Source: a virus (lineage: Duplodnaviria; Caudoviricetes). From it: a DNA stretch of 38,490 nt. Position 1 is the first letter of the stretch; every line of letters begins with the position of its first letter. Shown here one piece after another: positions 1 to 38,490 of the stretch. The notes below the pieces were generated by a model, which saw nothing but the letters and a program-made list of their open reading frames with translations, was not told the origin of the DNA and searched no databases. The stretch is from positions 1-38,490 of IMG/VR virus record IMGVR_UViG_3300017978_000280; one strand, 5' to 3'. The position numbers and the translations under genes were made by a program.

Positions 1-55
1 CCGACTGAAATGCCGATGCAACCTGAAATGCCACCAGAAGGAATGATGTAATGGC
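1..55. repeat. 55-bp terminal overlap identical to 38436-38490 (circular contig)
   Basis: ccgactgaaa...gatgtaatggc occurs at both ends; portal TAA overlaps the ATG at 51 (TAATG) across the join. Confidence 0.95.
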
Positions 56-1541
56 ACTAGGCCCATTGTCCAGTGACGTAGTATTGACGCCTGAGCAGCG
101 CGCTGCCCGAAGGGCCGCGGCTAACACACCGCCTCCCGGAACGTCTATTGTCGGCCCAACCGCTGGCAAAAAACCACTTGCATTTGGGACTGGTAATACG
201 TTCAATGTTGGTGAGGGCCAAGAAGTTCGCCTTGTGGATGCGGGCGGTAATGTTATCTTCAGCGGTTCTGGCGCTGAAGGTGCGAAACAAGCGGTTGCCG
301 CAGCCCAGAGTCTTAGCGATGACTTGGGCAAAGACGCTGCCTTTACAATACAAACTGGCGAACGCACCATAAATCCTGATGGAAGCGTGGGCGGAACCCG
401 TTACATTGACGTTGCCCGCGCAGCCCCGTCGCAAAGCGGCCTTGGGTTTTTAGCGGATAGTGTGCTGCCGTTTGCCGCATCATTCATTCCAGTTATTGGG
501 CCAGTGGCTGGCGCGGCTCTCGGCTCCGCCGCCTCAAGCGCAGCGCAGGGTCGTGGCCTTGAAGATGCTTTGAAGCGCGCCGCTATCGCTGCTGGCACGA
601 CATATCTTGGGGGTAAAGCGTTTGGCCCGTCCAGCCCCTCAACGACCGCGCCAATGACTGGCGTCAACGCAGACTTAATACCAAATGCGCTCCAAGGTTT
701 AAACTTTGGCCCCCTCGCAAGCGCAGCAATTCCGGCTGGCGTCGGTGGCGCGGCGGGCGATATCATCGTAAATGCAACGAGAGCAATCGCGCCTAACCTT
801 GCTGGCTCAGCAGTTGGCGGTGTGCTTGGCTCAGCGGTTGCATCGCAAGTAGGCGCGCCAAACCAACGCAACGTGGTTGACGGCATTGACCAAGAAACTG
901 GCGAAATTGTTGTATCGACTAGACCAGACCCTATAGCAGTCACGCAAAATCCCGGTCTGGGGTCAGCTCTCGCCGGTCTACCTGCGCTCACTGAACTAGC
1001 TATGGACCCAACGCTAACACCGCCACAGCCTGAAGATATTGTCGTGAGCGGTAACCGCCCTGTACCAAAAACTGTCGTTCCCGATGAACTCGCGGCGGCT
1101 GGGTCTGTGCTTGCTGGTCTCGGCTTATCGCAAGTACCAACACCCGACAAAGCACTGACGGGGACATCGTCTATTCTTAAGAGCGATGACGTTCTCGGTA
1201 CTGGCCTGAACCTATCTCAACTTATTTCCATTGGCGGTATCGGAACCAATCTTCTAGGCAGCCTTTTAGCTGGCGGCGATGGTACTGGAACAGGAACAGG
1301 AGTGCCGTATGTTTCCCCGTTCGGTGCAGGCGCGGGCGTAGGTATAGGCGCAGGCCGAGATATGCGCGCCAATCCAAACATAACGGACTATGAGCGGTAT
1401 GGTTTTGGTCCGGAAGCTATGTTCTTCCAGCCGGGATACGGCCTCCTTAACTCTGCGGCTCCGGCTCCTGCTCCCGCCCCAGCTTTACCCCAAGCACCGC
1501 CCGCGATGGTAACTAACCCTAGATACGAGCCGTTGATTTAA
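51..1541 (+). CDS. Ala/Gly/Pro-rich putative internal virion (ejection/pilot-like) protein with three TonB-box-like motifs
   Basis: 496-aa ORF coupled to the portal; Gly-zipper hydrophobic segment (VIGPVAGAALGSAAS); DIIVNA, EIVVST, DIVVSG motifs; C-terminal DYERYGFGPEAMFF. Confidence 0.6.
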   Translation: MALGPLSSDVVLTPEQRAARRAAANTPPPGTSIVGPTAGKKPLAFGTGNTFNVGEGQEVRLVDAGGNVIFSGSGAEGAKQAVAAAQSLSDDLGKDAAFTIQTGERTINPDGSVGGTRYIDVARAAPSQSGLGFLADSVLPFAASFIPVIGPVAGAALGSAASSAAQGRGLEDALKRAAIAAGTTYLGGKAFGPSSPSTTAPMTGVNADLIPNALQGLNFGPLASAAIPAGVGGAAGDIIVNATRAIAPNLAGSAVGGVLGSAVASQVGAPNQRNVVDGIDQETGEIVVSTRPDPIAVTQNPGLGSALAGLPALTELAMDPTLTPPQPEDIVVSGNRPVPKTVVPDELAAAGSVLAGLGLSQVPTPDKALTGTSSILKSDDVLGTGLNLSQLISIGGIGTNLLGSLLAGGDGTGTGTGVPYVSPFGAGAGVGIGAGRDMRANPNITDYERYGFGPEAMFFQPGYGLLNSAAPAPAPAPALPQAPPAMVTNPRYEPLI

Positions 1542-1771
1542 TGGACCCAATGACAAAAGCTAACCACGCAAAGCGCCTTCTTGAGGATGAAATTCTCAAG
1601 GAGGCATTCGACGCAGTGGAACGAGATATTTTTGAAGAGTGGCGCAGGTCGGCTCATACTGACTATGGCGGACGCTCTGACATGTTTCACACGCTCAAAG
1701 GACTTGAGCGGTTGAAAGCCCGCCTACAGGCAATCCTTGACGACGGCTTAGTCGCCAAATCAAGGAGTTAA
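1541..1771 (+). CDS. small conserved head-module protein between portal and scaffold
   Basis: 76-aa helical ORF, TAATG overlap, position typical of P22/SU10-like head modules. Confidence 0.7.
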   Translation: MDPMTKANHAKRLLEDEILKEAFDAVERDIFEEWRRSAHTDYGGRSDMFHTLKGLERLKARLQAILDDGLVAKSRS

Positions 1772-1793
1772 CATTTAATAAAGAAGGTGCTAT

Positions 1794-2804
1794 ATGACGG
1801 AACAAGTCGGCAACCCCAGTGGTGGGATCGGCCTCCACGAAGCAACACTAGCCATCGACCAACTGCTTGGCCCTGATGAGGACACCCAAGACGAGGCCGA
1901 GGCGCAAGAGCCTGAAGAGGCTCAAGGCTATGAGGAAGAAACTGACGCCGAGAATTACTCGGAAGAAGATGAAGCCGAAGAGTCTGACCCGGATGAAGAG
2001 TACAACACAGAAGAGGTTATCGAACAGGAACTTCCTGACGATCTAACCATCAAGGTTAAACTTGACGGTGAAGAAACGGAAGTCACCCTTGACGAACTTC
2101 GGAAAGGTTATTCTCGTTATTCGGATTACACACGGAAAACTCAGGCATTAGCCGAAGAACGCAAGTCGTTCCATAGCGAAGCCGAAGCGATCCGTATGGA
2201 ACGCGCTCAATACGCGGAACTGCTCCCCGTGCTTAAAGCACAACTTGAGGTGCAGTCCGAGGCTGAGCCTGATTGGGACAATCTTTATAATGAAGACCCC
2301 ATTGAGGCGGCGCGGTTAGAACGGCATTGGAATAAGTCTCGTCAGGAACGAGTCGCTAAACTTCAGGCGATTAATACTGAACAGCAGCGAATTGCTGAAG
2401 AGATGGCCAAAGAGCAACAGCGGGCGTTGGCTGACATTGTACAGTCAGAGCGCGCCAAACTCACGGAAGTCATTCCTGAATGGAAAGACGAAGGCACAAT
2501 GCAAAGCGAAGCTAAGGAACTTCGTGAATGGGCTTTGAATAACGGGTTTAGCGAACGCGACCTGAGTGCACTTGTTCAAGCCAGTCACGTCTCAATCCTG
2601 CGCAAAGCGATGATGTTTGACAAGGGTTCGAAGAAAGTGGAAAAAGCGAAAGCACAGCCAAAGAAGGTTGCGCGGATCGTCCGTCCCGGTTCTTCAGGTA
2701 CTCAAGTCAACACACGTTCTTCCGATGTAAAGAAAGCGTCCCAGCGCCTTGCGCGTACAGGCCGTGTCGCAGACGCAGCGGCCCTGTTGGATAAACTCAT
2801 TTAA
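1794..2804 (+). CDS. capsid scaffolding protein
   Basis: Acidic N-terminus, KVKLDGEETEVTLDELRKGYSRYSDYTRKTQ motif, coiled coil, directly upstream of the capsid gene. Confidence 0.85.
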   Translation: MTEQVGNPSGGIGLHEATLAIDQLLGPDEDTQDEAEAQEPEEAQGYEEETDAENYSEEDEAEESDPDEEYNTEEVIEQELPDDLTIKVKLDGEETEVTLDELRKGYSRYSDYTRKTQALAEERKSFHSEAEAIRMERAQYAELLPVLKAQLEVQSEAEPDWDNLYNEDPIEAARLERHWNKSRQERVAKLQAINTEQQRIAEEMAKEQQRALADIVQSERAKLTEVIPEWKDEGTMQSEAKELREWALNNGFSERDLSALVQASHVSILRKAMMFDKGSKKVEKAKAQPKKVARIVRPGSSGTQVNTRSSDVKKASQRLARTGRVADAAALLDKLI

Positions 2805-2819
2805 CAAGGATGTGAACTA

Positions 2820-3782
2820 ATGGCTATTGTAGCAAATACTTTTACCCGGTACTCAGCTATCGGTATTCGTGAAGACCTGTCGAACGTTATCTATAACATC
2901 TCGCCAGAAGAAACTCCGTTCATTTCGAACATTGGCCGCGAGAGCGTCAAGAACACCTACTTCGAATGGCAGACCGACGCTTTGGCTGCGGCCTCGGCTT
3001 CTAACGCCGCACTCGAAGGTGACGACATTTCTTCGTTCACTGCTGTTACGCCAACCTCACGCGTTGGTAACTACACGCAAATCAGCACGAAGAACGTCGT
3101 AATCTCCGGTACGCTTGAAGCAGTCGATAAGGCTGGTCGTCGTAACGAAATGACCTACCAGCTTGCAAAGCTGGGTTCGGAACTGAAGCGCGACATGGAA
3201 AGCGCATTGCTTGCCAACCAAGCTTCGGTTGCTGGTAACACCACCACTGCACGTCGTACTGCTGGTCTGCCTGCTTGGTTGACCTCGAACACCTCGTTCG
3301 GTTCAGGCGGTGCGAACCCAACTGTTGGCTCGACCCCAACTGCTGCTCGTACCGATGGTACGCAGCGTGCGTTCACAGAAACACTTCTGAAGAACGTAAT
3401 CCAGCAGGTCTGGACTTCGGGTGGTACACCTAAGATGCTGATGACCGGTCCTTTCAACAAGGTCGCCGCTTCTGCATTCACCGGTATCGCAACTCGTTTC
3501 CGTGACGTTCCTGCTGGCCAGCAGGCACAGATCATCGGCGCAGCCGACGTTTATGTGTCCGACTTCGGTACGGTTAGCATTGTTCCTAACCGCTTCCAGC
3601 GTGACCGCGATGCGTTCATCGTCGATCCTGACTACGCATCGTTGGCAGTTCTTCGTCCAATCCAGAAAATGGACTTGGCGAAAACCGGTGACGCCGAGAA
3701 GGCTCTGCTCCTCGTCGAGTATGGCTTGAAGGTAAACAACCAAGCTGCGCACGGTATCGTAGCCGACTTGACCACTTCGTAA
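2820..3782 (+). CDS. major capsid protein (DUF5309/SU10-like family)
   Basis: REDLSNVIYNISPEETPF, EWQTD, NYTQI, ELKRDME motifs; AAGGA SD; follows scaffold. Confidence 0.9.
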   Translation: MAIVANTFTRYSAIGIREDLSNVIYNISPEETPFISNIGRESVKNTYFEWQTDALAAASASNAALEGDDISSFTAVTPTSRVGNYTQISTKNVVISGTLEAVDKAGRRNEMTYQLAKLGSELKRDMESALLANQASVAGNTTTARRTAGLPAWLTSNTSFGSGGANPTVGSTPTAARTDGTQRAFTETLLKNVIQQVWTSGGTPKMLMTGPFNKVAASAFTGIATRFRDVPAGQQAQIIGAADVYVSDFGTVSIVPNRFQRDRDAFIVDPDYASLAVLRPIQKMDLAKTGDAEKALLLVEYGLKVNNQAAHGIVADLTTS

Positions 3783-3797
3783 GAAGGTCTATTTGGG

Positions 3798-3820
3798 TGA
3801 GGGGGCATAACGCCCCCTCA
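3798..3820 (+). terminator. stem-loop after the capsid gene (leaky terminator or mRNA-stabilising hairpin)
   Basis: tgagggggc-ataac-gccccctca, 9-bp stem, weak U tract. Confidence 0.6.
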
Positions 3821-3839
3821 TCTAACTATTGAGGGTTTT

Positions 3840-4145
3840 ATGACTAAACGCCTTATCAACGACGATGCTTTCACAGGTGTCAAAACTTTTTACGATTACG
3901 ATGCCGAGAAGGACGAAGCGATCATCTCGAAAGAGCAGGACGTTTCGGCAATCATCGAGCAGAACAAGCGCGAGTTCAACGCCGCGCCGGAACGCTGGGG
4001 TGAATGGACAAAGGTTGGCAGCATCCCGATTTCTGTGTATTATGAACTTGAGCGCCAAGGTATTACACAAGACCAAGAGGCGATGAAGAAGTGGTTGAAC
4101 GATCCTGACAATCGTTACTTCCGCACAAGGCCGGGGACTGTCTAA
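3840..4145 (+). CDS. conserved hypothetical phage protein
   Basis: 101-aa ORF with GAGG SD; KKWLNDPDNRYFRT C-terminus typical of this position. Confidence 0.75.
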   Translation: MTKRLINDDAFTGVKTFYDYDAEKDEAIISKEQDVSAIIEQNKREFNAAPERWGEWTKVGSIPISVYYELERQGITQDQEAMKKWLNDPDNRYFRTRPGTV

Positions 4146-4765
4146 TGGCGATTACGACGTATTCAGAGTTGAAGACCGCAGTCGCCGATTGGCTCAATCG
4201 GTCTGATTTGACGGCGGCTATACCCAACTTTATCTCGCTTGCTGAAGCGCAGATGACCCGCCAAATCCGTCACCGTAAGATGGTGACGCGGGCGACCGCA
4301 ACTATGGATACGCCGTACTTTGCTGTTCCTGCTGACTGGAAAGAAACGATCCGGTTCCAGTTGAACACAAACCCTATCACCCCGCTTGTATTCGTAACGC
4401 CAGAACAACTTCTCGAAGATAGCCAGATGTACAGCGCGGCGAACCAGCCGATGTTCTACACGACTATCGGCCAGCAGTTCGAAGTTCTCCCGCAGCCCGA
4501 TGGAAGCTACGACGCCGAACTTCTTTACTACGCCAAGCTACCCGCATTGTCCGACGCAGCGCCGACTAATTGGCTGCTTACTGAAAGTCCAGACATCTAC
4601 CTATACGGCGCGCTGATGCAGTCCGCGCCGTATCTCAAGGAAGATGAACGTACTGGTGTTTGGGCGTCTATGTACGAGAAGCTGGTAGAAGATATGCGTA
4701 TCGCTGATGAGCGTGCCCGTATTGGTTCGTCTAAACTTAAAGCACGGATAAGGACTTTCGGATGA
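4145..4765 (+). CDS. head-tail adaptor protein
   Basis: TTYSELKTAVADWLNRSDL...FISLAE and TNWLL...PDIYLYGAL motifs of podophage adaptor-like proteins. Confidence 0.75.
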   Translation: MAITTYSELKTAVADWLNRSDLTAAIPNFISLAEAQMTRQIRHRKMVTRATATMDTPYFAVPADWKETIRFQLNTNPITPLVFVTPEQLLEDSQMYSAANQPMFYTTIGQQFEVLPQPDGSYDAELLYYAKLPALSDAAPTNWLLTESPDIYLYGALMQSAPYLKEDERTGVWASMYEKLVEDMRIADERARIGSSKLKARIRTFG

Positions 4766-5142
4766 GTTTTTCTAATTATCTTGAGAACAAAGTTCTCGGT
4801 CATGTGTTTGGCGCAACGCCGTACACCGCGCCTTCTACTTTGTATGTCGGTCTTTTTACGTCTGATCCCGGCGAAGGCGGCGGCGGTACGGAAGTCTCCG
4901 GCGGCTCTTACGCTCGTCAGACGATTGCGTTCACAGTCACGGCCAATCAGGCGTCCAATACAGCGGCGGCTGAGTTCCCAACCGCGACTGCATCATGGGG
5001 CACAGTGACCTACGCTGCTGTCTTCGATGCGTCCACAAGCGGCAATATGCTTGCCTATGGTGCGTTGACCACGAGCAAGACGATTGCAAGCGGTGACGTT
5101 CTCCGTATTCCTGCGGGCGACTTCGACATCAATCTGGACTAA
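4762..5142 (+). CDS. small virion structural (tail/fibre-associated) protein
   Basis: SNYLENK...LYVGLFT...EVSGGSYARQ...WGTVT motif family; ATGA overlap. Confidence 0.65.
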   Translation: MSFSNYLENKVLGHVFGATPYTAPSTLYVGLFTSDPGEGGGGTEVSGGSYARQTIAFTVTANQASNTAAAEFPTATASWGTVTYAAVFDASTSGNMLAYGALTTSKTIASGDVLRIPAGDFDINLD

Positions 5143-5146
5143 GTAG

Positions 5147-5845
5147 ATGTCTGTCTACGGCAGCGGTATATACGGCAACGGGCCTTTTGCTGCTGCGAGT
5201 ATTCCTGCGGGGTACGGTAGTGGCCTATACGGCATTGGCAGCTACGGCGAAGACCCCATTGAGGTTTCGGTAGCTGCCAGCGCCGCGTCTAGTGCTGCCG
5301 TCTCCGCGCAACGTATCCTGCTTGCCACGGTCTCCGATACAGCAACATCCTCGACGACTGTAACCGCGCAGCAAATCAAGACCATTGCGGCTACGGCCAA
5401 CGCTGCGTCAAGTACGTCTGCATCAGCGCAACGTATTCAAAACGCCGCCGTGGCCTCTACCGCAACATCTAGCGCGGCGGTGGCGGCAACTCGTATCCAG
5501 CCCGCTTCTTGTGTTTCTAGCGCCGTCTCTAGCGTTTCTGTGTCGTTGCAGGGTGTGTTCCTTGTCAACGCCACCTCGAACGCTGTATCGTCGACAAGCG
5601 TGTCTGTGGTCCGCAAGACGCCGACATCTGTTACTTGCAACGCGCAATCTAGCGTCGTCATTGACGCCAAGAAGAAGTGGGAACCGGAGCCAATCACGCC
5701 TGAAACGTGGACGGCTGCGACCGATACATCCGAGACTTGGACACCCGTCGAAGTAATTGCAGAAACTTGGACACCACAATCAATAACAAGCGAGACATGG
5801 ACGCCAATTTCTGTTACAGAAGAAATATGGCAGCAAGCTGCGTGA
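5147..5845 (+). CDS. Ala/Ser/Thr-rich repetitive virion protein
   Basis: N-terminal YGSGxYG repeats, central AQRI repeats, C-terminal 10-aa ETWT repeats. Confidence 0.6.
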   Translation: MSVYGSGIYGNGPFAAASIPAGYGSGLYGIGSYGEDPIEVSVAASAASSAAVSAQRILLATVSDTATSSTTVTAQQIKTIAATANAASSTSASAQRIQNAAVASTATSSAAVAATRIQPASCVSSAVSSVSVSLQGVFLVNATSNAVSSTSVSVVRKTPTSVTCNAQSSVVIDAKKKWEPEPITPETWTAATDTSETWTPVEVIAETWTPQSITSETWTPISVTEEIWQQAA

Positions 5846-5853
5846 GGATTTAA

Positions 5854-6531
5854 ATGGCTGATACAACCACAACAAACCTTGGATTGACTAAACCTGAAGT
5901 TGGCGCATCCGCCGATACTTGGGGGACAAAACTCAATACCGATCTGGACACTCTCGATGCGCTCTTTGCTGCTAATGGCACAGGAACGTCTGTCGGCGTA
6001 AACATTGGCGCGGGCAAAGTGCTGACTGTTGCAGGCAGCGTATCTGCCAACGGCGCGACACTTAGCCCAACGGAACTTGGCTACCTTGATGGTGTGACTT
6101 CGGCGATCCAGACGCAGCTTAACGCCAAAGCAGCCTCCGGCGCTAATACTGATATTACCGCACTCGACCAAGATGTCACCATTACGGCTACTGGAACTAT
6201 CGCTGCGGATAGCATCGGCTTTCGCGGTCTACCTCAGAACAGCCAGACCGGCGCTTACACGCTGGCGTTGTCTGACGCAGGCAAGCACATCTCGATCACG
6301 ACCGGCGGAGTAGTCATTCCAGCAAACGGATCGGTGGCATTCCCAGTCGGCTCAACGATGGTGATATTTAACAACAGCGGCAGCAACCAGACGATCAGCA
6401 TCACGACTGACACACTGCGCCAAGCTGGAACGGCCAACACAGGCTCACGCACACTGGCCCAATACGGTCTAGTAACGTGCGTCAAAGTCGCCTCTACTAC
6501 ATGGGTAATCTCCGGCGCGGGATTAAGCTAA
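5854..6531 (+). CDS. tail fibre protein
   Basis: [28 protein letters not shown] attachment segment, [16 protein letters not shown] motif, C-terminal [10 protein letters not shown]...WVISG domain. Confidence 0.75.
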
Positions 6532-7373
6532 TGACCGGCATTATGTGTGCCTTGGCGGGGATGGGCGGTAAAGATACAAGCCCTTACTCTGCCTCCTATT
6601 TGGTCATCGCTGGCGGCGGCGGTGGTGGCGGGATAGGCGGCGGTGGTGGTGCGGGTGGTTATCGTTCCGGTTCGTCAACTCTAGCCGTCGGCACTTCATA
6701 CACCGTTACGGTTGGTGGTGGGGGAACCAGTAGTTCCAGCAGTGGTGTTAACGGCGGGAACGGCGGCGACAGCACATTTAACAGTATAACATCGACCGGC
6801 GGCGGTGGCGGCGGAGCGGATAGTAACGGTGGTAATTCTGGCGGCTCCGGCGGTGGTAGCGGTTGGTCGAGCGGTGCTCCGGGCGGCGGAGGAACTTCGG
6901 GTCAAGGAAACGCTGGGGGTAGCGGTGCTTCTGCGTCTTCACCTAATTTTCAGACTGCTGCTGGCGGTGGCGGTGGCGCTAGTGCCGCTGGTGGAGGGGC
7001 CTATGCGGACGGGGATTTTGCATTCGGAGGTCCGGGTGGCGCTGGTACTGCATCATCCATAACTGGCACTTCAGTTACACGCGCTGGAGGCGGTGGCGGT
7101 GCTTTTGGTGGAACAGGCTCATTCAGCGCTGGTGGGGGAGCAGGTGGTGGCGGAGCAAGTAATGGTAACAACGTTGCCGCTGTTGCGGGTACAACCAATA
7201 CCGGGAGTGGGGGTGGCGGGGGTCAGCCGTCTGGCACAGGTGGTTCTGGCGTAGTCATTATTTCCGTGCCAACGGCCCGCTACAGCGGCATAACCACAGG
7301 TTCGCCAACGGTTACGACTAGCGGCGCAAACACCATTCTCCAATTCAACTCATCTGGAAGTTACACAGCATGA
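6531..7373 (+). CDS. glycine-rich tail-associated protein
   Basis: YLVIAGGGGGG...GGSGVVII Gly-rich domain; start chosen at TAATG overlap (6531). Confidence 0.7.
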   Translation: MTGIMCALAGMGGKDTSPYSASYLVIAGGGGGGGIGGGGGAGGYRSGSSTLAVGTSYTVTVGGGGTSSSSSGVNGGNGGDSTFNSITSTGGGGGGADSNGGNSGGSGGGSGWSSGAPGGGGTSGQGNAGGSGASASSPNFQTAAGGGGGASAAGGGAYADGDFAFGGPGGAGTASSITGTSVTRAGGGGGAFGGTGSFSAGGGAGGGGASNGNNVAAVAGTTNTGSGGGGGQPSGTGGSGVVIISVPTARYSGITTGSPTVTTSGANTILQFNSSGSYTA

Positions 7374-7717
7374 GCCATTTTGCAAAAGTCATCGACGGCA
7401 TCGTCGCAGAAGTTCTGGTTATCGAACAGGATGTCATCGACACCGGAATGTTCGGCGATCCATCGCTATTCGTGCAGACATCCTACAACACATACGGCGG
7501 TCAACATCCAGAGGGCCGACCGCTACGTAAGAACTACGCGGGCATTGGCTTTACCTACGATGCGGAACGTGACGCATTTATCCCACCACAGCCATTCGCG
7601 TCGTGGACACTTAACGAAGACACTTGTCTCTGGGATGCCCCGACAGCCCACCCAGATGACGGCAAGCCCTATTATTGGGATGAAGCCACATTGGCTTGGG
7701 TAGAGGTGACAGTATAA
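7370..7717 (+). CDS. conserved hypothetical protein accompanying the Gly-rich protein
   Basis: MSHFAK...QTSYN...LRKNYAGIGFTYD...DAFIPPQPF.SW motif; ATGA overlap. Confidence 0.75.
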   Translation: MSHFAKVIDGIVAEVLVIEQDVIDTGMFGDPSLFVQTSYNTYGGQHPEGRPLRKNYAGIGFTYDAERDAFIPPQPFASWTLNEDTCLWDAPTAHPDDGKPYYWDEATLAWVEVTV

Positions 7718-7935
7718 TGGATATGTCGTTTGGCATTGATACGCTTCTCACCGTCGTTGCGGGCATCTTCGCCATCATTGGCGTGTGGACGCAACTCAGC
7801 AATCGTCTTGCAATTCTTGAGACGAAGCTAGAGTTCGGCGACGAGAAATTCAACAGCATCGACAAGAAGTTTGACGAGGTCATGATGCACCTGCGCCGAA
7901 TTGAAGACAAGCTGGACAACAAGGCAGATCGGTAA
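7717..7935 (+). CDS. single-TM + coiled-coil membrane protein, possible holin/antiholin
   Basis: N-terminal hydrophobic helix, charged coiled-coil tail, TAATG-coupled to the endolysin. Confidence 0.5.
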   Translation: MDMSFGIDTLLTVVAGIFAIIGVWTQLSNRLAILETKLEFGDEKFNSIDKKFDEVMMHLRRIEDKLDNKADR

Positions 7936-8327
7936 TGGCGTTTAAGCTAGGCCCACGTTCCCTGTTAAACCTTCGGGGTGTGCATCCCGATTTGGTGCGC
8001 GTTGTTAAACGCGCCATCAGCATCTCCGATATTGATTTCACTGTTATCGAGGGGCTGCGGACCCCCGCACGGCAGAAAGAACTGTTCGCCAAAGGCGCGA
8101 CCAAGACTATGCGTTCGCGCCACATTCATGGCTTTGCGGTTGACATTGCGCCGTATGTAGCAGGTAGCATTCGTTGGGATTGGCCGTTGTTTGATAAGAT
8201 TGAAACAGCCATGAAGAAGGCTGCGCATCTTGAGAATGTGTCGATTACTTGGGGCGGGGACTGGAAGTCGTTTAAGGACGGCCCACATTGGGAACTTCCG
8301 CACGCTAAATACCCAGACCCAAAATGA
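7935..8327 (+). CDS. endolysin, peptidase M15 family (L-Ala-D-Glu peptidase-like)
   Basis: EGLRT..RQ, SRHIHGFAVD (SxHxxGxAxD), WGGDW and DGPHWE zinc-binding motifs. Confidence 0.9.
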   Translation: MAFKLGPRSLLNLRGVHPDLVRVVKRAISISDIDFTVIEGLRTPARQKELFAKGATKTMRSRHIHGFAVDIAPYVAGSIRWDWPLFDKIETAMKKAAHLENVSITWGGDWKSFKDGPHWELPHAKYPDPK

Positions 8328-8545
8328 CGATTAAAGAACTTGAGACCGCGCTGCTTGAGCGTGTCCGGGTTTGGTGGCGTCCGGTCACATGTGTCGGTAT
8401 TGCTTGCGGTGTTATTGTAAATGCGGTAGCCTTGCCCATTGTTAACAGCCAGCCAATCTCCCTTACGGACTTGGCGGCTACGATTGCATCTTGTGCGACT
8501 ATATTTGCGGTGAGAGAATGGGGAAAAATAAATGGTGCGGATTGA
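8324..8545 (+). CDS. holin-like membrane protein
   Basis: WRP motif, two hydrophobic segments, between endolysin and spanins. Confidence 0.6.
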   Translation: MTIKELETALLERVRVWWRPVTCVGIACGVIVNAVALPIVNSQPISLTDLAATIASCATIFAVREWGKINGAD

Positions 8546-8891
8546 TCCGATCATGGGTTATGTGGCGGCAGGCGCTCTTGCTATTGGCCTTACCGCCGGG
8601 TGGAAGGTCAAAGACTGGCAGTGCGATGCCGCGTATTCTGCGGTTCTGGAAAAAGCTGCGAAGCAGCGCCAGCAAATGCAAGGAAAAATAGATGAGGTTT
8701 CAACGCTCTACCAATCCGAACGAGATAAAGCCGATGTCGTGGTCGCCGGAGAAAAGCAAACCATCCGCGAGATATACAAGACTTTGCCTGCTGTTCCTGC
8801 TGATTGTGCTGCTGATGTTCGCATTGTTGGGCTGCTCGAAAGCGGCGTCAATCGCGCCAATGCCGCAGCCGCCAGCGAACCTAGCGAGTAA
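8532..8891 (+). CDS. Rz: i-spanin
   Basis: N-terminal TM helix, periplasmic coiled coil, C-terminal Cys; in the lysis cassette. Confidence 0.7.
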   Translation: MVRIDPIMGYVAAGALAIGLTAGWKVKDWQCDAAYSAVLEKAAKQRQQMQGKIDEVSTLYQSERDKADVVVAGEKQTIREIYKTLPAVPADCAADVRIVGLLESGVNRANAAAASEPSE

Positions 8892-9045
8892 CTGCCCGCC
8901 GCTTCCCTCGCCACCAGCTACGCTTATTGATCCTGAGCGCGCTATATGGGAAGTCGATATATTAGCTAAATACGGTGACTGTGCATTGCGTCACCGCCGA
9001 ACAATAGAAGCATGGGAAGAGGCTGTAAAAATCCCCAAGAAGTGA
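8734..9045 (+). CDS. Rz1: o-spanin lipoprotein overlapping Rz (+1 frame); start uncertain
   Basis: Hydrophobic signal, lipobox LLG-C, Pro-rich mature region PMPQPPANLASNCPPLP. Confidence 0.7.
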   Translation: MSWSPEKSKPSARYTRLCLLFLLIVLLMFALLGCSKAASIAPMPQPPANLASNCPPLPSPPATLIDPERAIWEVDILAKYGDCALRHRRTIEAWEEAVKIPKK

Positions 9046-9079
9046 TATAAGACCTAAGACTTTAGGTACGGATAAAAAC

Positions 9080-10561
9080 ATGGCGCTAATTCCGATTAAC
9101 ATTCCCCCCGGCGTATTTCGCAACGGCACTGAACTTCAGTCCGCCGGGCGGTGGTACGACGTTAATCTTGTGCGCTGGACAGAAGGCGCTATGGAGCCGG
9201 TTGGCGGCTGGGAGAAGCGCAACACTACCGCTCTAACGGGCAAGGCCCGCTCTTTGCTGGCGTGGAAGACGAACAGCGATGTACGCCTCATGGCTATCGG
9301 AACTTCGTCGAAACTTTATGCGGTAACACAATCCAATGTTCTGGTAGATATTACGCCTACTGGGTTTACTGCGGGTTCCGACGACGCTTCCACTGGTGCG
9401 GGTTACGGGATTGGTACTTACAGCGGTGGGTATTACGGCACACCTCGCCCAGACACTGGCTCGGTAACAGCCGCTACCACATGGTCGCTAGACACTTGGG
9501 GCGAATATCTTGTCGGTTGCTCAACGTCTGACGGCAAGCTGTATGAGTGGCAGCTTGATTATACAACGCCAACAAAAGCGGCTGTCATTACAAACGCGCC
9601 GACAAACTGCATCGGCTGTCTCGTCACTTCCGAGCGTTCAATGTTTGCGCTTGGCGCTTCTGGCGATGGCCGTAAGGTTGCGTGGTCCGATCTCGAAAAC
9701 AATACCGTCTGGACAGCCGCTTCTACCAATTTGGCGGGTAGCATTAAACTGCAAACTTCTGGGCGGATCATTACTGGTAAGCGCGTTCGCGGCCAGAACC
9801 TTATCCTGACAGACATTGACGCGCACACTCTGACATACGTGGGCCAGCCATTTGTGTATCAAGCAGAAATCGCGGGCCGTGCTTGCGGCGCTGCGTCTGC
9901 CAACTGCGTTGCCGTTCTCGACAATATGGCGGTGTGGATGGGCCAGAAGGGCTTCCACATCTACGATGGTTACGTCAAGCCTCTGCCATGCGAAGTCTAC
10001 GACTATGTGTTTAACAACATTAACACCAACCAAATCTCCAAAGTCTACGCGGTTAACAACGCGCAGTATAATGAAGTCTGGTGGTTCTACCCGTCGGCTA
10101 ACTCTAACGAGAACGACAGCTACGTTGCGTGGGATTATGTAGAGAACCATTGGACGATTGGCACGCTGGCCCGTACAGCGGGTACGGACCGCAGCGTGTT
10201 CCGCAACCCGATCATGATTGGTACAGACGGCTTCATCTACGACCACGAAGTTGGCCTGAACTACAGCGGGGCGCTGCCCTACGCTGAAAGCGGTCCGTTC
10301 CAGATTGGGAACGGCGACCAGATACTATACATCAACGAGATGATCCCCGACGAACGCAATCAGGGTAGCGTCTCCGCCACATTTAAGACGCGCTATTATC
10401 CGACCAGCGAGGAGTCAACTTACGGCCCGTATAGTTTGACACAGCCGACATCGGTTCGTTTCAACGGACGCCAGATAAAGATGCGCGTGACAACCACAAC
10501 GCCGTCTGATTGGCGTGTGGGGACGCAGCGCCTTAACGCAATTCCGGGTGGCCGTCGATGA
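9080..10561 (+). CDS. tail nozzle / packaged-DNA stabilisation protein (P22 gp10-like)
   Basis: 493-aa beta-rich protein, PPGV N-terminus, WSD.E and EVWWFYPS motifs; precedes the ejection genes. Confidence 0.75.
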   Translation: MALIPINIPPGVFRNGTELQSAGRWYDVNLVRWTEGAMEPVGGWEKRNTTALTGKARSLLAWKTNSDVRLMAIGTSSKLYAVTQSNVLVDITPTGFTAGSDDASTGAGYGIGTYSGGYYGTPRPDTGSVTAATTWSLDTWGEYLVGCSTSDGKLYEWQLDYTTPTKAAVITNAPTNCIGCLVTSERSMFALGASGDGRKVAWSDLENNTVWTAASTNLAGSIKLQTSGRIITGKRVRGQNLILTDIDAHTLTYVGQPFVYQAEIAGRACGAASANCVAVLDNMAVWMGQKGFHIYDGYVKPLPCEVYDYVFNNINTNQISKVYAVNNAQYNEVWWFYPSANSNENDSYVAWDYVENHWTIGTLARTAGTDRSVFRNPIMIGTDGFIYDHEVGLNYSGALPYAESGPFQIGNGDQILYINEMIPDERNQGSVSATFKTRYYPTSEESTYGPYSLTQPTSVRFNGRQIKMRVTTTTPSDWRVGTQRLNAIPGGRR

Positions 10562-10773
10562 CCCTTAAACTTCCTCCACCTCCCTCTCAGTACGACCCTG
10601 CATATGAGGCGCAGCGTAACCGCCTTATTGAATTGGCGGTTAATAGTAAGTATGAACAAGGGCTTGATGTAGGCATCTATCCTCCGGCTCGATTGATTAT
10701 GGTTGACGAAGACGGGCACGAGGTAGAAATCTATGTAAGTCACTCCGAACAAGTACGCGCACGGCACGCGTAA
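10558..10773 (+). CDS. hypothetical tail-module protein
   Basis: 71-aa ORF, ATGA overlap, LPPPP..YD motif. Confidence 0.65.
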   Translation: MTLKLPPPPSQYDPAYEAQRNRLIELAVNSKYEQGLDVGIYPPARLIMVDEDGHEVEIYVSHSEQVRARHA

Positions 10774-10843
10774 TGGGCTGTCAATTCATTTTGTTTTGTG
10801 TTAATAACGAAGGATTAAGCGGCCCAACCGCACGGGGAATATA

Positions 10844-11692
10844 ATGGCGACTACAACTACTACGCAAACTCAGGCGCTCAATCCTTTCATTCAGGATATT
10901 CTAGCGCGCAACTATGGGGCCGCACAGCAAGTCGCGGCTATTCCGTATCAGGCATATCAGGGGCCACGCATTGCAGGCTTCCGCCCCGCTGAAGAGCAGG
11001 CGTTCCAGACCGCGGTCAACGCTGCAACCCAGCAAGTTGGGATGCCGCAACTTCAGCAAGCCACCCAAGTTGCTCAGCGTGCAGCAGGCTACACGCCGCA
11101 GCAGTTTCAGCAAGATGTCTCCGGCTTCATGTCGCCGTTCCAGACCAACGTCATCGACGCCACGATGGCCCGTCTCGCACAGAACCGCGCTGAACGTGAC
11201 GCTTCTACTAAGGCTCAGCTTGCCGCATCGCGGGCATTCGGTAACGAACGTCGTGGCGTATATGAAGCGCAGCTTGCAGGCGAAGAAGATTTGAATACGG
11301 CTCAGACGCTGGCGAACCTGTATAATCAGGGATACACGCAAGCCGCTGGGTTTGCACAGGGTCTGCCGGGCCAGCAGCTTGCGGGTGCATCTGCTCTTGC
11401 GGGCTACGGACAACAGGCGCTGGGCAATCAGCAGGCATACGCCGCGATGCTTCAAGGCGCAGGCCAAGCACAGCGCGGCATGGCCCAGCAGAACCTCGAT
11501 CTGGCCTACAAAGACTTCCTCGAACAGCGCGGCTTCCCACAGCAGCAGCTTCAGACTTTGCTCATGGGTTCGCAGGGTCTTCCGTCTCCAATGACACAGA
11601 CGACAACCGCACCCGGCCAGTCAACGCTCGGCCAAATTGGGTCGGCTGCTTCGGCAATCGGCGGTGTTCTCGATCTCTTCAAGAAGGGCTAA
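10844..11692 (+). CDS. DNA ejection/pilot protein
   Basis: Gln/Ala-rich, AFGNERRG motif, C-terminal Gly-zipper (LGQIGSAASAIGG). Confidence 0.7.
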   Translation: MATTTTTQTQALNPFIQDILARNYGAAQQVAAIPYQAYQGPRIAGFRPAEEQAFQTAVNAATQQVGMPQLQQATQVAQRAAGYTPQQFQQDVSGFMSPFQTNVIDATMARLAQNRAERDASTKAQLAASRAFGNERRGVYEAQLAGEEDLNTAQTLANLYNQGYTQAAGFAQGLPGQQLAGASALAGYGQQALGNQQAYAAMLQGAGQAQRGMAQQNLDLAYKDFLEQRGFPQQQLQTLLMGSQGLPSPMTQTTTAPGQSTLGQIGSAASAIGGVLDLFKKG

Positions 11693-11696
11693 TTAG

Positions 11697-12686
11697 ATGC
11701 CGACCCCAATGGAAACCTTGATGCAATCATTGGTCCCGAACCGCACTCCGCCGGGTGGCGTGGTACGTTCTGTCGGGGCTATGCCTGCTATCGCGCCACA
11801 AGCTGTTGCTCCGGTAGGGATTGCGCCTCCCGCCGCACCCGCAGCGCCGCAGCTTTCACCGACGGCAAAGTACATTGCGGATATGCAGGCTCTCATGAGC
11901 GGCGGTGTTGGCCCGCTATCGACTGGCGAAAAGATCAGCGCGCTTGGTCAAGTGCTTCAGGCCGCAGGTAGCCGTGGCGCTTCTGACCCGGCTGCTGTTC
12001 TTCAGAGCGTGCGTAAGCAGCAGATGGATAAACTGAACGCGCAGTATCAGATCGCCCAGTTGCAGCAGTCCCAGCAGCAGGCGGCGCAGCAGCGCGCCGC
12101 TATTGAGAAATATAAAGTTGCACTTGAGCCGGATCAGATTAACGCGCTTGAAGGTTTGCCGCTTGAAGAGCAGGCGAAGAAGGTTGCCGAGATTGCTTTC
12201 CGCCAAGATCAGGTCCGTGAAATTAAACGTGACAGTGATGGCAAGACGCGCTACATTTTTGTCAGTGGCAAGAGCAAAGAGGCGGACTTTGATCTTCCAA
12301 TCGGTTATGAGAAGATTGACACAGGCAACGGCTTTAAGTTTTATAATAAAGATAATCCGACTGAGTATCTTAAAGACGCATCAGGTAAGGAAGTGTTTGT
12401 TCCGCAGCAGATGACTGCGTATCAGCGCGAGAGTCTCGGCCTGCGCCGCCAAGAAATCGCAAGGGCAGATGCACGGGCACGAATGGGCGGTGTGGACTAT
12501 CTTCCCAAGCCGACCATTGGTATTATCGATGGCAAAGCAACTTATGTTCAGTGGGACAAAAAGAGGCAAAAATTAGTTCCGTTTAAGCAGCCGGGACTGA
12601 CACCGCCATCTAGAGGCGGCATGTCAGCTAATCAACTAGGGCCTGATGTCGAGGCACTTTTGGCTCAGGGACTTAACGTAGAATAA
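11697..12686 (+). CDS. putative DNA ejection protein
   Basis: 329 aa, Pro/Ala N-terminus and Gln coiled coil; between pilot and large ejection genes. Confidence 0.55.
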   Translation: MPTPMETLMQSLVPNRTPPGGVVRSVGAMPAIAPQAVAPVGIAPPAAPAAPQLSPTAKYIADMQALMSGGVGPLSTGEKISALGQVLQAAGSRGASDPAAVLQSVRKQQMDKLNAQYQIAQLQQSQQQAAQQRAAIEKYKVALEPDQINALEGLPLEEQAKKVAEIAFRQDQVREIKRDSDGKTRYIFVSGKSKEADFDLPIGYEKIDTGNGFKFYNKDNPTEYLKDASGKEVFVPQQMTAYQRESLGLRRQEIARADARARMGGVDYLPKPTIGIIDGKATYVQWDKKRQKLVPFKQPGLTPPSRGGMSANQLGPDVEALLAQGLNVE

Positions 12687-12695
12687 GGAGCCTTC

Positions 12696-15600
12696 ATGGC
12701 CGAGGAGAAGCCGAAAGGCGAACCAGTATTCCTGAAAATTCCTACCACTGGGGAGACGATAACGCTTCCCGGTGTAACATCGCTTAGCAGTAACGATGAA
12801 CTTAAAGCTGCAGCCGATGCTTGGATCGCAAAGAATTACAAAGGTCCACTGCTTGCGGCTCCTGTTGTCGCACGTTTGCCGGTAACAGGGGAAAGTGCTG
12901 TTATTGCGAACCGTCAACCGGAACTAAAAGCTGCTACCCCGACATTTACAGAAAACCTTTATGACGCAATAACTTCCGGCGTTGCAAATGTAGCAGGCGT
13001 TCTTCCCGGTTTCGATGAGCGCGGCGCTGCTCAGTACGGACGCGATGTAGTTCGAAATTTTGAAACTCTTCTCGGAATGCAGACCGAGATGAAAACTGCG
13101 GATGAGCAATCGGGGCTAAAAGCCTATAGCCCGGATACCATAACAACAGGCATTTACGACGCACTCGCTTCCGGCGTTGCGAATGTAGCGGGGTTACTTC
13201 CCGGTTTCGATGAACGCGAGGCGGCCATATACGGTCAAGATGTAGTTTCAAACATCGAAAGCTTACTCGGCCTTCAGGCGACGGAACGTAGCCTGAGTAA
13301 CATCGCTAAGCGTCGCGGAACAGGTGGCGACTATTTAACTGCGGGGCTTACCCTCGCGCCATTTGCGGCTAAACCAATAGCGTCGGGTTTCCGTCGTGTC
13401 GCGCCAGAATTTAGCGCGGCTGCTGGCCGCTTTGCTACTGGCCCTGTCGCAGTTGCAGATGAAATTGCCGCAGCGGTTCCGGAAACTGCGCTCACCCCGG
13501 AGATGGCCGCAGTTGTTAGGCCCGTTGCTCCCGCCCCTGTTGTGCCGGAGACGTTGGTAAAGGCAAAGCCTGTTGAGTTGCCGGAAGCCCCCGTGGCCGC
13601 AGCAGCAATTCCTGAAGCAGCAATCCCTGAAGCTGCGGTAGCACCGACACCTACTCCAGAGATTGCCCCAGCTATCACGCCTGAGCGTGTAGGTGAGATG
13701 CGCGCAAGCGCCGAAGATGTTATAAAAGGCATGGCCGCTGGCACGCCGGAAGCCCCTGTACCGGAACGTATCGGTACATTAAAATCTTCCAACTTTCAGA
13801 CACCCGACGAAACCAAGCGGTTTCTATCAGACGTAGCCAAGGCTAATAAGGACTTCCCTGAAGCCCGACGCGGCACGATGACTATTGAGCAGATCAATGA
13901 GTTGTCGAAGGACGTTAATCTCAAAGATATTCTCGGTCGTAAGATCAGTATGCCTTTGAACGCCGAGCAAATTCAGGCGGCAAAGAGTGTCGTTTACCAG
14001 AACACTGAAGATGCTGTAGCCAAGGCGAAAGCGTGGGTGGCTTCTGGTGGTCAAGACCCTGTAGCTTTTCAAGAGGCAGTGGATAGTCTTGTTTCTAACA
14101 CGGCGTTTCTTGAGACACTTCAGGGCGCGAGTTCCGAACTTGGCCGGGCGATGCGCGTTCTTCGTGAGCGTCCGTCCGTCGATCTTTCGATTGCCATGAA
14201 GCAGCTTCTCGAACAGCGGGCCAAAGGGGTATCGACTGAAGAGTTGATCCAAAGCCTTGCAACGTTTGACGACCCTGCCTCCGCCGCTAAGTTTGTTGGC
14301 AAAATTGCAACGCCAACATGGAAGGACAAGTTTAAAGAATACTACATAAACTTCTGGCTGTCTGGTATTAAAACTCAAACAATCAACCTTGCTTCAAACG
14401 TGCTGACGGCGGTGTCCCCGCTTATCGAAAAGCCATTGGAAGCGGGTATCGGCGCGTTACGACGCACACCTGATCGGGTTACTTTCCGTGAAGTCGGAGC
14501 GCGGGTAGCGGGAATGCGCCAAGGTACACGCGAAGGGCTTAAACTTGCAGCGCAGGCATTCAAAACGGGAGAGGCGCAAAGCCGAGTAACGCGGCTTGAT
14601 GTTCAACGCAATGCTATCGGTGGCCCAGTCGGTGAAGTGGTCCGCATCCCTACCCGGCTCCTGCTTACGCAAGATGAGTTCTTCAAATCTATCGCCCGCC
14701 GAGGTGAATTGAACGCGCAGGCATTTAAGAAAGCCTTTGATGAAAGCGGCGGTAATAAGCAAAAGCTAGACGAATTATTTACTAAGTATAAAGAAGAGCC
14801 AACCGAAGCCATGCAAAAGGCGGCGGAGCGCGAAGCTGAGTACCGCACGTTCCAATCGGAACTTGGGCAGACAGGTAAAAACTTTCAGCGGTTCCTCGCG
14901 CAATCCCCTACCGCTTCGTTCTTTATTCCATTCTTTAAATCTCCGGCCAATCTTTTAAAGTATGCGGCAGAGCGGTCCCCCCTCGCCCCGCTGTCAGACA
15001 GATGGATGACCGAGATAAAGGCCGGAGGACGGCAGCGTGACGAGGCTTTGGCGAAACTATCGCTAGGTATTGGCGCGACTGGTGCGTTAGTTAGCTACGC
15101 ACTTGAAGGAAAGATTACTGGTTCCGGGCCTACCGACCCTAAAGAAAGAGCGGCGTTGCTGGCGACTGGTTGGCAGCCGTATAGTATTAAGGTAGGCGAT
15201 ACATACTACTCCATCGGTAAACTCGACCCGTACGCCACGCTCTTTGGTGTGGTGGCGGATGCGGTAACTGCTAAGGATTATATGACGCAAGAGGAATACG
15301 AAAAGGCATTAGCCTTCATTCCTTTTTCTATCGCATCCAACATCGCTCAGAAAACATATCTGCAAGGCTTCACTAATCTCTATGAAAGCCTTGCTGGCGA
15401 TTACGCGGATATTACAACTGTCGAAAAGTTCATACGCGACACCGCCGCTGGCCTTGCAGTTCCAAACTTATTCCGCCAAGCGGGGGCCGCGATTGATCCG
15501 CAAGTACGCGAAGCAAATTCGATCATCAAGGAAGTACAGAATCGTATCCCAGTTATTCGCGGCAACACCTTCACGATTGCGGGTACGGACTACGACATCA

Positions 15601-16097
15601 ATCGGGTTCCTAATAAACTTAATGTTTGGGGCGATCCAATTACGCGGACAGGCGCGCTACCCGTAGCCGGACGACCGACTATCGACCAAGTTGGCGCTAT
15701 CTCGTTCAATTTATTGTCACCGGTCGGTATGTCCACGACAACAAAAGACCCATTCTTGAAAGAGATTGGGCGGCTTCAGCTTGGTGTCGCGCCCCCCAAA
15801 AAAGAGGTTAGCCTGTCGATTAATGTCGAGGGACGAGAGAAGCCGGTTAAATTTAAAATTGAACTTACGGATCAAGAGCGCCGTCAATTTACATTTACTT
15901 CGGGTAAACTGGGCAAGGCTCTTATTCAGGCAGATATGGCCTCGCCGGAATGGAAAGAGTTAGACGACGATGAGCGCCGTGCGAAAATAAAAAAGCGCAT
16001 GGAGTTTTCTCGGTCTGCATTCCGTACGACATTTGGCGTCATGGCGCTCAAGCGCTACGCCAAGGAAAATAAAAAACTCCCACCAGTACAGCCGTAG
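12696..16097 (+). CDS. large internal virion (ejection) protein
   Basis: 1133 aa, AAGGAG SD; FIPF.K.P.N, ITG.GP, GWQPYSIK and LNVWG motifs of large podophage internal proteins; internal duplication. Confidence 0.7.
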   Translation: MAEEKPKGEPVFLKIPTTGETITLPGVTSLSSNDELKAAADAWIAKNYKGPLLAAPVVARLPVTGESAVIANRQPELKAATPTFTENLYDAITSGVANVAGVLPGFDERGAAQYGRDVVRNFETLLGMQTEMKTADEQSGLKAYSPDTITTGIYDALASGVANVAGLLPGFDEREAAIYGQDVVSNIESLLGLQATERSLSNIAKRRGTGGDYLTAGLTLAPFAAKPIASGFRRVAPEFSAAAGRFATGPVAVADEIAAAVPETALTPEMAAVVRPVAPAPVVPETLVKAKPVELPEAPVAAAAIPEAAIPEAAVAPTPTPEIAPAITPERVGEMRASAEDVIKGMAAGTPEAPVPERIGTLKSSNFQTPDETKRFLSDVAKANKDFPEARRGTMTIEQINELSKDVNLKDILGRKISMPLNAEQIQAAKSVVYQNTEDAVAKAKAWVASGGQDPVAFQEAVDSLVSNTAFLETLQGASSELGRAMRVLRERPSVDLSIAMKQLLEQRAKGVSTEELIQSLATFDDPASAAKFVGKIATPTWKDKFKEYYINFWLSGIKTQTINLASNVLTAVSPLIEKPLEAGIGALRRTPDRVTFREVGARVAGMRQGTREGLKLAAQAFKTGEAQSRVTRLDVQRNAIGGPVGEVVRIPTRLLLTQDEFFKSIARRGELNAQAFKKAFDESGGNKQKLDELFTKYKEEPTEAMQKAAEREAEYRTFQSELGQTGKNFQRFLAQSPTASFFIPFFKSPANLLKYAAERSPLAPLSDRWMTEIKAGGRQRDEALAKLSLGIGATGALVSYALEGKITGSGPTDPKERAALLATGWQPYSIKVGDTYYSIGKLDPYATLFGVVADAVTAKDYMTQEEYEKALAFIPFSIASNIAQKTYLQGFTNLYESLAGDYADITTVEKFIRDTAAGLAVPNLFRQAGAAIDPQVREANSIIKEVQNRIPVIRGNTFTIAGTDYDINRVPNKLNVWGDPITRTGALPVAGRPTIDQVGAISFNLLSPVGMSTTTKDPFLKEIGRLQLGVAPPKKEVSLSINVEGREKPVKFKIELTDQERRQFTFTSGKLGKALIQADMASPEWKELDDDERRAKIKKRMEFSRSAFRTTFGVMALKRYAKENKKLPPVQP

Positions 16098-16105
16098 GTA
16101 TAGTA

Positions 16106-16228
16106 ATGGCCAAGAAGAGTAGCGTTAAGGATATGTCATGGCGTCCGCAGCCAAAGTCGAAGCGTCGCCACAAACCCGACGGGCTTCGCCATCGTAAGAA
16201 GCTAGGACCCAGAAGCCACTTGCGGTAA
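16106..16228 (+). CDS. 40-aa highly basic peptide (not in ORF track)
   Basis: MAKKSSVKDMSWRPQPKSKRRHKPDGLRHRKKLGPRSHLR; AGGT SD upstream. Confidence 0.5.
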   Translation: MAKKSSVKDMSWRPQPKSKRRHKPDGLRHRKKLGPRSHLR

Positions 16229-16267
16229 CCCCATAAATATCGTATGCGGCTTTATAGGAGGCCGTAT

Positions 16268-16849
16268 ATGGAACAATGGAAGCTGCACCCAACGCTACCG
16301 GGCGTTTGGGTATCTACAATCGGAAATGTTAAAAGAGAAATAAATAAGTCGCACCCTGAGCGCGGTAAACCGTGGCATTATTTCAAGCCACATGTGGCCG
16401 TTGACAAAACAGGGTACGCAGTTTTGCGTGTATCTATTCGCAGAAAGAACCATACCGTGGCTCGGTTGGTCGCGCAAACTTTTCTCGGCCTAGAGCCAGA
16501 TCAAGTTGTTCGCCATAGAAACAACAACTCGCAAGACAATCGGGTGGCCAACCTAGACATTGGAAGCCAACGGGAAAACATAGCGGACAAAGCCGCACAC
16601 GGAACGTGGCAGGGTGGAGACAGGCATCCGTGTGCTAAGTATTCAGACGAACTAATTGCGGCAATACAGTCCGACCTTGAAGTGACTGAGAAGAAAAGAG
16701 GGGTGGCTAAATCTCTCGCGTTAAAGTATAATATCCCCGTGCACGTCATCCGTGACGTGTCCTATGGAAGAAGAAAAACTTTTTCCCAAAGATTAAAGGA
16801 AGCCAAGTGCGGATACTTGGATGCGACGTTGGCGCGTTCGGAGCAATAG
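16268..16849 (+). CDS. free-standing HNH endonuclease
   Basis: VARLVAQTFLG...VRHRNNNSQDNRVANL HNH motif; AGGAGG SD before ATG 16268. Confidence 0.85.
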   Translation: MEQWKLHPTLPGVWVSTIGNVKREINKSHPERGKPWHYFKPHVAVDKTGYAVLRVSIRRKNHTVARLVAQTFLGLEPDQVVRHRNNNSQDNRVANLDIGSQRENIADKAAHGTWQGGDRHPCAKYSDELIAAIQSDLEVTEKKRGVAKSLALKYNIPVHVIRDVSYGRRKTFSQRLKEAKCGYLDATLARSEQ

Positions 16850-17334
16850 CTATTCTAGATACGGATAGCCGAGAACTTGTCGTCATTGACATGCCTACAC
16901 TAAAGGTCAAGCGTGGGCCGCGTGTCGTCAATCAGGTTGACGCGCACATGCTGACTGATGCGCTCCGCCCGCATGTAGACAGCGATACCAAGGCCCTTAT
17001 CGAGAAGGTCCACGCCATGCCGGGCCAAGGTGTGTCCTCGATGTTCAGCTTCGGCAGAGCGGCGGGTATCGTCGAAGGCGTTCTTGCTGGCCTGTCTGTA
17101 TCTTTTGAGTTGATACCGCCTGCGACTTGGATTAAGTCTATGCGCACGTTCGGAGGGAAGGACGGCAGTCGTCAGCGGGCGCAAGAGTTGTTCCCGGATT
17201 ACGCCCATCTCTTCGCACGGAAAAAGGACGACGGCCGGGCCGAAGCTGCGCTTCTTGCTTGCTACGCCGCCGAGAGGGAAGACAATGAACCATCTATTCG
17301 ATTACCAAAAGGTCGGCGCAGACTTTCTCTGTGA
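16807..17334 (+). CDS. RuvC-like Holliday junction resolvase
   Basis: ILGCD.G..GAIA, IEKV, SMFSFG, P..W.K, DGRAEA motifs; GTG start with AAGGA SD. Confidence 0.85.
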   Translation: MRILGCDVGAFGAIAILDTDSRELVVIDMPTLKVKRGPRVVNQVDAHMLTDALRPHVDSDTKALIEKVHAMPGQGVSSMFSFGRAAGIVEGVLAGLSVSFELIPPATWIKSMRTFGGKDGSRQRAQELFPDYAHLFARKKDDGRAEAALLACYAAEREDNEPSIRLPKGRRRLSL

Positions 17335-18568
17335 GAACCCGGCCGCATTCCTTGCCGATGAGCAGGGCCTTGGCAAAACACTTCAAGTTATCGCGGCCTG
17401 TGATAAACTCGGCCTAACAAAGGTCGTCGTAATTTGCCCGGCCATTGCCAAGATTAACTGGCGTCGTGAGTTTGAGCGGTGGGGAACCGTTGAGCGCGAA
17501 GTCAAAGTCTTTAGCTACGATAAGATTACGCAATCGAAGGAGGTCCGCAATGAAATCGCAAAGTTTGAGCCAGACGTTCTGGTTCTGGATGAGGCGCATT
17601 ATCTGCGCAACCGTACTGCTAAGCGCACAAAGTATCTATATGGTCAGTACTGTCGCGGCGATGGCCTTGTTCGTTTCGCTGATCGTGTTTGGCTTCTTAG
17701 TGGTACTCCCCTTCCTTCTAACGTCAGCGATTTCTGGACGCATCTCAAAGCGATTTGGCAGTACCCTCTAAACTTCACCGACTTTACCATGTATTTCTGC
17801 AAGACTTGGAACGGTAAGTTCGGCTTGCAAATTCTTGGCAACAAGACTGAACGCATGGCCGAGTTCAAGACCGTGCTGAAAGCAATCATGCTGCGCCGTA
17901 AATCCGAAATTGTGTTAAAGGATTTGCCGCCTATATGGTGGCAGGATACTTCGATAGAAGTAGCTAACTGGAGCGATACTAAGCACATCGAAGACCCGCG
18001 AGAAAAGGAGGCAGTTGACGCTATCCTTGCTAACGCCCTGACAAATGAAGATTTGTCCGAAAAGATAGACGGCATCGCCCCGCATATCGCGTCACTTCGT
18101 CGGCTGACTGGTGTAGCCAAGGCAGCGCCCATCGCCACACAGATAGCGGGCGAGTTGGCCGATGATGCCTACGACAAGATTGTAATCTTCGCCTACCATA
18201 CCGATGCGATACAGACGCTTTACGATAAGCTGAAAGACTTTAATCCGGTGGTGGTTGCAGGTGGTATGCCAACGGCTGAACGCCAAGCGGCGATTGATAA
18301 CTTCCAAACCGATCCGAAGGTGCGCGTATTCATTGGCCAAATCACGGCCTGCTCGACAGCCATTACCTTAACCGCCGCAAATCAGGTGGCGTTTGTCGAG
18401 ATGGATTGGCTGAACTCTACTAATGCACAAGCGGCCAAGCGTTGCCATAGGATCGGCCAGCTAAAGCCAGTGATTGTTCGCGTGTTCTCGTTAGCCAATT
18501 CGGTAGACGAACACGTCAACAAGATACTTGCGCGTAAAGCCCAGATGATTTCTGAGGCTTTAGATTGA
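17285..18568 (+). CDS. SNF2-family (SF2) helicase
   Basis: LADEQGLGKT, DEAH, LSGTP, QA.KRCHRIGQ motifs; GAGAGGGA SD before ATG 17285. Confidence 0.9.
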   Translation: MNHLFDYQKVGADFLCENPAAFLADEQGLGKTLQVIAACDKLGLTKVVVICPAIAKINWRREFERWGTVEREVKVFSYDKITQSKEVRNEIAKFEPDVLVLDEAHYLRNRTAKRTKYLYGQYCRGDGLVRFADRVWLLSGTPLPSNVSDFWTHLKAIWQYPLNFTDFTMYFCKTWNGKFGLQILGNKTERMAEFKTVLKAIMLRRKSEIVLKDLPPIWWQDTSIEVANWSDTKHIEDPREKEAVDAILANALTNEDLSEKIDGIAPHIASLRRLTGVAKAAPIATQIAGELADDAYDKIVIFAYHTDAIQTLYDKLKDFNPVVVAGGMPTAERQAAIDNFQTDPKVRVFIGQITACSTAITLTAANQVAFVEMDWLNSTNAQAAKRCHRIGQLKPVIVRVFSLANSVDEHVNKILARKAQMISEALD

Positions 18569-18570
18569 GA

Positions 18571-18609
18571 AGGGCCGGGGCGACTTCCAACTCCCCGGCC
18601 CTCCCTTTT
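18571..18609. terminator. hairpin between convergent helicase and SSB genes
   Basis: agggccgggg...ccccggccct 10-bp stem followed by ccctttt. Confidence 0.7.
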
Positions 18610-18611
18610 AC

Positions 18612-19172
18612 TTAGAGCAAATCGTCAAGGTCGGAGATGTCTGCGGACGGGCGTTCCGTCGCTGTGAACTCGTCCGCAGCAGACAGGCGGCCATCCATAC
18701 GGGGGCCGTCGGCTACCTTCTGAAGATTGCCCAGTGAGAAAGCAACGCCGTTGTTGCCGTTCACGCTGTACGCATAAGCGCGCAGCGAGGCACGGACCTT
18801 GGCCCCCGGATAGATTTCCTTGGGGTCCGTGATCGGAGCAGGCTTGCCGTTCTCGCCAGCAAACTTGCTGACCACACCGGGGGCTTGCTTAGATTTGACG
18901 TTCATAAAGACCGACCCTTCAGGGTAGCCCTTCTCTTCGCCATCGTTACGGAAAGGCATACGGATTTTGCCGCTTTCCACCATAGATTTAGTCTTGTCTC
19001 CCCACTTCTCCTTGGCCACAGCAGCGGCCGTTGCCTTGAGTTCGGACAAGTCAGTGCCATCAGGGAACACAAGGCAGCAAGAATAGACTGGCTCAGTTGC
19101 GCCCGGAGGTGTCTGCGGTTCGAACACATGCGGATAAGAGATGATTGCTTCGGGTGTAATAACTTTTGACAT
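18612..19172 (-). CDS. single-stranded DNA-binding protein (DUF2815/Enc34-like)
   Basis: SYPHVFEP, P.RNDG, IYPG, AY...GNNGVAFSLGNLQKV.DG motifs, acidic tail; AAGGA SD. Confidence 0.85.
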   Translation of the reverse strand: MSKVITPEAIISYPHVFEPQTPPGATEPVYSCCLVFPDGTDLSELKATAAAVAKEKWGDKTKSMVESGKIRMPFRNDGEEKGYPEGSVFMNVKSKQAPGVVSKFAGENGKPAPITDPKEIYPGAKVRASLRAYAYSVNGNNGVAFSLGNLQKVADGPRMDGRLSAADEFTATERPSADISDLDDLL

Positions 19173-19182
19173 CGGTATTTCC

Positions 19183-20328
19183 TTATTCAACGGTAAAGTC
19201 ATCAATCGCTAGGGTAGCGATTGCTGGACGGTTATCTGTATCAGCGACCATTGATGTGCCGGATGATACAGCTATGACGAGCGATGCAGGCAAGTTCTTC
19301 TTACCTACAACACGCTCGATCTGCGGTGGCGACTTCAACTTCTTTTCGTAGATGTCGTCGTCATCGAGACCTTCTTCTGTGGCCCAAGCCACAAACTCTT
19401 CTTCAACACGCCAGCGGCGCGTCGGTCGTTTCTCCACCAGCTTGTAGCCGGGAAGCGCCTCGCCAGTTTCGAGTAGGCTATTGGCGTGGCGGCGCAAAGA
19501 CTTGATCCACTTTTCAAGCAGCGGAACCCTTTGCAGATAATCCGAAATCTCCTGTGGGGTTAGGTCATTGATGGTTCGTACTGTGCCAAACTCGTCTTGT
19601 GCAATCTCAAGGGCGTTGTTGCGCAGAGCCGAACAGGTTCCCGCCGCCAGACAAAACTTGCAGTGGTCGCCAGAGATGCGCGGTGCGTCCGGCTTCAGCG
19701 ACGCATGTGCTGCATCAATCAGGTCTGTGCCAAAGTCCATAATCTCGTCGCGGCTGTAGCTATGCGACCGCACCGGCCCATCAGGGTGCATGGCGCGTGG
19801 TTGTATAACGACCGTTATAACTTTATTGACCGGAGCCTTATCGCCAATCTCAAGGATAGCACCGAGCGCATAATATTTAAGCTGCTCGTTGTCTGCGACT
19901 TCGACCGCAACGCCTTGGCCGTGCTTATAGTCGAGGACATAAAGCGTTCCGCTTTCTTTGCCATAGATGATGCAGTCCGCCGTGCCGAACATCGGCATGG
20001 GCGGATCAAGTTTGTCTAGGCTGAAGCGTTTTTCATAGCGACACAGGCTCGGCTCCAACGCAGCCGTTTCGCGGATGTGGTCGATGTAAACCTGCACCGC
20101 ACGGGCCATGTTGTCGTCAACCTTGTGGCCGTTATGCTCTTGGCCAATGAAGGCGAAGGCATCTTCGTGTCCATTGACTAAGCAGAACTCACCGAGTTCA
20201 TGCGCAGCCGTACCAAGTTCGGCGTAGGGTGAACTCTCGTTAGGGAACGGAGCCTCGGCGTTGAGTGAGCCGGGGCAGTTGATGCGGCGCTTCGCATTCG
20301 ACGCGCCAAACTTAGCATGTGCTGTCAT
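19183..20328 (-). CDS. DUF2800 family PD-(D/E)XK (Cas4-like) nuclease
   Basis: HA..GAS...R...CPGS, GT.AH, FGTAD, DYKHG.G, QL..YALG, C.FC motifs; ATGA overlap with polA. Confidence 0.85.
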   Translation of the reverse strand: MTAHAKFGASNAKRRINCPGSLNAEAPFPNESSPYAELGTAAHELGEFCLVNGHEDAFAFIGQEHNGHKVDDNMARAVQVYIDHIRETAALEPSLCRYEKRFSLDKLDPPMPMFGTADCIIYGKESGTLYVLDYKHGQGVAVEVADNEQLKYYALGAILEIGDKAPVNKVITVVIQPRAMHPDGPVRSHSYSRDEIMDFGTDLIDAAHASLKPDAPRISGDHCKFCLAAGTCSALRNNALEIAQDEFGTVRTINDLTPQEISDYLQRVPLLEKWIKSLRRHANSLLETGEALPGYKLVEKRPTRRWRVEEEFVAWATEEGLDDDDIYEKKLKSPPQIERVVGKKNLPASLVIAVSSGTSMVADTDNRPAIATLAIDDFTVE

Positions 20329-22232
20329 TTCCGATACCTCTTTCCTTCTTTGCCCTCGGCGTTGATTGGGCAGCCTTGCGCCCATGCCGGAACTTGTGTC
20401 ATGATGTCAATCATTTCGTCAAGCGAACCAAAACCATCTGGCACTTCGCAAATGATTTCATCGTGAACGGACAGGATTACCGGGTAGCCTTTAATCTCTA
20501 ACGCCATCATGGCGGTGGCCATCATGTCACGGGCGGTCGCTTGCACCACGTTCTCCGTCAGCAGGCCACCCCAGATAATCTGAGACACCCACTGTCGCGT
20601 CACACTATTCAACGTATCGACTTGCGCTGTATCTCTCATCGCACCCCAAGGAGTTTCACGCTGAATGATGCGCGGATTGTGGTACGTAAGCGACCGCCCG
20701 CTAGGTAATGGAAGCCCGACGGTCTTAACCCTGCCTGCTTCCTTCACCATATCTACAAAGTCTTGCTCAACATCTCGCCAGTACTGCGCGATCCTGTGGT
20801 TCTTCTCACGGTAGACAGCCACGATGCGCTTAGCTTCGTCCTCGTCTACCTTGATGCCCATCGTGGCGCACTGCTCGGCGAAGCGTTTGCCCCCCATGCC
20901 GTAGCCGCAACCCAAGATTGCCATCTTACCAACCTGCCGCTGTCCGTCAGTGACGCTCTCCACGTCCACGTTGTAGATGGCCGATGCCATTTCTTTATAC
21001 ACGTCTCCCCCCTTTCGGAACGTCTCAACGAGATCGCTCTGCCCTGCTACCCACGCAAGAACGCGGGCCTCGATTGCCGAGTAGTCGGCAAACATTAGTC
21101 GATGGCCATCTTCGGCTATCAGCATCGAACGCAACAGGTCGGACGCCAGAACCGTTCCGGCCCCATGCTCCGACACATCCTTATCCGCTTTGAGTTTGGC
21201 AATGATCTCGTCCAACTCGTCTTGTTTCTTTTGCGGACGTGGGAAGTTCTGCGGCTGCACCAAGCGCCCAGACCACCGGCCCGTTGCCGCGCCGTGATAC
21301 ATGAGAAGGCCGCGCATACGGTCGTCAGCGTTGGCTGCGTTGACCATCGCGTCATACTTAGCGGTGCTAGACTTTGCGCCGTCTTGGCGTAGCTTCAGCA
21401 CTTGCTTGATGATGGGGTGCAGCCCGTCCATAGCAAGCATCCGCGTCACGGTCTGCTTGTCCACGGAGTTGACGTTTAACTCATAGCCACGAAGCCACGC
21501 AGTTAAGTCCATTGCGTTCGTCGCTGCTTTGACTTGACCGTTCGTAAGGCGCTTCATCTCTGCGTCAATGTTTTCCGACGCATCATTAGCAAGTTTGCTA
21601 ACTCGGTCGATCAGGTCGATGTCAACCTTAACACCACGGTCGTTGATGCGCTGGTCGAGTTGATAGAGACGACGTTCAGCGTCGGGCATTGCGTTCAGTG
21701 TCTCAGCTACCGACAGTTCCGTCCGCACGTCCTGTCGGCAATAAGCGACAAGCTGCTCAATCTTATCCTTCGTGTTCCACCAAGTGTAGCTGCCGTCGGC
21801 GTTCACCTTACGTGGCCGTGCCATCCGGAGCATAAGGGCCGCGCCGGTCTTATCCTTCTGTTCTTCGACACCGAGGACAGCAGCGGCTTGACCTAGCGCA
21901 CGAGGTAGTCCCATCGCGCTGGCCTGCGCCATCGTGCAGCGCCATTGATTGATGCGAGTGTCAGGCCACTGATAGCGGCCAACCATAATCTCGTTCCAGA
22001 TTGTGCGTTCGAAGTTGGCGTTCCATGCTGACAGCAATCCGCCCGCCCTGATCCAATCTTCCAGATAGGGGTCTACCGCATCGCCCGGCTGCCATACTAG
22101 CACGTCGTCAGACCACGGCGCTTTGTATGCCATGCACCAGATGTCAGTCGATTGGTCAGCGGCGTACTTATAGACGCCTGTCTTGCGAAGATCGACGGCG
22201 CTACGCGTCTCGAAGTCGATGCTTACTACCAT
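20325..22232 (-). CDS. polA: family A DNA polymerase with 3'-5' exonuclease (APSE-like)
   Basis: DFETRS (ExoI), ATGRWSG, DYSAIEARV (motif A), RQVGKMAILGCGYG (motif B), VHDE (motif C). Confidence 0.95.
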   Translation of the reverse strand: MVVSIDFETRSAVDLRKTGVYKYAADQSTDIWCMAYKAPWSDDVLVWQPGDAVDPYLEDWIRAGGLLSAWNANFERTIWNEIMVGRYQWPDTRINQWRCTMAQASAMGLPRALGQAAAVLGVEEQKDKTGAALMLRMARPRKVNADGSYTWWNTKDKIEQLVAYCRQDVRTELSVAETLNAMPDAERRLYQLDQRINDRGVKVDIDLIDRVSKLANDASENIDAEMKRLTNGQVKAATNAMDLTAWLRGYELNVNSVDKQTVTRMLAMDGLHPIIKQVLKLRQDGAKSSTAKYDAMVNAANADDRMRGLLMYHGAATGRWSGRLVQPQNFPRPQKKQDELDEIIAKLKADKDVSEHGAGTVLASDLLRSMLIAEDGHRLMFADYSAIEARVLAWVAGQSDLVETFRKGGDVYKEMASAIYNVDVESVTDGQRQVGKMAILGCGYGMGGKRFAEQCATMGIKVDEDEAKRIVAVYREKNHRIAQYWRDVEQDFVDMVKEAGRVKTVGLPLPSGRSLTYHNPRIIQRETPWGAMRDTAQVDTLNSVTRQWVSQIIWGGLLTENVVQATARDMMATAMMALEIKGYPVILSVHDEIICEVPDGFGSLDEMIDIMTQVPAWAQGCPINAEGKEGKRYRK

Positions 22233-22279
22233 GCTCTTTCCCTCTTTTTCGTCGGTGTCACGTTTGCTTTCCGTATAGT

Positions 22280-22344
22280 TGGCACAAACAGCATAGTGTC
22301 GTCAACAAAAAAAAGTTCTTGCGTTCGATATTGAAACTGTGCCA
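22280..22344. promoter_or_regulatory. divergent promoter pair for the two replication operons
   Basis: - strand TTGACG...TGTGCCA and + strand TTGCGT...TGTGCCA, back to back around an A8 tract. Confidence 0.55.
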
Positions 22345-22376
22345 CCCAAGAAGGGTAACAACAAATGAGGGAGTTT

Positions 22377-23147
22377 ATGTCTAACAGTTTTATGCCGTGG
22401 CGCGCCGAAGAGGACGCTACACTCACAGAACTTTACCATAAGAATCTGACATACGCGCAGATCGGGGAGGTGCTTGGCCGTTCTGCCGACGCCGTCGATA
22501 CTCGGCGTAGAAAGATAGGGCTGAAGCGGGAGTTCGTTTCCCATAAATCGCCACCGCCGGAAGACCTACGGGAATTGGCGCGCACTATGAACGTGTCGCA
22601 ACTCGTTAAACATTATGGCCGGATTAGGTCGGTGGTTGTTCGTTGGATGGACGAACTTAAACTTACGGAGATCGTTGTCAGTTCAAGCGGAAGGAAGCGG
22701 TCTGTTCCGGATAACTTCTGCACGATGGCCCCGACCATGACATGCGCTCAACTTATGCGTCTATACGGCAGCGACCGCAGGACGATTAAGGGTTGGCTTA
22801 AAGAGACGGGAACCGTCGCTGTATCAAAGACGGAACGATACGCCGAGGTAACTAAGTTCGTCCCAGCCGATACAAAAGAAGAGGAGACGGTCGCTCGGCG
22901 GGAGTTTAACGGCCACACGAAATTGATCGCGGCGGAGGCTGCGAACTTTCTGCGCCGCACGCACCCGTCGGTCCATCGTGCGGATATACGGATGTACGAG
23001 CAGTCGGCGCACACATGGGGCGACGTGAAGAACGTACCCTTCCGGGGCGTCAATCAGTATTTTGTTTCTGGGAAAGGCATCATGTGGATTGACGACCTCA
23101 TCGCCTATGCTCAGTCAAAAGGGTTTACAATCAAGGAGTTAATTTAA
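22377..23147 (+). CDS. multi-HTH DNA-binding protein with GcrA/Myb-like N-terminus
   Basis: W..EED..L.ELY......QI...LGRS..AV..R...IGL, then two further HTH-like repeats; GAGGGAG SD. Confidence 0.6.
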   Translation: MSNSFMPWRAEEDATLTELYHKNLTYAQIGEVLGRSADAVDTRRRKIGLKREFVSHKSPPPEDLRELARTMNVSQLVKHYGRIRSVVVRWMDELKLTEIVVSSSGRKRSVPDNFCTMAPTMTCAQLMRLYGSDRRTIKGWLKETGTVAVSKTERYAEVTKFVPADTKEEETVARREFNGHTKLIAAEAANFLRRTHPSVHRADIRMYEQSAHTWGDVKNVPFRGVNQYFVSGKGIMWIDDLIAYAQSKGFTIKELI

Positions 23148-23317
23148 TGACACGTATTACAAAAACTACTGAAGAAAAAGCCACGGTTCAGGAAGCGCCT
23201 GTCGTGAATGAAAAGGAAGCCATCGTTGCTTGGCTTCGCTCAGGTAAGATGAACATGTTCGAACGCAACACCCGCTGGTTGGCGGACCGGATTACAGAAG
23301 GGGATCATTTGAAATGA
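23147..23317 (+). CDS. hypothetical protein, 56 aa (not in ORF track)
   Basis: AAGGAG SD; TAATG and ATGA overlaps on both sides. Confidence 0.7.
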   Translation: MTRITKTTEEKATVQEAPVVNEKEAIVAWLRSGKMNMFERNTRWLADRITEGDHLK

Positions 23318-23562
23318 AACAGGTATTAGCAGCACAACTGGCCGAGTGGATCGACAACAACGCACAAGGCTTCGTCCGACGGGACGGCAACATAATAAAT
23401 ATCGAAGGCAAGATTGATGCTTACGAACTTCTCGTATATGCGCAGTCGCTTCCGCCAGCCAGAAGCACGGCGCAAATTTATGCGGACAACAAAGTGTCCT
23501 ACACTGGCTGGTCTGTAAACGCTGTGGTTGAAGGTGCGGACTATGTATTTGTAGAGGACTAA
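23314..23562 (+). CDS. hypothetical protein
   Basis: 82-aa ORF translationally coupled in operon. Confidence 0.65.
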   Translation: MKQVLAAQLAEWIDNNAQGFVRRDGNIINIEGKIDAYELLVYAQSLPPARSTAQIYADNKVSYTGWSVNAVVEGADYVFVED

Positions 23563-23564
23563 TC

Positions 23565-23786
23565 ATGGACAAAGTAAGATGGACCGATGATGAACAAGAA
23601 GTGGAGTTTATTCCAGTATTCATCATCGGTTTTGAAGAAGAGTTTGAACGCGGCGTAATACTAACGACGCCTGCGTATACGGTATTAACCGACGCCGAAC
23701 CTGAGTTTGCGCTCTACGCCATTGACGCGGCGGTAGATATGCTGATGCAGAGACGGGACCAAATCGAAAAGAGGGAGTTGCACTGA
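23565..23786 (+). CDS. hypothetical acidic protein
   Basis: GAGGA SD; TGATG overlap with primase. Confidence 0.65.
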   Translation: MDKVRWTDDEQEVEFIPVFIIGFEEEFERGVILTTPAYTVLTDAEPEFALYAIDAAVDMLMQRRDQIEKRELH

Positions 23787-26260
23787 TGAAGTTTAAGACA
23801 CTGTATGAGATTGGGTTCACCGATCTCGTGTCCGTTATCCCGCCGAACGCTGAGTTGTCAGCCATGTCTAAAATCCAAGCGGATCAGGCAGGCAAAGCAC
23901 CCGGTCGGCAGAACGCGCAGGGCACATGGGGCGGCTATGCTTGGCAGGACTATGTGCCGACGCCTAACGACGTTGAGCGGTGGGACCGCAGCCACGCTAA
24001 TATCGGCTTGAAGGCAAGCAAATATCCTGCGGTTGACATTGATGTTGTCAACGAGGGGCTGGCTCGTGTCATTGGCGATATGGCGGTGAAGGCATTGGGC
24101 AAAGCCCCGATGCGTATCGGTCGTTTCCCCAAGCGGCTGTTCATGTATCGGGCTGAGGAAAAGATTGGCCGTATGCAGGTGCGGTTCCGTGATGGTCGCG
24201 GGGTCGAGCAGCTTGTAGAGTTTCTAGGGGACGGGCAGCAATACGTCATCGCCGGTATTCACCCTATCACTAAGGAGCCATACAGTCTTGATGTGGACTT
24301 GGAGACACGTGGCCCGGCTGGGTTGAGGAAGGTAACGCGGGAAAAGATTGAGCAGTTCTTTGCTGATCTGACGGAGACGTTGGAGATGATGGGCTGCGAG
24401 ATTATCCACGCGGACAAGACGGCACAGAAGGCAGTCGAGCGGCAGTCGGTTGATCAGGCTTCGCTTACTGCGCCAAGCGTTGTCCATGTGGCTGCTGCGG
24501 TGACTGCTATCCCGAACAAGACCGAACATTTCCCCGACCGCGATGACTATATTCGCATGGGCTACGCCATCAAGGCAGCATGTGGCCCGGATAATGAGGC
24601 GGATGCGTTCGAGATATTCGCAGGCTGGGCCGAGCGTTGGGAAGACGGGGTAAACTCGCTCGATACTATCGAAGCAGACTTCGGTCGTATGCACCCGCCC
24701 TATGAGTTGGGTTGGGACTGGCTGGCCGGTAAGGCCGCGACCTTTGGCTACAAGCGCGAGGTCGATGAGTTCGATGTGGCGGACTTCAGCGACGAAGACT
24801 TCGGCGTGGTGGCCTCGGCGGGTGAGACACCGGTTGAGTATAGTGACATTGCATTGGCGCAGCGCGTTGCTCGGTTACACGTTTCGGATATCCGATACGT
24901 TGTGGGCGGCATGGGCTGGGTCGCATGGGACGGCAACAAGTGGGCGGTGGACGTGGCCAAGAAGCACCTGTCCATTGTCCGCAAGGTCTGCGCGAACGCA
25001 TCCGCCGAAGCCTTGGAAAAGATAGACAGCCCGCAAAAGGGTGAGCGGATCGCGCAGCGTGTGGCGTCGTATAATGTGATTGCAAACGTGGCGAAGCTGG
25101 CGGCAGTTGAGCCGTCGATGCAGGCGACCACCGAGCAGCTAGACGCGGACATCTATATCCTCAACACTCGGTCGGGCATGGTGGACTTGAAGACGGGGGT
25201 CTTGTTTGCGCACGATCGTTCTCGCATGTGCACAAAATGCACATCGGTCGAGGCGGACTTCAGCAAGCCAGCCCCGCAATGGCAAGCGTTCCTCAATGAG
25301 GCGTGCAACGGTGACGCGGAGATGATCTCTTACCTTCAACGCCTTGCGGGATATTCCGCGACTGGTAGCACCAAAGAGCATGTGCTTGCCTTCGCCCACG
25401 GGTCCGGCGGTAATGGCAAAGGGACGTTCCTGGGGGCGATAGGCAATATCCTTGGCGATTATGCCACCGTGGCCAGTGCGGACGTGTTCCTCGCGTCGAA
25501 CAATCAGCGGCATCCCACAGAGTTGGCGTCGTTGATGGGTGCAAGGCTCGTTCACGCCCAGGAGATTGACCCGTCGCGCAAGTGGGACGAAGCCAAGGTC
25601 AAGGCGCTGACTGGCGGGGATAAGATTAGTGCGCGCTTCATGCGGCAGGATTTGTTTGAGTTCAATCCGCAGTTCACGTTGATTATCGCGGGCAATACGA
25701 AGCCAGAGATTACCAACGTGGACGATGCTATGCGTCGGCGTATGCACCTCATCCCGTTCGAGACTAAGCCAGTCCGTAAGGACATGGACTTGCCGGACAA
25801 GCTGAAGGAAGAATATCCCGCGATTCTAGCATGGGTTATCGAAGGCGCGAAGGCTTGGCTTGAGCAGGGTCTAAACCCACCGCAGGCAGTAATCCAAGCT
25901 ACCGATGAGTATCTCGCAGGAGAGGACGCATTGGCCCGCTGGATCAGTGAACGCTGCGTGGCTGGTGCGGACAATGAGATGGGCACGACCGAAGCGTTCA
26001 ATGACTTCCGCGACTGGTGCAAGGATAACAACGAAGCCAAGGGCAAGGACTGGTCGCAGCGTAAATTCACAGCAGAGATGAAGACGCATGGCTATGACCA
26101 CACAAAAGATCGGGCGACACGTACGAAGCGTGTGTTCCGTGGTCTTGAACTTCTCATAGGCGATGAAGACTATATGGTTATCAACGCCATGATTGATGAG
26201 CAGTCCGACGATTTCTTCGGCGTTCAGATTAACTTCAAAGCAGGCGAAGGGGATGACTAA
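23786..26260 (+). CDS. primase-polymerase / PriCT-2 / D5-type SF3 helicase (P4-family primase)
   Basis: NIGL...AVDID prim-pol motif, DYIRMGYAIK...F..W, WDG.KW, G.VDL.TG, Walker A GSGGNGKGT, K.LTGGD.I.ARFM. Confidence 0.9.
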   Translation: MKFKTLYEIGFTDLVSVIPPNAELSAMSKIQADQAGKAPGRQNAQGTWGGYAWQDYVPTPNDVERWDRSHANIGLKASKYPAVDIDVVNEGLARVIGDMAVKALGKAPMRIGRFPKRLFMYRAEEKIGRMQVRFRDGRGVEQLVEFLGDGQQYVIAGIHPITKEPYSLDVDLETRGPAGLRKVTREKIEQFFADLTETLEMMGCEIIHADKTAQKAVERQSVDQASLTAPSVVHVAAAVTAIPNKTEHFPDRDDYIRMGYAIKAACGPDNEADAFEIFAGWAERWEDGVNSLDTIEADFGRMHPPYELGWDWLAGKAATFGYKREVDEFDVADFSDEDFGVVASAGETPVEYSDIALAQRVARLHVSDIRYVVGGMGWVAWDGNKWAVDVAKKHLSIVRKVCANASAEALEKIDSPQKGERIAQRVASYNVIANVAKLAAVEPSMQATTEQLDADIYILNTRSGMVDLKTGVLFAHDRSRMCTKCTSVEADFSKPAPQWQAFLNEACNGDAEMISYLQRLAGYSATGSTKEHVLAFAHGSGGNGKGTFLGAIGNILGDYATVASADVFLASNNQRHPTELASLMGARLVHAQEIDPSRKWDEAKVKALTGGDKISARFMRQDLFEFNPQFTLIIAGNTKPEITNVDDAMRRRMHLIPFETKPVRKDMDLPDKLKEEYPAILAWVIEGAKAWLEQGLNPPQAVIQATDEYLAGEDALARWISERCVAGADNEMGTTEAFNDFRDWCKDNNEAKGKDWSQRKFTAEMKTHGYDHTKDRATRTKRVFRGLELLIGDEDYMVINAMIDEQSDDFFGVQINFKAGEGDD

Positions 26261-26553
26261 TGTATGGGAATGATTTTATGCGATACAAAGAGATTAGGGA
26301 TGCGCTCAACGCCGATGTGGTCGATGGGGTAGATGTGGTCAATAGCCCACCGCACTATAAGACCGGAGGCATCGAGGCCATCGAAGGGATCGAAGCGTCG
26401 ATGGGTCCGGAGGCATATGCTGGCTACCTCAAGGGCAATATCATGAAATATATGTGGCGCTATGAGAGGAAGGGGAAGCCGATTGAGGACTTAAAGAAGG
26501 CCCGATGGTATCTTGACCGGCTCATAGGTTTACGTGAACGTAAAGCAGACTAA
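26260..26553 (+). CDS. DUF3310 (SaV-like) protein
   Basis: VNSPPHY...IE.I, GN.MKY.WR...K, EDLKKARWYL motifs. Confidence 0.9.
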   Translation: MYGNDFMRYKEIRDALNADVVDGVDVVNSPPHYKTGGIEAIEGIEASMGPEAYAGYLKGNIMKYMWRYERKGKPIEDLKKARWYLDRLIGLRERKAD

Positions 26554-26577
26554 GGGGGCTTCGGCTCCCTTTTTTTT
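26552..26577 (+). terminator. rho-independent terminator
   Basis: aagggggc-ttcg-gctccctt followed by a T run. Confidence 0.85.
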
Positions 26578-26582
26578 GATTT

Positions 26583-26862
26583 GGGGACGGATACGAAAAA
26601 GTTGGGGACGCTTTGGGGACGCTTTGGGGACGGATAAATATGAGGACTTCTGCGGTCGGGGACGGAAGGGACGGATAATTCTGACATGATTGGCTCTTAC
26701 GACAGTAACAGTGTTACCCATGTACATTTTACAATGTTACTTACATAGGCCAACTAATGGTCGTTCAAACCCGTCCCGAGCGTCCCGAGCCGCCTAAGAG
26801 CTGGGTTTTATCCGTCCCCAAAGCGTCCCCGAAGTGTCCCCGATTTTCTGAAAGCGTCCCGA
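26583..26862. repeat. 280-bp imperfect palindrome of convergent GGGAC(G) iterons; putative replication origin
   Basis: Six GGGAC on the left, six GTCCC on the right; perfect 24-bp IR 26615-26638/26807-26830; AT-rich centre. Confidence 0.75.
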
Positions 26863-26876
26863 ACCGCAGTTTTCCG

Positions 26877-27398
26877 TTAATCGTCGTCAAACACACCCGG
26901 CAAGTCGTCCGCATCGAGGTTATGAGAGCCGACTTGCTTGGGTGGCGTGATGTCGATGGTGACTTCTTGCTCAGACTCATGTGGATTTGATGACGCCAAG
27001 TTTAGCTGGCGCAGTGCATCAAGATGGAGTTGGTTCACGTTGACTTGGACCGCTGCGGTCGGCTTGGCTTGGAACTTCTCCGGAGCAGCAACACCCGCCA
27101 GCCATTTGCGCGTCTCGATCTTGAGCCTGTCGGCATTGGCCGAGACGTTATCGGAGGCGTCGGCAATGTCGAGGCACTCGTCCGCCCATTGATCCGCCGC
27201 GATTGTCCGCGCCTGCTTGAACCGCTCCTCCCTGTCGGGGTCTTTGCGTATCCAATGGTAGAGGGATAGGTTGCTGATGTTCAATTCACGGGCGAGGCCA
27301 GCCATTGTCATGCCGGAAGCAATCTTCTCCAGCAAAACAGTCTCGCCAACCTTGTCTAAGTTTGACGCAATGGTGCGTCGTTTAATATGTCCGGCCAT
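26877..27398 (-). CDS. terS: terminase small subunit (Sf6 gp1-like)
   Basis: HTH (IASG.TM..LA...SLYHW), AR...AD..ADE.LDIAD, RLKIETRKW...P.K motifs. Confidence 0.8.
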   Translation of the reverse strand: MAGHIKRRTIASNLDKVGETVLLEKIASGMTMAGLARELNISNLSLYHWIRKDPDREERFKQARTIAADQWADECLDIADASDNVSANADRLKIETRKWLAGVAAPEKFQAKPTAAVQVNVNQLHLDALRQLNLASSNPHESEQEVTIDITPPKQVGSHNLDADDLPGVFDDD

Positions 27399-27618
27399 CG
27401 TCTATTTCCTTTTCATGCTGAATAACAAGCCGTGTTAAGTATACCGCCAAGACCAGTGCCGTGGCAAATGCGGTGGATGCGAAGGCGATTTGCCAGCCGC
27501 TGCCCAATAAATAGAAGGGCAACGCCACCAACCCCGCCACAAACGCTCCGGGGGCCAACATGAGGGCGAAAACATACGGCCCACCTATCAGACACCAGAC
27601 AATAGAACGCCATGTCAT
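27382..27618 (-). CDS. hypothetical membrane protein
   Basis: 78 aa with hydrophobic helices; overlaps terS start. Confidence 0.6.
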   Translation of the reverse strand: MTWRSIVWCLIGGPYVFALMLAPGAFVAGLVALPFYLLGSGWQIAFASTAFATALVLAVYLTRLVIQHEKEIDDGRTY

Positions 27619-27707
27619 AGCCTATATGCCTCTATAAGCCCGTATAAAGCCCATAGAGAGGCATATAGGGCGATTGCTAGGTAACAGTCCCGGTTGTAGC
27701 TATGCAC
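27615..27707 (-). CDS. 30-aa hydrophobic peptide (not in ORF track)
   Basis: GTG start after GGAG; MHSYNRDCYLAIALYASLWALYGLIEAYRL; overlaps both neighbours. Confidence 0.5.
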   Translation of the reverse strand: MHSYNRDCYLAIALYASLWALYGLIEAYRL

Positions 27708-27879
27708 GCTCCAGACCCCTTAGAAACGTCTCTAAGAGGATAGCGACTGGAGCGGGCACTGAACGCCCGCCTTGCTCATAGTATCTTATCGACCTTTCGG
27801 ACAGCCCAATCTTGCGGGCGAGATGCCCCTGCGTCATGTTTAGCTTTTCGCGTGTTGCTTTAAATTCTTCGCTTGTCAT
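27700..27879 (-). CDS. XRE/Cro-family HTH protein, 59 aa (not in ORF track)
   Basis: MTSEEFKATREKLNMTQGHLARKIGLSERSIRYYEQGGRSVP, classic HTH_XRE; ATGA overlap. Confidence 0.85.
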   Translation of the reverse strand: MTSEEFKATREKLNMTQGHLARKIGLSERSIRYYEQGGRSVPAPVAILLETFLRGLERA

Positions 27880-28055
27880 TTCATCATGTCCTTTTCTGCA
27901 TCCTCGATCAATTCGATTGGCGGGTAGCGCAGATAGCAGACATGCTCGTCAGTTATCACGCCAAGAAATTCCAGATACTCCATCAGGCGGTAGGCCAAGG
28001 TTGCGCTTGCACGTTCGGTGTATCGGTCGAACGGCTCGTCATCGTTGTCGTTCAT
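27876..28055 (-). CDS. hypothetical acidic protein, 59 aa
   Basis: AGGAG SD; ATGA overlaps at both ends. Confidence 0.65.
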   Translation of the reverse strand: MNDNDDEPFDRYTERASATLAYRLMEYLEFLGVITDEHVCYLRYPPIELIEDAEKDMMK

Positions 28056-28189
28056 TTGCTCTGCTCCTGCTCTCTAAGGCGCTTGGCTTCCGCGAATGTC
28101 AGCCCCGCCGAATTGCGAAGCGGCCAAGCCTGGTCTGAACTTACCCGGTGGTTCCGGCCTAATGGCGCGGCCTGTTGTGGTTTAATCAT
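28052..28189 (-). CDS. hypothetical protein, 45 aa
   Basis: GGGGAGAG SD; coupled to the downstream ORF. Confidence 0.55.
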   Translation of the reverse strand: MIKPQQAAPLGRNHRVSSDQAWPLRNSAGLTFAEAKRLREQEQSK

Positions 28190-28251
28190 TATAACTCTCC
28201 CCATTTATTAGCCATTGCCTCCGCAATGCCTTTGTATGTTGTGCTGCTCCT
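28189..28251 (-). pseudogene. relic 3' end of a phage DNA cytosine-methylase-like gene
   Basis: Reads RSSTTYKGIAEAMANKWGEL*, matching the recalled RSxTYxGIAxAMAxQWG family C-terminus; rest of gene absent. Confidence 0.55.
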
Positions 28252-28402
28252 AGTCTTGCACTCGTTCAATATACGTTACGTTAACGCCTCGGCTCTCAAG
28301 CTGCGCCAGTGCATCAGCTTCAGATGTTGCGTTTAGATAGCAATCATCCCATGCGGTCGCATCGCTCCCAGAAATGTTATCTGCTTCATAATAATAGGTC
28401 AT
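28250..28402 (-). CDS. hypothetical protein, 50 aa
   Basis: AAGGGG SD before ATG 28402. Confidence 0.6.
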   Translation of the reverse strand: MTYYYEADNISGSDATAWDDCYLNATSEADALAQLESRGVNVTYIERVQD

Positions 28403-28418
28403 GTTATGCCCCTTGTGG

Positions 28419-28583
28419 TTATGTGAAACGCGCGATTTTGTCGCGCTGCTCTTCCAGAAACTCCAACATAGTTGAAAACTCTGCAAAGTCGGTCAAGGCA
28501 ATGTCGTGCGCTTGGCCGCTGTCGATTAGGTCGCACAGGTCGAAATAGACCTCTTGCAATGTCGTTTGGTCTTGGTCGGTCAT
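28419..28583 (-). CDS. hypothetical acidic protein, 54 aa
   Basis: AAGGAG SD before ATG 28583. Confidence 0.65.
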   Translation of the reverse strand: MTDQDQTTLQEVYFDLCDLIDSGQAHDIALTDFAEFSTMLEFLEEQRDKIARFT

Positions 28584-28584
28584 A

Positions 28585-28782
28585 TTATGCTCCTTGTGCT
28601 TTTGAGATAGCGCCTTTGATGATTGCGCGAATATAGTTGTAAACGTCCTCTTCGTCGCCTCGCGGTGCAAGGTATGCGTCGACGGCTTCCAGCGCAGCTA
28701 ATAGGTCAGGCGCTGCATCGCGCAACATTTTATCGCGCTGGCGGCGCTCCTGCGCGGCGGCTTCATAATCAAATGGTGGCAT
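28585..28782 (-). CDS. hypothetical protein (AAPDLLAALE motif)
   Basis: TGATG overlap; common small early-phage-protein motif. Confidence 0.65.
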   Translation of the reverse strand: MPPFDYEAAAQERRQRDKMLRDAAPDLLAALEAVDAYLAPRGDEEDVYNYIRAIIKGAISKAQGA

Positions 28783-29048
28783 CACGCGATCCAATCTGTT
28801 TCGGGCTGGTGGTGAGACGCTAGGGCGTCCCAATCCACACTGTTAAGGTCGAGCATATCCCAGATGAAACCGGAACCGATGCTGTCGTGTCCGATAAACT
28901 CCTCCACATATGCCTCCACAGTCTCGCGGCATGTCTCAGGCGTCACTTCGACGCCATCCTCAGTAAGATTGGCAAAGCTATCACCGAACCATAAGTTTAC
29001 TGTCCATGTGGCTGCGTTGCGCCAGCCGTTGCAAGTGTTGTCTGTCAT
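28782..29048 (-). CDS. hypothetical early protein (NGW.N..TW...LW, DUF7249-like)
   Basis: AGAGGGA SD; N-terminal motif and C-terminal VDW..LA..H. Confidence 0.7.
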   Translation of the reverse strand: MTDNTCNGWRNAATWTVNLWFGDSFANLTEDGVEVTPETCRETVEAYVEEFIGHDSIGSGFIWDMLDLNSVDWDALASHHQPETDWIA

Positions 29049-29116
29049 AATCTTTTATTCCCTCTAATTGGCACTAGCGCCATCCTCGCGGCGGGTTTCC
29101 CCGCCGTCCGGTGGTG

Positions 29117-29467
29117 TTAGACTGCCTCTCCCCATGATGCAGCGGCCTCTGTCCGAATATGGGGTGGCAGGCATTGCAGCTTACAGGCGATATTGAGGGC
29201 GATTACCATTGTGCCACAATCAGATCCGATGAATAGGGCCTTTTCGTAGGGCGTCATATCATCGCGGCCGATGATGTCATAAGATGACAGGCAGGCCTTA
29301 AAGGATGCCAACGCGCCTTGACGCGCCCTCTCATTAGGGGTGAGCATGGCAGACGTATCGTGCACCTCTGCCTGTTGAATTAGGGCTGTGCGGAATGTTT
29401 CATCATGGCACACTATCGACCGCTCGATGATGTCGCGGGCTGTTGGCTTGGCTGGTAATGCGTACAT
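29117..29467 (-). CDS. hypothetical protein, 116 aa
   Basis: GGGAG SD before ATG 29467. Confidence 0.65.
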   Translation of the reverse strand: MYALPAKPTARDIIERSIVCHDETFRTALIQQAEVHDTSAMLTPNERARQGALASFKACLSSYDIIGRDDMTPYEKALFIGSDCGTMVIALNIACKLQCLPPHIRTEAAASWGEAV

Positions 29468-29489
29468 ATTATTTACTCCCGTTGATTGA

Positions 29490-29759
29490 TTAAAAACTGT
29501 GCGTGCGGCCAGTGATGTCGGCAACCTTGCCGCAGTCAATGATATCGGGGACTGTGCCACCAGATATACGAACCTGCCGCCAGTCATATGCAATGCGCTT
29601 GTGCATCTCTGCCAAGGCCTCGTCCAACGTGTCATGCGAGACAGTGTTGAATCCATCCTTTTGAGTGCCGTATCGCTCTGTCGGCCATGCGACATATGAA
29701 AAGACTGTGACGCCAGTTCTGCGCTTGCTATGTGCGATGCGAATAGTCGGTGTGGTCAT
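29490..29759 (-). CDS. hypothetical protein
   Basis: GAGAGGGAGAG SD; 89 aa. Confidence 0.65.
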   Translation of the reverse strand: MTTPTIRIAHSKRRTGVTVFSYVAWPTERYGTQKDGFNTVSHDTLDEALAEMHKRIAYDWRQVRISGGTVPDIIDCGKVADITGRTHSF

Positions 29760-29761
29760 TA

Positions 29762-29875
29762 TTACTCTCCCTCTCTATCGTTATGGCTGGCAAACGACAC
29801 GCCAGCTAACATGCAAACAATCCATATCATCGCAAATGCGTTGAATGGGATATACTGTGATAAATCAAAAGCCAT
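29762..29875 (-). CDS. 37-aa single-TM peptide
   Basis: GAGGA SD; hydrophobic FAMIWIVCMLAGVSFA. Confidence 0.55.
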   Translation of the reverse strand: MAFDLSQYIPFNAFAMIWIVCMLAGVSFASHNDREGE

Positions 29876-29879
29876 TGGA

Positions 29880-30032
29880 TTAATCCTCAACCGATTCTGT
29901 CTCAACCTTAACAACCCATTCGTGATTGGAATGTGCCAAGGCGAAGGCGGCCTCATATGTATCGTAAAGAGTAGGCTCGATATAATCTTGCATCATCAAG
30001 CTATCGTGCCCGTGTATCTGATATTTTGTCAT
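29880..30032 (-). CDS. hypothetical protein, 50 aa; first gene of the leftward operon
   Basis: AGAGGGA SD; directly downstream of predicted promoter. Confidence 0.6.
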   Translation of the reverse strand: MTKYQIHGHDSLMMQDYIEPTLYDTYEAAFALAHSNHEWVVKVETESVED

Positions 30033-30063
30033 TTGTTCGTCCCTCTTTGTTGATGACGCATTA

Positions 30064-30093
30064 ACGATAGGAACATCCGGCCGGTCTAGTCAA
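30064..30093 (-). promoter_or_regulatory. sigma70-like promoter of the leftward (early) operon
   Basis: TTGACT-18 nt-TATCGT on the - strand. Confidence 0.5.
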
Positions 30094-30309
30094 TCGACTC
30101 AATTGAAAACAATTGTCAACAATCGAATCACATTCGGATGTGATTGCCTTGCCTATATATTATAAAGCAATCGGAACATGGTTCCGCTTTGACATGGTGA
30201 AGAGACACCGCCGCGCTTCGATTCTTGTGCGCCTTCGAACCCATTTGGTCGCTCACTAATACACTGTTACACCCTGAAACCCGCAGGATTGCGTGCCTTT
30301 TCTCATATA

Positions 30310-30436
30310 GGGGGGCAGGGGCACTTTCAAAATACCCCCCCCCCGCCCCCGCCTTGCGCGGGGGGTACGTACGTATAACTAAACAGACATCGAGGTGTGC
30401 CCCCCACCCCCCGTACTCCTTTGTTTTTGATCCCCC
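30310..30436. other. G/C homopolymer-run element, candidate packaging/terminus site
   Basis: G6CAG4, C10GC5, G6, TACGTACGTA palindrome and C6AC6 in non-coding DNA upstream of recombinase-terL. Confidence 0.45.
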
Positions 30437-30463
30437 AGCCAAAAAAATTCTGTACTTTTTTGC

Positions 30464-30493
30464 TTGCCAAACTGTAACAATAAAGTGTAACAG
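30464..30493 (+). promoter_or_regulatory. putative promoter of recombinase-terL overlapped by TGTAACA direct repeats
   Basis: TTGCCA...TG-TAACAG preceded by A/T tracts; TGTAACA twice. Confidence 0.4.
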
Positions 30494-30523
30494 CGGTGCA
30501 CAACAAAAAACGGGAGAAATACG

Positions 30524-31204
30524 TTGGCAGTTTATGGATACACACGCGTCTCGACTGAGGACCAGATCGAGAACACATCGCTCGATGACCAAGCACGCCA
30601 AATCCAAGGCATCGCGCTCACACACAATATGGAACTAGACCATATCTACGAAGAGCGGGGCGTCTCCGGCGGTGTCCCACTGCTGCGCCGAGAAGAAGGC
30701 TGCAAGCTGGCGTTCCTCCGGCCGGGCGATACTGTAATCGTATCGAAGCTAGACCGTATGTTCCGTGACGCACGGGACGCACTAAACGTGATTGCCGACT
30801 GGGAGAGCGCCAACATCAACCTAATCATCAACGGCTATGGCAATGTGATGGACAAGGCCAACCCGAACGGACGCTTCATGCTAGAGATCATGGCCGTCTT
30901 CTCCGGAGAGGAGCGCCGCCGTATCAGAGAACGTGTCACCGCCGGTAAGAGGGCCAAGAAGTCACAAGGTGGATACGTCGGTGGCAAAGTGCCGTTCGGC
31001 TTTAAGAAGTCAGGCACAGGCCGCAAGGCCAAGCTGCACCCAGAGCCAAACGCGCAGGACGCGCTAATTACAATGAAAGCCGCACGCGTTAAAGGCCATA
31101 GCTACCGCGATATTGCCATTATAGTCGCAAAGCGTCATGGTATCACGGTAAGTCACCAAACAATCGCACGTGTAATCAGGGGAGATAAGAATGACGAAAT
31201 CTGA
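30524..31204 (+). CDS. serine site-specific recombinase (resolvase/invertase family)
   Basis: YGYTRVST catalytic Ser motif, E.GVSG, GDTVIVSKLDRMFR, ER..IRER, GG.VPFGF, C-terminal HTH; TTG start. Confidence 0.9.
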   Translation: MAVYGYTRVSTEDQIENTSLDDQARQIQGIALTHNMELDHIYEERGVSGGVPLLRREEGCKLAFLRPGDTVIVSKLDRMFRDARDALNVIADWESANINLIINGYGNVMDKANPNGRFMLEIMAVFSGEERRRIRERVTAGKRAKKSQGGYVGGKVPFGFKKSGTGRKAKLHPEPNAQDALITMKAARVKGHSYRDIAIIVAKRHGITVSHQTIARVIRGDKNDEI

Positions 31205-32600
31205 GCCAAACTTCTTTTTGGAGTTCCTGAAGAAGTACCGCGATGATCCCGTCGGGTTCGTGCGCGATATTCTAAGGACTAAACCAGACCCGTGGCAAAT
31301 CGAGTTTCTGAAGGCGATTAGTTCTGGCGAACGCCGTATCTCCGTCCGCTCAGGCCACGGTGTCGGTAAGTCTACAGCCGCAAGCTGGGCCATGCTGCAT
31401 TACTTCCTGACGCGCTATCCGGTGAAGGTGGTTGTGACTGCGCCGACATCCGCACAGTTGTTCGATGCGATGTTCGCGGAACTGAAGCGATGGGTGAATG
31501 AACTGCCCGAAGTGCTGAAGACTTTGATCGAAGTCAAGGCCGACCGTATTGAGTTGAAGGCCGCAGCCAGTGAAGCGTTTATCTCAGCCAGAACGAGCCG
31601 CGCTGAAACGCCGGAAGCCTTGCAGGGTATCCACGCCGACAACGTGCTGCTCGTCGCCGACGAAGCGTCCGGTATCCCGGAGAGTGTGTACGAAGCCGCG
31701 TCCGGTTCTATGTCGGGCCACAACGCGACGACGCTTCTTCTCGGAAACCCTACGCGAAACAGCGGGTTGTTCTACGATACGCACAACCGGTTGAAGGGGG
31801 AATGGAAAACCTTCCATGTCAGTTGTCTCGACAGCCCACGCGTATCCGATGCGTTCGTTCGAGAGATGCAGCTACGGTACGGCGAAGACAGCCCGGCGTA
31901 CCACGTGCGTGTCCTCGGTAACTTCCCGCCTCGTGAAGAAGATACGGTTATCCCTGTCGAGTTGATTGACAGCGCCATGAACCGCGAAATCAAGATCGCC
32001 AAGCAGACGAAGAGTGTCTGGGGCCTCGACGTTGCGCGTATGGGTTCCGATGCTTCCGCACTCGCCAAGCGGCGCGGCCCAGTTGTTGAAGAGATACAGA
32101 CTTGGAAAGGTCTGGACCTGATGCAGCTAACCGGCGCAGTCGTGGCCGAGTATGAGGCGCTTGTCCCTTCGGAGCAGCCAGTCGAGATATTGGTCGATAG
32201 CATCGGATTGGGGGCTGGCGTTCTTGACCGTCTGCGCGAACTGGGCCTACCTGCGCGTGGGATCAACGTCGCGGAAAGTCCTGCGATGAAAGGGACTTAC
32301 GCCAACCTACGCGCCGAATTGTGGTTCAAGTGTAAGGGGTGGCTGGCGAACCGTGACGTAAAGATACCGAAGGACGAACAGTTGTTCGCCGAGTTGGCGT
32401 CACCGCGTTACACCTTTACCTCGTCGGGTAAGATGCAGGTGGAGAGTAAGGAAAGCATGAAGAAGCGCGGGCTTCCTTCGCCAGATAAGGCGGACGCCCT
32501 CTGCCTGTGTCTGGCCACAGATATATCGACGATCATGCACGGATACTCGATGGCCAACAAGTCAGGGGCCTTAAAGCGGAACATCAAGGGTGTTGTTTGA
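31191..32600 (+). CDS. terL: terminase large subunit
   Basis: PDPWQ, Walker A SGHGVGKS, VADEA, GNP, nuclease GLDVA..G.D, SPD.ADA. Confidence 0.95.
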   Translation: MTKSEPNFFLEFLKKYRDDPVGFVRDILRTKPDPWQIEFLKAISSGERRISVRSGHGVGKSTAASWAMLHYFLTRYPVKVVVTAPTSAQLFDAMFAELKRWVNELPEVLKTLIEVKADRIELKAAASEAFISARTSRAETPEALQGIHADNVLLVADEASGIPESVYEAASGSMSGHNATTLLLGNPTRNSGLFYDTHNRLKGEWKTFHVSCLDSPRVSDAFVREMQLRYGEDSPAYHVRVLGNFPPREEDTVIPVELIDSAMNREIKIAKQTKSVWGLDVARMGSDASALAKRRGPVVEEIQTWKGLDLMQLTGAVVAEYEALVPSEQPVEILVDSIGLGAGVLDRLRELGLPARGINVAESPAMKGTYANLRAELWFKCKGWLANRDVKIPKDEQLFAELASPRYTFTSSGKMQVESKESMKKRGLPSPDKADALCLCLATDISTIMHGYSMANKSGALKRNIKGVV

Positions 32601-32624
32601 CATAAGCGATTGATGTGTTATATT
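32597..32624 (+). promoter_or_regulatory. sigma70-type promoter for the ncRNA
   Basis: TTGACA-16 nt-TATATT with extended -10 TG. Confidence 0.7.
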
Positions 32625-32630
32625 TCTTTT

Positions 32631-32751
32631 GCCCGGCAGGTTCCTCCTCTCCCTCTCCCTGCCGGGCGACTAAGGATGTGCGCGGCTAGGCCGGTAATAG
32701 CGACAAGACGATGTGGCTCCTTCGTCTAGAACGCCGCCATCCTACTTTTTT
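32631..32751 (+). ncRNA. candidate sRNA: anti-SD (cuckoo-like) hairpin plus second structured domain and U tract
   Basis: Perfect 10-bp stem gcccggcagg/cctgccgggc with loop UUCCUCCUCUCCCUCUC; aggatg/catcct closing stem followed by T6; no credible + strand ORF. Confidence 0.7.
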
Positions 32752-32799
32752 GCTTTTCTGTAAATTATAGGTTATAGGCCCGTAACAGGGAGCGTATCC

Positions 32800-33222
32800 G
32801 TGGAAACAAAGACTTGTCCGAAATGTGGCGAAGAGAAGCCGACTGACAACTTCCACGCCCAAAGGCGTACATGTAAGAAGTGTATGCGTGCGTACCAACA
32901 AGCCTTCGCCGCCGCCCGCCCGCATTACCACCGCAACCGCAATCTCCTGCGCAGATACGGTATTAGTAACGATGAGTACCAAACAATCGTCGCCAATCAG
33001 AATTTTGCTTGCCCTATTTGCAAGGTAGAAATATCTGATACATTAGCGTATAGAGATAAACGATCAGTTGTCGTAGACCATAACCATGAGACGGGGGATG
33101 TTCGCGGCATACTATGTTCGGGGTGTAATTTAGTTCTTGGCCACGCGAGAGAGAGTACAGAAGTTCTTTACCGGGCCATTGTGTATTTGAGTGAACGCGG
33201 CGCATATACGCCAAAAAAGTAG
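32800..33222 (+). CDS. endonuclease VII-domain protein with N-terminal zinc ribbon
   Basis: KTCPKCGEEK...CKKC; CPIC...VDHNH.TG.VRGILC..CN..LG; GTG start after AGGGAG. Confidence 0.85.
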   Translation: METKTCPKCGEEKPTDNFHAQRRTCKKCMRAYQQAFAAARPHYHRNRNLLRRYGISNDEYQTIVANQNFACPICKVEISDTLAYRDKRSVVVDHNHETGDVRGILCSGCNLVLGHARESTEVLYRAIVYLSERGAYTPKK

Positions 33223-33296
33223 ATAACCTCAGTAGCGTTTTTTATGAGGATGCTGTATAGACTTGTTGCGTAGCCGTAATGCTAAGGAAATAGAAT

Positions 33297-33611
33297 ATGT
33301 CGAAAGTTTTTTTCCCCATTCAGTCAGTTCGGATTGACTCGTCAACAACGAGCAAGCGCGTAGCTCTCCCCGCCAACACAACGAACATTCGTATCTACAA
33401 CAGCACTTCGTCTATGGCGTGGGTTATTCTAGGTAATTCGTCTGTAACGGCGGCTATCCCTGCTGCGGACACCGCCAGTTCTGGCTTCCCGGTTGCCCCT
33501 AATACCGTTGAAAACTTTACCGAGACTGTCGATGGTGGCGCTACGCACGTCGCCGTTATCTTGCAGACTGGTACTGGCTTTGTAAATGTGACCTGCGGCG
33601 AGGGCTGGTAA
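33297..33611 (+). CDS. small beta-rich putative virion protein
   Basis: 104 aa, AAGGA SD; abuts the spike gene. Confidence 0.6.
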   Translation: MSKVFFPIQSVRIDSSTTSKRVALPANTTNIRIYNSTSSMAWVILGNSSVTAAIPAADTASSGFPVAPNTVENFTETVDGGATHVAVILQTGTGFVNVTCGEGW

Positions 33612-35360
33612 ATGCAGCGTCTGCGGACTCGTCTCCGCGCTGGGGCAACTGCTTTCCCGCCAGCGACTTTTGCGCTGAACTTTCTGACCGGCGCTCTAGA
33701 CTCAGGCGTCACGTTCACACGCGGCAGCAATGCCACGCTGGTGGATAGCACGGGCAAGATCACTTACGCTCCGGCGAATTTGGTTTTGCAGTCGCAGACG
33801 TTTGATAACGCGAGTTGGACAAAAGCAGCCGTCACAGTTACAGCCAATGCTACGGCGGCACCTGATGGAACCAGCACTGCGGACAAGCTGACCCCTGACG
33901 TAACGTCGGCTTCGCACTTTGCGGGGCAGACAGTCACCACAACAGCGGTGGCGCACACCTATTCTGCCTATCTCAAAGCTGATGGGTATTCATGGGCTAT
34001 TTTGTACGCATCAGGAGTAAACCAAGGTGTTTATTTTGACTTGGCAAATGGCGTTGTTGGTTCATCTTTTATAGGCGCGCCAACGTCTTCATCCATCACC
34101 CCAGTGGGAAATGGGTGGTATCTCTGCTCCATCACGTTCACTGCGACAACAGGCACAGCAGCCCGCGTTTATGCCAGCCCAGCAAATACAGTAAGTACAT
34201 TTGCAGGTGACGGCACATCCGGTCTGTTTCTTTGGGGCGCGCAAATCGAACCAGTAACCTACCAGACCGTCCCCGGCACATACAACGCCACGACCACAGC
34301 GGCCTATTACGGCCCGCGCTTTGATTACGACCCTGTAACGCTTGCGCCAAAGGGCTTGCTGATCGAAGAGCAGCGGACGAATTTGATATTGCGGTCACAG
34401 GAGTTTGATAACGCGAGTTGGTCAAAAAGCGGTTCGACGGTTACAGCCAATGCCACCACTTCACCTGACGGCACGGCTGACGCCGATAAGCTGGTTGAAA
34501 CTGCCACTACGGGCCAGCATCGTGCATCCCAAGCGGTCACCGTTACAAGCGGTGCAGCGTATACCTATTCCATTTACGCTAAGGCAGCAGAGCGCACTTC
34601 GATATGGGTCCGTATTATCGGCGCGGCTACTTTTGCAGGGTGCATCGTAGACCTAACCAATGGCGCAATTACCGGCACAACGGGAACTTCTACTGCTACG
34701 AATGTAGGTAACGGCTGGTATCGCATCACTGTTTCTGGCACATCCGACAGCACCACGGCCACCGTTTACGCCAACCTGATTGATGGCGCGGGCGCAAACA
34801 CATATACAGGCGACGGCGTTTCTGGCATCTACGCATACGGCGCACAACTCGAAGCCGGAGCATTCGCCACCAGCTACATCCCCACAGTTGCCAGCCAAGT
34901 AACGCGCAGCGCAGACGTTGCGACCATGACAGGCACGAACTTCTCTAGCTGGTATAACCAGACTGAGGGGACGTTTGTCACCAGCGTACAAGCCGTTAGC
35001 GGGCGGTTGCTCTCAGCCAACGATGGATCAACAGCCAATCGTATACTTGTTTTTAATAGGGTTAGCGAAACTTCAATTGGCGCGAATATCATAGTCGCAA
35101 CGGTGACCCAAGCGAGTTTGAGCAGGACGGTGGCGGACACATCGGCGGTTAATAGCGTTTCATTGGCGTACAAAGAAAATGACTTTGCGTTTTGCGCCAA
35201 TGGCGGCGTTGTGCAGACGGATGGCACGGGTACAGTCCCGACAGTATCTCAACTGGATATTGGTCGGGAATTCACGATTGCAGGTACGGGCCACATCCGA
35301 CAAATTGCATACTACAACACGCGGCTTCCAGACGCCACGTTGCAGGCACTCACAGCATGA
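33612..35360 (+). CDS. head-spike/fibre-like protein with tandem ~200-aa repeats
   Basis: TFTR.S.AT, PRFDYDP.T...GLLIEEQRTN, GAQLE.G.FATSYIPT, lectin-like C-terminus. Confidence 0.75.
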   Translation: MQRLRTRLRAGATAFPPATFALNFLTGALDSGVTFTRGSNATLVDSTGKITYAPANLVLQSQTFDNASWTKAAVTVTANATAAPDGTSTADKLTPDVTSASHFAGQTVTTTAVAHTYSAYLKADGYSWAILYASGVNQGVYFDLANGVVGSSFIGAPTSSSITPVGNGWYLCSITFTATTGTAARVYASPANTVSTFAGDGTSGLFLWGAQIEPVTYQTVPGTYNATTTAAYYGPRFDYDPVTLAPKGLLIEEQRTNLILRSQEFDNASWSKSGSTVTANATTSPDGTADADKLVETATTGQHRASQAVTVTSGAAYTYSIYAKAAERTSIWVRIIGAATFAGCIVDLTNGAITGTTGTSTATNVGNGWYRITVSGTSDSTTATVYANLIDGAGANTYTGDGVSGIYAYGAQLEAGAFATSYIPTVASQVTRSADVATMTGTNFSSWYNQTEGTFVTSVQAVSGRLLSANDGSTANRILVFNRVSETSIGANIIVATVTQASLSRTVADTSAVNSVSLAYKENDFAFCANGGVVQTDGTGTVPTVSQLDIGREFTIAGTGHIRQIAYYNTRLPDATLQALTA

Positions 35361-35638
35361 CCGACCTATATCTAAAAGCTACCATCGAAGACGACATGAA
35401 CGCCGCTTTGCTTGAGGCGGGCGTCATCGACGACGAGGGCAATCCAGTAAACGATTTCTTGGTTGACCAGATCGGCCCATTCACGAAAATCATTGGCTAT
35501 GACGAAGAGGGCGAGCCTATCGAGGAATATTATCCCGATTGGCACACCAACCTTCGCGGCGATTTTGACGAAGACCAGTTGGCTTTGCTGACGCCACTCA
35601 GTGTTGAGCCGCCCGTTCCCTATAGGGTGTGGGCGTGA
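35357..35638 (+). CDS. putative fibre assembly chaperone
   Basis: MTDLYLK...WH.NLR...P.VPYRVWA pattern; ATGA overlap with fibre. Confidence 0.6.
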   Translation: MTDLYLKATIEDDMNAALLEAGVIDDEGNPVNDFLVDQIGPFTKIIGYDEEGEPIEEYYPDWHTNLRGDFDEDQLALLTPLSVEPPVPYRVWA

Positions 35639-35937
35639 AAACCCCGGCTTGGCAGCGTAAAGAAGGGAAGTCCCCGTCCGGCGGTCTAAACGCCAAGGGC
35701 CGTGCGTCTGCTAAGGCCGAAGGAATGAACTTGAAAGCGCCTGTTAAATCAGGCGATAATCCACGGAGGGCGTCATTCTTAGCGCGTATGGGGAACATGC
35801 CGGGGCCGGAGCGTAATGCGAAAGGCGAGCCAACCCGCCTTCTCTTATCTCTGCAAGCGTGGGGTGCGTCATCTAAAGCAGACGCGAAGTCCAAAGCCAA
35901 ATCAATATCCGCCCGAAACAAGGGGAAGTCAAAATGA
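35635..35937 (+). CDS. small basic protein (DUF6321-like)
   Basis: AWQRKEGK.P.GGLNAKGRAS...RR.SF.ARM motif; GTGA overlap. Confidence 0.7.
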   Translation: MKTPAWQRKEGKSPSGGLNAKGRASAKAEGMNLKAPVKSGDNPRRASFLARMGNMPGPERNAKGEPTRLLLSLQAWGASSKADAKSKAKSISARNKGKSK

Positions 35938-36110
35938 AGAAACCTACTAAGGCCGACAAAAAAGTAGCTAAGGTCATGGGCGAATTTAAGCGTGGCACTT
36001 TGCACGCTGGTGTAAACCCTAAAGGCCCGGCAAAGGCTCCCTTGGCTAAATCGCGCAAACAGGCTATAGCTATTGCCCTGTCCGAAGCTGGCAAGTCCAA
36101 AAAGAAGTAA
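35934..36110 (+). CDS. 58-aa basic protein (DUF6496-like; not in ORF track)
   Basis: KV.KVM.EFK.GTLH...SRKQAIAIALSEA motif; ATGA overlap. Confidence 0.75.
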   Translation: MKKPTKADKKVAKVMGEFKRGTLHAGVNPKGPAKAPLAKSRKQAIAIALSEAGKSKKK

Positions 36111-36119
36111 GGCTAAAAT

Positions 36120-38486
36120 ATGGCGTATCGCAATAACCGTAAGCCGAGTAAGGCCGACATGGCTAAGAACCAAGGTATGTATCAGGACACCGGGGTTCCC
36201 AACGCCAACTCGGAAAACGACGACAGCGAAGATATGTCCGATGAAACTTCTATGGAACTTCCCGATGGCACAGAGATTTCCATTGAAGAACCAGAGACGG
36301 AAGACGAGCAGGTCGAAGAGCCTATATCCGAAGAAGAACTTCAGAACATCGTAATCGCCGAGATCGACGACGCTCAATCGTATATTGACGACGACATCAG
36401 CCCGCAGCGTGCGCTTGCAGGCCAGTACTATAAGGGCGAACCTTTCGGCAACGAAGAGGAAGGCCGGTCGCAGGCGATGTCAATGGATGTACGGGATACT
36501 GTACAGGCCATGATGCCGTCGATCATGAAGGTATTTTTTGCGGCAAGCAACGTCGTCGAGTTTGCGCCGAACGGCCCAGAAGATGTGGCCACCGCGCAGC
36601 AAGCGACGGATTACGTCAACTACTGCCTGACACGCGATAACAACCTATTCAGCGAATGCTACTCCACATTCAAGGACGCTCTGATCCGTAAGAACGGTAT
36701 CATGAAAGTTTGGTGGGATACTGAGAAAGATGTCACAACCCACTACTTCACGGGTCTGGATGAGGCTACCTTCTCGGTACTTCAGTCCGACCCTACCGTC
36801 GAAGTTAAGAACGTAGAAATCACCTACGGCGAAACTATGACCATGACGCCGATGGGCGAAATGATGCAGCAGACACCGCCGACCTACGATTGCACGGCTG
36901 TCCGTACAACGGAGAAGGGCCGCTTACGCGTTCAATCCGTACCGCCAGAAGAGTTTCTGATTGACCGCCGTGCGCGTTCTATCGAGACCGCCGAGTTTGT
37001 AGCCCACCGTCGTTACGTTACCGTATCCGATCTTGTGAAGATGGGCTATGATTTCGATGAGGTTCAAGACCTTGGCTTTGAAACGCTTGACGACTTTGAA
37101 GGCAACCCAGAAACATTTGACCGTAACCCGCAAGCGTTCGTTCAAATCACAGGCCGCACAGATACGACATCGCGCAAAGTCCTCTACATCGAGGGCTATG
37201 TGTACGTTGACATGGACGGCGACGGGATCGCGGAACTTTGCCGCGTCTGCGTTGCTGGCACGGCCAACAAGGTACTGCATTGGGAACCTTGCGACTTTAT
37301 TCCGTTCGTAGACTTCTGCCCCGATCCAGAGCCGCACACATTCTTCGGCATGTCGATTGCCGACGTGACGATGGACATTCAGCTTATCAAGTCGAATATC
37401 CTTCGTAACACGCTGGACAGCTTGGCTCAGTCGATCCACCCACGCACGGGTGTCGTTGAAGGCCAAGTCAACATCGAAGACGTAATGAACACCGAAGTCG
37501 GTGGCATCATTCGTATGCGCGCACCGGGTATGGTGCAGCCGTTCACGATGCCGTTCGTCGGGCAGCAAGCCTTCCCGATGTTGCAGTACATGGACGAACT
37601 GCGTGAGAACCGTACCGGTATTTCCAAGGCCGCATCCGGCCTCGATGCGAATGCACTTCAGTCTTCGACCCGCGCTGCTGTCGCGGCCACGATTACTGCT
37701 GCGGCACAGCATATCGAACTGATCTGCCGTATCTTCGCCGAAACGGGTATGAAGAGCCTGTTCCACAAGTCGATGCAGCTTATCGCCAAGAACCAAGATG
37801 CTCCGCGCATGGTGCGTCTGCGTAATACGTTCGTGCCGATTGACCCCCGTGTGTGGGATACGAACATGGATGTCGTCGTCAACGTCGCTATCGGTACTGG
37901 CAGCAACGAAGAGAAGATGGCGTTCTTGGGTCAAGTCGCAGCCAAGCAAGAGATGCTCATGCAGATGGGCGCACCACTGGCCGACATGCAGGGTTACTAC
38001 AACACGCTGTCTCAGATGATGGCGCTGGCTGGGTTCAAAGACCCGACTGTGTTCTTCAAAGACCCAGCGATGATGCCACCTCCACCACCGCCTGCGCCAC
38101 CGCAGCCGACACCGGAGGAGATGCTATCTCAGGTACAGATGGAAGCGATTCGTGCTGACATCCAGAAGAAGGCCGCAGAACTTGAGTTGCAGCGCGAAGA
38201 GATGCTGCGCAAGGACGACCGTGAGCGCGACAAACTCGATGCCGATATGATGATTAAGGCAGCCGAGATCGAAGCCAAGTACGGCGCGCAAGTCAACACG
38301 GCCAACATCGAAGCGTTGATGCAGCGCGACCGTGAGTTCCTACGCCAGCAAGGTGAGATGGAACGAGCCGCCGTGCAGGCTCAGCAGGCCCAGCAAAACG
38401 CACAGATGGCGCAAGCGGTTCAGCAAGCGCAGATGCCGACTGAAATGCCGATGCAACCTGAAATGCCACCAGAAGGAATGATGTAA
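36120..38486 (+). CDS. portal protein (P22/SU10-like with C-terminal barrel)
   Basis: 788 aa; YY.GE..GNE..GRS, DAL..KNGI.KVWW, VPPEEF, E.RTGI, Gln-rich helical C-terminus. Confidence 0.9.
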   Translation: MAYRNNRKPSKADMAKNQGMYQDTGVPNANSENDDSEDMSDETSMELPDGTEISIEEPETEDEQVEEPISEEELQNIVIAEIDDAQSYIDDDISPQRALAGQYYKGEPFGNEEEGRSQAMSMDVRDTVQAMMPSIMKVFFAASNVVEFAPNGPEDVATAQQATDYVNYCLTRDNNLFSECYSTFKDALIRKNGIMKVWWDTEKDVTTHYFTGLDEATFSVLQSDPTVEVKNVEITYGETMTMTPMGEMMQQTPPTYDCTAVRTTEKGRLRVQSVPPEEFLIDRRARSIETAEFVAHRRYVTVSDLVKMGYDFDEVQDLGFETLDDFEGNPETFDRNPQAFVQITGRTDTTSRKVLYIEGYVYVDMDGDGIAELCRVCVAGTANKVLHWEPCDFIPFVDFCPDPEPHTFFGMSIADVTMDIQLIKSNILRNTLDSLAQSIHPRTGVVEGQVNIEDVMNTEVGGIIRMRAPGMVQPFTMPFVGQQAFPMLQYMDELRENRTGISKAASGLDANALQSSTRAAVAATITAAAQHIELICRIFAETGMKSLFHKSMQLIAKNQDAPRMVRLRNTFVPIDPRVWDTNMDVVVNVAIGTGSNEEKMAFLGQVAAKQEMLMQMGAPLADMQGYYNTLSQMMALAGFKDPTVFFKDPAMMPPPPPPAPPQPTPEEMLSQVQMEAIRADIQKKAAELELQREEMLRKDDRERDKLDADMMIKAAEIEAKYGAQVNTANIEALMQRDREFLRQQGEMERAAVQAQQAQQNAQMAQAVQQAQMPTEMPMQPEMPPEGMM

Positions 38487-38490
38487 TGGC

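Follow-up and report, generated by a model that had tools for sequence, protein, structure and literature searches.

A putative RNA off-switch for the replication programme in a group of uncultured phages

Introduction

Can a phage encode one small RNA that recognises the Shine-Dalgarno sequences (SDs) of its own early and replication genes? The question is raised by the stretch downstream of terL in the window (the whole 38,490-bp virus record analysed here), for which an original prediction had proposed a promoter-driven hairpin with such a loop. The record is a complete, podovirus-like genome with portal, scaffold, capsid, tube, ejection and lysis genes; it further carries RuvC, helicase, SSB, exonuclease, polA, primase, terS, a 226-aa resolvase and terL, together with a cassette of small leftward early-type ORFs. 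The labels 'early', 'replication' and 'structural' were assigned from gene function and position. Gene order resembles that of Sinorhizobium phage phiM5, no close cultured phage was found by comparison of terL or primase, and the element occurs in a group of uncultured, freshwater-type phages. A 59-aa XRE HTH protein is encoded in the genome, and a GcrA match on the HTH protein scored below the cut-off. Promoter shapes look alphaproteobacterial by the consensus of that class. A 17-kb contig (98% TerL) in an Arenimonas MAG carried phage genes only across the 12 kb examined and was not counted as evidence for a host.

Results

The RNA gene and its fold

The element is predicted to be the gene for a small RNA of ~121 nt, running from ~32631 to a U tract at 32746-51. 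Its parts and neighbours are as follows.

31191..32600, + strand: terL, the fixed upstream neighbour of the RNA gene; its ribosome-binding site (RBS, 31179-85) pairs 7 bp with loop 1, including one G-U
32597..32624, + strand: sigma-70-type promoter TTGACA-16-TG/TATATT with TG extension, 11/12, the best in a genome scan
32629..32669, + strand: hairpin P1, 10-12 bp, from fold and covariation; perfect 10-bp stem 32631-40/32658-67
32641..32657, + strand: loop 1, 17 nt, the putative targeting seed; core CUCUCCCUC at 32647-55, 5' half variable
32674..32742, + strand: domain 2, a three-way junction with P2 as closing and terminator stem
32683-93, + strand: P3 of domain 2, from alignment and sequence
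32694-99, + strand: invariant junction RUAAUA within domain 2
32713-22, + strand: within P4 of domain 2, which may bear an optional insert, often with a second CUCC loop
32746..32751, + strand: U tract, end of the predicted transcript; the U run after P2 is kept in the alignment
32750..32778, + strand: predicted endonuclease VII promoter TTGCTT-17-TATAGG, inferred from sequence and separate from the RNA promoter
32800..33222, + strand: endonuclease VII gene, downstream of the RNA gene; its RBS forms 6 bp with the loop; lineage D has no such gene

The terL stop codon sits inside the -35 box of the RNA promoter, and the full sequence of loop 1 is UUCCUCCUCUCCCUCUC. The near-consensus promoter, the perfect stem and the 17-nt loop of the original prediction were all recovered where it had placed them. 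What it called a 'second fold' is more aptly seen as a three-way junction that the terminator stem closes; because this stem encloses the junction, a simple terminator scan misses the RNA terminator. The fold of the element is stable (z = -4.47), with 0/200 shuffles as stable, and no ORF was shared among the 7 RNAs checked. With an apparent promoter and terminator of its own and no conserved ORF, the gene looks like that of an SD-occluding sRNA.

Conservation and covariation in clade A

Alignment of the regions downstream of terL in relatives, the check that had been proposed for the element, came out in its favour, as the unit is conserved, the stem covaries, and loops and SDs change together. 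The promoter-hairpin-terminator unit lies directly 3' of the terL stop in 73 of the 80 nearest loci (TerL 90-100%), the others being six loci with another C/U-loop RNA and one on a contig cut short. The promoter -35 is present in all 62 distinct clade-A copies, although the search pattern itself required it; spacer and -10 vary, with TATATT, TATAAT and TATAAA types. P1 pairs 1-8 are intact in 34/34 distinct hairpins, with double changes seen, and since G-U pairs sit on the + strand, this is the strand on which P1 folds. Double changes were found at 5/6 counted P1 pairs in a 30-row alignment, with a covariation score that is inflated by the kinship of the aligned rows and was matched by 0/500 shuffles.

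All clade-A copies listed share the loop core CUCUCCCUC, while the 5' half drifts to U-rich sequence. The UUCCUCCU half of the loop, for which action on AGGAGG SDs of host mRNAs had been suggested, is retained in 5/62 distinct RNAs, which does not support a conserved role of that kind. Pairs of domain 2 are mostly invariant, and its fold is therefore supported less by covariation than by consistent pairing and by insertions that are tolerated; P4 is reduced to 3 bp plus AAA in L012, L013 and L020. When viral contigs were scanned for the domain 2 pattern, the full-RNA copies among the matches listed all stood after a clade-A terL, and the remaining listed matches were due to chance. A trans target of the invariant junction was sought inside the phage genome, with only 7-nt chance matches found. 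Taken from these alignments, the RNA is a real conserved structure.

Pairing with ribosome-binding sites in the window

Complements to loop 1 lie at the following RBSs, the first eight of them 5-11 nt upstream of a start codon.

29765..29775, - strand: RBS of early ORF 29759-29490, 11-nt match, -20.5 kcal/mol, rank 1/52
30040..30046, - strand: RBS of the first early-cassette gene (30032-29880), complement to the loop
29059..29065, - strand: RBS of early ORF 29048-28782 (DUF7249), complement to the loop
28195..28202, - strand: RBS of early ORF 28189-28052, complement to the loop
23770..23777, + strand: RBS of the primase/helicase (start 23786), complement to the loop
22367..22373, + strand: RBS of a D5-like HTH regulator (22377) that heads the primase operon
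22239..22245, - strand: RBS of polA (22232), first gene of the polA operon
17272..17279, + strand: RBS of the SNF2-type helicase (17285), complement to the loop
~30510..30516 (approximate), + strand: resolvase RBS GGGAGA (gene 30524-31204), pairing over 6 bp; in sister lineages this target changes along with the loops

The 11-nt complement and the seven complements of 7-8 nt had been foreseen at exactly these positions. The earlier list was right in every entry, but missed weaker pairings at terL, at the resolvase and at endonuclease VII (the last two 6 bp each). Most pairings span only 6-8 bp, and the clade-A exonuclease and SSB RBSs have no match to the loop. Outside the RNA itself, perfect loop matches of at least 7 nt occur at 23 sites, 8 of which are at start codons. 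When the RBSs of 52 start regions were ranked with an accessibility-corrected hybrid model, early or replication genes took the top 8 places and the top 12 were all non-structural; hybrid energies averaged -6.4 kcal/mol at 24 early/replication starts and -2.1 at 24 structural ones (p = 0.001).

C/U-shuffled loops reached 8 early sites in 98/2000 cases and the early-minus-late difference in 68/2000. Pairing with the presumed 16S tail is itself stronger at early RBSs (mean -7.8 against -6.1 for late genes, p = 0.006). In view of these two controls, the single-genome signal is suggestive, not conclusive, and the loop/SD match within one genome alone stands only at the borderline above shuffled C/U loops. 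Borderline statistics of this kind could reflect chance matches; alternatively, a protein might read the GAGGGA-type motif in a RegA- or stoperator-like manner, with the element as its decoy or operator, and the minus strand would indeed display the motif itself. However, the promoter, the U tract and the G-U pairs all indicate the + strand, a DNA operator would not be expected to show stem covariation, and chance is excluded by the cross-lineage tests given below, so that we regard both explanations as very improbable.

Loops and SDs change in concert between sister lineages

At the same position after terL, phages with TerL at 86-91% have RNAs of a different build, with C/U loops of their own. 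The clade B RNA consists of three hairpins in a row with unlike C/U loops, whereas in that of clade C the first hairpin is short and there is a single long C/U loop; each ends in a GC-rich terminator-like stem, and the three-way junction is absent from clades B-D. No such RNA follows terL in phiM5 or MW202879, and among relatives with TerL at 53-67% one was seen in 0/21, judged by eye.

Starts were called by script in 57 records for orthologous genes and early-cassette ORFs, by homology and 16S tail only; some calls were in error (polA in G003, G015 and G029). The resulting matrix comprises 49/57 records with 11 RNA types; G016, G022, L019, L033, L036, L043, L090 and L091 were left out as duplicates of an RNA type or as truncated. 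SDs of helicase, exonuclease, polA, primase, resolvase and early cassette vary along with the loops, whereas structural-gene SDs are alike across clades. In G004, loop UUCCUUCCCUUUCC faces the SD GAAAGGGA(AG) at helicase, polA, resolvase and early genes, and loop CUCCAA faces UUGGAG at primase and exonuclease, where G003 has loop CUCCAG against CUGGAG. Loop CCUCGCUC of G001 matches GAGCGAGG at the exonuclease, loop CGCACUCC of G023 matches GGAGUGCG at the resolvase and first early gene, and clade C (C2) loops UCUCCUC match GAGGAGA at polA and resolvase. Even within clade A, the lengthened CU loop of G029 is met by GGAGAGAGA at the helicase. Some cognate pairings, GAGCGAGG and GGAGUGCG for example, use bases outside the 16S-tail pairing. 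In G015 and G029, where an inserted methyltransferase gene precedes polA, the motif remains on the first cistron.

Counts over the whole set point the same way. GAGGGA is found at 37/194 non-structural RBSs of clade A against 1/127 in clades B-D, and at 2/119 structural RBSs of clade A. Own-loop matches of at least 7 nt occur in 19 genomes at 83/282 non-structural starts against 2/195 structural ones. Perfect cognate matches of this length are present at 46/85 RBSs of the five core genes (helicase, exonuclease, polA, primase and resolvase), at only 66/275 (24%) of early-cassette RBSs and at 3/271 structural RBSs; the RNAs of other clades give 14%, 13% and 2%, respectively. In an exact permutation test on the double-centred RNA x SD matrix, the cognate assignment of 6 lineages ranked 1/720 for the core genes, 1/720 for the early cassette and 384/720 for structural genes; with 8 lineages the core genes gave 3/40320, and 4 deep lineages gave 1/24 (the floor). 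These values overstate independence since B1-B3 and C1-C2 are sister groups. At 9/9 held-out sites from a later metagenome scan the cognate RNA beat the mean of the other types, although 3/9 of these sites belong to clade A, and some of the nine pair at least as well with the best non-cognate RNA as with their own.

There are exceptions. The early cassette of G013 has GAAAGGGAAAG SDs that suit the RNA of G004 more than that of G013, an outcome to be expected from movement of cassettes from one lineage to another. The resolvase site of G001/L078 is weak (-1.5), as are the sites of G003 (-5.5), and the RNA of G004 cross-reacts with clade-A1 core sites at -10.2, equal to the cognate RNA.

The comparison as a whole indicates that complementarity is limited to non-structural RBSs and that loops and RBSs change in concert between lineages; an apparently accessible seed with compensatory RBS change is what would be seen in an SD-occluding sRNA. 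We consider it very probable that the RNA pairs with these RBSs.

These data also bear on two explanations that would need no phage regulon. The element lies at the terL end and its loop pairs 6-7 nt with the endonuclease RBS, so it could be a cis element only, a terminator of the resolvase-terL transcript with a leader that damps the downstream nuclease gene. Lineage D, however, lacks that gene and keeps the RNA, the nuclease has a predicted promoter of its own (similar boxes are seen across clade A), and co-change of RBSs 2-15 kb away would be left unexplained; a purely cis-acting element is accordingly hard to credit. The RNA might instead act mainly on the host, as a shut-off or otherwise host-targeting anti-SD RNA, with phage SDs matching since both track host SD usage; C/U loops can indeed pair with many GGAG-type host SDs, as established for cuckoo and RNAIII-type loops (PMC4615179). 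Yet structural-gene SDs remain constant between lineages, the matches include bases beyond the anti-SD (GAGCGAGG, GGAGUGCG), the UUCCUCCU half is rarely kept (5/62 RNAs, as above), and a host-shutoff RNA should spare the replication genes of its own phage. A mainly host-directed role is therefore quite unlikely, and incidental repression of host mRNAs is likely.

Discussion

Relation to known RNAs and motifs

The P4 CI RNA is a phage-encoded structured RNA that acts in trans through its loops on the phage's own mRNA. Rfam gave no family match at our element with E up to 10, the three-stem C4 model included, and blastn of the RNA against 50,697 GenBank phages gave none with E up to 1. For MmgR/suhB (RF00519) there was no match at the element, L250 reaching 22.2 bits against a threshold of 41; a weak suhB match at 22300-63 falls in the divergent promoter region and was rejected. 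The ar14 family (RF02344) had no match in the 38,490-bp genome, its best score being 25.2 bits against 58.8, in L250 only (1/10 loci).

A relation to the cuckoo RNAs, to which ar14 belongs, had been suggested and was not upheld, as there is no Rfam match and no CCUCCUCCC, the loop being UUCCUCCUCUCCCUCUC with core CUCUCCCUC. Clade A has one hairpin plus a three-way junction in place of 2-4 adjacent similar hairpins, and clade B has three hairpins with unlike loops. What is shared with the cuckoo RNAs of Alphaproteobacteria (RSs0680/CcsR, ar14), going by the portions of PMC4615179 covered, is the use of modular hairpins with variable stems and anti-SD-like loops. Cuckoo loops, however, are all CCUCCUCCC, invariant, and chromosomal or plasmid-borne (PMC4615179, in part), while loops of the phage RNA differ within one RNA and between lineages, tracking phage RBSs. 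For SD-occluding sRNAs the same source holds that SD pairing should exclude the 30S subunit.

C4 of P1/P7 is likewise a phage-encoded structured RNA with loops acting in trans on the phage's own mRNA; its b' loop partly occludes an RBS, and loop changes set specificity (PMC5320573, in part). In contrast to C4, which is processed by RNase P and acts in a temperate phage on one antirepressor operon through two loops on paired sites (PMC5320573, in part), the RNA described here has a gene of its own and 6-10 RBS targets scattered over several operons, and nothing points to lysogeny. Identity with C4 was rejected, there being no Rfam match and no antirepressor, CI or integrase found in the genome or in relatives' ORFs of at least 90 aa.

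The SAS motif of Cluster K mycobacteriophages resembles the present motif in containing the SD and being confined to non-structural starts. The SAS repeat spans 13 bp, hardly varies and has no known reader, and in the sections of PMC3203893 covered its authors left open whether phage or host RNA or a protein reads it; the present motif, by contrast, is 6-11 nt, lineage-dependent, and matched by an RNA that its own genome encodes. SviR of the Vibrio cholerae PLE satellite is a multi-target trans sRNA that lowers translation of phage mRNAs, but is satellite-encoded and hits the helper phage (10.1101/2022.04.08.487710, in part), whereas here the RNA matches replication genes of its own genome. 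The ~100-nt sRNA1 and sRNA2 of virulent phage PAK_P3 are abundant late in infection; neither a function nor an SD regulon is reported for them in the part of PMC4933390 covered.

In the covered portions of PMC12197685 and PMC5320573, the phage sRNAs described with a single phage target are sar, OOP, aQ, C4 and 24B_1, and others are directed at host genes (PreS, DicF; PMC12197685) or at a helper phage (SviR; 10.1101/2022.04.08.487710, in part). The 2025 review (PMC12197685), as far as its covered sections go, deals with single-target, host-target and exclusion RNAs and no comparable self regulon. Neither this RNA nor any phage sRNA that co-evolves with an SD regulon turned up in the open-access texts searched. 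We consider the RNA to represent a real, uncatalogued family of phage sRNAs, for which comparative evidence argues strongly in favour of a co-evolving SD regulon.

Proposed role

Pairing of this kind would probably repress its targets rather than activate them. The opposite has been considered, namely that the RNA helps target leaders by stabilising the mRNA or recruiting a factor through the conserved three-way junction; the early-type promoter would let RNA and targets coexist, and the invariant junction of domain 2 has no assigned role. Such help is difficult to reconcile with pairing that occupies the SD, target SDs bind the presumed 16S tail well as they are (-7.8 against -6.1 late), and the junction is absent from clades B-D, so that a helper role seems improbable.

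Conservation, stem covariation, loop/SD co-change and restriction to non-structural genes all favour a trans-acting RNA on the phage's own early and replication SDs, as first proposed. We put at roughly 0.55 the probability that it would provide delayed negative feedback in the lytic cycle. Exposed pyrimidine loops would pair with the SDs of replication, resolvase and early genes in the same genome, excluding the 30S subunit and blocking translation while sparing structural genes. Host polymerase would make the RNA and the early mRNAs from the start, its timing being inferred, and the stable RNA would accumulate until it outweighs the early mRNAs and the replication programme is shut down. One RNA would thus likely be the off-switch for that programme.

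The clean early-to-late switch of the original prediction is too simple, since the promoter is the most consensus sigma-70 site and the resolvase, terL and endonuclease VII pair as well. Pairing at the terL and resolvase starts likewise makes for a poor fit to a pure early shut-off. The weak helices predicted at the starts of terL, the resolvase gene and endonuclease VII hint that the RNA may cap catalytic low-copy proteins generally, and not only early ones.

The other role put forward was RNA-based immunity, and the self-match of the RNA fits lytic feedback or homoimmunity alike. The RNA would here quiet a plasmid-like or carrier-state genome and block superinfecting kin as C4 does in P1/P7, loop/SD lineages being immunity groups. 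A strong host-type promoter that requires no phage protein, the fast divergence of the loop/SD code between lineages at 86-91% TerL, and the presence of a resolvase and the 59-aa XRE HTH protein would all suit such a role. So would the lack of CI: the genome had been said to have no obvious CI repressor, and none was found among its genes. However, neither an integrase nor a partition gene was found there either, all three were also absent from 88 further ORFs (at least 90 aa) of 7 relatives, and no antirepressor was found in genome or relatives' ORFs of that size. No host-flanked contig or prophage was found among the relatives, none of those with TerL >86% lies on a contig >38.9 kb, the resolvase, on which a plasmid state would depend, is among the targets, and there is cross-reaction of the codes between lineages. 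Immunity is consequently not favoured and we judge it unlikely. Lytic feedback is preferred to it, if by a modest degree of belief, because of the missing integrase and CI, the absence of relatives' contigs >38.9 kb, the targeting of the resolvase and the non-orthogonal codes.

Lytic feedback through one RNA that addresses the whole replication and early set via SD variants would be a different way of ordering a phage life cycle. The SD code rewritten between lineages offers an unusually clear natural case of sRNA/target co-evolution at many targets at once, and the predictions are exact and testable, natural cognate and non-cognate pairs being available. The RNA is also a candidate type of reader for orphan start motifs such as SAS. 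More tentatively, and with the odds somewhat against it, the RNA may be a protein-free master switch, in which one RNA and a co-evolving, lineage-specific SD 'barcode' on all non-structural operons time the end of replication and possibly exclude close kin; the SAS of Cluster K and other orphan start motifs would then reflect the same widespread, undescribed principle of phage gene control.

As the promoter of the RNA looks host-driven and constitutive, the delay, which is assumed, would have to come from accumulation of the stable RNA or from late genome entry. In the late-entry variant, which is speculative, a terminus near terL would leave the RNA gene at one end of the virion DNA and the early cassette at the other. 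The phiM5 terminus lies just upstream of terL, and contig ends of the relatives cluster near terL, with 36/87 upstream ends within 1.5 kb against 17/86 downstream.

Promoters and possible exchange of the early cassette

A promoter of the shape TTG(A/C)C-N13-14-TGT(G/T)CC was common to the divergent polA and primase operons and to the early cassette, the small leftward ORFs that precede the resolvase gene and terL, in clades A-C (the window's own clade and two sister clades).

22232-22377, polA/primase divergent promoters, TTG(A/C)C-N13-14-TGT(G/T)CC
30040-30095, early-cassette promoter, TTG(A/C)C-N13-14-TGT(G/T)CC
27700-27879 (-), XRE/Cro-like HTH protein of 59 aa, at the early cassette's end

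We take these promoters to resemble the alphaproteobacterial sigma-70 type without the last T of the -10 element; they may alternatively belong to a phage-activated class. The weak suhB match at 22300-63 is explained by the divergent polA/primase promoter region located there.

The related record G013 (locus L244) carried an RNA of the clade-A type, yet its early SDs were of the GAAAGGGAAAG type and fitted the RNA of another relative, G004. This mismatch between SDs and RNA suggests that early cassettes have been exchanged between lineages. The 59-aa HTH protein was kept across clades and is a possible transcriptional partner of control by the RNA.

Domain 2 and the site downstream of terL

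The junction of the three-way domain (32694-32702) was invariant, in clade A only, and is a candidate protein site or stabiliser of the RNA; it has 8 nt in common with the presumed sequence of the 16S 530 loop, a match that chance could give. The second loop (32714-20 in the window) was variable among relatives; its 7-bp pairing (-6.8 kcal/mol) with the RBS of the internal virion protein (AGGAGCC, 12683-12690, +) was the best of the RNA at a structural gene.

Domain 2 was missing from positions 1147-1350 of L324, a related locus in which an endonuclease VII coding sequence lay directly 3' of hairpin P1, through either natural deletion or an assembly chimera. In the distant relatives L326-L340, L344 and L351 (TerL 62-65% identical to that of the window), a long hairpin just after terL stood in place of the RNA. 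The 3' side of this hairpin continues into the GGAGG belonging to the following gene; it could possibly act as a cis translational control.

Other non-coding regions and the RuvC start

The non-coding stretch that separates the resolvase gene from the early cassette (window positions 30100-30520) contained conserved C-run/G-run blocks, and contig ends clustered within 1.5 kb upstream of terL. This interval is a candidate genome terminus, packaging site, res site or assembly break. Between the DUF3310 gene and terS (26570-26870), short GGGACG/CGTCCC repeats were clustered, forming a candidate replication origin.

RuvC appears to be leaderless in relatives, where a TAxxxT box stood about 8 nt before the ATG, without an SD. 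In the window (region 16785-16807), RuvC is preceded by an inserted HNH gene.
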